A DNA stretch of 64,000 nt from an uncultured Eubacteriales bacterium. GTDB lineage: Bacteria; Bacillota; Clostridia; Christensenellales; CAG-138. Positions 1 through 64,000 of this stretch are shown piece after piece (the stretch's first letter is position 1; the number at the start of each line of letters is the position of its first letter). Where the stretch lies: contig UQWD01000003.1 in NCBI GenBank assembly GCA_900544555.1, positions 66,519 through 130,518 on the forward strand, read 5' to 3'. The position numbers were made by a program, and so were the translations under genes. The notes under the pieces were generated by a model, which saw only the letters and a program-made list of their open reading frames with translations, ran no database searches and was not told where the DNA came from.

Positions 1-1638
1 ATGGTTGGGGGATTGAACAATACGATCGTAGTCAAGCGCGAAAGCCTTGCTTCCATATTCTTTATAATCGCTCGGCGCTCGCTCAATATGCAGCAGCGCT
101 GTGCTCGATGTAGAACCAACCTTAACGGTAACCGTTATGGGGTAAGGCTTTATATCCGGGGTTTTAAATATTAGCTCAAACGCGCCGTCGGAACTTACAA
201 CGGGGGTGCTTTCAAGCTCGGCCCCTTCAACGGTTATGGAAGCGCCTGCGGGTACCGTACCAGTAACTTTGATGGTGTCAGTAGTAGTACGCAACGCCAC
301 GTCGTCCCCAACCTTAAACACATCGCTCTGAGTTGAGGGGGCAGTGCTTTCAACCGTCAGCGTTTTGCTCGCAACCTGATACCCGGCGCGGCGAGCCTCG
401 ATCACAACCGTATGCGTACCCTGCCCGGACACCGTGGCTGTTGCCGTAAAGTTGCCGGATTCATCCACAGGGAAGGCGGTTTCGTTAACATAAACCTCGG
501 CCAGCACATCGCTGACAGTACCCGTAATCGAAAATTGGCCGGTTTGAGTTGTAACGTTATCGCCGGCGGGCTCCGTAACGGTCATCGTTAGTTTTGGAAC
601 CGCAATATCAAACGATGGTATTTTTAACGGTATCCTCTCGCCTTCAGGGCTGATGAGTGTAAAGCTCGCGCTGGGATCGACCGTATAGGTTTCCCCCGAA
701 ACAGGCTCGTCTGGAATCCAGATCGAATCGTGAATCTTTAGCTGCCGGCTGCCGCCGCTTATCGTGGAGGTATCCGTAACGGAACCCTTGACGAACTCCA
801 GCGTATATCCGTTTCGGGCATAAACCGTAATCGTATGCGCCGGATCCCCGCTTTTTGTCACGCTTTTCTCCACCTGGGCCTCGCGCGTTACGGGGTCGCC
901 GGAAAACACGCTGGAAAAGAACGCGCTTAAGCTGCCGCCATAATTCGCGTTCAAGCCGATAACGGATAATACGATGATAACGGCGAGCAGAACTACGCCG
1001 GCAATCAGGGCGATTGCGCCGCCCCTGCCCATGCCCCTGCGGCGTGCGCCGGGCTTCCTGCTTCTGCCTCGGCGCGCGGAAGCATCGCGTCCTGTATAGT
1101 CGAAAGCGCCGCTGTTGTCGATTGGAGGGGCGTATCTGCGCTGGGCGGGCGCGGCGCCTCTCTCGATTAAGGGGCTGCCATCAAATTCATCGTCAAATTC
1201 ATCCTCAAATTCATCCTCAATTTCATCTATCGTACGTTCCGGTACTGTGCGTTCCGGGGCACGACGAACCTGAGACTCCTGCGGCCTGTTCGCCCCGTTC
1301 GCCCAGGCGGCGGAACGGGAATAAGCTTCCGCGCGGCGCGCCGGCGGTACCTTTAACGTCGGCGTGAACGCGTCGCCGGAAACGGCGGCCTTGCCTTCAT
1401 CAACAGGGGGGATATCTTCATCCGTTATCGTGTTCGCGTCAAACTCCGGCTTTGGCCATTCCGGCCCGCGAACGAACCCCCAAGAAGACGCCTCATCGTC
1501 AGAGACGTAACGCCTTGGCTCCCGGCTGTTCTTGACGGGCGTTTCCTGTTCAGGCGGGTCAGCCACAAGCAATGCCGCGCAGTTTTCGCAATACTCAAGG
1601 TAATCTTCATTATGCGCTCCGCATTGTCTACAGATCAT
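1..1638 (-). CDS. Zinc-ribbon, single-pass membrane protein with extracellular beta-rich (Ig-like) repeats; 3' end cut by window edge
   Basis: Absent from the supplied ORF track. Manual minus-strand translation from ATG at 1638 (AGGAGG 7 nt upstream) gives 546 sense codons with no stop. It starts MICRQCGAHNEDYLEYCENCAALL (CxxC..CxxC zinc ribbon). An acidic DEIEDEFEDEFDDEFD tract is encoded by 4 x 12-nt tandem repeats (1181-1228). A TM helix GAIALIAGVVLLAVIIVLSVIGL is followed by repeated T/V/G-rich segments. Confidence 0.75.
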   Translation of the reverse strand, partial: MICRQCGAHNEDYLEYCENCAALLVADPPEQETPVKNSREPRRYVSDDEASSWGFVRGPEWPKPEFDANTITDEDIPPVDEGKAAVSGDAFTPTLKVPPARRAEAYSRSAAWANGANRPQESQVRRAPERTVPERTIDEIEDEFEDEFDDEFDGSPLIERGAAPAQRRYAPPIDNSGAFDYTGRDASARRGRSRKPGARRRGMGRGGAIALIAGVVLLAVIIVLSVIGLNANYGGSLSAFFSSVFSGDPVTREAQVEKSVTKSGDPAHTITVYARNGYTLEFVKGSVTDTSTISGGSRQLKIHDSIWIPDEPVSGETYTVDPSASFTLISPEGERIPLKIPSFDIAVPKLTMTVTEPAGDNVTTQTGQFSITGTVSDVLAEVYVNETAFPVDESGNFTATATVSGQGTHTVVIEARRAGYQVASKTLTVESTAPSTQSDVFKVGDDVALRTTTDTIKVTGTVPAGASITVEGAELESTPVVSSDGAFELIFKTPDIKPYPITVTVKVGSTSSTALLHIERAPSDYKEYGSKAFALDYDRIVQSPNH

Positions 1639-1825
1639 ATAAAAACCTCCTAAAAATACGGAAATAATTCAAATTTATTATATCAAACGCAGTGATTAAA
1701 AGAAACCCTTGTCTTTAATTAGAAATGCAAACATTCTTTAAACATGTTGAAGGGTTATATTTTGCAGCGCGATTGTGCTATAATTAAAAGCAGTTTTGTA
1801 TACTATTGATGAAAAGAGGGACGTT

Positions 1826-3724
1826 ATGCCGCGTCGCGTTATGAACTTAATATTGGCGTCCGCCATTTTGCTTACATTTTTTCTCTGTGCGTGCTCGAGT
1901 CAAGACAAGGCTGAGGAGGCGGACCCATATAAGGGCTTTCATTCAAACGAACGCCTGTCCGGAGGCGGCCCGGTCGAAGCGGCCAACGCGCGGAGCGTAT
2001 CGGCCGCGGCAAAGGGCGAGACAGCCCGGGTTACATTCGCTTTTTCATCCGGGAGCCGAATTTCCGATGGCTCTCAAGAGAAAGCGGCGCCCGGCATTCC
2101 GGCTTATTCCGTATATATGCTCCCATCTCCCGCGAGGCTGGTTGTGGAATTTGAGGGGCTGTCCTATTGGGATTACGACAGAGACGTTCAATTGCCCGAG
2201 GAATGGTTTCACGGTTCGTTTCAGCATATGGTAAACGGGCTTGAAACGGTTTGGGTATATTTCCAGCTTAAGAAGGACGACGTTGTTTTTCAGGTAGAAG
2301 AGCATGATGAAGGGCTCAGCATAATTTTAAAAGAAAAAACTCATGCAGCACAGACTACCGACAGCCCTGGGGGAGCGCCGGAGTTGAATTATTACGCGGT
2401 CGCCAACGCATATAAGGATTATTGCAGCGGCAATATCTCGCGTGAGATGGATATGTACCCCTGCCTCACAAGGGATGGGGATCATATCATTCTGATATCG
2501 GGGGCGTTTGAGACTGAGCAGGAAGCCAAGGATTACCGCGCCTCCACGATAAAAGCGACTGAAAACGCGCTGGCGGAACAATGGGGCGTATCCGCGCTGC
2601 GCCCGGGCTCGCTCCCTGCTTATAATGAACAACTTGATTATGCGGCGGCATATGCGCAAAATGTAGCCCGCATCGACGGAACGGATCAGACGCTCCCCGT
2701 TTTATTGCCTAACGGTCAGTACCTTACGGAGGTTCCCGGCGGTGAGGCGCTTCTTTATGCCCGGCGCATAAGCGTAGGGGTCGAAACGGATGATGAGAGC
2801 GAGGGGGAAGATGGCGACGCGTCGGCGTCGTCATACGATGAGCTTTGGATGTCGGATAAAAGGGGAGGTTCGCAAAAAAGATTGATCCGCTACGAGTTTG
2901 CGTCTATTGAACGGGCGGTATATTCGCCGGACGGGCGAAAGCTTGCGGTGCTTGAGCGTTCGTCCGAAGGCTCGCACCTGTATATTTACGACACGGACAC
3001 TTACCATTTAATAGCCGATCTGACCGAGTTGGGTTTTGGCAATATGGTGAGCGACTTCACTTGGGATAATTTCGGCGGGGCGGTATATGCGCTGAGCGGC
3101 TCCTCCGGCATGCAGATACATATGTATGATTTCTCCGTACCCGACGAGGGCAAGCGGTACAGCCTGGTGGATGATAAAGGCGCGGACGAAGGTGATATTG
3201 GGTATAGCGGCGGGGAATTGTTCTTCACGCAGTCCGACATCGACTCATCATCCATTTATCGGATAAAGCCGGAAGGCGGCGTTCGCAAACCGTTTGCCGC
3301 GGGCGGGAAATTCGCGGTTTCAGCGGATGGAAGATATATGGCGCTTTACAGAACAGGCGTTGGGGGTGAAGGCGCGTTTATACTACGCAGCATGGAAACG
3401 GGGGAAGAAAAGGAAATAGCTTGCGATTTTCCTGTGAATGAGCTTTTATGGTCGCCAAAGGCGGACAGCGTATATTACCTTGAGAACAGGCTTTCTGGAG
3501 GCGAGGGAGAGGACGGCGGAGGCGAGGAAACGGTTGACGCCGATCCTTACCCTTATACCTTATGGGTTTATGACGTTGCAAGCGGAGAATCTCGCGCTTT
3601 AGCGGACCTGGCCGGTACTTCCATTACCCCGTCGCCCGACGGAAGCGCGATTTACATACATTATGTGGATAAGGATACGATGGGTGAGCGTATAAACGCG
3701 ACTTACATTTTGAATATGGAATAA
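1826..3724 (+). CDS. Lipoprotein with C-terminal TolB/PD40-like beta-propeller repeats
   Basis: ATG at 1826 has AAGAGGG upstream. The signal/lipobox is MNLILASAILLTFFLCAC. Repeated motifs YSPDGRKLAV, VSADGRYMAL and PSPDGSAIYI are typical of PD40 repeats. The track start at 1796 is a TTG without an SD. Confidence 0.7.
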   Translation: MPRRVMNLILASAILLTFFLCACSSQDKAEEADPYKGFHSNERLSGGGPVEAANARSVSAAAKGETARVTFAFSSGSRISDGSQEKAAPGIPAYSVYMLPSPARLVVEFEGLSYWDYDRDVQLPEEWFHGSFQHMVNGLETVWVYFQLKKDDVVFQVEEHDEGLSIILKEKTHAAQTTDSPGGAPELNYYAVANAYKDYCSGNISREMDMYPCLTRDGDHIILISGAFETEQEAKDYRASTIKATENALAEQWGVSALRPGSLPAYNEQLDYAAAYAQNVARIDGTDQTLPVLLPNGQYLTEVPGGEALLYARRISVGVETDDESEGEDGDASASSYDELWMSDKRGGSQKRLIRYEFASIERAVYSPDGRKLAVLERSSEGSHLYIYDTDTYHLIADLTELGFGNMVSDFTWDNFGGAVYALSGSSGMQIHMYDFSVPDEGKRYSLVDDKGADEGDIGYSGGELFFTQSDIDSSSIYRIKPEGGVRKPFAAGGKFAVSADGRYMALYRTGVGGEGAFILRSMETGEEKEIACDFPVNELLWSPKADSVYYLENRLSGGEGEDGGGEETVDADPYPYTLWVYDVASGESRALADLAGTSITPSPDGSAIYIHYVDKDTMGERINATYILNME

Positions 3725-3910
3725 GGCGCATGCCCTTCAATTTAAAAAGCGGACGTGAAAGCTTCAATGCGCCGCTTGAAATTTGCCAACTCAGGTTATA
3801 AATGTTATCCTGAACGTACATACTCTTAACTATAAAGGAGGGTATGGCACAAGATGAAGGAACGTTATACGGATACGCTCAATAAGGGGGGTAAAGGCAA
3901 AGGGGGGATA

Positions 3911-4120
3911 ATGTCCCGGCTGAAGCTGATTGCCAGGCCCGCTTCCCGAAACGGGAACGATGAAGAGGACGTCTTTTCAGCGTTACAGATGTGGAAAGCG
4001 TCGCAGAATTATTTTGAGCAGGCTCAGGATCCTGAACTGGTCGAGTTCGCTATATATGATATGGAGGCCGCTAAACGCCGTTATATGTTTTTGCTTAAGC
4101 GGAGCCCCCGAAGGAGGTAA
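3911..4120 (+). CDS. yaaL: YaaL-like DUF2508 protein
   Basis: The motif WKASQNYFEQAQDPELVEFAIYDMEAAKRRYMFLLK matches the DUF2508 signature. GGGGGG SD precedes ATG 3911. It lies directly upstream of bofA, as in B. subtilis. Confidence 0.7.
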   Translation: MSRLKLIARPASRNGNDEEDVFSALQMWKASQNYFEQAQDPELVEFAIYDMEAAKRRYMFLLKRSPRRR

Positions 4121-4166
4121 CCGGGAAGGCGCTTGAGGTATATATTTTACTGGGAGGGTATTGGGA

Positions 4167-4424
4167 ATGTTGGGAACTATTCTGGCATATGCCGCCGGTA
4201 TCTTGATTTTGTTTGTTGTTTGCAAAATATTGGCTTTACCGCTCAAAATCATCTGGAAGCTGATAGTAAACGCGCTGGTTGGCGTAGTGGTGTTGATATT
4301 ATTCAACCTATTGGGCGGCTTAATTAACGTGACCATTCCAATTAACGCCCTCAATGCCTTGATAACGGGCGTACTGGGTGTTCCAGGCGTAATACTTTTG
4401 TTAATTCTACAATTTTTATTCTAG
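4167..4424 (+). CDS. bofA: Pro-sigma-K processing inhibitor BofA
   Basis: An ~85-aa two-TM protein with ALPLKIIWKLIVNALVGVVVL...ALITGVLGVPGVILL, typical of the BofA family. GGGAGGG SD is present. Confidence 0.8.
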   Translation: MLGTILAYAAGILILFVVCKILALPLKIIWKLIVNALVGVVVLILFNLLGGLINVTIPINALNALITGVLGVPGVILLLILQFLF

Positions 4425-4513
4425 CTGATTGCTTGATTGAATTAGCCGCCGGCGCGAAGCCAGGCGGCTTATACGCGTTATATCACTTGTTAAAACTCAA
4501 AAAGAGGTTCTGT

Positions 4514-5248
4514 ATGAAACGTATTTTAGGCCATATACGGCGCGCGGACGAGCGGTACTCAATGATAAAAGCGGGGGACAAAATATGTGTGGGCGTATCC
4601 GGTGGCAAAGACAGCCTGTTGTTGATGCAGGGCCTTGCGATGTACCGCCGGTTTACCGCAAATCCCTTTGAGCTATGCGCCGTAATGCTGGATCTTGGCC
4701 TCATTGAACAGGATACCGCGCCGATAACGCGTTTTGCTCAAATGATAGGCGTTAAACTGGATATCGTTGCTACGGACATCGGTAAAATAGTTTTTGAGGA
4801 GCGAAATGAAAAGAACCCATGCGCCATGTGCGCAAAGCTCAGGCGAGGCGCGCTTAACAACGCTGCGGCTGAAAGGGGATGCAACCTGGTAGCGCTTGGG
4901 CATAACCGCGAGGATGTAATCGAAACGTTTTTTCTAAGCTTGCTGTATGAGAGCAGGATCAATACGTTCGGGCCGGTAACGTATATGGATCGCGCAGGCG
5001 TTACCATAATCAGGCCGCTGGTCTTCATGCCGGAAAAATACGCGGAGGCGCTGGCAAAAAGGCTGGGTCTTCCGGTTATGCGCGCGAACTGCCCGGCGGC
5101 GGGGAATACAAAAAGGGAGGAAATGAAGGACGTCATACGCTTTTTCCTTAAACACGTACCGAACCCGGAGGAGCGTTTCATTAACGCGATTGCGGACACT
5201 GATAAGTACGGCCTCTGGGACAGGCTTCGGCTCCCTCCCGTAAGATAG
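4514..5248 (+). CDS. ttcA: PP-loop ATPase, TtcA-like tRNA 2-thiocytidine synthetase family
   Basis: SGGKDS PP-loop, CAMCAKLRRG and a C-terminal CP cysteine motif. ATG 4514 has AAGAGG upstream. Confidence 0.7.
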   Translation: MKRILGHIRRADERYSMIKAGDKICVGVSGGKDSLLLMQGLAMYRRFTANPFELCAVMLDLGLIEQDTAPITRFAQMIGVKLDIVATDIGKIVFEERNEKNPCAMCAKLRRGALNNAAAERGCNLVALGHNREDVIETFFLSLLYESRINTFGPVTYMDRAGVTIIRPLVFMPEKYAEALAKRLGLPVMRANCPAAGNTKREEMKDVIRFFLKHVPNPEERFINAIADTDKYGLWDRLRLPPVR

Positions 5249-5593
5249 CGGCTGCCCCCTCGGTATATCAACCGTTTAGTTAGTTTGTTTTCACAATCTA
5301 AAGCAGCCGGAAGGCTCAGCAATAAGCAACACTTGATCCTCTTAATGAAAAAGCCTGATTGCGAGCTTGCTGCATAAATTCAAATTATAAATACCTGCTT
5401 TATTGCGCGCCTGTCACAGCTATACGGGCCGAATCCTATTCGATTATATATATGACGCCTTTTCCTTACATTGGTTTAACCGATAAGAGACGAATTATTA
5501 ATGCCGTTCCGATTAAAAATTCATTCTCAAAAACTGATTATTTCATAAAAAAAGCAGTAATGCGCAAAATACAGAAAAAAGGAGCGGTAAGTC

Positions 5594-5896
5594 ATGAAAA
5601 GCCGATCGGTAATTACGATTTGTATTACAACGCTGATAATATTGGGCGCCTGCGTCGCGCTGTATTTTTTGGCAAAGGGCGGCGCCGGATCGGATTATCA
5701 AAAGGCTAAGCTCATTGATAATGGAGGGATTATGGAGAAGAATAAGGAAAGCGGCGGCCAGTTCTGCCTGCTGCCGGCTGTTGAGTTGATGGGAAACGCG
5801 GGCGGGAATACGCCCGGGGAGAGAGAAACCAGATATAGCGCCTATACGGAAAAACTAAGATGCCAGGGAGGTAACCAATATGGATGGGACGAATAA
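5594..5896 (+). CDS. Hypothetical small membrane protein (uncertain)
   Basis: AAGGAG SD and an N-terminal TM helix (VITICITTLIILGACVALYFL). It overlaps the spoVAC start by 17 nt. The C-terminal part is low complexity and no family was recognised. Confidence 0.3.
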   Translation: MKSRSVITICITTLIILGACVALYFLAKGGAGSDYQKAKLIDNGGIMEKNKESGGQFCLLPAVELMGNAGGNTPGERETRYSAYTEKLRCQGGNQYGWDE

Positions 5897-6332
5897 AAAC
5901 GCGAAGAGTTATCAGTATCGCGTTAACGAAAAAATGCCAAGAAGCAAAACCGGTATTCAATGCGTCAACGCGTTTTGGGTTGGCGGCCTGATATGCTGCA
6001 TTGGACAGCTGGTTAAGGATCTAGGCTCTGTGTGGTTTAACTTTGGCGAGGACGCCCTGTCCGCTTTTACCGCCATGGTCATGGTTTTCCTGGGCGCCAC
6101 ACTTACGGGAATAGGCGTTTATGACAAAATAGGTTCCTTTGCCGGGGCGGGCAGCATCGTTCCGATTACCGGCTTTGCCAACTCAATCGTGTCCCCCGCG
6201 ATGGAGTATAAATGCGAGGGATATGTTATGGGCGTGGGAGCGAAGCTTTTCAGTATAGCGGGACCCGTACTCGTTTACGGTGTAAGCGCCTCGGTGCTGG
6301 TGGGCTTATTAACACTGCTTTTCCCAAGATAG
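5880..6332 (+). CDS. spoVAC: Stage V sporulation protein AC
   Basis: NAFWVGGLICCIGQL...IVPITGFANSIVSPAMEY...GPVLVYG are SpoVAC hallmarks. GGAGG SD is present. Confidence 0.9.
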   Translation: MDGTNKNAKSYQYRVNEKMPRSKTGIQCVNAFWVGGLICCIGQLVKDLGSVWFNFGEDALSAFTAMVMVFLGATLTGIGVYDKIGSFAGAGSIVPITGFANSIVSPAMEYKCEGYVMGVGAKLFSIAGPVLVYGVSASVLVGLLTLLFPR

Positions 6333-6350
6333 GCTTTTGAGAGGTGAACT

Positions 6351-7397
6351 ATGAGCAAACATATTGGAAAACAGTCTATGGGGTTCAACACTAAGCCGCG
6401 CATCCGTTCGTCCGGCTCAATCGTGGGCGAAGTCGAGGGCAACGGCCCCATAGGGAAATACTTTGATACCATACTCCAAGACGATACCTGGGGTGAAAAG
6501 AGCTGGGAGCGCGCTGAGAGGAAGATGTTTGAACAGGCTGTGAGGCTGGCTGTAAATAAAGCCGGATTTACGCCTGAAGGGCTGGATTGTTTGCTTGGCG
6601 GCGATCTGCTCAACCAAATAATATCGGCGAACTTTGCGGCGCGGGAGCTTCGTACGCCGTATCTGGGCCTTTACGGCGCTTGTTCGACCATGGCGGAATC
6701 GCTTATGATTGGGAGCATGATGATCGACGGAGGCTATGCAAACAGGGTGGCCTGCGTCGCTGGGAGCCATTTTTCCACAGCGGAACGACAATACCGTTTG
6801 CCTTTAGAAATGGGCGGACAGAGCACGCCGACCTCACAGCGCACGGTTACGGGCGTAGGATGCCTGGTACTGACAGATGAAAATGATTTCGATATCTTTA
6901 CCGACCAGCGGGCGTTTGATAAGCGGATATGCGTTACATCCGCTACAATCGGGCGCGTCGTTGATTTTGGCATCACGGACGCGAATAATATGGGCGCCGC
7001 GATGGCCCCGGCCGCATTTGAGACGCTGGAAGCGCATTTTAGGGATATGGGAAGCACCCTAAAGGATTACGATCTCATCATAACCGGCGACCTCGGCGAT
7101 TTCGGAACTGAAATGCTTAAAGAGCTTTGCATGGATAAAGGGATAGATCTTGGTGATAAGCATGTAGACTGCGGCAATATTATTTTTGAAAAAAGCGCGA
7201 GCATTATGTGCGGCGCAAGCGGGTGCGGCTGCTCCGCTGTAACGCTGGGTTCCTATTTGTTAAAGAGGATGGAGGAGGGAGACTTTAAAAAAGCGCTATT
7301 TATGGCTACGGGCGCGTTGTTGAGCCCTTCGACAACCATGCAGGGGGACAGTATACCATCTATCGCGCACGCGGTTGTAATAGAAAGGCAGGATTGA
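6351..7397 (+). CDS. spoVAD: Stage V sporulation protein AD (thiolase-like)
   Basis: 348 aa with LYGACSTMAESL and CGASGCGCSA motifs. It sits between spoVAC and spoVAE. Confidence 0.9.
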   Translation: MSKHIGKQSMGFNTKPRIRSSGSIVGEVEGNGPIGKYFDTILQDDTWGEKSWERAERKMFEQAVRLAVNKAGFTPEGLDCLLGGDLLNQIISANFAARELRTPYLGLYGACSTMAESLMIGSMMIDGGYANRVACVAGSHFSTAERQYRLPLEMGGQSTPTSQRTVTGVGCLVLTDENDFDIFTDQRAFDKRICVTSATIGRVVDFGITDANNMGAAMAPAAFETLEAHFRDMGSTLKDYDLIITGDLGDFGTEMLKELCMDKGIDLGDKHVDCGNIIFEKSASIMCGASGCGCSAVTLGSYLLKRMEEGDFKKALFMATGALLSPSTTMQGDSIPSIAHAVVIERQD

Positions 7398-7399
7398 AC

Positions 7400-7768
7400 A
7401 TGAGCGGATTTATGGATTATCTATGGGCTTTTGTGATCGGGGGCGCTATCTGTGTGATTGGTCAGTTGCTCATAAGCCTTACCAGGCTCACACCCGCAAG
7501 GATACTGGTGCTGTTTGTAACGATGGGCGTTGTGCTTACGGCGCTTGGCCTTTATCAGCCTCTGGTAGAGCTTGCCGGCGCGGGAGCTACGGTTCCACTT
7601 ACCGGGTTTGGCTATTCGCTTGGCAAAGGCGCTATAGAAGGCGCGCTTAAAGAGGGAGCCATCGGCGCGTTTACGGGAGGGATTAAGGCAACGGCGGGGG
7701 GCGTAGCCGCCGCAATCGTATTTGGTTATCTTAACGCTGTATTATTTAAACCTCGAACGAAGAAATAA
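7400..7768 (+). CDS. spoVAE: Stage V sporulation protein AEb
   Basis: YLWAFVIGGAICVIGQLL...GATVPLTGFGYSL match the family. The start is ambiguous (TTG 7394, ATG 7400 or ATG 7412). Confidence 0.85.
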   Translation: MSGFMDYLWAFVIGGAICVIGQLLISLTRLTPARILVLFVTMGVVLTALGLYQPLVELAGAGATVPLTGFGYSLGKGAIEGALKEGAIGAFTGGIKATAGGVAAAIVFGYLNAVLFKPRTKK

Positions 7769-8021
7769 GCACTATAACAATTGTGCCTTTTAATATGTCT
7801 CAACAAACGTCAGGCGGTCGATGAGAAATTGTAGTTAATTAAAAAAACCGGCTGCTATCAGGCCGTACCGTAGTATTATCCGGGTGCGGCCTTTAAAGTG
7901 TTTTATAAGTCTAATACTATGCAAGCGAAGTAATTACGCTTTATTCATAGTTGGCGTTTTACCCTAACGCGCGATAACATATAAACCTGTGAAGAGTGGG
8001 TACGATTCGGCAAGATGCTAT

Positions 8022-8558
8022 CTAAATAATGATTTCAAGGCAGCCGAGGACAATCAGCATCCCTCCGCCGATAGCGTTCAGCAGTTTTGGGCGGATTTTA
8101 ACCGCAGCGTTAATGCCCAGCCGGTTCCCTGCGCCGACGCACAGTACGCTGGCCAGCCCAACGGATACGGCCGCCCAAAGCGAAGGAATGCCTGTTAAAC
8201 CCGCGGCAAACGCGACTGGCACGCAGTTAACGGCCAGCGCCGCCCCCAAGGCAGCCGTTTCTTTCCAAACGCATGGGGAGGGTGGTTTTTCCTCCTTCGC
8301 GGTTTTAGGCGTGCAGAACAGGGAGTATATGCCCAAAAGAATAATTATAAAGCCGCCCAAAACATTGGGGATTTTCCCCAGCGAAGCGCATAACGCGGAC
8401 AGGCTGCAAAATAAAAAAGTCGCCGCGGCGGAAAACAAACCGATGGCTGCGTTTGATAAAATAGAAATACGTTTTTTTTGAAGCCCGTATGAAATACCGA
8501 CTAACAAATTATCCAAATTGGTTGATATACCAAGAAATAGAATAGATAATACATGCAC
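8022..8558 (-). CDS. ytaF: YtaF/MntP-family membrane protein (DUF204 repeats; sporulation membrane protein or Mn efflux type)
   Basis: The N-terminus ILFLGISTNLDNLLVGISYG is followed by a second DUF204-like half. It has a GTG start with AGGGGGTGAG SD. Confidence 0.65.
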   Translation of the reverse strand: MHVLSILFLGISTNLDNLLVGISYGLQKKRISILSNAAIGLFSAAATFLFCSLSALCASLGKIPNVLGGFIIILLGIYSLFCTPKTAKEEKPPSPCVWKETAALGAALAVNCVPVAFAAGLTGIPSLWAAVSVGLASVLCVGAGNRLGINAAVKIRPKLLNAIGGGMLIVLGCLEIII

Positions 8559-9031
8559 GATGGTATCTCACCCCCTGAATACCATATATATTCCGCATGC
8601 TAAGAATGTGTTTGCTATATGCGGGGAATTAAAGGCATCATCCGGGCGGGGGGAGAGCGGCGAAATAATATTGCGACATAGAAATGCCGCTAATATTATC
8701 TTTTTGGCGTGAGTTTTCCCGTTGAGGGCGGGAATAAATATTGTTTTGCTGTATCGTCTTGTGTCGCGCCGCTTAAAACGCCTGTCATGTTCTAATTCTC
8801 TTGAGGATTAAAAAGTACATTCTGTAAGCGTGGCAGAGATTAGATTCCGGGCCGCTTTAACATCAGCAACGAATGTGCATATTAAATCGCTTAAATTTAG
8901 TCTCGATATTCTATGTACTCAATATATGAATTCGTATTTGTTATGAAGCTTAAACAATTACGAAGCTTAAACGCTATAATAGCAAGTTTCCGCAATAAAA
9001 AAGTGAACAGCCGCTAAAACAACTGTCCACT

Positions 9032-9107
9032 TGGCACCCGGTAGGGGAGTCGAACCCCTGTTACCGCCGTGAGAGGGCGGTGTCCTAGGCCACTAGACGA
9101 ACCGAGC
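9032..9107 (-). tRNA. tRNA-Glu (anticodon CTC)
   Basis: Acceptor GCTCGGT/ACCGGGT, anticodon arm CCGCC-CTCTCAC-GGCGG, T-arm AGGGGTTCGACTCCCCT, and an encoded CCA. Confidence 0.9.
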
Positions 9108-9126
9108 TCAGTAATTCACGCATTTT

Positions 9127-9154
9127 ATTATACATTAACAAGCCGATTTGTCAA
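9127..9154 (-). promoter_or_regulatory. Sigma-A-type promoter for tRNA-Glu
   Basis: On the minus strand: TTGACA, 16-nt spacer, TATAAT, ending ~20 nt upstream of the tRNA 5' end. Confidence 0.6.
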
Positions 9155-9284
9155 CATCAAAAATCATATATTGCGGGCATGACCAAAGGGCGGCGCTTCC
9201 TATATTTTAAAGACCGGTCTTGCTATTGAGCCGAATAAAGTGTAAAATCCGATGCGTGAGCTATTTACAAGGAGGATAATTTTA

Positions 9285-10304
9285 ATGGATTATATTATAG
9301 AACAGCTTAAGAATTTAATGGCTATCGACAGCCCAAGCGGATTTACGGAAAAGGCCGCTCTATACGTAATGCGCGAATTGGAGGGGATGGGATACGGGCC
9401 GGTTTTGAACCGTAAGGGAGGCGTGCTTGTTGAACTCGGCGGGAAAGGCAACCCTCTCGTTCTTTCCGCACACGTTGATACGCTGGGCGCCATGGTGGCC
9501 GAGGTGAAATCGGACGGGCGGCTTCGCCTTACGCCCGTAGGCGGGTTGCAGCCCTCCAACGCCGAGACGGAGAACTGCCGGGTATATACGCGCTCTAACG
9601 GCGTTATCGGCGGTACGATGCAGCTTATCAACGCGTCCGTGCATGTCAATAAAGAGTATTCGTCCAAGCCGCGCAACTACGACACCGTTGAGGTTATACT
9701 GGATGAAAAGGCGTTCAGCAAGGAGGAAACGGAAAAGCTGGGCGTATCCGTTGGCGATTTTGTCTGCTTCGATACGCGCACCGTGATCACTGAATCGGGC
9801 TTTATCAAGAGCCGTTTTCTTGACGACAAGCTCAGCGTGGCTATCCTGCTTGGTTACGCAAAGCGGCTTAAGGATACCGGGTCGAAGCTGAATCGAAAGG
9901 TTTATATGCTCGTCACCCCGTATGAGGAGGTTGGGCACGGCGGGGCTGCCTTCATACCGGAGGACGCTGAGGAAATGCTTTGCGTTGATATGGGCTGCGT
10001 CGGCGAGGGCCAGACATGCGATGAGTTTAAAGTTTCGATCTGCGCGAAAGATTCGGTCGGGCCGTACGATTATCATGTCACAGGCGAGTTAATCCGCCGC
10101 GCGCAGGCGAAAGGGATAGATTATGCCGTTGATGTTTACCCGTATTACGGTTCGGACGCGGACGCGGCGCTCAGCGCGGGCCATGGCCTGCGGCATGGCT
10201 TGATAGGCGCGGGCGTGTACGCGTCCCACGGCTATGAGCGCGCGCATAAGGAAGGCGTGAAGAACACGCTTGAGCTAATTCACGCGTATACAGTTGATGA
10301 ATAA
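9285..10304 (+). CDS. M42 family glutamyl aminopeptidase (FrvX-like)
   Basis: MDYIIEQLKNLMAIDSPSGFTE..SAHVDTLG..EEVGHGGA match the family. AAGGAGG precedes ATG 9285. Confidence 0.85.
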   Translation: MDYIIEQLKNLMAIDSPSGFTEKAALYVMRELEGMGYGPVLNRKGGVLVELGGKGNPLVLSAHVDTLGAMVAEVKSDGRLRLTPVGGLQPSNAETENCRVYTRSNGVIGGTMQLINASVHVNKEYSSKPRNYDTVEVILDEKAFSKEETEKLGVSVGDFVCFDTRTVITESGFIKSRFLDDKLSVAILLGYAKRLKDTGSKLNRKVYMLVTPYEEVGHGGAAFIPEDAEEMLCVDMGCVGEGQTCDEFKVSICAKDSVGPYDYHVTGELIRRAQAKGIDYAVDVYPYYGSDADAALSAGHGLRHGLIGAGVYASHGYERAHKEGVKNTLELIHAYTVDE

Positions 10305-10321
10305 TATATTTAGTACATGTG

Positions 10322-10350
10322 TTGATTTTTTCGCATTGTTCTAATATAAT
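10322..10350 (+). promoter_or_regulatory. Sigma-A-type promoter (TTGATT-17-TATAAT)
   Basis: TTGATT at 10322-10327, an exact 17-nt spacer, and TATAAT at 10345-10350. Confidence 0.65.
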
Positions 10351-10393
10351 ATCCAATGGCAATATGCCAAAATACAGGAAAGGAGGTCGTAAG

Positions 10394-10471
10394 ATGTTTA
10401 TCGAGTGTGGAACAAGCGTAATGAACAAGGAAGGTATTACTGCATCTTTACGGCCTGCTGAGATGCTCTAA
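10394..10471 (+). CDS. 25-codon leader-type ORF upstream of ABC exporter operon
   Basis: AGGAGG lies 7 nt upstream of ATG 10394. It encodes MFIECGTSVMNKEGITASLRPAEML and is below the track size cut-off. A strong terminator follows it. Confidence 0.5.
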   Translation: MFIECGTSVMNKEGITASLRPAEML

Positions 10472-10494
10472 GCATTTGTATTGTTTAGAACTGC

Positions 10495-10526
10495 ACGGCC
10501 ACGGATGCAAATCCGTGGCCGTTTTG
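10495..10526 (+). terminator. Intrinsic terminator / candidate attenuator
   Basis: A perfect 12-bp stem ACGGCCACGGAT / ATCCGTGGCCGT with a GCAA loop, then TTTT. It lies 66 nt upstream of the ABC exporter start. Confidence 0.8.
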
Positions 10527-10591
10527 TCTCTTAAGAGCATACTGAGAGCATCCTGCAGGCTATTTGAAACGGAGAGGGGAGGGGATATGCC

Positions 10592-12427
10592 TTGGAGCAG
10601 CCCAAAAACAAGAAACGCATGAACTGGAAGCTGGTGGCGCTGACAATGCGCGGCCATAAGCGGTATTTACTGCTAGGCGCGCTGGCAATGGCCGTCGCCG
10701 TGGCCGCATCCTATATTATTCCGCTGGTTGTAAGCTTTACGCTGGATTTTGTTATCGGCGGAGTTGAAACGGATATGCCCGGCTTTATTCGCGGTTGGAT
10801 TGAACGGCAGGGCGGGCGCGAATACCTGATTAATAACCTTTATATCTGCGCGCTGGCGCTCATCGGGCTTACGCTTATCAATGGGCTTGCAACCTTTGTG
10901 CGCGGGCGATCGGTTGCTATGGCTTCGGAGGGGATGGCCAAGACGATGAAGGATGAGCTGTATTGGCACCTTCAAAGCGTACCTTACGATTACCACAAGC
11001 ACGTTTCCACGGGTGATTTGGTGCAGAGGTGCACGTCGGATGTGGATACGGTGCGCCGGTTCGTGGCGATTCAATTCCTTGAGGTCGTCAGGACAATCGT
11101 GATGGTTATCGTAGCGTGTTCCATCATGTTTTCCTTAAACCCGACCATGGCGCTTATTTCCATATGCGTTTTGCCGGTGCTGCTTGTATCATCCTTTGTA
11201 TACTTTAGGCTTGTGAGAAAGCAGTTTACGCTCTCAGACGAGGCGGAGGGCCGTTTATCCGCGACGCTGCAGGAGAACCTGACGGGCGTGCGCGTGGTGC
11301 GGGCCTTCGGCCAGCAGCAATATGAAGTTGAAAAATTCACCGCATGCAACCGGGATTTCAGGGACGTTACCTACAAGCTTCTTAAAATGCTGGGCATCTA
11401 TTGGGGCGCTTCGGACGCCATCGGCTATTTGCAGATTGCGATTACGTTGTGCGCGGGCTGTTATTTTGCCGCCACCACAGCGGATTTTACGCTGGGGCAG
11501 ATGCTCGTTTTCACAACCTACACGAGCATGCTCACATGGCCTGTACGCCAGCTCGGGCGCGTACTCGCGGATATGGGCAAGGCGACGGTTTCCATGGGGC
11601 GACTGGATGAAATCCTTTCCTACCCTAAGGAGAAGGAGCCCGGCGAAGCGATTAAGCCGGAAATCAGGGGCGATATCGAGTTTAAGAACGTGTGCTTCGG
11701 TTACGACCGATACGACGATGTGCTTAACGATATATCCTTCTCGGTACATCCCGGGGAAACTGTAGCCATACTGGGCTCTACAGGCTCGGGAAAAACGAGC
11801 CTGGTCCAGCTTTTGCAGCGGCTTTATACCTGCACGGCAGGCTCTATAGAGATTGACGGGGTGAATATCAACGATATTGAGCACGGCCATTTACGTAGGA
11901 ATATCGGCATTGTGCTTCAGGAGCCGTTCCTGTATTCTCGCACAATCCTGGATAACATCCGCATCATTAATCCGGACGCCCCGGAGGAGGCGGTCTATGA
12001 GGCCGCGCGGACCGCTTCGGTGCATAATGTTATACGCGAGTTTGAGAACGGATACGATACCATCGTGGGCGAGCGCGGGGTTACGCTTTCCGGCGGGCAG
12101 AAACAGCGCGTAGCGATTGCGCGCATGCTCATGCAAAAAGCGCCCATAATCATCTTTGACGATTCGATGAGCGCGGTGGATACGGAAACGGACGCCGCGA
12201 TTCGCCAGGCACTGCGCACGCGCAGAAAGGATACCACGACGTTTATCATTTCGCACCGCGTAACCACGCTTTGCGAGGCCGATAATATACTGGTTCTTGA
12301 GCGCGGCAGGCTGGTGCAGCAGGGTACGCATGAAGCGCTCCTTAAGGAGGACGGCCTCTACCGCCGGATCGCCAAAATACAGAACATGCAGGAAGAAATG
12401 GATGAAACGGGGGGTGAACGAGCATGA
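10592..12427 (+). CDS. ABC exporter permease/ATPase fusion, heterodimer subunit 1 (BmrC/LmrC-like)
   Basis: Six-TM domain plus NBD with GSTGSGKTS (Walker A), LSGGQKQR and IIIFDDS. Start is TTG 10592 (SD GAGGGGAGGGG) or ATG 10619. Confidence 0.85.
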   Translation: MEQPKNKKRMNWKLVALTMRGHKRYLLLGALAMAVAVAASYIIPLVVSFTLDFVIGGVETDMPGFIRGWIERQGGREYLINNLYICALALIGLTLINGLATFVRGRSVAMASEGMAKTMKDELYWHLQSVPYDYHKHVSTGDLVQRCTSDVDTVRRFVAIQFLEVVRTIVMVIVACSIMFSLNPTMALISICVLPVLLVSSFVYFRLVRKQFTLSDEAEGRLSATLQENLTGVRVVRAFGQQQYEVEKFTACNRDFRDVTYKLLKMLGIYWGASDAIGYLQIAITLCAGCYFAATTADFTLGQMLVFTTYTSMLTWPVRQLGRVLADMGKATVSMGRLDEILSYPKEKEPGEAIKPEIRGDIEFKNVCFGYDRYDDVLNDISFSVHPGETVAILGSTGSGKTSLVQLLQRLYTCTAGSIEIDGVNINDIEHGHLRRNIGIVLQEPFLYSRTILDNIRIINPDAPEEAVYEAARTASVHNVIREFENGYDTIVGERGVTLSGGQKQRVAIARMLMQKAPIIIFDDSMSAVDTETDAAIRQALRTRRKDTTTFIISHRVTTLCEADNILVLERGRLVQQGTHEALLKEDGLYRRIAKIQNMQEEMDETGGERA

Positions 12428-14277
12428 GCAGCGCTATAAAAGAGCAGGAGTTTGACAAGAAAGTCGATCTCAATATATGGAAGCGGCTTTTAAAATACGC
12501 CTTTAGATACCCAAAGCTTGTTATCGGCCTCATAGGCGTGCTTTTACTGGTGGCGGCGGTTGATCTTATCTACCCCCTTCTCACCAAGTACGCTATCGAT
12601 AACTTTATCACGAAAGGTGATATCGGCGGCCTGCCCGCTTTCGCCCTTATATACTTGGGCTTTGTGGCGATACAGGGGCTTGGGGTTTTCCTGTTTGTTT
12701 CCGGGGGAGGCAAGCTTGAGATGCGAATTTCCTACGATATTCGCCAGGAAGCGTTTGTTAAGCTTCAGGAGCTGTCCTTCTCCTTTTATGACAAGACTGC
12801 CGTTGGTTACCTGATGGCTAGAATGGTCAGCGACGTTGCGCGCCTAAGCGAGATGATTGCTTGGAGCATCATCGACCTGTTGTGGGCCGCCGCGTACGTT
12901 TTCGGCGTGATGGGCATACTTTTTACGCTCAACTGGAAGCTCGCGCTTATCGTCGTGGTCGTCATCCCTCCGCTGGCCGTGGTGTGCGGCATCTTTCAGA
13001 AAAAAATTCTCAAGTATCAGCGCAGGGTACGAAAAGCGAACTCGCGCATAACCGGAGCTTTCAACGAGGGGATCATGGGCGCGATGACGACAAAAACGCT
13101 TGTGCGCGAGGAGAAAAATACGGAGGAGTTTGTCGAGCTTACCGGGGAAATGCGCCGCGCGGCGATTAAATCCGCCGTTCTTTCCGCAATATTCATGCCC
13201 ATCGTCATGATGCTTGGGTCAATCGGCATGGCTTTGGCCCTGTATGTCGGCGGTAAGGGCGTTTTCCTCACCAACATCGGCGATCTTCCCTGGATTGGCG
13301 CTATCGGGTTTGGTACGCTTGCGGCGTTTATATCATATACCACAAGCTTTTTTGAACCCGTACAGCAGATAGCCCGGATCTTCGCTGAGCTGCAAAGCGC
13401 GCAGGCGAGCGCGGAAAGGGTAATTTCCCTAATAGACACGCCGGTTGAAATAAAGGATTCAGAGGAGGTTGTATCCGTATTCGGCGACAACTTCCATCCA
13501 AAGCGCGAGAACTGGCCGCCTATCAAAGGCGAGGTTGAGTTTGAGAACGTATCCTTCGCCTATAAGGAAGGGGAGAAGGTGCTCAATGATTTCAGCCTGC
13601 ATGTTAAGGCAGGCGAAACCATAGCGCTAGTAGGTGAAACGGGCGCTGGAAAGAGCACTATCGTAAACCTCGTATGCCGGTTTTACGAGCCGACCGGAGG
13701 GCGCGTACTCATAGACGGGGTGGATTATATGAAGCGCAGCCAGCTCTGGCTTCAGGACAGCCTGGGGTATGTGCTTCAGTCGCCGCATCTGTTTTCCGGC
13801 ACGATAAGGGATAATATCCGATATGGAAAAAGGGACGCGACGGACGAGGAGGTGCGGTACGCCGCGCGCATGGTCCACGCGGAGGATTTTATCCTCAGAC
13901 AGGAAAAGGGATATGATACTGAGGTCGGCGAGGGCGGCGTACGCCTTTCCACGGGCGAAAAGCAGCTGATATCATTCGCCAGGGTCATATTGGCGGATCC
14001 GCGTATTTTCGTGTTGGACGAGGCGACGTCTTCCATCGATACGGAAACGGAGCAGCTTATTCAGAAGGCTATAACCGAGGTGCTTAAAAACCGCACGAGC
14101 TTCATCGTGGCTCACAGGCTTTCCACAATCCGAAGCGCCGACAGGATACTGGTTATACGGGGCGGCAGAATAACTGAGGAAGGAACGCACCGGGAGCTTA
14201 TGCGCCTCAAGGGCTACTACCATGACCTTTATACCAATCAGTTCCATGAAGAAGCTTCCGAGGCGATTCTAAAATAA
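12424..14277 (+). CDS. ABC exporter permease/ATPase fusion, heterodimer subunit 2 (BmrD/LmrD-like)
   Basis: 4-nt overlap with the upstream gene. NBD motifs GETGAGKST, LSTGEKQ and IFVLDEATS. Confidence 0.85.
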   Translation: MSSAIKEQEFDKKVDLNIWKRLLKYAFRYPKLVIGLIGVLLLVAAVDLIYPLLTKYAIDNFITKGDIGGLPAFALIYLGFVAIQGLGVFLFVSGGGKLEMRISYDIRQEAFVKLQELSFSFYDKTAVGYLMARMVSDVARLSEMIAWSIIDLLWAAAYVFGVMGILFTLNWKLALIVVVVIPPLAVVCGIFQKKILKYQRRVRKANSRITGAFNEGIMGAMTTKTLVREEKNTEEFVELTGEMRRAAIKSAVLSAIFMPIVMMLGSIGMALALYVGGKGVFLTNIGDLPWIGAIGFGTLAAFISYTTSFFEPVQQIARIFAELQSAQASAERVISLIDTPVEIKDSEEVVSVFGDNFHPKRENWPPIKGEVEFENVSFAYKEGEKVLNDFSLHVKAGETIALVGETGAGKSTIVNLVCRFYEPTGGRVLIDGVDYMKRSQLWLQDSLGYVLQSPHLFSGTIRDNIRYGKRDATDEEVRYAARMVHAEDFILRQEKGYDTEVGEGGVRLSTGEKQLISFARVILADPRIFVLDEATSSIDTETEQLIQKAITEVLKNRTSFIVAHRLSTIRSADRILVIRGGRITEEGTHRELMRLKGYYHDLYTNQFHEEASEAILK

Positions 14278-14318
14278 CAGAATCCTTTCCGGAAATAAAC
14301 GAAAAACTTACATTTTTT

Positions 14319-14350
14319 GGGCGCGCGGGAGATGACACCGCGCGCCCTTT
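14319..14350 (+). terminator. Intrinsic terminator of ABC operon
   Basis: GGGCGCGCGG / CCGCGCGCCC stem followed by TTT. Confidence 0.6.
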
Positions 14351-14389
14351 ATGCTATAATCATATATATTTTAACAAAGGAGGCATTTC

Positions 14390-16027
14390 ATGAAAAAGTG
14401 GTCTAAACTCTTTGCGCTGCTTCTCGTGCTCATTATGGCATTCTCCTTTACCGCCGTTGGGCAAGCGGAGGGCGACTCGCAAATCGTGATCTTGCATACG
14501 AACGACGTACACAGCCGCGTCGACGATAACCTTGGTTATGCGGGCGTCAAGAGCGTAAAGGACGCGCTTGAGGCTCAGGGCAAGGAGGTTTTGCTGCTGG
14601 ATGCGGGCGACGCTTTGCACGGCCTGCCTTTAGCGAACCTTTCCGAGGGAATGAATATCGTTGAAATCATGAACGCTGTGGGTTATACCGCGATGGCTCC
14701 CGGGAACCATGATTTTAATTACGGAACGAGCAGGCTGCTTGAGCTGGAAGGGCAGATGAATTTTGATCTGCTATCAGCCAATGTAACTGTTGAGGAAACG
14801 GGCGCTCATGCGTTTACCTCATCTAAGCTGTACGAGGCTGGTAATAAAAAGGTAGGCATTGTGGGGCTTACAACGCCGGAAACCGTAACAAAGGCCGATC
14901 CAAGAAAGGTTGCGGGCTATTCCTTTAATCCGGACGAGCTGGCCGATATTCTCCAGGGAGAAATCAATAAGCTCAAGGGCGAGGGCGCGGATTATATCGT
15001 GGCGCTTGGCCACCTTGGAATCGATGAGGAAAGCCGGCCCTGGCGCTCTACGGATGTTATCGCCAAGGTAAGCGGGCTGGATATCTTTGTCGACGGCCAC
15101 AGCCATTCCACGCTCGAAAGCGGGAGGACGGTAAAAGATAAGGACGGAAACGACGTTGTGCTCGCGCAGACGGGGACACAGCTGGCCGCTATCGGAAAAA
15201 TAACCATTGACGACGCCGGCATCCGCGCCGAGCTTGTTACGGAAGCGGATAAGGATGAGGCGATAACGGCGCTGATCGGTGAAAAGATGGCTCAGATCCA
15301 GCCCCTTCTTGACAGGGTTGTGGCGAAAACGGATGTGCTTCTCAACGGCGAACGGGATCCAGGCGTGCGTACGCAGGAAACAAACCTGGGCGATCTGGTG
15401 GCGGACGCGCTTAAGGCGGCTGCCGGCTCCGATATCGCGGTGACAAACGGCGGCGGTATCCGCGCGTCGGTCGATATCGGCGATATTACCTATGGCGAGC
15501 TAAACGCGGTGCTTCCTTTTGGTAATCTGGTAACGAAAATTGAGGTTACCGGGAAGCAAATTGTGGAAGCGCTTGAGTTTGGCGCGCAGAGCTGCCCGAC
15601 CGCAGCCGGCGGGTTTTTACAGGTCGCCGGGCTTGAGTTCGAGATCCACACCTACGTTGAATACGGCAAAGGTGAACGCATCCAAAACGTAAAGGTTAAC
15701 GGGGCTCCCATTGATTTGAATAAAACGTATACGCTCGCCACGAATGATTTCATGGCTGCGGGCGGAGACGGATATGAAATGTTCGGCAGCTGCGTCAAGC
15801 TGGGCGAGTTCGGCGCGATGGACGAAGCGCTTATCAACTTTATCGTTGAGGATTTGGGCGGCAGCGTAGGCCAGGATTACGCAAAGCCGCAGGGCCGCAT
15901 CGTGATTAAGAGCGAAGCGGGCCAGGTTAACCCGCCAGCGACCGGCGGAGCTTCACTGCTCGTATTTGCGGCCGCAATGGCCGCGGCCGGCGCCGGCGCG
16001 TTACTGCGCAAAAGGGCCGCGAAGTAA
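14390..16027 (+). CDS. Secreted bifunctional metallophosphatase/5'-nucleotidase with C-terminal sortase-type anchor
   Basis: A signal peptide, then ILHTNDVHSR, GNHDFN and GHSH metallophosphatase motifs. The C-terminus is NPPATGG plus a hydrophobic stretch plus RKRAAK. Confidence 0.85.
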   Translation: MKKWSKLFALLLVLIMAFSFTAVGQAEGDSQIVILHTNDVHSRVDDNLGYAGVKSVKDALEAQGKEVLLLDAGDALHGLPLANLSEGMNIVEIMNAVGYTAMAPGNHDFNYGTSRLLELEGQMNFDLLSANVTVEETGAHAFTSSKLYEAGNKKVGIVGLTTPETVTKADPRKVAGYSFNPDELADILQGEINKLKGEGADYIVALGHLGIDEESRPWRSTDVIAKVSGLDIFVDGHSHSTLESGRTVKDKDGNDVVLAQTGTQLAAIGKITIDDAGIRAELVTEADKDEAITALIGEKMAQIQPLLDRVVAKTDVLLNGERDPGVRTQETNLGDLVADALKAAAGSDIAVTNGGGIRASVDIGDITYGELNAVLPFGNLVTKIEVTGKQIVEALEFGAQSCPTAAGGFLQVAGLEFEIHTYVEYGKGERIQNVKVNGAPIDLNKTYTLATNDFMAAGGDGYEMFGSCVKLGEFGAMDEALINFIVEDLGGSVGQDYAKPQGRIVIKSEAGQVNPPATGGASLLVFAAAMAAAGAGALLRKRAAK

Positions 16028-16448
16028 GGCGGGAAGGAAGCTAGCTGCCGTTTTGATTGAGTTGCGAAACACTCGATTCACGACGGAAAGGCGATACACT
16101 GCATAATTGAACGGCAGGCCGATAACGTAAGTAATTAGGAGCGCGTAGCGCTATAAGCTGGCAACATGAATGGGGCCGCCCTTTTTGGGCAAGGCCCCAT
16201 AGCTTTATAAACTGCCTGCCTTTTACGCAGGTTTGAGCTGTATAGCTTAATCAAATTGCCTTTTTTCATTATACCCATACAAACACTGTCAAATTCCAAT
16301 GCTGTGTAATTATTTACCAGAACTCTCTTGTATTGCCTTAATAAATAATTAACGTATTATTCGGACGGTTCCCGCTTTAATTATGATAAAATGATGTTAT
16401 AACGCGTTGAATAAAGGAGGGCGGGGCGGCCAAAAGGCCCGTAATGGA

Positions 16449-17780
16449 ATGATAGAATTACCAATTGCGTTTATAAACAGAATGAAAAGCCTGTTGGGAG
16501 CGGATTACGGATCCTATATCAAAAGCCTTGGCGATCGGCCTTCAAAAGGACTTAGGATTAACACGCTCAAAGTATCCGTCGAGGAGTTTTTGCGCATAGC
16601 CCCGTTTGAAATAAAACCCACGGGTATGCTCGACGAAGGTTTTTTGCTCAAATTAGGAGAAGGCAGGGCGGGCGTTCATGCGTTTCACGCCGCCGGGTTG
16701 TATTATTTACAGGAGCCCTCCGCCATGAGCGCCATTGAAGCGCTTGAACCGCAGCCCGGCATGCGCATACTGGATTTGTGCGCCGCGCCCGGCGGAAAAG
16801 CGGGGGGGATAGCGGCCAGAATGCGCGGGAACGGCCTTTTGGCCGCCAACGATCCGGTTCCTTCGCGCGCCAGGGTTCTGCGCGCGAACCTGGAGCGGCT
16901 GGGGGTTAAGAACAGCGTGGTAACATGTGCGCGCCCGGAAGAATATGAAAGAAGGTTCGGTGGGTGGTTCGACGCGGTGCTCGTTGACGCGCCATGCTCG
17001 GGCGAAGGCATGTTCAGGAAGGATGACAGGGCGGTTTTGGAATGGTCGCAAGAGCATGTGATCGCATGCGCGGCCCGGCAGTCGGCGGTTATCACAAGCG
17101 CCGCTCATTGCGTAAGGCCGGGGGGCGTGCTGGTATACGCTACCTGTACGTTTTCACGCGAGGAAAACGAGGACGTCGTCTTGCGCTTTTTAAATGACCG
17201 CCCGGATTGGAAACTTGATTTTATGCGGAGGTTTTACCCTCATACAAGCTGCGGCGAGGGGCATTTTGTGGCAAGGCTTAAGCGTGAAGGCGTGAGAGGG
17301 GAAGAAAAGAGGGCTCAAGAGATGAAGGGTCGAAAGCTCCCAATAAACCCTTGCGCGGATGAAACGTTTTTACGCGCGATGGCCGATATATTTGGGCGGC
17401 AGCCGGAGGGAGATGCGTGGCGGCTTGAGGATGGAAGGGTAATTCTATTAGGCTCGGATTTACCCGAGATATTTTCCGGGCTGCATATACTCAGCGCTGG
17501 AATTGAGGCAGGAAGGCTTGTTAAGGGGCGGTTTGAACCCGCTCATGCGCTGTTTATGGCGGCGTACGGCGGCATACCCTTGCATACGATATCACTTGAG
17601 GCGGATTCAAGAGAGTTGCGCGCGTTTCTTTCGGGCTATGAGCTTAACGCGCCCAAGGGCATGAAGGGGTACTGCGCCGTTGAAGCGGATGGGTTTACAG
17701 TGGGCTATGGAAAGGCGGGCTCGGGAAAGCTGAAAAACCATTATCCTAAGGGGCTGCGCCACAATTTGTCCCAAGCTTAG
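16449..17780 (+). CDS. RsmB/RsmF-family rRNA m5C methyltransferase
   Basis: DLCAAPGGK, DAPCSGEGM and YATCTFSREENE motifs. The start is uncertain (TTG 16407 or ATG 16449). Confidence 0.8.
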   Translation: MIELPIAFINRMKSLLGADYGSYIKSLGDRPSKGLRINTLKVSVEEFLRIAPFEIKPTGMLDEGFLLKLGEGRAGVHAFHAAGLYYLQEPSAMSAIEALEPQPGMRILDLCAAPGGKAGGIAARMRGNGLLAANDPVPSRARVLRANLERLGVKNSVVTCARPEEYERRFGGWFDAVLVDAPCSGEGMFRKDDRAVLEWSQEHVIACAARQSAVITSAAHCVRPGGVLVYATCTFSREENEDVVLRFLNDRPDWKLDFMRRFYPHTSCGEGHFVARLKREGVRGEEKRAQEMKGRKLPINPCADETFLRAMADIFGRQPEGDAWRLEDGRVILLGSDLPEIFSGLHILSAGIEAGRLVKGRFEPAHALFMAAYGGIPLHTISLEADSRELRAFLSGYELNAPKGMKGYCAVEADGFTVGYGKAGSGKLKNHYPKGLRHNLSQA

Positions 17781-17911
17781 GAGGTAAAGTATCTTTATCG
17801 CATGCCTGCGCGGACGTGTCACCGGCGATACGCGGCGTATTTTGGCGAATGGCAAGTACATATAAAAGCATATGATGTAGGGATAATACAATGAAAGGAA
17901 AGGAGCTTATT

Positions 17912-18418
17912 ATGGGATTTTTCGATAAGGTAGGGAACGCGGCGCACAATGCCGTGACAAAGACAAGCGACCTGGTTGAAATACAGAAGCTGAAAAGCGC
18001 CATAAACGGTGAGAACAAAAAGATTGAGGGCTTACAGCTTGAGCTTGGTATTTATATCTGGGGGCGGTACGCCGCTGAAAAAAGCGATCTGTTCGATCAT
18101 ACGGCCGTTGACCTTTGCGAGAAGATACAGGAGCGTTATCTGGCGATTGATGAGTTAAACGGCCAAATTAAGCGAATTAAGCTTGACAGGGCGCAGGAAG
18201 CAAATCAAACCAGCGTTTGCTCGCATTGCGGCGAAACGATTCCGGCGGACTTTGCTTTTTGCACCAATTGCGGCACGAAATTAGAGGATCAGCACGCGGA
18301 GGTTTTGGAGGAGGAGAACGCAACCCCAATTCGCTATTGTCAAAGCTGCAACGCGCAGCTACGCGAAAACAGCCGGTTTTGCGGTTCCTGCGGGGCTAAG
18401 CAGGATCCGGATGAATAG
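17912..18418 (+). CDS. Double zinc-ribbon protein with N-terminal coiled coil
   Basis: N-terminus MGFFDKV. Two zinc ribbons: CSHCGETIPADFAFCTNCG and CQSCNAQLRENSRFCGSCG. AAGGAG SD precedes ATG 17912. Confidence 0.7.
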   Translation: MGFFDKVGNAAHNAVTKTSDLVEIQKLKSAINGENKKIEGLQLELGIYIWGRYAAEKSDLFDHTAVDLCEKIQERYLAIDELNGQIKRIKLDRAQEANQTSVCSHCGETIPADFAFCTNCGTKLEDQHAEVLEEENATPIRYCQSCNAQLRENSRFCGSCGAKQDPDE

Positions 18419-18465
18419 CGCTTGACATTATAAGGCGCGGCGCATAAACTGTTTTTATGTATATT

Positions 18466-18699
18466 GGCGAAGACGGAGAGGAGTACGCGCGTAATTATGC
18501 GTCAGAGAGGCCGCCCCACCGGCTGAAAGGGTTGCCGGCAAAAAGGCGCGGAACGTCGCTCCCGAGCTTTCCGGGCGATATGTAGTACGGAACGGGCGCA
18601 TACCGTTATCATGCTTGAGTGGAATGTATTTTTGATGCATTCAACAAAGGTGGTACCGCGAGCCGGCCCTCTCGTCCTTTGAATGAGAGGGCTTTTGTT
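18466..18699 (+). promoter_or_regulatory. T-box leader (valine-specific) of valS
   Basis: Conserved T-box sequence AAAGGTGGTACCGCG (18647-18660). The terminator GCCCTCTCGTCCTTTGAATGAGAGGGC is followed by TTTTGTT. An AGAGA/GTAC stem I element is present. The candidate specifier GTC (Val) lies at 18555-18557, in GAACGTCG. Confidence 0.85.
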
Positions 18700-18723
18700 A
18701 TATTTAGAGTTTGGAGGCTGAAT

Positions 18724-21366
18724 ATGGAAAGGGAAATGGAGAAGACGTATAACCATAGCGCGGTAGAAGGCAGGCTGTACGAATGTTGGGAAGAGAACGG
18801 CTGTTTTCATGCGGAGGCAAACCGCGAAAAAGATCCGTACTGCATAGTGATACCTCCGCCTAACATCACGGGAAGGCTGCATATGGGGCATGCGCTGGAT
18901 GAAACGCTTCAGGACGCGATAATCCGCTATAAGAGGATGAGCGGTTTTGAAACCCTTTGGCTGCCGGGAACGGATCACGCGTCAATAGCCACAGAGGTAA
19001 AAATCGTTGAGGAGATGGCGAAGGAGGGGCTGACGAAGCAGGAAGCCGGCCGCGGCGGTTTTCTTGAGCGCGCGTGGGAATGGAAGCGCGAGTATGGCGG
19101 GAGGATAGTGGAACAGTTAAAGAAGCTTGGCTGCTCCTGCGATTGGGAGCGGGAACGCTTCACGATGGACGAGGGCTGCAGCAGGGCTGTTACAAAGGCG
19201 TTTGTTGACCTTTATCATAAAGGGCTGATTTACAGGGGGAACCGTATAATCAACTGGTGCCCGGATTGTAAAACGGCGTTGAGCGACGCGGAGGTTGAAT
19301 ACGAAGAGCAAAGCAGCCACTTATGGCATGTACGCTACGACGCGCCGGATAAGAGCTTTTCAATCGTATGCGCGACGACGCGTCCCGAAACCATATTGGG
19401 CGATACGGGCGTGGCCGTAAACCCGAATGACGAAAGATACAAGGGGCTTATAGGAAAAAAGGTGATCGTGCCCGTTGTGGGCAGGGAGATCCCCATCGTG
19501 GCGGATTCCTATGTTGAGATGGATTTTGGAACGGGCGCGGTAAAAATAACGCCCGCCCATGACCCGAATGATTTTGAGGTTGGCGCGCGAGCAGGCTTGC
19601 CCTCCTTATGCGTATTCACCGGGGATGGACGTATCAACGAGCTGGGCGGGGAATTTGCGGGCATGGACAGGTTTGCGTGCCGCAAGGCGTTTGTTGAGGC
19701 GCTCGAGCAGGCGGGGGCGCTGGTGAAAGCGGAACCATACGCCCATAATGTGGGCGGGTGTTACCGCTGCGGGACTACGGTCGAACCGATGATATCCAAG
19801 CAGTGGTTTGTTGATATGAAGCCCCTGGCCAAACCGGCGCTTGAAGCCGTGCGCTCCGGTGAAATCCGGTTTGTGCCTCAGCGCTTCGAAAAAACCTACT
19901 TTAACTGGATGGAAAATATCCGGGACTGGTGCATATCACGGCAGCTATGGTGGGGGCATCGAATACCCGCATGGTACTGCGATGGGTGCGGGGAAACAAT
20001 CGTTGAGCAATCCGCTCCATCCTCATGCCCTAAATGCGGCGGAACGGTAAGCCAGGATGAGGATGTGCTCGATACCTGGTTCAGCTCGGGCATGTGGCCT
20101 TTTTCCACCCTGGGCTGGCCGGATGATACGGATGAGCTGGCCTATTTTTACCCGACCTCAACGCTGGTTACGGCTTATGACATCATTTTTTTCTGGGTTG
20201 CCCGCATGATCGTATTTGGTATAGAGGTAATGGGGCTTAAGCCGTTTGATACGGTATATATACACGGTATCGTACGGGATGATCAGGGGCGCAAAATGTC
20301 CAAATCCCTTGGCAACGGCATTGATCCTTTGGAAATTATACGGGATTATGGGGCGGATTCTTTGAGATTCAGCTTAATCACCGGCAACTCCGCCGGCAGC
20401 GACATGCGGTTTTACCCGAAAAAGGCAGAGGCCGCGCGCAATTTCTGCAACAAAATCTATAACGCGGCCCGCTTTGTTATCATGAACCTGGGCGAGGGGG
20501 TTTGCGGGAGCATAGACGCGAATCGAATGGATATCGCGGATAAATGGATCTTGCATCGGCTCGATTGCGTGATTCAGGACGTTACCGCTCATTTCAACGC
20601 TTATGATTTGAACTTAGCGGCTCAAAAGGCGTATGATTTTATTTGGAACGAATTCTGCGATTGGTATATTGAGATGGCAAAGCCGCGCCTTTACGGGCAA
20701 GATGAAGCGGACAAAGCGCATGTGCGGGCTGTTCTGGTGCGCGTGCTCGGCGATTCCATGAAGCTGCTCCACCCGTTCATGCCCTTTATTACGGAAGAGC
20801 TCTACTCATATTTGCCCAACGGCGAGGGCTTCCTCATGCTTTCCAAATGGCCTCGGGCTTCAGCGGATAATCAGTTTGTACGCGAGGCGGAGGCGATGGA
20901 GGGGGTAATGGATATTATCCGCGCAATACGGAATATGCGCGCCAAGATGAACGTGCCGCCCGCCAAAAAGGTTGAGCTGACGCTCGTGGCAAAGCCGGAG
21001 CGCGCCCAGGTCTGTATTATGGCTTCGGCCTACATAGCTAGGCTTGCGGGCGCGTCGCGAGTAAACGTACAGGAGGATAAACAAGGCGTGGAACCCAATG
21101 CGGTTTCCGTGGCAAGCGCGTTGGCAGAGGCGTATATCCCGCTTAACCAGCTCATTGATATTAAGAAGGAACGGGAGCGCATTGCGGGGGAAATGGATAA
21201 AACGCGCGGCGAGATAGCCCGTGCTGAAGGTAAGCTTAATAACGCCGGGTTTATCGCGAAAGCGCCCGAACGCGTAGTTGATGAGGAGCGGAAAAAGCTA
21301 TTCGCCCATCGGGAGATGCTCGATACGCTTTCAGAGCGCCTGAAGCAGTTAGAAGAGATTGAATAA
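18724..21366 (+). CDS. valS: Valine--tRNA ligase
   Basis: 880 aa with PPPNITGRLHMGH (HIGH) and KMSKS motifs and a C-terminal coiled coil. GGAGG precedes ATG 18724. The track start at 18619 lies inside the T-box. Confidence 0.95.
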   Translation: MEREMEKTYNHSAVEGRLYECWEENGCFHAEANREKDPYCIVIPPPNITGRLHMGHALDETLQDAIIRYKRMSGFETLWLPGTDHASIATEVKIVEEMAKEGLTKQEAGRGGFLERAWEWKREYGGRIVEQLKKLGCSCDWERERFTMDEGCSRAVTKAFVDLYHKGLIYRGNRIINWCPDCKTALSDAEVEYEEQSSHLWHVRYDAPDKSFSIVCATTRPETILGDTGVAVNPNDERYKGLIGKKVIVPVVGREIPIVADSYVEMDFGTGAVKITPAHDPNDFEVGARAGLPSLCVFTGDGRINELGGEFAGMDRFACRKAFVEALEQAGALVKAEPYAHNVGGCYRCGTTVEPMISKQWFVDMKPLAKPALEAVRSGEIRFVPQRFEKTYFNWMENIRDWCISRQLWWGHRIPAWYCDGCGETIVEQSAPSSCPKCGGTVSQDEDVLDTWFSSGMWPFSTLGWPDDTDELAYFYPTSTLVTAYDIIFFWVARMIVFGIEVMGLKPFDTVYIHGIVRDDQGRKMSKSLGNGIDPLEIIRDYGADSLRFSLITGNSAGSDMRFYPKKAEAARNFCNKIYNAARFVIMNLGEGVCGSIDANRMDIADKWILHRLDCVIQDVTAHFNAYDLNLAAQKAYDFIWNEFCDWYIEMAKPRLYGQDEADKAHVRAVLVRVLGDSMKLLHPFMPFITEELYSYLPNGEGFLMLSKWPRASADNQFVREAEAMEGVMDIIRAIRNMRAKMNVPPAKKVELTLVAKPERAQVCIMASAYIARLAGASRVNVQEDKQGVEPNAVSVASALAEAYIPLNQLIDIKKERERIAGEMDKTRGEIARAEGKLNNAGFIAKAPERVVDEERKKLFAHREMLDTLSERLKQLEEIE

Positions 21367-21759
21367 GGTTAACGTTTCAATGGATTCAAGGTAGCTGGAT
21401 TGACTGATGATGAACACAAGCTCGACAAGGAACTGGCCGCTGTCTTCAGCTTTAGCAAGCTGAAGGCAGCTTTTTACCGCCTCCTCAAGTTCGTCGATAT
21501 CCTCATGATTGATGAACAGCTTGAGCGGGTCGCGAGATTCCTCAAAACGTTTAACCATGGATTGTGCATTGCTCACGGCCTTTTCCCACTCTTCATTCTG
21601 CACTAAATCTATTGTTTCTTTCGATGTTCTTATCAGCTCCCCCGTCATTTTTTTTAGAAAGTAGCGAGGATAAATAAATAGAAACGTTAAAAACAGAACC
21701 GTAATTAAAACCGCAATATAGCTTTTTAAAGCATGTGAACGCACCTTATTCTTGTTCAT
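21349..21759 (-). CDS. DUF4363 family membrane protein
   Basis: One N-terminal TM and the motif NEEWEKA...LFINHEDIDELE typical of DUF4363. It lies immediately downstream of, and overlaps, the DUF421 gene. Confidence 0.7.
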   Translation of the reverse strand: MNKNKVRSHALKSYIAVLITVLFLTFLFIYPRYFLKKMTGELIRTSKETIDLVQNEEWEKAVSNAQSMVKRFEESRDPLKLFINHEDIDELEEAVKSCLQLAKAEDSGQFLVELVFIISQSSYLESIETLTLFNLF

Positions 21760-22477
21760 AAACACGTTCACCCCCCATCTTCAACGTGCGCGATTGCCCT
21801 CCGTACTTTTTTTTATCCTGAATATACATGGAGCCTTCATTATTGAGGCTTGCGAGAAGTATCTCGTTAAAGCTGCGCCTCCCTGTTTTGTTTAACTGCG
21901 AAAGAAGCCAATCCGGGCTGTGCTTTATTCTCTTTAACGCTTTTTCGTTCAACTTACCGTCCAGTACCAATATGGCTGGAGGGTCGGCCTGCGGCGGCGT
22001 CAGGTTAAAATCCTGATAAGTGGGCTGCTGATATTGCCCTTTTAAAATTACGGACAGCTCGCCGTTTGTTTCTAAAACAGCATACTGAACCTGCCCAATA
22101 TCGAAAATATCTTTCTCGTGCAGCTGTTCCAACAAATCGTTCAGGGTATATCTTGAAGCGCGCAGGACCTCTTCCTGCACGGTTCCGCCTGATATCACTA
22201 TAAGCGGATGCCCGCAAATAAAGCCGCGCATTCGGTCGCTCTTTAATGATAGAAATGAAAAGAGCTGCTGCATTAAAAACAGGGCGAGTATCGGTACGAT
22301 GCCGTACATCAGCGGTATGCGCATATCCGCCGCGGGTTCGGAGGCGAGATCCGCAATGAGCAAAGTAATTACCAAGTCGTAAGGCTGCAGCTCGCTCACC
22401 TGGCGCTTTCCTGTCAGCCTTATTATTACATATACAATGATATATAGAATTATTGCGCGTACAAACAATATCAGCAT
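21746..22477 (-). CDS. DUF421 (YetF-like) membrane protein
   Basis: MLILFVRAIILYIIVYVIIRLTGKRQVSELQPYDLV..HPLIVISGG..VLETNGELSV match the family. GGAGGA SD precedes the internal ATG. The coordinate is derived from the track frame and may be off by 1 nt. Confidence 0.8.
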   Translation of the reverse strand: MLILFVRAIILYIIVYVIIRLTGKRQVSELQPYDLVITLLIADLASEPAADMRIPLMYGIVPILALFLMQQLFSFLSLKSDRMRGFICGHPLIVISGGTVQEEVLRASRYTLNDLLEQLHEKDIFDIGQVQYAVLETNGELSVILKGQYQQPTYQDFNLTPPQADPPAILVLDGKLNEKALKRIKHSPDWLLSQLNKTGRRSFNEILLASLNNEGSMYIQDKKKYGGQSRTLKMGGERVYEQE

Positions 22478-22653
22478 ATTGCTTCCTCCAGAATGTTTTT
22501 CCGGATACGGATTACATGCGCGCGTCGTCACAGAACACTAACGCGCTCCACGGCAGTACCTGTTTTAATTAGTTTGCCTGAACAAAATGAAATAATTCCT
22601 GAATGGTGTTTTAAGCTTCTATTTCATTTATAGAAAAAAACAACTTAATTTTA

Positions 22654-22682
22654 TTGACAGAAGGATCTATCTCTGTTAAAAT
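22654..22682 (+). promoter_or_regulatory. Sigma-A-type promoter of tRNA cluster
   Basis: TTGACA (22654-22659), 17-nt spacer, TAAAAT (22677-22682). Confidence 0.6.
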
Positions 22683-22744
22683 ACCTAAATGTTGGCGGGT
22701 GCCGGTTTATACAAGCCCAATACCGCAGCCGCGGCGTTATGTTT

Positions 22745-22821
22745 GCGCCTGTAGCTCAGCAGGATAGAGCAACGGCCTTCTAAGCCGTAGGTCCCGGGTT
22801 CGAATCCCTGCGGGCGCGCCA
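22745..22821 (+). tRNA. tRNA-Arg (TCT)
   Basis: GCGCCTGTAGCTCAG... with anticodon arm ACGGC-CTTCTAA-GCCGT and an encoded CCA. Confidence 0.9.
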
Positions 22822-22829
22822 ATTTTTGT

Positions 22830-22907
22830 GGTGGGTATAGTTCAGTTGGCTAGAACGCCAGATTGTGGCTCTGGAGGTCGTGGGTTCGAGACCCACTACT
22901 CACCCCA
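22830..22907 (+). tRNA. tRNA-His (GTG) with G-1
   Basis: Extra 5' G. Anticodon arm CCAGA-TTGTGGC-TCTGG, with the 3' end ...TACTCACCCCA. Confidence 0.9.
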
Positions 22908-22930
22908 TCTTTCAATAACGCCGGGGTTAT

Positions 22931-23005
22931 TGGGGTGTCGCCAAGCGGTAAGGCACGGGACTTTGACTCCCGCACTCGTAGGTTCAAATCCTGCCACCCC
23001 AGCCA
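22931..23005 (+). tRNA. tRNA-Gln (TTG)
   Basis: TGGGGTG acceptor. Anticodon arm CGGGA-CTTTGAC-TCCCG, with the 3' end CACCCCAGCCA. Confidence 0.9.
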
Positions 23006-23010
23006 TTTTT

Positions 23011-23086
23011 GACCCGTTAGCTCAGCCGGTAGAGCACTTGACTTTTAATCAAGGTGTCCGGAGTTCGAATCTCCGACGGGTCACCA
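23011..23086 (+). tRNA. tRNA-Lys (TTT)
   Basis: GACCCGTTAGCTCAG... with anticodon arm CTTGA-CTTTTAA-TCAAG. Confidence 0.9.
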
Positions 23087-23101
23087 TTTTTCTATCTGTA
23101 A

Positions 23102-23186
23102 GCGGGCGTGGCGGAATTGGCAGACGCGCCAGATTTAGGTTCTGGTGCCAAAAGGCGTATGAGTTCGAGTCTCTTCGCCCGCACCA
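23102..23186 (+). tRNA. tRNA-Leu (TAG)
   Basis: 85 nt with a long variable arm and anticodon arm CCAGA-TTTAGGT-TCTGG. Confidence 0.9.
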
Positions 23187-23201
23187 TTTACCTTTTTCCT
23201 T

Positions 23202-23277
23202 GCGGGAATAGCTCATTCGGTAGAGCGCCGCCTTGCCAAGGCGGAGGTGGCGGGTTCGAACCCCGTTTCCCGCTCCA
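23202..23277 (+). tRNA. tRNA-Gly (GCC)
   Basis: GCGGGAATAGCTCA... with anticodon arm CCGCC-TTGCCAA-GGCGG. Confidence 0.9.
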
Positions 23278-23283
23278 GAAAAC

Positions 23284-23357
23284 GCGGATGTAGTGTAATG
23301 GTAACACATTAGCCTTCCAAGCTGAGATAGTGGGTTCGAGTCCCATCATCCGCTCCA
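23284..23357 (+). tRNA. tRNA-Gly (TCC)
   Basis: GCGGATGTAGTGTAATGG... with anticodon loop CTTCCAA. Confidence 0.9.
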
Positions 23358-23366
23358 GCAAAATAT

Positions 23367-23442
23367 GGGCCGTTAGCTCAGTTGGTAGAGCACCTGACTC
23401 TTAATCAGGGTGTCCCGGGTTCGAGCCCCTGACGGCCCACCA
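23367..23442 (+). tRNA. tRNA-Lys (CTT)
   Basis: GGGCCGTTAGCTCAG... with anticodon arm CCTGA-CTCTTAA-TCAGG. Confidence 0.9.
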
Positions 23443-23456
23443 TTATTTATAGAAAA

Positions 23457-23491
23457 GGCTGCCCAAGCGATAAGCCGAGGCAGCTTTTTTT
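23457..23491. terminator. Bidirectional intrinsic terminator (tRNA cluster / small secreted protein gene)
   Basis: GCTGCC...GGCAGC stem flanked by AAAA on one side and TTTTTTT on the other. Confidence 0.7.
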
Positions 23492-23548
23492 GAATTTAGT
23501 CATCCTCGCAAGCAGGGTTTAGGGAAATCATTTAAGGGTCATTTAGTG

Positions 23549-23803
23549 TTAAGGGTTTTTGGGGAACGGGAGAAGATGCATCCCATTACCAGGGCAGATT
23601 GTTGTCCGCTCTTCCAGAATCCTTTCACAAATCCTGCAATACTTCCACCAATAATGATTACCTGGAACGCCCAGCCTTGATTCGCACCCTCCGTCCTGCC
23701 ATGAGCTTTTTATGCATTCATGATCTTCATTGGCAAAAGATGCGGCCGGTATTAGGGTTAAGGTAAATATCAGCGTCAATGTTAAACCTAATAATTTTTT
23801 CAT
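23549..23803 (-). CDS. Small secreted Cys/His/Trp-rich protein, paralog 1 (unknown family)
   Basis: AGGAGGA SD. Sec signal MKKLLGLTLTLIFTLTLIPAASFA. The mature ~60 aa contain DHE, WQDGGC, HYWW, CRIC and C.GNG.H motifs shared with the gene at 24157-24417. Confidence 0.75.
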   Translation of the reverse strand: MKKLLGLTLTLIFTLTLIPAASFANEDHECIKSSWQDGGCESRLGVPGNHYWWKYCRICERILEERTTICPGNGMHLLPFPKNP

Positions 23804-24087
23804 GTTTTTATCCTCCTAAATAAATTCTGTTTGAAAAAAACCCTTCGTTAAGTATTTAAGCAAAGACATCAAGCCTTCCGCTTTTTTATTAAATTATATG
23901 TCCCCGTTATTCACATAAAGTAACGACAGAACTAAACTTTATTTAAATTCTCTATTTAAAAAACAATGAGGGGCGCATGGCTAACCCGTATGAGCCGCTT
24001 TCATTGTAACCGCAAACCAAGCATCAACTTTTCCTTCTTAACTGCTTCCGGGATTGTGGTGAGGGATTATTCATAGTGGGGGAGAAT

Positions 24088-24113
24088 TTAAAAGCCGCCG
24101 TTTAAGCGGCGGC
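24088..24113 (-). terminator. Intrinsic terminator after paralog 2
   Basis: GCCGCCG / CGGCGGC stem with a TTTT tail on the minus strand. Confidence 0.55.
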
Positions 24114-24156
24114 GATGAAACAGGTTATATTCAAAATATATTAGCCTGTTATAAAA

Positions 24157-24417
24157 TTATGCGTAAGGATAAATCGGGGCGGGCGTAATATGCCATCCAT
24201 TACCAAGGCATGTAGGGGTTAACTCCTGCAAAATTATGCCGCAAATCCTGCAGCTTCTCCACCAATAATGCTTGCCCGGGTGGCCAGGACTGGATAGACA
24301 GCCGCCGTCCTCCCATTCAGTGCTTATATGTTCATGATCCGCCTGAGCCATGGTAACGACAGGCATAAGGGATACCACAAAAATCAACGCTAATGTTAAA
24401 ACTAATAATTTTTTCAT
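24157..24417 (-). CDS. Small secreted Cys/His/Trp-rich protein, paralog 2 (unknown family)
   Basis: GGAGGA SD 8 nt before ATG 24417. Signal MKKLLVLTLALIFVVSLMPVVTMA. The mature part carries the same DHE / W.DGGC / HYWW / CRIC / C.GNG.H pattern. Confidence 0.75.
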   Translation of the reverse strand: MKKLLVLTLALIFVVSLMPVVTMAQADHEHISTEWEDGGCLSSPGHPGKHYWWRSCRICGIILQELTPTCLGNGWHITPAPIYPYA

Positions 24418-24655
24418 TTTAATATCCTCCATGTTCAAGATTGATTAGAATAAACAAGAGATTTATTTATACAATCATTAGCATCAACGCCTTCCACACT
24501 ACTTCATTTCATGGTATCCCTATTTTATGCTCAAAGTAACATAAAATCTGCAAAATATGATAGGCTTCAAATAAAATGTTTAATGATTGAAAATTTAAAA
24601 AGGCGGGCTCATGCGCCCGCGTAAAGTGCCAAAGCTATTTATATTTAATGTAATG

Positions 24656-25120
24656 TCAATCCTTAAACAATTCAATCGATACGCCCGCCTGTTCAAATAT
24701 CTCCAAAGAGAATTCATCAGGATAGCCAACTCCGTAGATAACGCGCCGAATACCGGAGTTGACGATCATCTTCGCGCAAATAACGCATGGCTGGTGCGTA
24801 CAATACATGGTAGCCCCATCAATAGAAATACCCAGTTTTGCAGCCTGGATGATAGCGTTTTGCTCAGCGTGAATCGCATAGCAAAGCTCGTGACGGGTAC
24901 CGGATGCGATGCCCAGCGTGCGCCGCATGCATTCGCCTTTCTCAACGCAGCTTAATATCCCGGCAGGAGCGCCGTTATAGCCCGTGGTAATAATCCGCTT
25001 ATTCTTTACAATAATTGCGCCAATTTTACGGTTATCCTGATAACAGCTAGACCAGTTGGCAATGGAGGACGCAAGCTCCATAAATCGTTTATCCCATTTG
25101 CTCCATTTTAGTTCCATCAT
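24656..25120 (-). CDS. comEB: dCMP deaminase (ComEB-like)
   Basis: HAEQNAI and PCVICAKMI zinc-binding deaminase motifs. GGGAGGTG SD precedes ATG 25120. Confidence 0.85.
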   Translation of the reverse strand: MMELKWSKWDKRFMELASSIANWSSCYQDNRKIGAIIVKNKRIITTGYNGAPAGILSCVEKGECMRRTLGIASGTRHELCYAIHAEQNAIIQAAKLGISIDGATMYCTHQPCVICAKMIVNSGIRRVIYGVGYPDEFSLEIFEQAGVSIELFKD

Positions 25121-25233
25121 GTTCACCTCCCCGTACAGTATAACATACAGCGGCGGACATAGGAGCAAATGTGTTAGAAATGCAACAAATTTGGATATAA
25201 TTTAAAATAAGCTGAAAATGGAAATAAAGGATA

Positions 25234-25262
25234 TTGCATTTCCGGCTCAAGATGTTTATAAT
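25234..25262 (+). promoter_or_regulatory. Sigma-A-type promoter of groESL
   Basis: TTGCAT (25234-25239), 17-nt spacer, TATAAT (25257-25262). Confidence 0.7.
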
Positions 25263-25270
25263 ATGCCCTG

Positions 25271-25297
25271 TCAGCACTCCTAGACCTTGAGTGCTAA
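25271..25297 (+). promoter_or_regulatory. CIRCE operator (HrcA binding site)
   Basis: TCAGCACTC-N9-GAGTGCTAA differs by one base from the consensus TTAGCACTC-N9-GAGTGCTAA. It lies between the promoter and groES. Confidence 0.9.
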
Positions 25298-25328
25298 CAA
25301 TTAAGAACATAAGCGTTAAAATATTTAA

Positions 25329-27272
<1,944 letters not shown>

Positions 27273-27305
27273 TACTTAACCGCTCTCATCTAGGGGATAT
27301 GAAAA

Positions 27306-27341
27306 GGACCGGCCTAATTAATCAAGGGCCGGTCCATTTTT
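27306..27341 (+). terminator. groESL intrinsic terminator
   Basis: GGACCGGCC / GGCCGGTCC stem followed by a T-run. Confidence 0.8.
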
Positions 27342-27858
27342 GTAGAGCGTATGCGAGAGAAAAGCGGGATTGCGGAGAAAACGGTTTATTCAGAAACCAT
27401 GAACCGCAAAGATGAATATACGAGAATAAATGACGGAAGGTTATCCTAAGTCAAATTATTAATACATGACAAGATTGTGATGGATTTCTTCATTCAATTT
27501 AAAAGGACAATATAGTCATTACTTATACAAAATTAATCGGATTAGAAGTCGCACAGAAGGCATGAAGAAAAAATTGCGGATTTTTTCAAGATAATGGAGT
27601 TACAGCATTGGCGTGATTTTATGAAGACAAAAGATAATGAGCAGCAGATAACGAAGGCAAAGAGTTTGGATTATGTATTAAGATTCGGGCAAATCGTTCT
27701 GCGGAAAGGAATAAAAAGCAACATAACGGCGTAGCTTCCGCCACGCCGTTTCACGCTAACAAAGTTTAATTTCTGATTGATTGCCCGCGCTTAGCGGGCC
27801 TTCTTGTTCGCAGCCGCTCCATTAAAACGCATACATCACTCGGCCAACGAAAGCACCC

Positions 27859-28401
27859 TTAATAATTTTCCGCCTTGATTTCAAAATAGGCTCTGGGATG
27901 ATCGCATACCGGGCAGATTTCCGGAGCCTTTTCGCCCACATGAATGTGTCCGCAGTTGGCGCACTTCCAAACCACAACGCCGTCGCGCTCGAACACAATA
28001 CCGTTCTCAATATTGGAAAGCAGCTTATTATAGCGCTCCTCATGCTCTTTCTCAATTTTCGCCACTGCGTCGAACAGATAGGCAATTTTCGTGAAACCCT
28101 CATCCTTCGCTTCTTTAGCGAAGGTGGCGTACATATCCGTCCATTCATAACGCTCGCCGGCGGCCGCATCCTTGAGGTTATCTGTGGTTCCGGCGATACT
28201 GCCGCCGTGCAGAAGCTTGAACCACATTTTCGCGTGTGCCTTCTCATTGTTTGCGGTTTCCTCGAAAATAGCGGCTATTTGGTTGTAACCATCTTTTTTG
28301 GCGGCGGATGCATAGTAAGTGTACTTATTGCGCGCCTGGGATTCCCCGGCGAAGGCCGCCATCAAGTTCGCTTCGGTTTTCGTTCCTTTAAGTTCTTGCA
28401 T
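27859..28401 (-). CDS. rbr: Rubrerythrin
   Basis: N-terminal ferritin-like diiron domain ([18 protein letters not shown]). C-terminal rubredoxin motif CANCGH...CPVC. Confidence 0.9.
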
Positions 28402-28462
28402 GATTTTATTCCCCTTTCAAGTTTAAAGTTCTATATGTAAGCATTTCGCTCTACATGGAAAA

Positions 28463-28843
28463 TTATTCTTGGCCCGCGCATTGCTCACAGAACCCGTGGA
28501 ACAATACGTCGTACGACGTGATTTTACATCCGCACGACTTGCCGGCTAGACCAATGATATCCCCAAGCGCGTCCTTATCAATATCCGTAATCGAACCGCA
28601 ACGGATGCATCGCATATGGTGGTGACCGTCGCAAACGCTGTCGAACCTATCCGCGGATCCCGGAACCTTTACCCTGGCCGCAAGGCCGAAACGTTCAAGC
28701 TGATTCAGGTTCCGGTATACTGTCGCAAGGCTTAGCTGAGGGTTATCAGGTTTTAATCTGCTGTATAGCTCCTCTGCCGTTGGGTGATAACCTTTTATGG
28801 ATAACGCCTCGCGCAGCATTTCCCTTTGCTTTGAATAGATCAT
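28463..28843 (-). CDS. perR: Fur-family peroxide regulator (PerR-like)
   Basis: Winged HTH (LSLATVYRNLNQL), HHHMRCIRCG and CEQC motifs. AAGGAGGTG SD. It lies upstream of rbr. The PerR versus Fur/Zur assignment is by context only. Confidence 0.7.
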   Translation of the reverse strand: MIYSKQREMLREALSIKGYHPTAEELYSRLKPDNPQLSLATVYRNLNQLERFGLAARVKVPGSADRFDSVCDGHHHMRCIRCGSITDIDKDALGDIIGLAGKSCGCKITSYDVLFHGFCEQCAGQE

Positions 28844-28865
28844 TTCAAGGAATTTCACCTCCTTA

Positions 28866-28921
28866 TTAAGAATAATTATTATTCTTAAATTTATTATAAG
28901 ACCGCCTCCATTATTTGTCAA
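28866..28921 (-). promoter_or_regulatory. perR promoter (TTGACA-17-TATAAT) with 23-bp perfect palindromic Fur/PerR-type operator
   Basis: On the minus strand, TTGACA lies at 28921-28916 and TATAAT at 28898-28893. The palindrome TTAAGAATAAT-T-ATTATTCTTAA lies at 28866-28888, directly downstream of the -10 box. Confidence 0.7.
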
Positions 28922-29000
28922 GCTTTAATTTGCGGATTTTTTCGATTTAAGATATAATGTTGCGTGTAGTAATATAAAGAAATGGAAGGCAAAGAGCATA

Positions 29001-29783
29001 ATGGAAGCTTTAAGGAAAAAGAAAGCCTTCATCTGCGATATGGACGGCGTAATCTATCATGGCGACAAACTGCTGCCCGGCGTTCATGATTTTGTGGATT
29101 GGTTGAAAAAAGAAAATAAAAAGTTTTTGTTCTTAACAAACAACTCCGGCCGCGTGCCGAAGGAGCTGCATCAAAAACTCGGCCGGCTTGGCATAGACGT
29201 GCCGGAGGATTGCTTTTATACCAGCGCTCTGGCGACGGCCTCGTTCCTGTACAGCCAAAGCCCGAACTGCAGCGCCTACGCGCTGGGCGAACCGGGGCTG
29301 TTCCACGCATTGTACGATGTTGGCATTACCATGAACACCGTAAACCCGGACTACGTGGTGGTGGGGGAGGCGTATAACCTGAATTATGAAATGCTAGAGC
29401 GCGCGACCTTTCTGGTCAATAAGGGCGCTCGGCTGATTGGGTGCAATTCGGATTTAACCGGCCCCACGGAACAGGGGTTGGCTCCGGCCTGCCGCGCGCT
29501 AATCGCGCCGATTGAGCTTGCCACGGGCGTTAATGCTTATTTTGTTGGTAAGCCGAACCCCCTGATGATGAGGCACGCGATTAAGCGGTTGGGAACCGAC
29601 CCTGCGGATACGGCAATTATTGGGGATAGGATGGATACGGACATTATGGCGGGCGTTGAGGCTGAGATAGATACCGTACTTGTATTATCCGGCGTAACAA
29701 GCAGGGAAATGCTGCCAAAGTTCCCCTATAAGCCCAATTATGTGCTTAAGGGCGTTGGCGATCTTCCGCCGAAGGCTGAGTAA
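29001..29783 (+). CDS. HAD-IIA family sugar-phosphate phosphatase (NagD-like)
   Basis: FICDMDGVIYHG, FLTNNS, GKPNP and GDRMDTDI motifs. Confidence 0.8.
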   Translation: MEALRKKKAFICDMDGVIYHGDKLLPGVHDFVDWLKKENKKFLFLTNNSGRVPKELHQKLGRLGIDVPEDCFYTSALATASFLYSQSPNCSAYALGEPGLFHALYDVGITMNTVNPDYVVVGEAYNLNYEMLERATFLVNKGARLIGCNSDLTGPTEQGLAPACRALIAPIELATGVNAYFVGKPNPLMMRHAIKRLGTDPADTAIIGDRMDTDIMAGVEAEIDTVLVLSGVTSREMLPKFPYKPNYVLKGVGDLPPKAE

Positions 29784-29904
29784 ACCATTAGCGTTTAATC
29801 AGTTTAGCAATTCAAGCGGCGGGGATAATATATCTTTTTGTCTGCACCATCATATATGATCAGAGAAAGCCGTCGCAAGAGATTACAATAGTATGGATAA
29901 TAAT

Positions 29905-29940
29905 AACGAACCGGCCTAAGCGGGGCCGGTTCGTTTCTTA
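29905..29940. terminator. Bidirectional terminator between convergent genes
   Basis: 12-bp stem AACGAACCGGCC / GGCCGGTTCGTT. Confidence 0.7.
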
Positions 29941-29955
29941 TGGTTCTTAAATCGG

Positions 29956-30132
29956 TTAAATGTCGCCGCGGAGAAGGTTTTCCGCATAGTCCCGCATGTC
30001 CGAAAACGTGTTGACGTTATCCGCGCGTGAAGAGATCTGATCCCTAACATAATCCGGCAGCGCGTCGAAATATCCGCGCGCGTCCGCATCCTTTTCCATT
30101 AGCTCATACATACTGCGGTATGGGTTATCCAT
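29956..30132 (-). CDS. 58-aa hypothetical protein (below track cut-off)
   Basis: GGAGGTG SD. It encodes MDNPYRSMYELMEKDADARGYFDALPDYVRDQISSRADNVNTFSDMRDYAENLLRGDI. It lies downstream of and co-oriented with the 30194-30613 gene. Confidence 0.6.
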   Translation of the reverse strand: MDNPYRSMYELMEKDADARGYFDALPDYVRDQISSRADNVNTFSDMRDYAENLLRGDI

Positions 30133-30193
30133 TCATATCCACCTCCATAAGGAATAGTATCCGCATTGCCCGCCGCGTTATGCGCTTTACTCG

Positions 30194-30613
30194 TTAACGC
30201 CCGAACAGCCGCGCCAACGGCTCCGCAACGGAGGAAAAATCGCTGATGGCTTTGTTGAGGGTTTCAATATCAATCGATTCTATGGCCTCTAGTGCGCTTT
30301 TTATGGTGCTGGCGGCCGAGGATATGGCCTCCTGCCCGTCTTTAATCAGCGAGCTTGTCGAATCCATTAAAGTAGGCAGGTTCGCTTCCTCAAGCTGCCC
30401 GGCAACGGAGTTGAGGCGCGTTACCGCCATTTCGGTCTGCGTGAGGATACGCTGCATGCTGGGGGCGAGCTTAAACACGAAAACGCCGACTATCACCAGC
30501 AGGGCGAAGCAGAAAATCGTTCTCAGGCGTGACAGCCTGAGCTGGGTTCGTTCATATTTATTCAGCGTTGATGCGGTCTGTGAACCGGGGCGCGTCGGGC
30601 GGGATCCGGGCAT
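30194..30613 (-). CDS. Membrane-anchored coiled-coil protein, unknown function
   Basis: AGGAGG SD. One TM helix (IFCFALLVIVGVFVF) followed by a helical S/A/L/E-rich domain. Confidence 0.6.
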   Translation of the reverse strand: MPGSRPTRPGSQTASTLNKYERTQLRLSRLRTIFCFALLVIVGVFVFKLAPSMQRILTQTEMAVTRLNSVAGQLEEANLPTLMDSTSSLIKDGQEAISSAASTIKSALEAIESIDIETLNKAISDFSSVAEPLARLFGR

Positions 30614-30789
30614 GGCTTACCTCCTGTAATAACAAACTAGCTTATTGTTAGCGTATTTACATATTTACCGTTTATGCCGCTTATAAGGCATTATGTTTAT
30701 ATTTTTACCGCTGGGGGGCGAATAATACAGCCTGATGCGTATAAATTGTTTTTTCAGGTTATATAATAGCGGGAAAGGGGGATTATTCT

Positions 30790-31011
30790 ATGGATAATTG
30801 GGAGCGCCTCGCCAAACGCTTGATTTTCGCGCTTGAAAGCAGCCGTATACGGGAATACGCGAACATGCTGGGGAGTACCAGGCGGATAATCTGGGTGAGC
30901 TTCGTATCAGGGATTTTTCGCGGGCTCGGCGGCGCTATTGGCTTTAGCGCGCTTGGAGCGATAGCGCTTTTCATATTGAGCCGCATATTCGGTATTGAGT
31001 TTGGGGGATAG
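30790..31011 (+). CDS. DUF5665-like small membrane protein
   Basis: RIREYANMLGSTRRIIWVSFVSGIFRGLGGAIGFSALGAIALFIL match the family. AAGGGGG SD. Confidence 0.6.
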   Translation: MDNWERLAKRLIFALESSRIREYANMLGSTRRIIWVSFVSGIFRGLGGAIGFSALGAIALFILSRIFGIEFGG

Positions 31012-31499
31012 CCGTCCCGCGGCGGCTTTTCATGTATTGCTCTTATATGTAGAGACTCTTCAAGGTAACGGATGGATATATAAAACACCTTAATTCAACA
31101 GTTAAGGAACGCAGGCTAAGCATTGTATTTTACGCGAGCATTGCATGAACAAGTTAATATAAACCAAAGCCATAGATCAAAAGTATGCTGTTTGTCATAT
31201 GATATATTTTTATATAAGTAATAGGAATTCACGAGCAGACTTAATTGGTTAAAACGCAACACTTCAAAGGTTCAATAGGAGTAGCGAGTCCCCGTATCCT
31301 GAAGCAAGAATTATTTTGCGGTTTCCAATCGGTATTTTTTCAAGGTTTAGCATATCGAATTGCCAAGCTGACCGCCGAGCATTAAAGCTTAATCAAAGGT
31401 ATGTTTTCTTCAAAAACGAGTTAAAGGAATCCGGGCAAATCCGCAAGAGCGTTTATTTTGCTGCAGGAAAAGCGGGAACAACAGCCATGCAGGGCGCTA

Positions 31500-31546
31500 A
31501 ACAAAGCGGCGGGATAGATAACAGCTATCCCGCCGCTTTGTTTTCT
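31500..31546. terminator. 18-bp perfect hairpin overlapping the stop codon of the CPBP gene
   Basis: AACAAAGCGGCGGGATAG / CTATCCCGCCGCTTTGTT with a 7-nt loop and T-rich flanks. Confidence 0.7.
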
Positions 31547-32337
31547 TCCATGCTCATTTTATTGTGTGTCACAACGGTTATGATAGAAATAAGAATAATG
31601 ACGGCGTTAGCGATGAGGGTTCCCGCCCAAGTCGTTGTCATGGTGCTAAAGATAGGAGAAGCCGCATTGAACATGGTGTGAAATAGCACGCACATAAATA
31701 CACTGCTTTTTCCTGATATTTTGCAGATTGCGCCGAAGAAAAACCGAAAAGCCATGCATTGAACGGCAAACATCCACAAATTAACTAGTCCTTCTCCATG
31801 ATCTGTCCCTGGTATGAAGAAAAGGGGGATATGCCATAAAACCCAAATCAATCCAGTTATAGTAGAGGATAAAATAAAACCATACTTTCTGTTCAGTTCA
31901 GGCTGCAATATATATGCCCATCCAGCTTCCTCCAAGCCACCGATAAAAAGATTTCCCGGCAGAGAAAGAAAAAGCGTATAAAATGGAAGCGCAATTTCTG
32001 TACGTCCTGATGCTACTGCGTGAAAAGAAAAATACAATGCAAGCCCTAAAATAATGAACAAATAAGGATATATGTTATTTTTAGCATAGAAAACAGCCCT
32101 CAACCATACCTTCAAATTTGCTACTGTATTACTTTTCTTCAGAACAATATATGATGCAATAGCTGGCGACAAAATATAGATTGCGAAAGGAATATTCATT
32201 GCAAATTGCTTTAGTGTGTCAACCCAATTATACACTCTGTACCCGATTTGTCCGAGGACAATCAGAACACCTGATACAGCATAGGCTATGCAAAATGTCA
32301 GCACGACAAACTGCAATGTGATTTTTTTGCCTGTCAT
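31525..32337 (-). CDS. CPBP-family intramembrane glutamic endopeptidase (CAAX protease/Abi-like)
   Basis: Multi-TM protein with GGLEEAGWAY (EE motif) and FHTMFN (H motif). Confidence 0.75.
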   Translation of the reverse strand: MTGKKITLQFVVLTFCIAYAVSGVLIVLGQIGYRVYNWVDTLKQFAMNIPFAIYILSPAIASYIVLKKSNTVANLKVWLRAVFYAKNNIYPYLFIILGLALYFSFHAVASGRTEIALPFYTLFLSLPGNLFIGGLEEAGWAYILQPELNRKYGFILSSTITGLIWVLWHIPLFFIPGTDHGEGLVNLWMFAVQCMAFRFFFGAICKISGKSSVFMCVLFHTMFNAASPIFSTMTTTWAGTLIANAVIILISIITVVTHNKMSMEENKAAG

Positions 32338-32418
32338 GACTTGTTCTCCCAGATCTACACTTTATCAAACAATTATATATAAAACAATAATTATATTGCT
32401 TTTACTCATTCAAACTTC

Positions 32419-32628
32419 TCCGCCGAAAGCGGGGAACAGGATAAGAAAATCTGATCCCCGCTTACGTCTGCTACATTATACAGCAGCAAAATCATCTTCA
32501 CCGGAGCGTTGGTTTCGTTTGCCTTTAGCGGTGGCTCTGAACCCACGGACCCGAACTCTACCAAAGAACAAAGCGTGACAACGACAGGCAGACCGTACGG
32601 GAAAGCCTTGCGCATGCCGATTCTTTGC
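32419..32628. repeat. Unclassified conserved structured noncoding element, copy 1 of 2
   Basis: Blockwise homology to 56149-56370: CGCCG..GAAA..CGGGGAACAGGATAA.AAAATC, TTGGTTT, CCAAAGAACA, AAAGCGTGACAA, GCAGAC and GCATG. One stem shows compensatory changes between copies. No conserved ORF is present. Confidence 0.5.
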
Positions 32629-32696
32629 ATCATCGTCTTTAAAAGCTTAATCCCGCCCTTATAAAGCGCTTCGTTAAAGCGACGGCACGCAGGCAA

Positions 32697-34538
32697 TCAG
32701 GCGATCGCCTCTTCAAACTGGGAGTTGTACAGCTGCGCATAGAACCCGTTCCGCTCAAGCAGCTCCTCATGGCTCCCCTGCTCGACAATATCCCCCTCCT
32801 TCATAACTAGGATTAAATCCGCGTCTTTTATAGTTGAGAGACGGTGCGCTATCACAAAGCTGGTGCGCCCCTTCATCAGGTTCGCCATCGCCTTTTGGAT
32901 GCGCGACTCCGTGCGCGTATCCACGGAGCTTGTCGCCTCGTCCAGTATCAATATCCGATTGTCCGCCAGTATCGCACGCGCTATGGTCAAAAGCTGCTTT
33001 TGGCCCTGCGAGATGTTTGTCGCGTCCTCGTTAAGCTCCATCTCATAGCCCCCGGGGAGCGTTTGAATGAAATGGTGTACATAGGCTGCTTTGGCTGCAG
33101 CGATAACCTCCTCGTCCGTGGCGTCGAGCCTGCCGTAGCGGATGTTCTCCATAATCGTGCCGTTGAAGAGCCATGTATCCTGAAGCACCATGCCGAACAC
33201 CTCCCTCAGCTCGCTGCGGTTGAAATCCCGTATGTCATGCCCGTCAACAAGTATGCTTCCGCCGTTCACGTCGTAAAAGCGCATGAGGAGCTTAACCATG
33301 GTGGTTTTGCCCGCGCCGGTCGGCCCGACGATAGCCACCATCTGTCCGGGATTGACCTTTGCGCTGAAATCGTTAATGATGATTTTATCCGGCCGGTAGC
33401 CAAAGCGCACATTTTCAAAATCGACCCGCCCCATTATGGATTGAGGGGACACGGGGTTATGCACGGTTGAATCCTCCTCTTTTTCGGAAAGGAACTCAAA
33501 TACGCGCTCGGAAGCGGCCGCCATAGACTGGAGCATGTTTGAAACCTGCGCTATTTGCGTGATGGGCTGCGTAAAGTTGCGCACATACTGGATAAACGCC
33601 TGGATGTCGCCGACGGTGATGGCCCCCTGTATAGCGAGGATACTGCCGGCTACGGCTACCGCGATGTACCCAAGGTTCCCCACAAACGCCATGATTGGCT
33701 GCATAAGGCCGGATAGAAACTGCGATTTCCAGGCGGAGCGATACAGTTCTTTATTGGCGCCGTCAAATTCCTCGATTACCTTCCCCTCGCGGTTAAACGC
33801 CTTTACTACGCGGTGGCCGCTGTACACCTCCTCAACCTGCCCGTTAATCTGACCAAGGTACGATTGCTGGGAAACAAAGTATTTTTGCGAACGCTTAACC
33901 ACAAGCATGATAAGCGACCCGGCGATGGGGAGGATGACCACCGCGATTAACGTCATAAGCGGGCTGATGGTCAGCATCATCACCAATACGCCCAGCATCA
34001 TGGTAACGGACGTGATAAGCTGGGTAACGCTTTGGTTCAGGCTTTGGCCAAGCGTATCCACGTCGTTTGTTATGCGGGAAAGGACCTCTCCGACCGTCCT
34101 CGATTCAAAATAATCCAGCGGAAGCCGGTTGATCTTCTCCGATATTTCACGCCGCATGCGATAGCATACCTTCTGCGTAATCGAGCTCATCATCCACCCT
34201 TGAATCAGGGAGAAACAGGAGCTGAGCACGTACAGGCCGAGTAAAGCGAGCAAGAGCGAGCCGATCTTATCAAATGGGATTCCGCCCGTTCCGCTGATCT
34301 TCGCCACAAGCCCGTTAAACAGCTCGGTAATTGCGGAGCTTAGGACTTTAGGGCCTACAATGCTAAAAACGGTACTCAAAACGGCGAACACGAGTACGAA
34401 GATCAACGCGCTTTTATGCCTGCCCATATAGGAAAGAAGGCTCCGTACAGTACCCTTGAAGTCGCGGGCCTTCTCGCCCGGCGCCATGCCGCCGCCCATA
34501 TGCCCGCGCGGGCCGGCGTGTTTTTGCGTTGCACTCAT
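32697..34538 (-). CDS. ABC exporter permease/ATPase fusion (heterodimer subunit)
   Basis: GPTGAGKTT, ISQGQKQ and ILILDEATS motifs. 4-nt overlap with the upstream ABC gene. Confidence 0.85.
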   Translation of the reverse strand: MSATQKHAGPRGHMGGGMAPGEKARDFKGTVRSLLSYMGRHKSALIFVLVFAVLSTVFSIVGPKVLSSAITELFNGLVAKISGTGGIPFDKIGSLLLALLGLYVLSSCFSLIQGWMMSSITQKVCYRMRREISEKINRLPLDYFESRTVGEVLSRITNDVDTLGQSLNQSVTQLITSVTMMLGVLVMMLTISPLMTLIAVVILPIAGSLIMLVVKRSQKYFVSQQSYLGQINGQVEEVYSGHRVVKAFNREGKVIEEFDGANKELYRSAWKSQFLSGLMQPIMAFVGNLGYIAVAVAGSILAIQGAITVGDIQAFIQYVRNFTQPITQIAQVSNMLQSMAAASERVFEFLSEKEEDSTVHNPVSPQSIMGRVDFENVRFGYRPDKIIINDFSAKVNPGQMVAIVGPTGAGKTTMVKLLMRFYDVNGGSILVDGHDIRDFNRSELREVFGMVLQDTWLFNGTIMENIRYGRLDATDEEVIAAAKAAYVHHFIQTLPGGYEMELNEDATNISQGQKQLLTIARAILADNRILILDEATSSVDTRTESRIQKAMANLMKGRTSFVIAHRLSTIKDADLILVMKEGDIVEQGSHEELLERNGFYAQLYNSQFEEAIA

Positions 34539-36688
34539 AGTTTAAGCCCTCCTTCCAGCTCGTTCGCTGACAGCTGCGACCCGGCGATTTCCCGGTAGGT
34601 CTGGCAGCTTTGCATCAGGGAAGCATGACAGCCGACGCCCGCTATCCTTCCCTCGTCCAGCACGACGATTTGCTCCGCGTGCAAAATCGTGCTTATCCTC
34701 TGCGCCACGATGATGACGGTTGCGCCGGCGGTCTTTGTTTTCAAAGCCCTTCTGAGCGCAACGTCGGTTTTATAGTCCAGCGCGGAAAAGCTGTCGTCAA
34801 ACAGGAATACCTTCGGGCCTTTCGCAACGGCCCGCGCGATGGACAGCCTCTGCTTCTGGCCGCCCGAAACATTTGAACCGCCCTGCGCGATGGGGCTTAA
34901 GTAGCCATCCGGCTTATCGTTGATGAAATCCTCCGCCTGAGCGATTTGGGCGGCCTCGCGCATCGCTTCATCCGAAATTCCATTGCCGCCAAATTTGAGA
35001 TTCGATTCAATATCGCCTGAGAACAACACGCCCTTTTGCGGAACGTAGCCGAGCAGGCTCCTGAGCTTTTTCTGGGAAATATCGCGTATATCCACGCCGT
35101 CCAGCGTTATTCTGCCCTCGGTTACATCAAAGAACCTGGGGATCAGATGGATGAGCGTTGATTTACCGGAACCGGTGCTCCCGATAATAGCGGTGGTTTG
35201 CCCAGGCTGCGCGGTAAAGCTTATGTGCTCGAGGACATTCTCCTCAGCGTCGGGATATCGGAAGGATACATCCTCAAATGCGACAACGCCGTTCCACTGA
35301 GCTATGCTATCATCCTTTACTTCGCGCGCGTCCCTTATGCTCGGTTCCGTGCCCGTAACCTCGTCTATCCGCGCGGCGGCTACGCCCGCCCTCGGCAGCA
35401 GGACCGAAATCATGGTAAGCATCAGAAAAGACATAACTATCTGCATCGTATAGGTAATAAAGGCCATCATATCGCCCACCTGAAGGTTACCAAGCTCAAT
35501 GCCGTGCGTACCCGACCAGACGATAAGTACCGTGATACCGTTCATCACCAGCATCATTGCCGGCATCATGAAGGACATTACGCGAGAGGTGAACAGCTGC
35601 GTTTTAGCGAGGTTTTCATTTGCGCCCGCAAACCTCTTTTCCTCGTGCTTTTCACGGCTAAAGGCGCGTATTACCGGAATTCCCGTAAGAATTTCCCTTG
35701 ATATCAGGTTCAACCGGTCGACGAGCTGCTGCATCTGCTTAAACTTCGGCATGGCAAGCTTAACCAATACCCCAACGAGCAGCATAATTACGCCGACCGC
35801 CACGCCGATTATCCATCCCATACCCGTGTTGGTGCCGGATACCATGATGATGCCGCCGGCGCCCAGAATCGGGGCGTATATCACCATGCGAAGCAGCATA
35901 ACGGTAACCATCTGCACCTGCTGGATGTCGTTCGTGCTCCTTGTGATAAGAGACGCGGTTGAGAACTTATCGATTTCCGCGCTTGAAAAGGAAACGACCT
36001 TTTTAAATAAGTTCGCCCTCAGCGACATACCGATTTTAGCGGCAGTTCGTGAAGCGAGCAGGCCGACGAGTATCGCCGAAAGCGCCATGAGTACGGTAAG
36101 CCCCATCATTTTAGCGCCGGTTGAAAGCAGATAATCGGTTTGAATACCGCCCAAGTCCAGGCCAAGCTGCTCATACTCTTCCTTAACAAAAAGCATCGCC
36201 TTTTGCGTAACCAGCGTGCCGCTCTCGCCGCCCAATTTCTCAACTACGCTATTACGCGCCTCAAGCAGCTGCGCCTTGGTAACGGCTCCCGCGTCAAGCA
36301 TGGCCTTTATTCCGTCAATCGTGATTTCGCCGCTGTTTTTTAAAGTTGATAGCATAACGATGGCGGGGCCAAGTATGCCGTCAAGATTATCAACCGCTTC
36401 ACCGCTCAATTCCTCAAGCTGATAATTCCCCGTATCATCCTTGATATATGAGCCGGATACGATTGAGGTTTCTTCATCGGTCATGAAAAGTTTAAGGTTT
36501 TCAAGCGTTGTTGCGCGTATCCGTTCGGGCGCTACATGCTCGATTCCGCCCTGTTGTATGCCGATATCCACAATATCGGACGTATATTTGGGCAGGGACA
36601 GGTCGCAAAACGCCTGTACGATTAACAAAAGTATGATTACGGTCACCTCAACCGCGTACCCTTTAAAATAACGAAATATTCTCAGCAT
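34535..36688 (-). CDS. ABC exporter permease/ATPase fusion with enlarged first extracytoplasmic loop
   Basis: GSTGSGKST, VSGGQKQR and VFLFDDS motifs. About 140 aa lie between TM1 (VTVIILLLIVQAF) and TM2 (MMGLTVLMALSAILVGLL). ATG 36688 overlaps the end of the marR gene. Confidence 0.8.
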   Translation of the reverse strand: MLRIFRYFKGYAVEVTVIILLLIVQAFCDLSLPKYTSDIVDIGIQQGGIEHVAPERIRATTLENLKLFMTDEETSIVSGSYIKDDTGNYQLEELSGEAVDNLDGILGPAIVMLSTLKNSGEITIDGIKAMLDAGAVTKAQLLEARNSVVEKLGGESGTLVTQKAMLFVKEEYEQLGLDLGGIQTDYLLSTGAKMMGLTVLMALSAILVGLLASRTAAKIGMSLRANLFKKVVSFSSAEIDKFSTASLITRSTNDIQQVQMVTVMLLRMVIYAPILGAGGIIMVSGTNTGMGWIIGVAVGVIMLLVGVLVKLAMPKFKQMQQLVDRLNLISREILTGIPVIRAFSREKHEEKRFAGANENLAKTQLFTSRVMSFMMPAMMLVMNGITVLIVWSGTHGIELGNLQVGDMMAFITYTMQIVMSFLMLTMISVLLPRAGVAAARIDEVTGTEPSIRDAREVKDDSIAQWNGVVAFEDVSFRYPDAEENVLEHISFTAQPGQTTAIIGSTGSGKSTLIHLIPRFFDVTEGRITLDGVDIRDISQKKLRSLLGYVPQKGVLFSGDIESNLKFGGNGISDEAMREAAQIAQAEDFINDKPDGYLSPIAQGGSNVSGGQKQRLSIARAVAKGPKVFLFDDSFSALDYKTDVALRRALKTKTAGATVIIVAQRISTILHAEQIVVLDEGRIAGVGCHASLMQSCQTYREIAGSQLSANELEGGLKL

Positions 36689-37146
36689 TTCATTGCTCCC
36701 GCCATTATTTTTATCTGTGTTTCCATAATATCGGTCAGCGCGTTCCACAGCGCGACAAAGGCTTTCATTTTTTCACTGCCCATCTGCGTAATAACGCCCT
36801 CAAGAAAGGTTTCTATAACTTGTTCCTGTTCCTTTCGGGTTATATCGCCTTTTTCAGTAAGCGAAATGAGCGTATTGCGGCGATCCAAAGCGTAATCGCC
36901 GCGCACAATCAATCCCCGCGTATGCATCGCGCGCAGCATGCGCGATACCGCCGGGGGAGAAACGCCAAGCCTATCCGCGATTGCGGATACGTTCATACCC
37001 TCGCGATATTCCCGCATGTGCCCATACAGTAGCTCTAGCAGGAAAAATTCGCTTTTTGATACCCGATTGAACAGAACAGGCATGTTCAGCCGTCCAAAGC
37101 GGTTCATCGCCAGCATATATTGTTCCAGCAATTCAGTATGTTGCAT
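36682..37146 (-). CDS. MarR-family transcriptional regulator
   Basis: Winged HTH: NVSAIADRLGVSPPAVSRMLRAMHTRGLIVR...DRRNTLISLTEKG. Confidence 0.85.
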   Translation of the reverse strand: MQHTELLEQYMLAMNRFGRLNMPVLFNRVSKSEFFLLELLYGHMREYREGMNVSAIADRLGVSPPAVSRMLRAMHTRGLIVRGDYALDRRNTLISLTEKGDITRKEQEQVIETFLEGVITQMGSEKMKAFVALWNALTDIMETQIKIMAGAMKC

Positions 37147-37398
37147 CCGTTACATTCCTCCGAACTATTCATTAACATAGTTATCGATTAACGAATGTCC
37201 TTTATGCTAGCACGCTTGCCGGACATTGTCAATTAATCATCGCAGAGTTTAAAGCGATGCCGTAGCACTGAAATGTACATTATTATAACAACATAATAAC
37301 ATAGATATATTGCACAGCCTCATGTATAATTATTGAGTTACATTTAATATGTCGTTTATTAGCAAAAGGAAAGGACAATTCAGATTTGGAGGCTAAAA

Positions 37399-37740
37399 AT
37401 GGAGAATTATGTGGAAACCGTCCTCATGAATATTGAATTTAAACCGTGCAGAAAAGGTTACGGCCAATTCGTCTGCGCCATTATGCTCATCATTCAATAT
37501 CCGCATTTGCGCAAGGTAACGGCTGAAATCTATCCTATGGTAGCGAAAATGATGAACATTACCGCGTGCAGTGTCGAGCGTAATATACGAGACTTAATCA
37601 ACGACGTTTGGAAGCACGGCGACGCGAAAATGTTTAAACAGATTTTCGGTAACTATGACGAGAATTACCCGCCGTACGGCAAAGATTTTCTTTTTACCAT
37701 TGCCAGAAGGCTGGAAATTGAATGGCGGGGTAAAAATTGA
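37399..37740 (+). CDS. Stand-alone Spo0A C-terminal (DNA-binding) domain protein lacking a receiver domain
   Basis: KGYGQFVCAI..IYPMVAKMMNITACSVERNIRDLINDVWKHGD..FGNY...GKDFLFTIARRLE aligns by eye with B. subtilis Spo0A [64 protein letters not shown] SD. Confidence 0.8.
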   Translation: MENYVETVLMNIEFKPCRKGYGQFVCAIMLIIQYPHLRKVTAEIYPMVAKMMNITACSVERNIRDLINDVWKHGDAKMFKQIFGNYDENYPPYGKDFLFTIARRLEIEWRGKN

Positions 37741-38020
37741 CCCCATAAGTTCGGGCGAAGCCGGGACGGGATAGAATAAATTAATACTAACCACTGAAAC
37801 CATGGGTTTTGACGGTAGGCAATCATTTTTTAGTTATGATGTCTAACCCTTATCCGGTATGCGAAGCGTTTATCGTACAATATTAATTCTATAATAGGTA
37901 GCGGACTTGCTCATGACAGCGCCGTATTTCTATGTAATAAGCTTAGCTTCAAATAAACAGTATAATACCCGGGCGTTGCGAGAGCCCAGCATATATATGA
38001 TTACCGTTTTATGTAAAGTC

Positions 38021-38049
38021 TTGACAAGCCTGCGCCGTGATGCTAAAAT
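38021..38049 (+). promoter_or_regulatory. Sigma-A-type promoter of tRNA-Pro
   Basis: TTGACA (38021-38026), 17-nt spacer, TAAAAT (38044-38049). Confidence 0.6.
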
Positions 38050-38067
38050 AAGCAAGGTTTACATCGC

Positions 38068-38144
38068 CTGGGTGTGGCGCAGTTTGGTAGCGTGCTTGAA
38101 TGGGGTTCAAGAGGCCGGAAGTTCGAATCTTCTCACCCAGACCA
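38068..38144 (+). tRNA. tRNA-Pro (GGG)
   Basis: Acceptor CTGGGTG/CACCCAG, anticodon arm CTTGA-ATGGGGT-TCAAG, T-arm GGAAGTTCGAATCTTCT, and an encoded CCA. Confidence 0.85.
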
Positions 38145-38148
38145 GGGA

Positions 38149-38185
38149 AAGCCCTGAAACTCTAGGTTTCAGGGCTTTTTATTTT
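38149..38185 (+). terminator. Terminator after tRNA-Pro
   Basis: AAGCCCTGAAAC / GTTTCAGGGCTT stem followed by a T-run. Confidence 0.75.
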
Positions 38186-38480
38186 CTTCATTTGTATAGT
38201 GCGAAAATGTACGATAAAGCGTTACTAATAACGGTTTTTGTTGATTTTCGGAAAAACTTCATTTAAAAAAAGTATAGGTAAATGCGAAGGTTTTTGCTCA
38301 AAAAATTGGATGATCGTTATTTAAAACTATTATAAAGAACTATTGGCCTTTTATGTGTTTGAATTGTTTCAAAGCGTCAAAAGAGTTATGCTTATACGTT
38401 TTGAATTGTTTTAAAAGTGTAATATATCGGCAACAAACCGACAACAATAATGCCGAAACGGAATACAGGAGGTTTATTCA

Positions 38481-38530
38481 TGGTGTTCAATAGGCCGGAA
38501 GTTCGAATTTACTCATCCAAACCAGGGAAA
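38481..38530 (+). repeat. Degenerate direct duplicate of the 3' half of tRNA-Pro (att-like scar)
   Basis: The 50 nt at 38481-38530 align with 38101-38150 with 6 mismatches by eye. The match includes GGCCGGAAGTTCGAAT and ACCAGGGAAA. Confidence 0.7.
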
Positions 38531-38581
38531 TTTAATACGATATACGTTTCGTAAAGCTGGTTATTTTTTTTAGGAATACCC

Positions 38582-47077: not shown

Positions 47078-47997
47078 GCGGGACGATTACGGAGATTACC
47101 GGCGTTAAAATAGGTCATTTTACGGACTCGGCGGCAGGCACCGGCTGCACGGTTGTTTTATTAGAGAACGGGGCGGCGGCGGGCGTGGACGTTCGGGGCG
47201 CGGCCCCTGGTACGCGGGAGACGGATCTCCTTCGCGGCTACAACGCGGTGGACCGCATACAGGCCGTATTGCTCACAGGCGGCAGCGCCTATGGCTTGGA
47301 CGCGGCCGGCGGCGTGATGCGCTATCTTGAGGAAAGAGGGCTTGGAACCGATGTGGGCGTAGGCGTGGTGCCGATTGTTCCAGCCGCCGTCATATTTGAT
47401 CTCGCATATGGCAGCGCGGCGGTAAGGCCGCGCGCTGCGGAGGGCTATGAGGCCTGTTTAAACGCTAGCCGCGAAGGCGTTCGCTGGGGCAGCGTCGGCG
47501 CGGGTACGGGCGCGACGTTCGGCAAGGCGTTTGGCCTGGAATATATGGATAAAGGCGGGGTAGGCACTAGCTGTATTACGCTTGACGGGGGCGTTAAGGT
47601 TGGAGCGGTAGCGGTGGTTAACGCGCTGGGAAATGTTTACGACCCTCAAACCGGCAGGATTCTGGGCGGGGCCAGCCGGAACGGCGAGTACCTGTCCTTA
47701 ATGGATGGCGAGTCTGAAATGCGGGTCAGCCCCGCGTTCGGCAACACGACAATAGGGGTTGTGGCGACAAACGCCGCGCTGAGCCGGGAGCAGGCCAATA
47801 AGCTGGCGTCTATGGCGCACGACGGCCTGGCCATGACTATACGGCCGGTACATACCGCTTTGGACGGCGATACGTTTTTTGCCGTATCAACAGGGGAAAT
47901 TAGGGGGGCTGAGTTTATGCCCGTCATGGTCGCGGCGGTTAACGCCGCGGCGGGTGCGGTGATACACGCCGTACGCGCGGCACGCGGGGAAGGATAA
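47074..47997 (+). CDS. P1/S58 family peptidase (DmpA-like aminopeptidase)
   Basis: GVKIGHFTD..GTGCTVVL and the GNTTIGVVATNA autoprocessing motif. Confidence 0.8.
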   Translation: MSGTITEITGVKIGHFTDSAAGTGCTVVLLENGAAAGVDVRGAAPGTRETDLLRGYNAVDRIQAVLLTGGSAYGLDAAGGVMRYLEERGLGTDVGVGVVPIVPAAVIFDLAYGSAAVRPRAAEGYEACLNASREGVRWGSVGAGTGATFGKAFGLEYMDKGGVGTSCITLDGGVKVGAVAVVNALGNVYDPQTGRILGGASRNGEYLSLMDGESEMRVSPAFGNTTIGVVATNAALSREQANKLASMAHDGLAMTIRPVHTALDGDTFFAVSTGEIRGAEFMPVMVAAVNAAAGAVIHAVRAARGEG

Positions 47998-48002
47998 CAT
48001 CA

Positions 48003-49310
48003 ATGATTATCGGAACGGGGATCGACCTTATCGAAGTATCCCGCATTGAGAGGGCGGTGAAGAAAGAGGCTTTTTTAAAGCGGGTTTTCACGGATAAGGA
48101 GCGCGAGGGCTTTAAGGCCGCAGGGCACGATATACTCAGGATTGCCGGATGTTTTGCCGCTAAGGAGGCGGTTTCCAAGGCGCTGGGCACGGGCTTTGGC
48201 TTGGTAGGGCTTAGGGATATTGAAATACTGCATGAAAGCTCGGGAAAGCCAACAGCGAACTTATACGGCAGCGCGCTAAAGCGGCTAAAGGATATCAACG
48301 GCGGGTCGGTGCATATTTCCATAACGCATATAAAAAGCTATGCGGCGGCCATTGCCGTTATTAATTTGGGGCTTGGGGATGAGAATACGGATTTGGCGGA
48401 ATTGGGGGCCGCTATGAAAACAGAGCTTGAGGAGGAGGCGCATGTGCTGGAGCGTGAAGATGTTCTGCGCTGGCTGCCTAAACGAGCGCGCGATACGCAT
48501 AAAGGCAGCTATGGCCGCGCCCTTGCGATAGCGGGAAGCGATAATTATATCGGCGCGGCGATTATGTGTTCGGCGGCGGCGCTTAGAGCGGGCTGCGGCC
48601 TGCTTAAAACCGGCTGCTTAAAATGCGTTCGGGAACCGCTTGCCGCCCGACTGCCGGAGGCCATGCCGGTTGTGCTTGGGGAGTACGGCTGGTCGGGCTT
48701 TGACAAGAACGCGCTGTTAAACTGTGTTGAATGGGCCGACGCCGTGGCCGCGGGTCCGGGCCTGGGCGCCGGCGACGGCGTGGAAGAGGTCATCCGGGCC
48801 GTGCTGTTGAGCGGAAAGCCCTGTGTTATTGACGCGGACGGATTAAACGCGGTTTCGAGGAGCAAAAAGCTCAAGGGGCTTTTGCATATGGGCTGCGTCA
48901 TCACGCCCCACCCGGGAGAGATGGCCAGGCTTTGCGATCTTGACGTAAAAGACGTTTTAGCCGATCCGCTTACAGTTGCGAAGAACTTTTCCAGTGAATT
49001 TGGGTGCGTTGTGTTGCTGAAAGGGGCGTATAGTTATATCGCGCCGCCCTGCGGGCGGCCGGCAAAAAACGAGACGGGCAACGCGGGGCTTGCAAAGGGA
49101 GGGAGCGGCGATGTGCTCACAGGCTTTATCCTCGCTTTTTTATGTCAGGGGCTGGATGCTTTTAAGGCGGCGTGCGCGGGCTCTTACATGCTTGGAGCGT
49201 CTGCGGATGAAGCGTTGAAGCTCTTAGGTAACAGGATGCTGCTCGCTACGGATACGGCCGACGCGATTGCCGGGCTGCTCTTTCATGGCGGAGGTACGGC
49301 GCTTTTGTAA
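48003..49310 (+). CDS. acpS: Fusion protein: holo-ACP synthase (AcpS) + ADP-dependent NAD(P)H-hydrate dehydratase (YjeF_C)
   Basis: Residues 1-~120, MIIGTGIDLIEVSRIE..FAAKEAVSKALGTG..HISITH, are AcpS. The rest, KGSYGRALAIAGSDNYIGAAIM...GGSGDVLTG, is YjeF C-terminal. It is a single uninterrupted frame. Confidence 0.8.
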   Translation: MIIGTGIDLIEVSRIERAVKKEAFLKRVFTDKEREGFKAAGHDILRIAGCFAAKEAVSKALGTGFGLVGLRDIEILHESSGKPTANLYGSALKRLKDINGGSVHISITHIKSYAAAIAVINLGLGDENTDLAELGAAMKTELEEEAHVLEREDVLRWLPKRARDTHKGSYGRALAIAGSDNYIGAAIMCSAAALRAGCGLLKTGCLKCVREPLAARLPEAMPVVLGEYGWSGFDKNALLNCVEWADAVAAGPGLGAGDGVEEVIRAVLLSGKPCVIDADGLNAVSRSKKLKGLLHMGCVITPHPGEMARLCDLDVKDVLADPLTVAKNFSSEFGCVVLLKGAYSYIAPPCGRPAKNETGNAGLAKGGSGDVLTGFILAFLCQGLDAFKAACAGSYMLGASADEALKLLGNRMLLATDTADAIAGLLFHGGGTALL

Positions 49311-49390
49311 ATAAAACGTAAATGCGCTTGAGAGATGCTATTATCAATGGTACAATATATGCCAATGTGATGGGATAACATGGAGGAATC

Positions 49391-49936
49391 GTGCGGATCA
49401 TCGCCGGGGCTGCCAAGGGCAGAACGATACAAGCCCCAAAGGGGCTGGATACGCGGCCTACGCTTGACCGTGTGAAAGAAGCTATGTTCGGGGCCGTCCA
49501 GTTCAGGATAGCGGGCGCGCGGGTATTGGATTTATTCGCCGGGTCCGGGAACCTAGGGCTGGAGGCGCTGTCGCGCGGGGCTATTTTTGCGGTATTGAAT
49601 GATAGATCAAGAACATGCTGCAAACTGATTGAGCAAAACGGGGATAAGCTCGGGTTCGGCGATAGAATGCGCGCGCTATGCCTTGATTATTCACGGGCGG
49701 CGGACACTCTCACAGGGAACGAGTTTGATTTGGTGTTTCTCGATCCGCCATATAAAGCAGGTCTGTATACCGGCGCGCTGGCGGCGCTAAGGCGCAACCG
49801 GCTGCTCGTGCCGGGCGCTCTAGTGATTCTAGAGCATAGCTGCGGCGAAGCGACGCCGTTACCGGATACGTTTCGGATATTTCGTGAAACGAGGCGATAT
49901 GGCGAGGCGGCGATAACCATACTGGAGGGAGAATAG
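49391..49936 (+). CDS. rsmD: 16S rRNA (guanine966-N2)-methyltransferase RsmD
   Basis: MRIIAGAAKGR..RPTLDRVKEAMF..DLFAGSG..DPPY motifs. GTG start. Confidence 0.85.
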   Translation: MRIIAGAAKGRTIQAPKGLDTRPTLDRVKEAMFGAVQFRIAGARVLDLFAGSGNLGLEALSRGAIFAVLNDRSRTCCKLIEQNGDKLGFGDRMRALCLDYSRAADTLTGNEFDLVFLDPPYKAGLYTGALAALRRNRLLVPGALVILEHSCGEATPLPDTFRIFRETRRYGEAAITILEGE

Positions 49937-49938
49937 GC

Positions 49939-50433
49939 ATGGCAGATATCGGCGTATATCCCGGCACGTTTGATCCTTTTACCGCCGGGCATCTGGACGT
50001 AGTCCGGCGCGCTTCACGCTTATTTGATAAAATATTTATTGCGGTACTTAATAACACCGCAAAAAAGCCTTTTTTCAGCGCGGACGAGCGCGTAGCGCAA
50101 ATAACGGCGGCGATTGAGGCCGCCGGAATCACGAACGCGTCGGCCGACGCGTATTCGGGTATAACCGTTGATTATGCCGCGTCAAAAGGGGCCGCGTTCC
50201 TGATCAGGGGTGTGCGCGGGGTAATGGATTTTGACTATGAGCGGCAGTTGGAGTCGTTAAACCGCCGTTTGCGGCCTGAAATTGAAACAGTCTTTCTTTT
50301 CGCAAGGCCGGAGAACGCGGGCATAACCTCCACAGCGGTACGTGAAATCGCCTCCTTGGGTGGATGTATTGAAGGGCTTGTCCCTGATATAAATAAAATA
50401 ATAATCGCAGAAAGGTTGTACGGCGATGAGTAA
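49939..50433 (+). CDS. coaD: Phosphopantetheine adenylyltransferase
   Basis: GVYPGTFDPFTAGHLDV and ISSTAVRE-like motifs. Confidence 0.9.
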   Translation: MADIGVYPGTFDPFTAGHLDVVRRASRLFDKIFIAVLNNTAKKPFFSADERVAQITAAIEAAGITNASADAYSGITVDYAASKGAAFLIRGVRGVMDFDYERQLESLNRRLRPEIETVFLFARPENAGITSTAVREIASLGGCIEGLVPDINKIIIAERLYGDE

Positions 50434-51283
50434 TAATGATACGGCGATGCAGATATTCGACATCATCTCCCAGATTGAGGAGGCTATTGAAAACAGCCCC
50501 AGGCCCAAATTAGGCGGTTCGCAGAATAAGCGTACAGTGGATGTGGACGAGCTTTTTGACCTTTTGGGCGATTTAAAGGTGACGATTCCTGATGATATCC
50601 GAAGAGCCAACAGCATTATGGTAGAAGCGAACTCCATGATAGAAAACGCGGAGGATCACGCGAGAGAGATTGTCGAGGCGGCTGAACACAGGGCGGAAGC
50701 GCTTCTTAAAGACGCGCATGTAAAAGGCGAGAAAATGCGTCGTCAGGCAGAATCCGAGTTTGAAAAGCGCGTTAATGAAAACGATATTTATCTGGAGGCG
50801 CAGACACGGGCAAAGCTGCTGGCCAGAAAAGCCGAGCACAACGCCGCGCTGGTGTTTGAAAACGCGCGCCAGTATGCGGACGAGGTATTAGCGGATTTGG
50901 AGCGGTTCCTGAGCGAGTACCAGCATCTTGTTGTGGTAAACAGAGAGGATCTGGGCGCACAGGCACAATCGGATAAGGCGCCCCCTGTTGTTGAACGCGG
51001 GGCTGACCCCCGAGCGGATAATACGGCCGTTCGGGATAGAACGGCGTTTGTTGAAGAAGAAGAGTATGAGAGCGGATCCGCCGATGAACCGGAGGAAAAA
51101 GGCTCAGGCTCATCGTTATTGAACTGGTTTAAGCGCATTGGCGGGAAGAGCGAGCTTCCTGACGATGACGATTTTGACGACGAGGAATTTCTTGATGATG
51201 AGGATTCTCAATTAAAACCAAAGCGGCCCGGCCGGTTCAAGTCAAAGACCGCCGAGCAGGGCGGCGAGGGTGAAGGCGCATAA
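50426..51283 (+). CDS. Coiled-coil protein with acidic C-terminal tail (ATPase b/E-subunit-like annotation class)
   Basis: A long E/A/R/K helical region followed by a DDDDFDDEEFLDDED tail. It overlaps the end of coaD. Confidence 0.55.
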   Translation: MSNNDTAMQIFDIISQIEEAIENSPRPKLGGSQNKRTVDVDELFDLLGDLKVTIPDDIRRANSIMVEANSMIENAEDHAREIVEAAEHRAEALLKDAHVKGEKMRRQAESEFEKRVNENDIYLEAQTRAKLLARKAEHNAALVFENARQYADEVLADLERFLSEYQHLVVVNREDLGAQAQSDKAPPVVERGADPRADNTAVRDRTAFVEEEEYESGSADEPEEKGSGSSLLNWFKRIGGKSELPDDDDFDDEEFLDDEDSQLKPKRPGRFKSKTAEQGGEGEGA

Positions 51284-51297
51284 TCATGGGTAATTAT

Positions 51298-51333
51298 TGG
51301 CCGGGCGGTACATAGATTGCCCGGCCATCTTTG
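51298..51333 (+). terminator. Intrinsic terminator
   Basis: TGGCCGGGC / GCCCGGCCA stem followed by TCTTT. Confidence 0.6.
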
Positions 51334-51658
51334 CGTTCGTCTAAGTATCGTTGTGTTTAATATCTTCATATTCGCGCATTTTACAGGTAGCGAATATGCC
51401 GGCGGGGGAGCGCGGGACTATAAGCCTAATCGGGCTGCCTAAGCGTATTTTGAGGCGGCGGGGATTACCCCTTTTCCAGATATAAATCTTTATTGACTTT
51501 GGTTACCGGCTTGAGCATTTTTGCGGGGCCGGTAAGCATTTTGATTTCGTTCGCGAGTACACGCGAATGAACCCAAAACAACCACGGGTATTATCCGCAA
51601 ATGAAAAGCAAGAACGTTAAAAGGAGGCAAACCGCGCCGCTCTCCGCGCTTTTCAGTA

Positions 51659-52234
51659 TTAGTATAATTGAGGTTGAACGCGTTCGGCGCACAAAGCCTT
51701 TTCAACCGCGGGGATAAGCAAATCAAAATCCGCAATAAGAGACGTCGGCTTGCCGTTGCAGTCATCCTGCCCGAAGGGAACGAAATAAACGTTCCGCACG
51801 CACATCAGCCCGCCGATATTGCGCGCGTTCATCGCAAGCCCATCGTTTGTGGCTGGCGCGAGCAAAAGCGGCCTCCCGTTCCTTAAGTGCGATTTGCAGG
51901 CCATTGTCACCGGCGTATCGACGATGCCGTTATACAGCTTAGCCAACGTATTTCCCGTACATGGCATTACAATCATCAGGTCGAGCAGCTTACGCGGCCC
52001 AATGGGCTCGGCTTCGGGGATAGAGCTTATAACGCTTCGCCCGCATATGCTTTCTATGCGCGCGATAAAATCCTTTGCGCGCCCGAATCGCGTATCCATT
52101 TCCGCCACGGCATGGGATATGACGGGTATAACCGAACAGCCGGTCGCGGCGAGTTTTTCCAATTGCCCAACAGCCTCGCTCAGCGTACAGAACGATCCGG
52201 TTAGGCCAAAGCCAATTACTTTACCTTTTAGCAT
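51659..52234 (-). CDS. dpaB: Dipicolinate synthase subunit B
   Basis: Flavoprotein fold: KVIGFGLTGSFCT...PCTGNTLAKL..LLAPATNDGL. Confidence 0.9.
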   Translation of the reverse strand: MLKGKVIGFGLTGSFCTLSEAVGQLEKLAATGCSVIPVISHAVAEMDTRFGRAKDFIARIESICGRSVISSIPEAEPIGPRKLLDLMIVMPCTGNTLAKLYNGIVDTPVTMACKSHLRNGRPLLLAPATNDGLAMNARNIGGLMCVRNVYFVPFGQDDCNGKPTSLIADFDLLIPAVEKALCAERVQPQLY

Positions 52235-52250
52235 ATCCTATATTCCCCTT

Positions 52251-52985
52251 TCATGATAAGCCGTCCGGCGCGAGCCGGATTATGGCTTCAAGCATAAATT
52301 GCGCCGCGCTGTACGGGGCAGCCTTAGCCGGGAGCCCGGGAGCGAGTATAACGCGATGGCCCAGTTCCTCCGCAAGCTGAGAATCAAAACCATACGGTGG
52401 TGAAGACAGCTCGATTATGAGCGAATTTTCGGCTAACGCCTCCAGTACGGGGCGCCCGATAATCTGGGCGGGTACGGTATTGATAAGCACGGAGCAGCGC
52501 CTGAATTGATCAGCCATGCCGTTCACGCTGCTTACGCTAAGCCCCAAAGCCCACGCGCGGCTGACGGGATTGCGCGCGGCGACATGCACCTTTGCTCCGA
52601 GAAGAAACAACATGTTGGCCAACAACTTCCCTATGCGGCCAAAGCCGACGATAGCAATACGTTGCCCGCGGATGATTCGCGGGGTGTTTGCCAGTATAAG
52701 CTCAAGCGCGCCCTCCGCGGTAGGGACGGCGTTATGCACCGAAAAAGCCTCGTCTGCGGCGAGGTTTATGTATTTAACGCCGCGTTCATGTGCGCGCTCA
52801 AAAATTTGCTCAGCCATTTGACCGCCTATTAGGATAGACCCCGGGGCAAGGCTGTTAATATAGCCTAAGAGCGCATCCGGCTTTTCCGCTGGCGATACAA
52901 TAAGGCATGCCGGCCCGATGGGTATATCACGCAGCGCTTTGGGCGTATACCCTTTCTCGGTTAACAGGCCGCTTAAATACTTCAT
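52251..52985 (-). CDS. dpaA: Dipicolinate synthase subunit A (probable N-terminal extension to ATT 53018 / ATC 53021)
   Basis: NAVPTAEGA..IAIVGFGRIGK..LAPGLP motifs. The frame stays open upstream (IILCLIKESDSR) to a perfect GGAGG at 53032-53028. Confidence 0.85.
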   Translation of the reverse strand: MKYLSGLLTEKGYTPKALRDIPIGPACLIVSPAEKPDALLGYINSLAPGSILIGGQMAEQIFERAHERGVKYINLAADEAFSVHNAVPTAEGALELILANTPRIIRGQRIAIVGFGRIGKLLANMLFLLGAKVHVAARNPVSRAWALGLSVSSVNGMADQFRRCSVLINTVPAQIIGRPVLEALAENSLIIELSSPPYGFDSQLAEELGHRVILAPGLPAKAAPYSAAQFMLEAIIRLAPDGLS

Positions 52986-53146
52986 GCGCGAATCGCTTTC
53001 TTTAATGAGACAAAGAATGATTGAACACCTCCAAAAAGCTCGAAATCAATATATTATATGTGGCGAAATTATCCTCATGCACGTTCACAATCACGCCATG
53101 GGATCATACGTATAAAAGTAGAAAATTAAGGGGCGGTGAAAGGCGT

Positions 53147-54202
53147 ATGGACATTACACGGCGTTTTTTTGCGGGAAGCAATACGGCTTACGGTTTTCAG
53201 GGTTATTTTGACAGTATTATCAACATTGCGGATGTGGAACGGGTTTATATTCTTAAAGGCGGGCCGGGGGTTGGTAAAAGCGGGCTTATGAAGCGCATAG
53301 GCCAATACGCGAAGGAGCTTGGATATGAGCTGGTTTACTATCATTGTTCGAGCGATCCTGACAGCCTGGACGCGCTGACGATACCCGCGCTGAAAATCGC
53401 ATTGATGGATGGTACGGCACCGCATACCGTTGACCCGCGTTTTCCCGGCGCCGTTGATGAAATAATTAACCTTGGCGAATTTTTAAGCACGCCCGCTCTA
53501 ATTGGGCGGCGTGAGGAAATTTTTGACGTACAAACCCGAATAAGCGGTCGTTTTAATCGCGCGTACTGCTATACGCTAGCCGCCGAGAGTATGAGGACGG
53601 CGGCGAGCCTTGACTTAAGATGGAATACGGCAAAGACAAATCAATTACTGATGCAGATGTTTGAGGAACTTAACGCGTACGGCAGCGCCGCGGAACCCTT
53701 TGGTCGGGTCAAAGATCTGTACCTGTCTGCGATAACGCCGGATGGGATTGTCGACTTTACGAGTGATGCGGTAAGGAAAACCGTCTGGAGAGTACTGGCG
53801 CCATGGTATGCGGATATTACAAGCTGGTTAGACCGATACTGCGAGGTGGCCATTATGCAGGGAATGGATGTTATGCGCTGCCACGATCCGCTCAACCCCA
53901 AAAGGCTATCGCACCTCATTGTTGATAGTTCGCTTATGATTACGACTTCAACCAAGTCGGGTATCGCCGAGTTTGATGCGGATTGGGAAACGGATCTGTA
54001 TCCTTATATCATACAGGGAGATTCTGAAAAAGGCCGCGATGACAAGGCGGCGTATGATTCGCTGCTCGCCGGAGCGGTAGAATCTCTTGCCGAAGCAAAA
54101 CGCTTGCATGATGAGCTTGAACGACCTTATGCTGAGGCGATGAACTTCAAAGAAGTTGACGCTGTGCGTGAGAAATTAAAACATCAGATATTTCATAGGT
54201 AA
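53147..54202 (+). CDS. P-loop NTPase of unknown function
   Basis: ILKGGPGVGKSG Walker A, 351 aa from ATG 53147. The track start at 53021 would overlap the dpaA promoter region. Confidence 0.65.
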   Translation: MDITRRFFAGSNTAYGFQGYFDSIINIADVERVYILKGGPGVGKSGLMKRIGQYAKELGYELVYYHCSSDPDSLDALTIPALKIALMDGTAPHTVDPRFPGAVDEIINLGEFLSTPALIGRREEIFDVQTRISGRFNRAYCYTLAAESMRTAASLDLRWNTAKTNQLLMQMFEELNAYGSAAEPFGRVKDLYLSAITPDGIVDFTSDAVRKTVWRVLAPWYADITSWLDRYCEVAIMQGMDVMRCHDPLNPKRLSHLIVDSSLMITTSTKSGIAEFDADWETDLYPYIIQGDSEKGRDDKAAYDSLLAGAVESLAEAKRLHDELERPYAEAMNFKEVDAVREKLKHQIFHR

Positions 54203-54364
54203 AAGTAAAGTACAATTTAAAACCGTATGGAGCGTGCGGGCGGGGCCGAGCCCGCGCGCTGAACCGGCGGCTTACCTGCAACCTAGGCGCTAGTTATCTA
54301 AAAAATTATGATTATTCCGTGCTTTATATGGCGTTGAGAAAGTCATGCGCGTTTCTCCCATCGT

Positions 54365-55285
54365 TTACGATATGGATACCTGAGATACTTTGGAGGTACA
54401 CGCTTTCCTCTCCGAAACAATCATGTTATCTTTCGGCCAGCCAATCAGCATAGGTGAAGCCGGATCGTGCCGATTAAAATTATTGTGCGCCGTCAATCGG
54501 TTTTTAGTTGCATAACAATATTTGCAGCCATTGAGGCAAGTACCATAAGCTCCGACATCCACGCTTTCAATGCAGCCGCATTCATGGCGCTGCCCTTTAT
54601 CCTTATTTGAATTTAAGGAACAGCCGATTATCCGCTCTATTCGATTCTTATCAATACAGGAAGCCCGCTTAATGCCAAACTGCTGTAAATCTAATTTTTC
54701 GGAGCAGGTTGCAAGCTTTAAGCGGTGTTTTTTTGCTATTTCCGAAAAAGCTTTTCCGATGGCTTGCATTTGTTCAATACGAATATCCTGTACGATATTG
54801 CGAATATGAGAGTAGCTGTCAACGAAGCTAAAGATGCACTCGTCTACGTTTTTAATTTTCTCACACAGAGAATCAAATTGTTCAATATGATATTGCACCG
54901 AATATGTTTTGTCAAGTATAATCGGATCGTATCGCCATACAAGGCGATGTTTACCAGCCTTTTCAGATAACCTAAAAAACGAATCGAGCCGTTTTTCTAG
55001 TGAAGGCAGATTGCTCTCGCATACTTTTCCATAAGGGGTAAGCGTATACTGAAAATAGTAGTTGTAGCCTAAATCTGTAACGATATTAAGGTCATTAAGC
55101 ATGGGCGCAGGGTTTTTCGTCCAAAACACAATGCAATCCGTTATATCAGGCGATAACCGCAGTTTTGATACACGCAGCGCGTTGTATGGATTTTGAACGA
55201 GTACATAGCCAGCAAGCAATCTATTGACAAACCATTTTCCATAATAGGATGGAATATCAGTGCGGCGGCTCGCGCTTATTATCAT
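54365..55285 (-). CDS. DUF1848 domain protein (C-terminal Cys cluster)
   Basis: The N-terminus MIISASRRTDIPSYYGKWF is typical of DUF1848. C-terminal cluster: CGCIESVDVGAYGTCLNGCKYCYA. Confidence 0.75.
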   Translation of the reverse strand: MIISASRRTDIPSYYGKWFVNRLLAGYVLVQNPYNALRVSKLRLSPDITDCIVFWTKNPAPMLNDLNIVTDLGYNYYFQYTLTPYGKVCESNLPSLEKRLDSFFRLSEKAGKHRLVWRYDPIILDKTYSVQYHIEQFDSLCEKIKNVDECIFSFVDSYSHIRNIVQDIRIEQMQAIGKAFSEIAKKHRLKLATCSEKLDLQQFGIKRASCIDKNRIERIIGCSLNSNKDKGQRHECGCIESVDVGAYGTCLNGCKYCYATKNRLTAHNNFNRHDPASPMLIGWPKDNMIVSERKACTSKVSQVSIS

Positions 55286-55559
55286 TATCCGTCCCCTCCC
55301 ATAAAACTATTTTATCGCAATAAAAATTTTATTTGATTCTGTTCATTGTATCCCAAAATTAAAATCCTTTCCACAGCTATGCGAACAAGCCTGGGGTGCT
55401 TGCGCAGAGGATAGCTAGGTATTAGGCGCAGGGCAGAACTTATTGTTTTAGCGAAATCTAGATGGATATTTTTAATCCGAAAACAAAAAAAGGGCCTTTT
55501 TATATCTAGAAATGTTGAAGCATCACCGATAAACAAGCATCAAGCCTACTATGAAGCTA

Positions 55560-55830
55560 CGCCACGGGGAAGTTAACGGAAAACCACTTTTCCTGTCTGC
55601 TGACAGGCTACGACACTTAACCCAAACGCTTGACGGGGAAATCGAATGGCTACAAGCTAAGATTGACCGGTAGAACACCGAACCGACAGCTTAAGGGCTG
55701 ACAAGTTTATTGAACTTGTGAAGCGCCACACCGAGTTTACAGGGTTTTACGCTTCCCTTTTAATTGAGTTTGTGGAAAAGGAAATCGTCCATGAAGCCAT
55801 AGAATGGCGGAGTGAGGGAGCGGGAAGTTA
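55560..55830 (+). pseudogene. Decayed 3' fragment of a large serine recombinase gene
   Basis: Three-frame fragments: GEIEWLQAKIDR*, then DKFIELVKRHTEFTGFYASLLIEFVEKEIVHEA... This resembles the conserved C-terminal FxELVxKYTxxxELTxxLLxEFVxKIxVHE of large serine recombinases. Multiple stops and frameshifts are present. Confidence 0.6.
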
Positions 55831-55833
55831 AAT

Positions 55834-55926
55834 TCATCTTTTATTTTTTCTTTTGAATCCATAATATATAGCTATGCCGGCACATATTATCGCCGCTCCT
55901 ATCGCTATCCACAAAGCTAAACTCAT
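55834..55926 (-). CDS. 30-aa hydrophobic peptide with basic C-terminus (type I toxin-like / small membrane protein)
   Basis: GGAGGG SD 7 nt upstream of ATG 55926. It encodes MSLALWIAIGAAIICAGIAIYYGFKRKNKR. A TATAAT box lies ~85 nt upstream. It is below the track cut-off. Confidence 0.5.
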   Translation of the reverse strand: MSLALWIAIGAAIICAGIAIYYGFKRKNKR

Positions 55927-56148
55927 TGATATTCCCTCCTAACAAAAAATCCCGATTTGTTGATTAAGCTTTTTCGACAAAGGTGAATTGAATAATCACA
56001 TTATACTGCATTTAACCGTTTCAAACAATGTCAAGTGATCTTTTCTCTATCCGTTCCACCTATCCAGCCCGTCAATGGACGATCACAAATGACGTGAAAA
56101 AATCTCCACCTTTAGAACCATTGACTAGCAGGATTTTTGCCGTGGCAT

Positions 56149-56370
56149 TTCGCCGTTGAAAACGGGGAACAGGATAAAAAATCCTATCGCCCGTTTCCGT
56201 CCGCTTCATTTTCGGCAAAACCGGCTCCACTGGTGCGGCGGCAATTATTTGGTTTGACGGTGGGTCCGCCCCCGCACCCCCGGCCTAGCCCAAAGAACAG
56301 AATTAAGGGCAAAGCGTGACAATCAGATGCAGACACTTAGAATTTTTACGCAGCCGTCAAACCCGCATGG
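56149..56370. repeat. Unclassified conserved structured noncoding element, copy 2 of 2
   Basis: Homologous blocks shared with 32419-32628. This copy also has an 11-bp inverted repeat AAGCGTGACAA (56312-56322) / TTGTCACGCTT (~56381-56391), followed by TTGTTTTTT. Confidence 0.5.

Positions 56371-64000: not shown

What the first reader, a model, noticed from the sequence alone, without database searches (positions are those of the whole stretch)
10322..10591. Leader ORF plus strong terminator in front of a BmrCD-like heterodimeric ABC exporter (candidate ribosome-mediated attenuator)
Seen in sequence:
- A near-consensus promoter (TTGATT-17-TATAAT).
- AGGAGG and a 25-codon ORF (MFIECGTSVMNKEGITASLRPAEML).
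- A perfect 12-bp GCAA-loop terminator with a U-run.
- Only 66 nt then separate it from the first of two overlapping ABC half-transporter genes, and I see no second promoter.
- GGCCTGC inside the ORF (10452-10458) can pair with GCACGGCC (10493-10500), which includes the 5' arm of the terminator. This is a possible anti-terminator that would form only when ribosomes do not reach the ORF end.

Established knowledge: B. subtilis bmrCD is controlled by the bmrB leader peptide through antibiotic-responsive transcription attenuation.

Inference: this operon is induced by translation stress through an unrelated, much shorter leader.
Basis: partly seen in the sequence, partly recalled or inferred. Interest (0 to 1): 0.55.

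Follow-up and report, generated by a model that had tools for sequence, protein, structure and literature searches.

The report
Leader-ORF attenuator before ABC exporter
A short translated leader and a strong terminator, conserved with base-pairing covariation in front of one clade of two-gene ABC exporters in uncultured Clostridia, probably let the cell switch the pump on when ribosomes are slowed: a new variant of a known kind of control, not yet tested experimentally.

Summary
The main correction is that the leader ORF runs 10394-10471.

Comparison with 170 related loci shows the arrangement is conserved, not chance. At least 26 distinct relatives of this ABC pair (43-98% identity) carry the same elements:
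- their own sigma-A promoter
- a GAAAGGAGG ribosome-binding site
- a 21-51 codon ORF of unconserved sequence
- a strong terminator, which in about ten of them ends only 17-37 nt before the ABC start codon

The leader's own ribosome-binding site and start codon (10380-10397) pair with codons 16-22 (10441-10460). This helix has dG -22.3 and z -6, and it covaries across the family (permutation p=2e-4). That 3' strand can instead pair with the terminator's 5' arm. This second pairing is weak in the window (-12.4) but significant across the family (p<=0.005).

The result is a classical 1:2 / 2:3 / 3:4 attenuator whose first strand is the leader's ribosome-binding site.

The pump is a generic heterodimeric exporter with one degenerate ATP site. 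It is not a BmrCD orthologue, and the leader differs from bmrB. The inducing signal (slowed translation) remains inferred.

Verdict: new variant of a known kind; moderate interest.

The parts
10322..10350 (+). Sigma-A-type promoter: TTGATT (10322-27), 17 nt, TATAAT (10345-50)
   Evidence: 10/12 match. An equivalent promoter (>=9/12, often with a TG extension) sits 23-84 nt upstream of the leader start in 21/26 homologous leaders. 49/52 nt identical in L081.
10357..10369 (+). 5'-terminal hairpin TGGCA-ATA-TGCCA at the predicted transcript start, followed by an A-rich stretch
   Evidence: formed in every fold. A comparable hairpin right after the -10 box is present in many but not all homologues. 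Weakened in L081 (10360C>T, 10361A>T). Role inferred (mRNA 5' stabiliser).
10380..10397 (+). Segment 1: leader Shine-Dalgarno (AGGAGG 10381-86), spacer and ATG (10394-96); 5' strand of helix P1
   Evidence: pairs with 10441-10460, dG -22.3 kcal/mol, z -6.0. The only change in L081, 10384 A>G, keeps the pair as G.U.
10394..10471 (+). Leader ORF, 25 codons, MFIECGTSVMNKEGITASLRPAEML
   Evidence: The frame is open in 26/26 leaders against 5/26 and 11/26 for the other two frames. The peptide sequence is not conserved.
10441..10460 (+). Segment 2: 3' strand of P1 (codons 16-22). Alternatively pairs with the terminator 5' arm as the anti-terminator strand
   Evidence: 19/20 nt identical in L081, against ~80% at neutral sites.
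10465..10494 (+). Hairpin P2, which contains the leader stop codon (10469-71)
   Evidence: Similar stop-codon hairpins occur in L007, L008, L011, L016-L018. The only change in L081 is in its loop (10481T>C). Role unknown (possible pause element, inferred).
10495..10532 (+). Intrinsic terminator: 12-bp stem, GCAA loop (10495-10522), interrupted U tract TTTGTCTCTT
   Evidence: Hairpin dG -23.5. In L081 the first pair A-U becomes G.U and the loop GCAA becomes GCGA, still GNRA. Homologous terminators in register in the near clade.
10545..10560 (+). Downstream strand of a long-range helix with 10452-10469 that encloses P2 and the terminator in read-through RNA
   Evidence: MFE and centroid. L081 10549 C>T keeps the pair as G.U. 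Family-level p=0.004. Function unexplained.
10576..10585 (+). Ribosome-binding site of ABC1 (GGGGAGGGGA), 6-7 nt before TTG 10592
   Evidence: The same TTG start was called in L081 and L084 by the source annotations.
10592..12427 (+). ABC1 half-transporter (611 aa): Walker B IIIFDD (no catalytic Glu), signature LSGGQ
12424..14277 (+). ABC2 half-transporter (617 aa): Walker B FVLDE, degenerate signature LSTGE; overlaps ABC1 by 4 nt

Best explanation
This is a ribosome-dependent transcription attenuator for a two-gene ABC exporter operon.

Shown from sequence and comparison:
- Transcription starts at about 10357.
- The leader RNA has four interacting strands. Segment 1 is the leader's own Shine-Dalgarno and AUG (10380-97). 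Segment 2 is codons 16-22 (10441-60). Segments 3 and 4 are the two arms of the terminator (10495-10522).
- No promoter lies between the terminator and the ABC genes, so they can only be expressed by read-through.

Inferred mechanism:
- If no ribosome holds the leader, segments 1 and 2 form a very stable helix. This shuts the leader ribosome-binding site and leaves 3:4 free to terminate.
- The same happens once a fast ribosome has passed segment 2 and reached the stop codon at 10469.
- If a ribosome is still sitting on the start codon or in the first ~15 codons when RNA polymerase makes the terminator, segment 1 cannot pair. Segment 2 then pairs with the terminator's 5' arm, and polymerase reads on into ABC1/ABC2.
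- Because the peptide sequence is free to vary, the sensor would be ribosome occupancy or speed in general, not a specific arrest peptide or a specific amino acid. Possible triggers are ribosome-targeting antibiotics or other translation slow-down.
For: Anatomy:
- Anatomy confirmed.
- Helix 1:2 in the window: dG -22.3, z -6.0. It is present in the MFE.

Family:
- The same architecture occurs in about 26 distinct leaders upstream of ABC1 relatives at 43-98% identity. Only ~4 weak hits appear among ~85 paralogues at <=40% identity.

Alignment-free covariation tests:
- Cognate 1:2 energy -21.1 against -15.9 when partners are permuted among loci, p=2e-4. With the exact strands, -21.1 against -13.9.
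- Explicit compensatory changes: GGTCGTAAGATG/CATCTTTACGGCC in the window against GGTCGTGACATG/CATGCACGGCC in L083.
- 2:3 pairing is significant, p=2e-4 and p=0.005.
- The control pairings 1:3, 2:4 and 1:4 are not significant (p=0.63, 0.29, 0.32).
- Masking segment 1 shifts the partners of the terminator 5' arm onto segment 2 in the window and several homologues.

Window against its 98%-identical relative L081:
- The structural segments are 103/108 nt identical, against ~80% at ABC third codon positions.
- All 5 changes are G.U-compatible or fall in loops or an unpaired helix-edge base.
- Codons 2-16 are 77% identical with 6 amino-acid changes, yet the frame and length are kept.

ORF: the leader frame is open in 26/26 loci, against 5/26 and 11/26 for the other frames. 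The stop lies -2 to +28 nt after segment 2 in 25 of 26.

Read-through is required:
- The terminator ends 17-37 nt before the ABC start in about ten loci.
- No promoter-like site lies between 10350 and 10963.

The leader travels with the ABC pair. Upstream genes differ and are often divergent.

Precedent: bmrB-bmrCD (PMC4191407).
Against: - There is no expression data of any kind.
- The 2:3 pairing in this window is weak. It is -12.4 against -23.5 for the terminator, and z is -0.75 against shuffles. It would have to act kinetically.
- In 8/26 leaders the stop codon is more than 15 nt past segment 2. The model therefore needs P1 re-formation rather than ribosome masking of segment 2.
- The U tract is interrupted, so basal read-through may be high.
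- Several close relatives (64-66% identity) have no leader at all and sit 9 nt behind priA. The control is therefore dispensable.
- Whether transcription and translation are coupled tightly enough in this organism is unknown.
- The permutation tests do not fully remove phylogenetic relatedness.
Confidence: 0.6

Rival explanations
1. The terminator is a constitutive, leaky insulator. It sets a fixed low level of ABC expression. The small ORF with its self-sequestering ribosome-binding site is an independent small gene or a stabilising 5' module. Read-through does not depend on leader translation.
For: - The interrupted U tract suggests partial termination.
- The 2:3 pairing in the window is not better than shuffles.
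- The 5' hairpin plus strong Shine-Dalgarno resembles known mRNA stabilisers (own knowledge).
- Relatives lacking the leader exist.
Against: - The peptide is not conserved even at 98% ABC identity, so a functional small protein is unlikely.
- Segment 2 shows specific complementarity to both segment 1 and the terminator 5' arm, while the control pairings do not.
- The ORF end is positioned consistently between segment 2 and the terminator.
Confidence: 0.17
2. The logic is the opposite. Active translation of the leader is what allows read-through, for example because the ribosome opens P1 and an alternative structure or the ribosome itself disrupts the terminator. The exporter would then be made only when translation is healthy, and transcription would stop when ribosomes are scarce.
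For: - With no ribosome the model also predicts termination, because P1 forms.
- GGCC cores are palindromic, so segment 1 could in principle pair with the terminator arm. In the window this 1:3 pairing is -9.6.
Against: - The 1:3 pairing shows no cognate specificity (p=0.63).
- The stop codon is 23 nt upstream of the terminator (median about 24 nt in the family). A terminating ribosome therefore cannot touch the hairpin.
Confidence: 0.1
3. A ligand- or protein-binding RNA (a riboswitch or a target of an antiterminator protein) controls the terminator. The ORF is incidental.
For: - The structured leader has conserved helices.
- A T-box in the same window shows that this genome uses RNA-based attenuation.
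Against: - No Rfam family matched, even at E<=10 in the window and at gathering level in 12 homologous loci.
- The region enclosed by P1 is variable in length (about 40-130 nt) and in sequence, evolving at about the neutral rate. This is unlike an aptamer.
- A strong Shine-Dalgarno at the correct spacing and an open frame occur in 26/26.
Confidence: 0.06
4. The terminator simply ends the upstream M42 peptidase transcript. The promoter and ORF are chance matches.
For: No terminator lies between the peptidase stop (10304) and 10495.
Against: The leader and terminator are found with the ABC pair behind unrelated or divergently transcribed neighbours. These include GroEL, an aminotransferase, PFK, a Lon-like gene, a SpoU methylase and a hydrolase.
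Confidence: 0.02

Closest known systems
bmrB-bmrCD ribosome-mediated transcription attenuator of Bacillus subtilis (Reilman et al. 2014, PMC4191407)
   Same: Both have a short leader ORF and an intrinsic terminator in front of two genes for a heterodimeric ABC exporter. [quoted passage not shown] In bmrB, read-through was raised by chloramphenicol, erythromycin and lincomycin.
   Different: [quoted passage not shown]
- Here the ORF has 25 codons, the terminator starts 23 nt after the stop, and the anti-anti-terminator strand is the leader's own Shine-Dalgarno and AUG.
- The exporters are not specific orthologues.
Classical leader-peptide attenuators (E. coli trpL type: 1:2, 2:3, 3:4)
   Same: Both have four-strand logic, with an anti-antiterminator, an anti-terminator and a terminator. 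The outcome is set by ribosome position (own knowledge; summarised in PMC4191407).
   Different: - There are no regulatory codon runs, and the peptide is unconserved.
- Strand 1 is the ribosome-binding site rather than codons inside the ORF.
- The downstream genes encode an exporter, not a biosynthetic operon.
patAB attenuator of Streptococcus pneumoniae (Baylay and Piddock 2015, PMC4319486)
   Same: [quoted passage not shown] Terminator mutations de-repress the pump.
   Different: The patA leader is only 67 nt. The terms 'open reading frame' and 'riboswitch' do not occur in the paper's text, and the passages read mention no leader ORF; the sensing mechanism was not investigated there. There is no sequence relationship.
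Leader-ORF attenuators of ARE-ABCF and erm resistance genes (vmlR, msrD, cplR, ermC)
   Same: A short upstream ORF lets a drug-stalled ribosome remodel the leader RNA (papers listed; own knowledge).
   Different: Those control ribosome-protection or methylase genes, usually with very short ORFs or conserved arrest peptides. Here the downstream genes are membrane exporters and the peptide is unconstrained.

Membership tests
Ribosome-dependent (leader-ORF) transcription attenuators, generic class | Promoter-proximal short ORF with a functional-looking ribosome-binding site | tested here: met
   AGGAGG lies 7 nt before the ATG. A GAAAGGAGG-type Shine-Dalgarno and an open frame occur in 26/26 homologous leaders, against 5/26 and 11/26 for the other frames.
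Ribosome-dependent (leader-ORF) transcription attenuators, generic class | Intrinsic terminator between the leader and the structural genes, with no separate promoter downstream | tested here: met
   There is a 12-bp terminator at 10495-10522 and no promoter-like site between 10350 and 10963. The gap from terminator to ABC start is 17-37 nt in about ten homologues.
Ribosome-dependent (leader-ORF) transcription attenuators, generic class | Mutually exclusive anti-terminator that overlaps both the terminator and the translated region | tested here: inconclusive
   In the window the 2:3 duplex is -12.4 kcal/mol, z -0.75. Across the family, cognate pairs beat permuted pairs at p=2e-4 and p=0.005, while control pairings are not significant.
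Ribosome-dependent (leader-ORF) transcription attenuators, generic class | Read-through depends on leader translation or ribosome stalling | not testable with these tools
   Needs Term-seq, reporter or toeprint experiments.
bmrB-bmrCD system (B. subtilis) | Terminator and alternative structures lie inside a ~54-codon leader ORF | tested here: not met
   The ORF has 25 codons and ends at 10471. The terminator starts at 10495. For bmrB.
bmrB-bmrCD system (B. subtilis) | Downstream genes are orthologous to BmrC (YheI) and BmrD (YheH) | tested here: not met
   ABC1 scores 290 bits against YheI, but 310 against Sav1866, 305 against TM288 and 298 against TmrB. ABC2 scores 326 against YheH, but 377 against TmrA and 364 against TM288. 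No NCBIfam equivalog reaches its cut-off.
bmrB-bmrCD system (B. subtilis) | Leader peptide homologous to BmrB | not tested
The peptides of this family are not conserved even among themselves.
Heterodimeric type IV (ABCB-like) exporters with one degenerate ATP site | Two adjacent half-transporter genes, each with a TMD (ABC_membrane) and an NBD (ABC_tran) | tested here: met
   The genes overlap by 4 nt.
Heterodimeric type IV (ABCB-like) exporters with one degenerate ATP site | One NBD lacks the catalytic Glu, and the partner carries a degenerate signature motif | tested here: met
   ABC1 has Walker B IIIFDD and signature LSGGQ. ABC2 has Walker B FVLDE and signature LSTGE.
Known structured RNA families (Rfam 15: riboswitches, T-box, protein-binding leaders) | Match to a curated covariance model | tested here: not met
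   Nothing relevant at E<=10 in 10250-10650. Nothing at gathering score in the window's leader or in 12 homologous loci.
Amino-acid-sensing attenuators (trp/his/leu type) | Run of codons for the regulatory amino acid in the leader | tested here: not met
   The window peptide has no repeated residue run. No conserved residue or codon occurs across leaders.

The most novel reading that the evidence does not exclude
This would be a previously undescribed, widespread class of attenuator in gut and anaerobic-digester Clostridia. The leader's own ribosome-binding site is the first strand of the switch.
- Only a ribosome that loads during transcription, before segment 2 emerges, can affect the outcome, and the ribosome-binding site closes again afterwards.
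- The element therefore reports ribosome loading and speed, independent of the peptide sequence.
- It would make one clade of heterodimeric ABC exporters a general efflux response to translation stress or antibiotics in commensal Clostridia.
- Alternative leader types, such as the conserved ...DSTFYT peptide in Clostridium sensu stricto, appear to have been swapped in at the same gene pair.
Probability: 0.35. Interest if true: 0.6.

Novelty: new variant of a known kind. Interest (0 to 1): 0.45.

Why it matters
If the model holds, one clade of uncharacterised two-gene ABC exporters in uncultured Clostridia is switched on by a sensor that reads ribosome occupancy directly. Many of these organisms come from gut metagenomes. 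This gives a testable hypothesis: these pumps are inducible drug or stress efflux systems of commensals.

It also adds a cleanly covarying design to the catalogue of leader-ORF attenuators. In this design the ribosome-binding site itself is the anti-antiterminator strand. The design is absent from Rfam, and I found no description of it in the searchable literature.

The regulatory principle itself is well known, so the finding extends a known theme rather than overturning it.

Tried and rejected
1. Rfam, at gathering and permissive thresholds, on the window and on 12 homologous loci: no family.
2. The terminator as the 3' end of the upstream peptidase gene: rejected, because neighbours differ and are often divergent.
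3. A second promoter after the terminator: none found, and there is no room in about ten homologues.
4. Alternative pairings 1:3, 2:4 and 1:4: no cognate specificity.
5. A specific BmrCD orthology: not supported.
6. A conserved leader peptide or arrest motif: not found. The N-terminal half evolves at about the neutral rate.
7. Other copies of the motif in the 64-kb window: none. The other hits of the detector have much weaker combined scores and were not examined further.
8. A covariance model: two MAFFT alignments (A1 and A2) put the terminator and segment 2 in register. They did not do so for segment 1 in all sequences, because of variable spacers and bulges. I therefore did not build a model or use the count of structure pairs, and relied on alignment-free permutation tests instead.
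9. Literature searches for this leader type in Clostridia returned nothing specific.

Full report
**1. The observation**

- Promoter: TTGATT (10322-27), 17 nt, TATAAT (10345-50), a 10/12 match in the scan.
- Ribosome-binding site: AGGAGG at 10381-86, seven bases before an ATG at 10394.
- Leader ORF: 25 codons (MFIECGTSVMNKEGITASLRPAEML) ending with TAA at 10469-71. The ORF listing shows the same frame closing at 10471.
- Terminator: a perfect 12-bp stem with a GCAA loop at 10495-10522, followed by TTTGTCTCTT.
- ABC genes: ABC1 starts with TTG at 10592, behind a GGGGAGGGGA ribosome-binding site. ABC2 (12424-14277) overlaps it by 4 nt.

No + strand promoter-like site lies between 10350 and 10963. 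The RNA from 10357 to 10600 folds better than all 200 shuffles, z -3.3.

Small corrections: the U run is interrupted, and the stem-to-start distance is 69 nt.

**2. Surroundings and the exporter**

The window comes from a spore-forming member of the Clostridia. spoVA genes lie at 5.9-7.8 kb.
- Upstream of the leader is an M42 peptidase gene (9252-10304).
- Downstream of the operon is a 5'-nucleotidase gene.

Both ABC proteins are TMD-NBD half-transporters.
- ABC1 has Walker B IIIFDD, with no catalytic Glu, and a canonical LSGGQ signature.
- ABC2 has Walker B FVLDE and a degenerate LSTGE signature.

This is the one-degenerate-site heterodimer design of TM287/288, TmrAB and BmrCD.

Against solved structures, BmrC and BmrD are not the closest matches.
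- ABC1: Sav1866 310 bits, TM288 305, TmrB 298, YheI 290.
- ABC2: TmrA 377, TM288 364, YheH 326.

No NCBIfam equivalog reaches its cut-off. 'BmrCD-like' is therefore true of the class only.

**3. Relatives**

Scans of one-genome-per-species contigs and of metagenome contigs, plus exact-protein look-ups, gave 170 loci.

All relatives at 70% ABC1 identity or more carry a leader.
- They are L081 (98%), L082/83, L084/85, L167, L168, L169, L170 and L001/L087.
- Most keep the order M42 peptidase, leader, ABC, ABC, nucleotidase.

An automated detector looked for a strong Shine-Dalgarno, a start codon, a 14-65 codon ORF, a terminator of dG <= -8 and a P1 duplex.
- It found leaders in nearly all loci at 43% identity or more that have an intergenic region. 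This amounts to about 26 distinct sequences.
- Among ~85 paralogues at 40% identity or less it gave only ~4 weak hits.

I read the negatives at 43% or more by eye.
- Some sit 9 nt behind priA (L002 group).
- Some sit behind a Cof-type HAD hydrolase (L020 group).
- Some carry a different leader type.
- None has the RNA motif without the ORF.

Upstream neighbours of leader-bearing loci are diverse and often divergently transcribed. They include GroEL, an aminotransferase, phosphofructokinase, a Lon-like ATPase, a DUF4838 hydrolase, a SpoU methylase and an alpha/beta hydrolase.

A sigma-A promoter of at least 9/12 precedes 21 of 26 leaders.

In about ten loci the terminator ends only 17-37 nt before the ABC start codon. 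The exporter genes must therefore be transcribed through the terminator.

**4. The conserved RNA design**

- In the window it has dG -22.3 kcal/mol and z -6.0. None of 200 shuffles is as good.
- It is part of the MFE.
- The same pairing exists in the homologues although the sequences differ. Examples are GGTCGCG/CGCGACC in L004, GGCTGCG/CGCAGCC in L013-L018, GGCCGCG/CGCGGCC in L019 and GAGCCGCTGAG/CTCAGGCGGCTC in L006.
- Against the window, L083 shows two compensatory pair changes.

*Permutation tests.* Because spacers and bulges vary, MAFFT alignments were not in register for segment 1. I therefore used an alignment-free test. Duplex energies of cognate strand pairs were compared with energies after permuting partners among 26 non-redundant loci.

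| Pairing | Cognate (kcal/mol) | Permuted (kcal/mol) | p |
|---|---|---|---|
| 1:2 | -21.1 | -15.9 | 2e-4 |
| 2:3 (segment-2 region with terminator 5' arm) | -15.7 | -13.1 | 2e-4 |
| 2:3 (exact segment 2) | -11.4 | -10.1 | 0.005 |
| 1:3 (control) | -8.6 | -8.7 | 0.63 |
| 2:4 (control) | -9.1 | -8.9 | 0.29 |
| 1:4 (control) | -9.1 | -8.9 | 0.32 |

*The anti-terminator.* In the window, segment 1 resembles the terminator 5' arm and segment 2 resembles its 3' arm.
- With segment 1 masked and the transcript cut at the terminator loop, segment 2 pairs with 10493-10508.
- That pairing is only -12.4 kcal/mol and is no better than shuffles for this one sequence.
- Masking segment 1 shifts the partners of the terminator arm onto segment 2 in the window and in L001, L004, L007, L011, L014, L018 and L024.

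**5. Selection pattern**

I compared the window with L081.

| Region | Identity |
|---|---|
| ABC third codon positions (taken as the neutral rate) | about 80% |
| Segment 1, segment 2, P2 and the terminator | 103/108 nt |
| Codons 2-16 of the leader | 77% |

- All five changes in the structural segments are harmless. A>G at 10384 and at 10495 each keep a G.U pair. GCAA>GCGA keeps a GNRA loop. The other two changes fall in a loop and in an unpaired helix-edge base.
- Codons 2-16 carry six amino-acid replacements, yet length and frame are kept.
- The same pattern is seen between L084 and L168 and within the L017 group.

Across 26 leaders the leader frame is open in all. The other two frames are open in 5 and 11.
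- The stop lies -2 to +28 nt past segment 2 in 25 of 26.
- It usually lies 6-35 nt before the terminator.

Selection therefore acts on the RNA strands and on the existence and extent of the ORF, not on the peptide.

**6. Mechanism**

This section is inference. The anatomy is that of a 1:2 / 2:3 / 3:4 attenuator whose strand 1 is the leader ribosome-binding site.
- *No ribosome, or a ribosome that has already cleared segment 2:* P1 forms. The ribosome-binding site is closed, and the terminator stops transcription.
- *A ribosome still on the start codon or within the first ~15 codons when polymerase reaches 10495-10530:* P1 cannot form, since its loop is too short to hold a ribosome. Segment 2 pairs with the terminator's 5' arm, and the operon is read through.

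The unconstrained peptide argues for a general sensor of ribosome occupancy or speed. It argues against a drug-specific arrest peptide or an amino-acid sensor. Drugs that trap ribosomes at or near initiation would fit particularly well, but this is speculation.

**7. Comparison with known systems**

*bmrB-bmrCD* is the functional precedent. In that system the 54-codon ORF contains the terminator and both alternative structures. Chloramphenicol, erythromycin and lincomycin raise read-through (PMC4191407). Here the geometry differs and the exporters are not orthologous.

No Rfam family matches. Literature searches found no description of this leader.

I classify it as a new variant of a known kind.

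**8. Open points**

- A long-range helix (10452-69 with 10545-60) encloses the terminator in read-through RNA. It is compatible with the L081 substitution and has analogues elsewhere. Its role is unknown.
- In 8 of 26 leaders the stop is too far from segment 2 for a terminating ribosome to mask it.
- No expression data exist. The inducing signal is unproven.

Noticed in passing
L015:3876-3933, L040:3844-3904, L093 about 2390-2450: In Clostridium sensu stricto relatives of the same ABC clade (~51% identity) the leader is a different type. It is an 18-20 codon ORF with a conserved C-terminus (K/C)(W/Y)DSTFY(T/S)-stop, 40-47 nt before the ABC start, and no convincing terminator was found (only a weak -4 kcal/mol hairpin in L015). 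A conserved peptide end suggests control that depends on the nascent peptide.
   Followed up: partly
L002:3979-3989; also L003, L005, L092, L102: The relatives at 64-66% identity lack any leader. The ABC pair starts 9 nt after priA, so it is probably co-transcribed. The attenuator is therefore dispensable or was gained or lost.
   Followed up: yes
window 10452-10469 and 10545-10560: A 14-bp long-range helix encloses the terminator in the read-through transcript. A C>T change in the 98% relative keeps pairing as G.U. Its function is unknown.
   Followed up: partly
window 18461-18682: A T-box leader (108 bits, above the gathering score) lies in front of a class-I aminoacyl-tRNA synthetase gene with a Val-tRNA-synthetase C-terminal arm, ending at 21366.
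   Followed up: partly
window 9035-9154 (- strand): A tRNA gene (9035-9107, - strand) is preceded by a perfect consensus promoter, TTGACA-16-TATAAT, at 9154 to 9127.
   Followed up: no
window 22745-23439: A cluster of nine tRNA genes lies on the + strand.
   Followed up: no
window 10398-10417: Codons 2-8 of the leader differ at 8 of 20 nt from the 98% relative. This is above the ~20% divergence at ABC third codon positions. The numbers are small, so this could be relaxed or diversifying selection, or chance.
   Followed up: no
window 10343-10370 (- strand): Two promoter-like matches on the minus strand overlap the leader promoter and the 5' hairpin. There is no minus-strand gene for them to serve before the tRNA at 9107. 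They are probably a by-product of the AT-rich palindromic sequence.
   Followed up: no

What the first reader, a model, noticed from the sequence alone, without database searches (positions are those of the whole stretch)
32419..32628. Conserved ~210-nt noncoding element present twice in the window (copy 1), with compensatory stem changes
Seen in sequence:
- 32419-32628 and 56149-56370 share ordered blocks on the same strand: CGCCG-GAAA-CGGGGAACAGGATAA-AAAATC, TTGGTTT, CCAAAGAACA, AAAGCGTGACAA, GCAGAC and GCATG. Divergent, indel-rich spacers separate the blocks.
- A stem is maintained by a double compensatory change. Copy 1 has GCGGGGA...TCCCCGC and copy 2 has AACGGG...CCCGTT.
- An inner AGGAT/ATCCT-type hairpin with an A-rich loop is retained in both copies.
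- An upstream mini-hairpin (CCGTT-GAAA-AACGG in copy 2, CCGC-CGAAA-GCGG in copy 1) competes for the same bases.
- No ORF is conserved between the copies. The 96-aa track ORF exists only in copy 1.

This copy lies between an ABC exporter operon and a CPBP/Abi-like protease gene. I could not match it to cobalamin, TPP, c-di-AMP, T-box or group II intron signatures. It may be a new structured RNA or a noncoding module of a mobile element.
Basis: partly seen in the sequence, partly recalled or inferred. Interest (0 to 1): 0.7.

Follow-up and report, generated by a model that had tools for sequence, protein, structure and literature searches.

The report
Decayed single-strand replication origin relics
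The two similar noncoding stretches are worn-down leftovers of a small mobile element's "single-strand origin", a folded DNA signal that lets transferred single-stranded DNA be copied back into a double strand; this is a known kind of signal, not a new RNA.

Summary
The two copies are homologous (nhmmer E about 1e-17), no ORF is conserved, and the stems covary. The interpretation as a new structured RNA is not supported.

A DNA-pattern scan found the same element in 55 genomes, mostly mouse-gut Clostridia. In most of these loci (about 40) it is the right-hand noncoding arm of a 5.2-kb integrative mobilizable element (IME). This IME carries a large serine recombinase, DUF3847, a MobA/MobL relaxase and a variable cargo gene. 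Where its left end lies within the 8-kb locus (four loci), it is inserted in a traG/VirD4 coupling-protein gene.

The element is not the oriT. A textbook MOBQ oriT (TATAAGTGCGCCCT) lies elsewhere in the IME.

The conserved core is homologous to the pUB110 region between oriT and ble, where the ssoU lagging-strand origin maps, and to 448 Firmicutes plasmids. It shares pUB110's two-hairpin single-stranded DNA fold. It folds better on the strand that carries the nick site, which is the transferred strand.

Both window copies are decayed. Copy 1 lacks one hairpin. Copy 2 has a 10-nt deletion in the most conserved stem. Each sits at the edge of a low-GC islet next to a relic of a relaxase or recombinase gene.

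Verdict: relics of an ssoU-like single-strand origin, a new member of a known kind. Interest is low to moderate.

The parts
32416..32628 (-). Copy 1: a truncated relic of the ssoU-like element. It keeps the apex of hairpin A (stem 32429-32435 / 32455-32461), a degenerate hairpin C and the CCAAAGAACA block (32562-32571). Hairpin B is missing. The tail 32579-32628 is shared only with copy 2.
   Evidence: blastn to 50+ family loci covers rel -12..+140 at 71-77% identity. The predicted active strand is the window minus strand.
31363..31486 (+). Relic of the 3' end of a MobA/MobL relaxase gene (IRKSVY motif), left of the cargo slot.
   Evidence: blastn to the relaxase 3' end gives 71-75% over 130 nt, E down to 3e-15. 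tblastn gives 65% over 23 aa, E 2e-4.
31525..32337 (-). CPBP/Rce1-like protease gene. It occupies the same position as the variable cargo gene of the mobile element, between the relaxase end and the origin, on the opposite strand.
   Evidence: Pfam PF02517, E 1.4e-9. The position is compared with the cargo genes of related loci. It lies in a low-GC islet, 35-44%.
56042..56521 (-). Copy 2: a nearly full-length but damaged right arm of the mobile element (rel -130..+358). Hairpin B is at about 56061-56137 and has lost 10 nt (the AAAAAATACTAC partner). Hairpin A is at 56136-56222, hairpin C at about 56257-56283, and CCCAAAGAACAGAA at 56289-56302. A lineage-specific inverted repeat lies at 56311-56322 / 56382-56392. 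The terminal segment 56414-56521 holds the TTGACA box (56499-56504) that forms half of the junction promoter in intact elements.
   Evidence: blastn gives 76-80% over 266-277 nt, E to 4e-59, plus 84-94% over 56414-56464. The core folds weakly: -29 kcal/mol against about -53 for intact members.
55694..55846 (+). Relic of the C-terminal (DUF4368) part of a large serine recombinase gene, just left of copy 2.
   Evidence: tblastn with the element's recombinase matches residues 492-542 at 33% identity, E 0.002. It lies in a low-GC islet, 54300-56100.

Best explanation
The element is an ssoU-like single-strand origin (sso) belonging to a family of small integrative mobilizable elements (IMEs).

Shown:
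- In intact relatives a 5.2-kb IME carries a large serine recombinase, a DUF3847 protein, a MobA/MobL (MOBQ) relaxase with a canonical oriT, one variable cargo gene and a noncoding right arm of about 550 nt.
- The conserved core of this arm is about 270 nt.
- Its hairpins A and B are homologous to the pUB110 region where ssoU maps, and fold the same way as single-stranded DNA.

Inferred mechanism:
- After excision the relaxase nicks oriT, and the nicked strand is displaced or transferred as single-stranded DNA.
- On that strand the core folds into two long imperfect hairpins (A and B) plus a short GC hairpin (C).
- Host RNA polymerase recognises the folded DNA and makes a short primer.
- The complementary strand is then synthesised, restoring the double-stranded circle that the serine recombinase needs for integration.

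The two window copies are non-functional leftovers of two old insertions of such elements. Copy 1 has lost hairpin B and the base of hairpin A. Copy 2 has a deletion in hairpin B and has lost most of its folding energy.
For: (1) Family and context.
- 55 of 79 hits to a 19-nt core pattern are true homologues.
- In most of them (about 40) the flanks are 85-97% identical between different families of Clostridia, over more than 5 kb where the loci reach that far, as expected of a mobile element. The ten most divergent copies have no element genes within 8 kb.
- Gene content: PF00239/PF07508/DUF4368 recombinase, PF12958, PF03389.
- The insertion is exact, in a VirD4/TraG gene between ...EYGSARWG and ERKDIEPY....
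- IMEs with PF03389 plus DUF3847 are a described class (PMC12084326).

(2) Not the oriT. The sequence IR CCACATTTATGTGG + TATATAAGTGCGCCCT lies between the DUF3847 and relaxase genes, on the minus strand. It is found in five of the six loci examined; in L025 the repeat is replaced but the TGCGCCCT core remains.

(3) Homology to plasmid origins.
- The core matches 448 Firmicutes plasmid records, 318 of them typed mobilizable.
- It matches pUB110 nt 1326-1490 (nhmmer E 1.6e-8; 1e-10 to a Macrococcoides plasmid).
- In pUB110 this stretch lies between the oriT and ble. pUB110 1150-1230 holds the pMV158 oriT oligonucleotide 3570-3595 and the oligonucleotide 3541-3521.
- pMV158 has the order ssoU-oriT-mobM-ssoA (PMC5737340). 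The lagging-strand signal of pUB110 is placed next to ble (PMC7006159).

(4) Same fold.
- As single-stranded DNA, the intact element has MFE -72.4 kcal/mol, z -8.6.
- pUB110 has z -7.4, with the same two adjacent hairpins.

(5) Covariation across 23 sequences, including three plasmids.
- 89.2% of cells are paired, against 41-54% when partners are slid.
- 22 pairs change on both sides, against 7-15.
- 0 of 500 shuffles reach the observed values.

(6) Strand.
- The minus strand carries the nick sequence, and corresponds to the mob-coding (nicked) strand of the plasmids.
- It folds better in 18 of 22 sequences, by a mean of -5 kcal/mol.
- It has 91 G-T against 48 A-C at paired positions, including a G-T kept in 18 sequences.

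(7) An RSB-like motif, TTTTGCCGT(T)AGAA, lies at the base of hairpin A. Compare RSB TTTATGCCGAGAAAA (PMC6395029).

(8) Precedents for an sso in integrated elements: ICEBs1 sso1, found in the same way from 76% identity to a plasmid sso (PMC4595007), and IMESag-rpsI ssoA (PMC5090054).

(9) Decay of the window copies.
Against:
- I could not read the primary papers that give the exact ssoU coordinates in pUB110 and pMV158. The assignment of pUB110 1326-1490 to ssoU therefore rests on map position and secondary sources.
- Plasmid homology covers hairpin B and part of hairpin A only. Hairpin C and the CCCAAAGAACAGAA block have no plasmid counterpart.
- No CS-6 (TAGCGT) motif is in the loop.
- The strand asymmetry comes from related sequences and is not an independent-sample statistic.
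- Ten divergent copies have no relaxase or recombinase within 8 kb. Their status as relics or as parts of larger elements is unknown.
Confidence: 0.78

Rival explanations
1. It is the origin of transfer (oriT) of the mobile element. The large inverted repeat would be the relaxase binding site, and ATCCTG/C or TGCG/CCCT within the arm would be the nick site.
For: There is a large inverted repeat. An ATCCTGC string lies in the hairpin, and a TTTGCGCCCT string lies at rel +272 in the right arm. Several loci have breakpoints near the hairpin loop.
Against: - A far better MOBQ oriT sits directly upstream of the relaxase gene. It has a perfect 6-bp inverted repeat followed by TATAAGTGCGCCCT, the 12/12 RSF1010/pIP501-type core as I recall it.
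- The +272 string is poorly conserved (L007, L040, window copy 2).
- The breakpoints are explained by deletion between short direct repeats.
- The relaxase is MOBQ, not MOBP, so ATCCTG is not its expected site.
Confidence: 0.05
2. It is a structured RNA: either a cis-regulatory leader for the cargo gene transcribed from the minus strand, or a small RNA of the element.
For: The structure is conserved with covariation and G-U-compatible pairs on the minus strand. In the IME and in window copy 1, a minus-strand gene starts just downstream of it.
Against: - There is no Rfam family match, even at E up to 10.
- The downstream cargo genes are unrelated to each other.
- In about half of the solo copies the neighbouring gene converges on the element rather than following it.
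- There is direct homology to a plasmid region that acts as DNA.
- No promoter is conserved upstream on the minus strand.
Confidence: 0.07
3. It is only a bidirectional transcription terminator or insulator at the end of the mobile element, together with the attP arm and half of a junction promoter. It would have no role in replication.
For: The central hairpin is GC-rich and flanked by A and T runs on both strands. It lies between convergent genes in several loci. The far right end does carry a TTGACA that would pair with CATAAT across the circular junction.
Against: - The consensus terminator scan does not call the hairpin in either window copy, because the T tail is only 3-4 nt.
- A terminator does not explain 270 nt of conserved sequence, or hairpin B with its plasmid homology and covariation.
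- The attP and promoter functions need only the last 60 nt or so, which lie outside the conserved core.
Confidence: 0.08

Closest known systems
ssoU (palU) single-strand origin of pUB110 / pMV158-type rolling-circle plasmids
   Same: - Direct sequence homology over about 165 nt (77% over the best 83 nt).
- The same two adjacent long imperfect hairpins in the same strand.
- An RSB-like motif at the base of a stem.
- The same polarity relative to the relaxase nick strand.
- Association with a mobilisation module.
   Different: - It resides in an integrated serine-recombinase element with a MOBQ relaxase, not a MOBV relaxase, and with no Rep/dso.
- The apex of hairpin A (GAAAACGGGGAACAGGATAAAAAAATCCTG...) is specific to this family.
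- It has an extra GC hairpin C and a CCCAAAGAACAGAA block.
- Its hosts are anaerobic gut Clostridia.
sso1 of ICEBs1 and sso of Tn916 (Wright, Johnson and Grossman)
   Same: It is a single-strand origin carried by an integrated element that transfers as single-stranded DNA. sso1 was identified through similarity to a plasmid sso and is orientation-specific (PMC4595007).
   Different: sso1 is related to the pTA1060/pBAA1 type (ssoT), not ssoU. Those elements are self-transmissible ICEs. Their sso activity has been shown experimentally, whereas here it is inferred.
ssoA of IMESag-rpsI (Streptococcus agalactiae IME)
   Same: It is a putative sso within a small mobilizable integrated element, next to the relaxase module (PMC5090054).
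   Different: That element has a MOBV relaxase and an ssoA type origin, and a different integrase and target.
MOBQ2/DUF3847 integrative mobilizable elements of Faecalibacterium (PMC12084326)
   Same: It has the same backbone of a PF03389 relaxase plus a PF12958 protein with a recombinase. Names such as IME_Fpr918_traG_2 suggest the same target gene.
   Different: That paper does not mention any single-strand origin. The family here was collected from mouse-gut Lachnospiraceae and Oscillospiraceae.

Membership tests
ssoU-type single-strand origin | Sequence similarity to the ssoU region of pUB110/pMV158-family plasmids | tested here: met
   The core matches 448 plasmid records, E to 3e-6 in a 7.3-Gb library. 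nhmmer gives E 1e-10 to 1.6e-8 to small plasmids including pUB110 1326-1490. The placement of ssoU there rests on map position (PMC5737340; PMC7006159), not on the primary coordinates. Window copy 1 lacks the homologous part.
ssoU-type single-strand origin | Extensive imperfect hairpins formed by one DNA strand, conserved in evolution | tested here: met
   Single-stranded DNA folds give z -8.6 for the intact element and z -7.4 for pUB110, with the same two-hairpin layout. Of paired cells, 89% form pairs, and 22 pairs have double changes, above the slid and shuffled controls.
ssoU-type single-strand origin | RSB motif in the loop-distal part of a stem; CS-6 (TAGCGT/A) in a loop | tested here: inconclusive
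   TTTTGCCGT(T)AGAA lies at the base of hairpin A. Compare RSB TTTATGCCGAGAAAA of a pT181-type ssoA (PMC6395029). No TAGCG motif is in the loops. I could not check whether ssoU itself has a CS-6.
ssoU-type single-strand origin | Orientation: the active strand is the displaced or transferred (nicked) strand | tested here: met
   The nick sequence TAAGTGCGCCCT is on the minus strand. The minus strand folds better in 18 of 22 sequences and has 91 G-T against 48 A-C. In the plasmids the matching strand is the mob-coding strand, and in pMV158 the nick lies on the mobM-coding strand (PMC5737340). That the nicked strand is the one written in the consensus is from general knowledge.
ssoU-type single-strand origin | Orientation-specific conversion of single-stranded to double-stranded DNA, primed by RNA polymerase | not testable with these tools
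   This needs plasmid ssDNA accumulation assays or in vitro priming.
ssoU-type single-strand origin | Intact structure in the two window copies themselves | tested here: not met
   Copy 1 lacks hairpin B and the base of hairpin A. Copy 2 lacks 10 nt of hairpin B, and its core folds at -29 kcal/mol against about -53 for intact members, with no strand asymmetry. Whole-copy folds have z of only -0.6 to -2.4.
MOBQ origin of transfer | Inverted repeat followed by the nick core (T)AAGTGCG/CCCT next to the relaxase gene | tested here: not met
   The canonical site is at rel -2193, between the DUF3847 and relaxase genes, not in the element under study.
Known structured RNA family (Rfam) | Match to a covariance model at or near the gathering score | tested here: not met
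   No hit falls on either copy at gathering threshold. Only chance-level hits with E above 0.08 appear at permissive thresholds.
MOBQ2/DUF3847 serine-recombinase IME (context of the element) | PF03389 relaxase plus PF12958 protein plus recombinase, with defined ends | tested here: met
   This is met in related loci. In the window only relics of the relaxase and recombinase genes remain.

The most novel reading that the evidence does not exclude
The ssoU-like module may be more than a priming site. It borders the slot where unrelated cargo genes are swapped, and it survives as a solo unit with fairly sharp limits (rel -125..+148) in many genomes. It could therefore act as a recombination hot spot (as RSB does in staphylococcal plasmids) that captures and shuffles cargo genes. 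It could also act as a single-strand promoter that transcribes across the circular junction into the recombinase gene as soon as the strand enters a new cell. Either would make it an active organiser of gene flow in gut Clostridia.
Probability: 0.1. Interest if true: 0.6.

Novelty: new member of a known kind. Interest (0 to 1): 0.3.

Why it matters
For this window the result is a tidy annotation. Two puzzling conserved noncoding blocks, and the low-GC islets beside them, are scars of old mobile-element insertions and not a new riboswitch or sRNA.

More broadly, few single-strand origins have been documented in integrated elements (ICEBs1, Tn916, IMESag-rpsI). An ssoU relative in a 5-kb element that spreads between families of gut Clostridia suggests two things. 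The broad-host-range plasmid origin has been recruited by chromosomal hitchhikers. And such origins can be found by sequence and fold. That could help annotate mobilizable elements, and their relics, in gut metagenomes.

Tried and rejected
(1) Rfam at gathering and permissive thresholds on the window and on an intact copy gave nothing credible.

(2) Coding reading. ORFs on both strands looked partly retained between copy 1 and the element. However, no frame is open across the family, and there is no Pfam hit.

(3) oriT reading. I considered this seriously because of the large inverted repeat and the ATCCTGC and TGCGCCCT strings. I rejected it once the canonical MOBQ oriT was found next to the relaxase gene.

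(4) att-site direct repeats of one 23.7-kb island. I rejected this because the DNA between the copies is core chromosome (RecX, BirA, CoaD, tRNA and others), and each copy belongs to its own small low-GC islet.

(5) Plain intrinsic terminator. The consensus scan does not call it.

(6) Searches that found nothing:
- The viral contig scan.
- The megablast of the element against plasmids.
- The metagenome scan with the window-lineage pattern, which gave one unrelated hit.
- pMV158 (NC_010096), which is not in the plasmid collection.
- Kramer 1998 (PMC27924), which is not held.

Full report
**Observation**

The two stretches are real and related. nhmmer aligns window 32414-32597 with 56146-56399 at E 1e-16 to 1e-17, and no third copy exists in the window. 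Rfam gives no match at gathering score, and only chance-level hits at permissive thresholds. Taken alone, the window copies do not fold unusually well, with z from -0.6 to -2.4.

**Relatives**

I scanned one genome per species with the 19-nt core RCGGGGAACAGGATAARAA. This returned 79 loci. Of these, 55 carry the same flanking sequence. They come mostly from mouse-gut Lachnospiraceae and Oscillospiraceae. Others come from Erysipelotrichales, Defluviitaleaceae, Geosporobacter, Anaeromonas and Brevibacillus. Many sit near contig ends.

Between different bacterial families, the DNA to the left of the motif is 85-97% identical wherever the loci extend that far, over more than 5 kb in the longest of them. 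About 360-580 nt to the right are equally conserved. This is the signature of a recently spreading mobile element.

**The mobile element**

Coordinates below are relative to the motif start ("rel"). The element reads, in order:
- a large serine recombinase (Resolvase, Recombinase, Zn ribbon and DUF4368 domains);
- a DUF3847 protein;
- a 498-aa MobA/MobL relaxase;
- one variable gene on the opposite strand (DUF3784 plus TfoX_C, an SdpI-like protein, a Cys-rich protein, membrane proteins, HTH proteins);
- a noncoding arm from rel -197 to +358.

The junctions are exact. On the left, a VirD4/TraG-type coupling-protein gene ends ...EYGSARWG at rel -4834. On the right the same gene resumes as ERKDIEPYVDPDFYNNVLLTQTERL...GGSGSGKT just after rel +358. 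The unit is therefore a 5.2-kb integrative mobilizable element inserted in traG. In other loci the right end abuts unrelated genes (L013).

Elements with a PF03389 relaxase and a DUF3847 partner are a described class, the MOBQ2 IMEs of Faecalibacterium (PMC12084326).

Joining the two ends would place TTGACA (right end) 17 nt from CATAAT (left end), in front of the recombinase gene. I read this directly from the sequence. Its function as a promoter is inferred.

**The window copies are relics**

Three further observations place the window copies in this context.
- Window 31363-31486 matches the 3' end of the relaxase gene (tblastn E 2e-4). The CPBP/Rce1-like gene (31525-32337, minus strand) therefore sits exactly in the cargo slot, followed by copy 1.
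- Left of copy 2, window 55694-55846 matches the DUF4368 part of the recombinase (E 0.002).
- Copy 2 matches the arm from rel -130 to the very end of the element, about 56042-56521.

Both copies close a low-GC islet: 31000-32400 and 54300-56100, at 35-44% GC against about 53% around them. The DNA between and around the islets is ordinary chromosome, including GroEL, Fur, RecX, BirA, CoaD and ClpC-like genes. The copies are thus not the two ends of one island.

**What the arm is not**

It is not the oriT. In five of the six elements examined, the minus strand between the DUF3847 and relaxase genes carries CCACATTTATGTGG followed by TATATAAGTGCGCCCTTGC. In L025 the repeat is replaced but the TGCGCCCT core remains. 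By my knowledge of RSF1010 and pIP501, this is the standard MOBQ inverted repeat plus nick core. It also tells which strand is nicked and transferred: the minus strand in this orientation, which is the window minus strand.

It is not coding. No frame is open across the family, and the local ORFs hit no Pfam family.

It is not called as an intrinsic terminator.

**What the arm is**

A sensitive blastn of the 300-nt core against 72,556 plasmids matched 448 records. They come from Enterococcus, Staphylococcus, Bacillus, Lactococcus and others, and 318 are typed mobilizable.

In small plasmids the match lies in the noncoding stretch upstream of the MobV/Pre gene. In pUB110 it is nt 1326-1490 (nhmmer E 1.6e-8). 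pUB110 1150-1230 contains the pMV158 oriT oligonucleotide (3570-3595) and the oligonucleotide 3541-3521 (PMC5737340). The match therefore corresponds to pMV158 at about 3260-3425, upstream of oriT. That is where ssoU lies in the published order ssoU-oriT-mobM-ssoA (PMC5737340; PMC5090054). It is also next to ble in pUB110, where the lagging-strand signal is placed (PMC7006159). I could not read the primary papers with the exact coordinates, so this step rests on map position.

Folded as single-stranded DNA, the intact element (minus strand) gives -72.4 kcal/mol, z -8.6. The pUB110 stretch gives z -7.4 with the same layout:
- hairpin A: TTTTG(C/T)CCGTT ... AACGG(C/A)CAAAA;
- hairpin B: CAAGGG..GGTGGAGATTTTTT..loop..AAAAAATACTACC..CCCTTG.

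I built an alignment of 23 sequences: eight IME-type, ten divergent solo copies, the two window copies and three plasmids. On it, the two-hairpin structure pairs 89.2% of cells, against 41-54% when partners are slid. It has 22 pairs with changes on both sides, against 7-15 for the slid versions. It exceeds all 500 shuffles on every measure.

The minus strand folds better than the plus strand in 18 of 22 sequences, including all three plasmids, by a mean of -5 kcal/mol. It has 91 G-T against 48 A-C at paired positions, with one G-T kept in 18 sequences. That is the strand carrying the nick sequence, and the strand equivalent to the mob-coding (nicked) strand of the plasmids. An sso works only on that strand (PMC5703833; PMC4595007).

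The base of hairpin A reads TTTTGCCGT(T)AGAA, which is close to the RSB motif TTTATGCCGAGAAAA (PMC6395029). No CS-6 is seen.

**Mechanism**

The shown steps are: membership of the arm in a MOBQ/serine-recombinase IME; the position and strand of oriT; homology and shared fold with the ssoU region; covariation; and strand bias.

The inferred steps are as follows. After nicking, the displaced or transferred minus strand folds. Host RNA polymerase primes on the folded DNA. The complementary strand is made. The resulting double-stranded circle is integrated by the serine recombinase.

There are precedents. ICEBs1 sso1 was found from 76% identity to a plasmid sso and then proven (PMC4595007). IMESag-rpsI carries a putative ssoA (PMC5090054).

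**State of the window copies**

Copy 1 keeps only rel -12..+150 and lacks hairpin B. Copy 2 lacks the 10 nt that pair with AAAAATCTCCAC in hairpin B. Its core folds at about -29 kcal/mol on either strand, against about -53 for intact members. Both copies are best read as inactive scars.

The blocks AAAGCGTGACAA, GCAGAC and GCATG are shared only by the two window copies, so both derive from one sub-lineage. That sub-lineage was not recovered elsewhere: the metagenome scan gave one unrelated hit.

**Open points**

- Ten divergent copies (L012, L019, L027, L031, L036, L049, L052, L056, L058, L077) have no relaxase or recombinase within 8 kb. They may be relics or parts of larger elements.
- The conserved unit has fairly sharp limits (rel -125..+148) and borders the cargo slot. 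This leaves room for an additional role in recombination or early transcription. I rate that as unlikely but not excluded.

**Verdict**

The "mobile-element module" reading is right and the "new structured RNA" reading is not. The element is a new member of a known kind (an ssoU-type single-strand origin, here in a clostridial IME), and the window holds only decayed copies.

Noticed in passing
L064/L046/L060/L029 (rel -4834 and +358 from the motif); for example L064 oriented junctions shown: The 5.2-kb element splits a VirD4/TraG-type coupling-protein gene exactly between ...EYGSARWG and ERKDIEPY.... Joining its ends would create a TTGACA-17 nt-CATAAT promoter in front of the serine recombinase gene, so the recombinase may be expressed mainly from the excised circle.
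   Followed up: partly
L064, L046, L029, L040, L006 at rel about -2193 to -2945 (minus strand), between the DUF3847 and relaxase genes: A canonical MOBQ-type oriT: inverted repeat CCACATTTATGTGG followed by TATATAAGTGCGCCCTTGC.
   Followed up: yes
window 53021-55926: The low-GC islet left of copy 2 holds a STAND-like NTPase gene (53021-54202, +), a DUF1848 gene (54365-55285, -) and a 30-aa hydrophobic ORF (55834-55926, -). They may be cargo of the decayed element.
   Followed up: no
window 56311-56322 and 56382-56392: Copy 2 carries a perfect 11-nt inverted repeat (AAGCGTGACAA / TTGTCACGCTT) about 60 nt apart, which is absent from the mouse-gut family. Copy 1 has only the left half.
   Followed up: no
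L035 (motif at oriented position 442); L039, L066, L021: In L035 hairpin A has been converted to a perfect palindrome with 34-nt arms. L039, L066 and L021 carry internal deletions between short direct repeats (CCTGCCCCGTTT at about rel +22 and +285).
   Followed up: partly
L019 (NZ_LMVP01000145.1, Methanosarcina spelaei contig, 4.7 kb): A Firmicutes-type copy of the element sits next to a MATE-like gene on a contig assigned to an archaeon. This is either contamination of the assembly or horizontal transfer.
   Followed up: no
window 18461-18682 (+); 22745-23439 (+); 38068-38141 (+); 9035-9107 (-): A T-box leader (108 bits) and a cluster of eight tRNA genes, plus two single tRNA genes. These are ordinary chromosomal features unrelated to the finding.
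   Followed up: no
window 32406-32696 (-): Gene callers in public assemblies annotate a 96-aa ORF here. It is simply the read-through frame after the ABC transporter stop codon, lying across the relic, and has no family match. It is probably a false gene call.
   Followed up: partly

Follow-up and report, generated by a model that had tools for sequence, protein, structure and literature searches.

A divergent, chromosomally fixed example of the receiver-less Spo0A effector-domain proteins in a human-gut member of the Clostridia

Receiver-less copies of Spo0A are common and have already been described, and the gene considered here is a divergent, chromosomally fixed example of them. It lies on the plus strand at positions 37399 to 37740 of the stretch of 64,000 nucleotides that was analysed, hereafter called the window, and encodes a protein of 113 amino acids that carries the Spo0A effector domain (Spo0A_C) and no receiver. 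We lean, without great assurance, towards regarding it as a functional, chromosomally fixed paralogue of this effector domain in a spore-forming member of the human-gut Clostridia. Judged from its sequence, the protein is most likely a transcription regulator that would be controlled by its own expression. The gene and its 5' side present the following features.

36682-37146, minus strand: divergent MarR-family regulator gene, the first of an operon of MarR and two ABC exporter genes that spans 32697-37146 (Pfam MarR, ABC_membrane and ABC_tran).
37273-37306: imperfect 14-nt inverted repeat overlapping the -35 element of the promoter candidate (pattern match only).
37302-37330, plus strand: sigma-70-like promoter candidate TAGATA-17-TATAAT, about 70 nt 5' of the ATG (consensus scan with 10 of 12 matches; pattern match only).
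37388-37392, plus strand: Shine-Dalgarno sequence GGAGG, 6 nt 5' of the ATG, seen in the sequence itself.
37399-37740, plus strand: coding sequence of the 113-aa stand-alone Spo0A_C (PF08769) protein (ATG-start ORF, Pfam, AF2 and Foldseek).
37516-37617, plus strand: helix-turn-helix made of the helix at residues 40-52 (IYPMVAKMM region) and the recognition helix at residues 56-73 (ACSVERNIRDLINDVWKH), according to DSSP on the model.

An earlier, sequence-only reading of this DNA had announced a 113-aa ORF preceded by a GGAGG Shine-Dalgarno sequence and alignable over its length with the effector domain of Spo0A, and the present analysis agrees on both counts. PF08769 (Spo0A_C) is the sole Pfam family matched by the protein (E 3.6e-22), and the match runs from end to end, residues 5-105 covering profile positions 1-104 of 104. 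Its score of 78.8 bits, compared to a gathering cutoff of 25 bits, settles the HMM check that this reading had proposed. Among the sequences of the PDB, the only significant HMMER matches come from 1fc3 and 1lq1 (E about 1e-7), both of them Spo0A effector domains. The AF2 model, for which the input alignment held 40 sequences, reaches a mean pLDDT of 95.6 and displays six helices, assigned by DSSP to residues 2-11, 21-33, 40-52, 56-73, 76-83 and 94-112. When this model is compared to the PDB with Foldseek, the top seven matches are all Spo0A-C chains (TM 0.75-0.85), the best of them being 1lq1_C (TM 0.85, rmsd 1.5 Å over 108 columns, 28% identity), and the next match has an E-value of 0.35. 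Membership of the Spo0A_C family is therefore indicated both by a full-length HMM match above the gathering score and by a six-helix fold with an internal helix-turn-helix. As the identity to the crystallised Bacillus/Geobacillus effector domains amounts to just 26-28%, the gene can be regarded, on this degree of divergence, as an old paralogue of the Spo0A effector domain.

The match had also been said to include the recognition helix, and the HMMER alignment to 1lq1 and 1fc3 returns the very same pairing (TACSVERNIR...). The motif V-E-R-x-I-R is present in this helix, where V59-E60-R61-N62-I63-R64 aligns with V212-R217 of Spo0A. By this alignment E60, R61 and R64 correspond to E213, R214 and R217, which we take to be the base-contacting residues of the 1LQ1 structure paper, and all three are kept. 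The equivalent of W224 is also kept. By contrast, the residues around these contact positions are not those of Spo0A (S210 is replaced by C, R211 by S, A215 by N and H218 by D), so that the DNA specificity may have shifted. Regarding the patch through which Spo0A contacts sigma-A, it is only partly kept, with equivalents of G227, F236 and A257 but with changes at those of S231, S233 and V240. Y45, R64 and P92 do not vary among the 40 members of the family that were aligned, and G20, P46, E60, W71 and F97 are conserved in at least 90% of them.

The lack of a receiver domain and of an adjacent kinase, both put forward from the sequence, is supported by several lines of analysis. No Pfam match to Response_reg (REC) is found in the 113-aa protein. 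In addition, it matches only positions 149-258 of TIGR02875, the equivalog model of canonical Spo0A (spore_0_A), with a score of 48.8 bits that falls short of the equivalog cutoff of 200 bits. When full-length B. subtilis Spo0A is compared by phmmer to all six-frame ORFs of the window, the C-terminal domain at 37399-37740 is the sole match, and the same search detects no receiver remnant or REC-like ORF upstream of the gene in any frame. Moreover, just 252 bp of AT-rich intergenic DNA separate the gene from the divergent MarR gene, which leaves no space for a receiver domain on that side. As for the neighbours, no histidine kinase is found among them, and the recN-spoIVB-spo0A neighbourhood is absent at this locus, where MarR/ABC, tRNA-Pro and MerR are found instead.

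Since there is no receiver domain, the activity of the protein is expected to be set by transcription of its gene and not by a phosphorelay: with nothing to hold it inactive, it should bind DNA once made. The site recognised would most likely resemble a 0A box, with the core GTCGAA or a variant of it, and binding to such a box independently of phosphorylation is plausible because the equivalents of E213, R214 and R217 are kept. At some promoters, the protein could in this way coincide with Spo0A~P or compete with it. Since the sigma-A-contact patch is only partly kept, repression or competition for occupancy is at least as likely as activation, and the protein would more likely occupy or repress promoters than activate them fully. 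Phosphorylation was reported not to be needed for isolated DNA-binding domains of Spo0A to bind their genuine targets, a binding in which the G and C bases of TGTCGAA matter (PMC3485338). Within the window, perfect 0A boxes (TGTCGAA) are not enriched, with 5 observed versus 6.2 expected, and none lies near the Spo0A_C gene.

A competing view, which we consider less likely, is that the gene encodes an ordinary small helix-turn-helix regulator of Spo0A ancestry whose specificity has diverged, and which would control a local or unrelated regulon, such as the nearby stress or efflux genes, without any cross-talk with Spo0A or sporulation. The low identity to crystallised Spo0A-C and the several changed positions in the recognition helix are consistent with such a role, as are the divergent orientation relative to the MarR-ABC operon and the inverted repeat lying over the promoter candidate. 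In the same line, 'Spo0A homolog' proteins were detected in the proteome of Faecalibacterium duncaniae, which does not sporulate (PMC13020158). The class as a whole is, besides, very large and diverse: an HMMER search of 1.84 billion cluster representatives (E ≤ 1e-3) returned 1454 proteins, and the best 150 of these comprise 90 proteins of less than 200 aa with a single domain, 33 as long as a response regulator and 27 with two to five tandem Spo0A_C domains, as exemplified by P0002 (439 aa, four copies). Nevertheless, the residues aligned with the base-contacting positions of Spo0A are kept in the window protein and conserved across the family, the host is of the spore-former type, and the synteny with MarR and ABC genes is not common to the closest relatives.

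These relatives underline how divergent the window protein is within its class. Beyond its own cluster, the best single-domain relatives (P0003, P0005 and P0009) are 45%, 42% and 37% identical to it, respectively, and have the GRKGY and SVERNIR motifs in common with it. P0003, which is chromosomal, lies next to the spoIIIA operon in divergent orientation; one of its neighbours weakly matches phrog_1863, and its contigs break ~1.3 kb downstream. P0005, also chromosomal, adjoins feoB. Neither shared synteny nor a firm link to a mobile element was found for these two and, as they sit in unrelated contexts, gene context yields no functional lead. When 185,579 species representatives of GTDB were scanned for the subfamily motifs, no copy more than 38% identical was found, although the patterns do match the window protein itself. 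The relatives found in GTDB have identities of 24-38%, about half of them being fused to REC and about half stand-alone.

With a GC content of 49.9%, the window is an ordinary part of the core chromosome in a member of the Clostridia of the spore-former type, and sporulation genes are found at three places in it.

6351-7397: spoVAD.
44904-45182: Coat_F gene.
56757-57737: Germane/GerM-like gene.

The small ORFs that flank spoVAD are probably spoVAC and spoVAE. The core chromosome genes around the Spo0A_C gene are groEL, fur, the MarR-ABC operon, MerR, recX, birA and spoVA, its neighbour on the tRNA-Pro side being a MerR/GyrI-like gene. A DUF421 (YetF-type) gene, an Amidase_3-domain gene, a rubrerythrin gene, a Clp ATPase gene, a Val-tRNA synthetase gene behind a T-box and a cluster of nine tRNAs are also present in the window. 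In view of the sporulation genes listed above, and since canonical spo0A is present in every known spore-former (bioRxiv 10.1101/2022.02.25.481979), a full Spo0A should coexist in the host.

Regarding what the two proteins might do side by side, a more specific proposal, which we hold only tentatively and rate as rather doubtful, is that the chromosomal copy has been domesticated as a phosphorylation-independent partner or antagonist of Spo0A. On this reading of the sequence, its own promoter would respond to a signal, and the protein, once bound to boxes of the 0A-like type, would adjust how often or when a gut commensal sporulates, or would modulate other traits controlled by Spo0A.

The question of a mobile origin arises from the DNA on the other side of the gene. 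The sequence-only reading had pointed out the divergence from the MarR-ABC operon, the adjacency to tRNA-Pro and a duplicated 3' half of this tRNA, and had seen in them a sign of horizontal origin. While the arrangement itself is found again by Pfam, by ARAGORN and in the repeat listed below, the origin that had been drawn from it is not supported.

38021-38049: predicted strong promoter of tRNA-Pro.
38068-38144, plus strand: tRNA-Pro(ggg), detected by ARAGORN and Rfam.
38146-38180: predicted terminator of tRNA-Pro.
38480-38530, plus strand: degenerate second copy of the 3' half of tRNA-Pro, 51 nt, 88% identical to 38100-38150.

No Rfam family is matched in the 330 bp that separate the Spo0A_C gene from the tRNA. 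The segment 38480-38530 has the appearance of an att-like scar, left by an element that once lay downstream of tRNA-Pro. The Spo0A_C gene is located 5' of the intact tRNA and the partial copy 3' of it, and no third tRNA-Pro fragment is found upstream. As the inserted DNA sat between 38145 and 38530, the gene is placed outside the integrated interval. That DNA does enter at this tRNA is illustrated by one of the 24 contigs read, L037, in which homology to the window begins only at 38139, at the 3' end of tRNA-Pro, and is preceded by an IS256-type transposase and three large serine recombinases, one of them matching the phage integrase family phrog_95 (E 2e-133). Because the L037 element and the half-tRNA repeat are both found there, the 3' end of tRNA-Pro is a site of repeated insertion, which accounts for the degenerate scar.

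It is quite improbable, then, that the gene is cargo of a phage, an ICE or another integrative element that entered at tRNA-Pro and manipulates host sporulation to the benefit of the element. Such a reading can draw on the insertion hot spot, on the low GC content of the gene (42.7%, z = -1.9 versus 48 window genes) and on the enrichment of PF08769 reported in mobile elements of gut Firmicutes (Jiang et al., PMC6907783). However, the geometry described above argues against an element integrated at tRNA-Pro with this gene on board, and the flanking genes disagree with it as well: no integrase, phage or conjugation gene is found among the scanned ORFs over at least ~10 kb on each side, a few ORFs of the window having given no Pfam match. 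Besides, the GC3 of the gene is host-like (53.5%, the mean of the window being 57.9%; z = -0.7), and its low overall GC is therefore explained by the amino acids that it encodes and not by a recent import. Housekeeping genes are likewise what surrounds the stand-alone homologues of GTDB, since among 84 neighbours of ten such genes no phage or integrase family appears in the top 25 Pfam families.

The distribution of the gene points in the same direction. The protein, or variants within its 90% cluster, occurs in about 87 contigs, drawn from metagenomes of the human gut and from NCBI genomes, in all of which the ORF is intact and free of frame disruption. Where copies were compared they are 98-100% identical, and the cluster comprises five sequence variants, those compared differing by just two non-synonymous changes and one synonymous change. 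In the contigs examined, the gene always sits between the MarR gene and tRNA-Pro. One such contig has flanks that agree with the window at 99.3% identity over about 20 kb, which indicates that the contigs represent strains of one species. A look-up with the adjacent MerR protein places the Spo0A_C gene upstream of the MerR gene in 23 of the 24 contigs read, which come from one human-gut species, the exception being L037. Taken together, the core neighbours, the host-like GC3, the constant locus in those 23 contigs and the position outside the repeat argue that the gene is not mobile-element cargo here.

Receiver-less relatives of the protein do nevertheless occur on phage contigs. Concerning the survey of phages and ICEs that had been suggested, receiver-less copies are present on IMG/VR phage contigs, and no close relative was found there with the motifs of the window subfamily. 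A scan of IMG/VR with the subfamily motifs (SVERN[IF]R; M.x[YF][IV]ET) yielded no relatives, whereas a scan with an alignment of more canonical-like stand-alone proteins yielded 365. Among the best 80 loci of these, 60 have ORFs shorter than 200 aa with no receiver domain, and a large group is made of 128-aa proteins encoded on contigs of 45-61 kb. In one representative of this size, at locus L099, the Spo0A_C gene comes after an Ant anti-repressor gene and ahead of SSB and SbcC-like recombination genes, with a divergent CI/Cro-like regulator and tail-fibre genes nearby. Moreover, the window protein matches phrog_24603 (E 2e-9, positions 1-106 of 111) and phrog_37855 (E 1.5e-10), both annotated in PHROGs as 'unknown function'. 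These matches would fit carriage by a phage, but the identity to the phage-contig ORFs recovered is at most 36%, compared to 42-45% for the chromosomal relatives. A tblastn search of the GenBank phage collection (INPHARED) gave 11 matches, and the four records opened (H1, H4, H5 and H11) are all 'UNVERIFIED' faecal contigs. H5, identical with locus L038, carries tlyA-nadK-argR-recN-spoIVB beside a full REC+Spo0A_C gene, and is for that reason a bacterial spo0A locus, while the ORFs that carry the match in H1, H4 and H11 are 255-274 aa long. These matches were accordingly dropped as proof of phage carriage.

Finally, the possibility that the gene is a decaying or non-functional remnant, either as a pseudogene or as a spo0A copy cut short, which the sequence-only reading had itself raised against its proposal, is extremely slight: the gene may be a short orphan with few close relatives (one 90% cluster by word-index search and two representatives below E 1e-30), yet the whole domain is present with a very confident model, the Shine-Dalgarno sequence and start codon are good and every copy is intact, and the lack of upstream space for a receiver and of a receiver remnant in any frame marks it as a stand-alone gene.

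Coming back to the preferred reading of a functional, chromosomally fixed paralogue, its interest lies in the class to which it belongs, as gut Clostridia and the phages of these bacteria encode many receiver-less Spo0A_C proteins. If 0A-type boxes are bound, such proteins would add a kinase-independent input to the sporulation decision, which governs the persistence and transmission of gut spore-formers. Should the domesticated partner or antagonist turn out to be true, the host would possess a second, transcription-gated input into sporulation that bypasses the kinase network, and this logic might also account for the very large number of Spo0A_C proteins that consist of a single domain or of tandem repeats. 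The use of the window copy is mainly that of a clean case on a chromosome, fixed in one species and carried by no phage, which shows that the receiver-less class is not only a phage weapon. As regards precedence, the spo0A homologues of gut phages were described as truncated to the effector domain and proposed to act on sporulation without a host signal (Schwartz et al., mBio 2023, PMC10294663), and the idea of a phosphorylation-independent Spo0A mimic is therefore already published for phage-carried receiver-less homologues. Since Pfam, PHROGs and the mBio paper of 2023 already contain the architecture and the hypothesis, no new question is opened by the window gene alone. In the literature, no experimental work was found on the binding site, regulon or phenotype of any natural receiver-less Spo0A_C protein.

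Compared with known systems, the window protein resembles first of all the Spo0A effector domain of Bacillus and Geobacillus (1FC3, 1LQ1), with which it shares the full HMM and the six-helix fold with its embedded helix-turn-helix. It differs from canonical Spo0A in size and architecture, the latter having about 267 aa with a receiver and a linker, both missing from the 113-aa protein, and in genomic setting, since canonical spo0A stands in a spoIVB-spo0A context (e.g. tlyA-nadK-argR-recN-spoIVB-spo0A at L038) in which the window gene is not found. With the receiver-less homologues of phages (PMC10294663), it shares the restriction to the effector domain, these proteins being about 110-190 aa long, but the window copy is not encoded within a phage or mobile element: it is chromosomal, at one fixed locus, with no flanking phage genes. 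Another point of comparison is offered by the engineered constitutive forms of B. subtilis Spo0A, namely the isolated domain and the sad67-type deletions, in which loss of the receiver relieves inhibition (PMC3485338, PMC10294663). In such truncations, the recognition and sigma-contact surfaces are 100% identical to those of true Spo0A, whereas the window protein would be a natural and long-diverged paralogue. A last parallel can be drawn with GerE, a sporulation transcription factor consisting of a stand-alone LuxR/FixJ-type effector domain: while its helix-turn-helix family is unrelated to Spo0A_C and no kinship in sequence or fold is claimed, the logic is alike, namely that of a response-regulator output domain acting as an independent small transcription factor and controlled by the timing of its expression.

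Receiver-less Spo0A_C proteins are encoded by viral contigs from the gut that form a common group, comprising the IMG/VR contig L099 and about 30 alike, 45-61 kb in length. Their protein is 128 aa long and carries a near-canonical recognition helix (SKVERNIRNLIEVTW). On L099, the only contig from which the neighbours are taken, its gene is found directly 3' of an Ant anti-repressor gene and 5' of SSB/SbcC-like genes, and in this contig it sits in the early regulatory region:

L099 (IMGVR_UViG_3300045988_050727), 6007-6393: Spo0A_C gene

Spo0A-like matches were also obtained in four records of the GenBank/INPHARED phage collection, L038 (MT835504.1), L039, L040 and L041, which are labelled 'UNVERIFIED: Bacteriophage sp. 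clone scaffold_N' and originate from human faeces in Mexico. The gene order of L038 is tlyA-nadK-argR-recN-spoIVB-spo0A, with a spo0A of the full REC+Spo0A_C type, while the Spo0A-like ORFs of the other three are 255-274 aa long. The four records are, at least in part, bacterial chromosome, and matches to them are not to be counted as phage carriage.

As regards the window itself, integration has recurred at the 3' end of the tRNA-Pro(ggg) gene, 5' of which the 113-aa Spo0A_C protein is encoded. A half-tRNA scar of 51 nt, now degenerate, persists 380 bp downstream, the two copies of the repeat being located as follows:

Window 38100-38150 and 38480-38530: half-tRNA direct repeat, 51 nt

In another strain, represented by a 10.8-kb stretch of contig L037, the sequence equivalent to window position 38139 is abutted by an element (L037 1-4487) that encodes an IS256-type transposase and three large serine recombinases; an intact tRNA-Pro was not found within these 10.8 kb. 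Further downstream, a 2.7-kb block is a strain-variable indel, being also present in L034, L036 and L037 and missing from L001, L033 and L035:

Window 39841-42563: genes for a membrane protein of the DUF2975 type, a small Cro/C1-type regulator (HTH_26) and a protein of 324 aa that matches no Pfam family

The T-box leader and the tRNA cluster found elsewhere in the window are ordinary features:

Window 18461-18682: T-box leader, upstream of the valyl-tRNA synthetase gene
Window 18619-21366: valyl-tRNA synthetase gene
Window 22745-23442: compact nine-tRNA gene cluster (listed: Arg, His, Gln, Lys, Leu, Gly, Gly, Lys)

The closest single-domain relative of the window protein, P0003, shares about 45% identity with it and probably starts at Met67 of the called 195-aa product. 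Its gene, encoded on L006-L009, is divergent from the spoIIIA operon (spoIIIAA-AH). All four contigs stop some 1.3-1.5 kb beyond its 3' end, following a small gene that weakly matches DUF2730 and phrog_1863, and their ends may mark where a repeated or variable region, possibly phage-like, borders on this locus. Among 185,579 GTDB species-representative genomes, the subfamily search patterns revealed no copy of the window protein more than 38% identical; these patterns do match the window protein, and NCBI genomes do contain it. Either the GTDB representative of the species is devoid of the locus, or the locus is unassembled there, or the species is not represented.

Finally, 27 of the best 150 among the 1454 Spo0A_C library representatives are made up of 2-5 tandem Spo0A_C domains without a receiver domain, an architecture of which no description was found in the literature searched. 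Three of them are:

P0002: 439 aa, 4 Spo0A_C copies, no receiver domain
P0004: 454 aa, 4 Spo0A_C copies, no receiver domain
P0013: 849 aa, 5 Spo0A_C stretches, no receiver domain

Such an array of 0A-box-type HTH domains within one protein would fit tandem 0A boxes.
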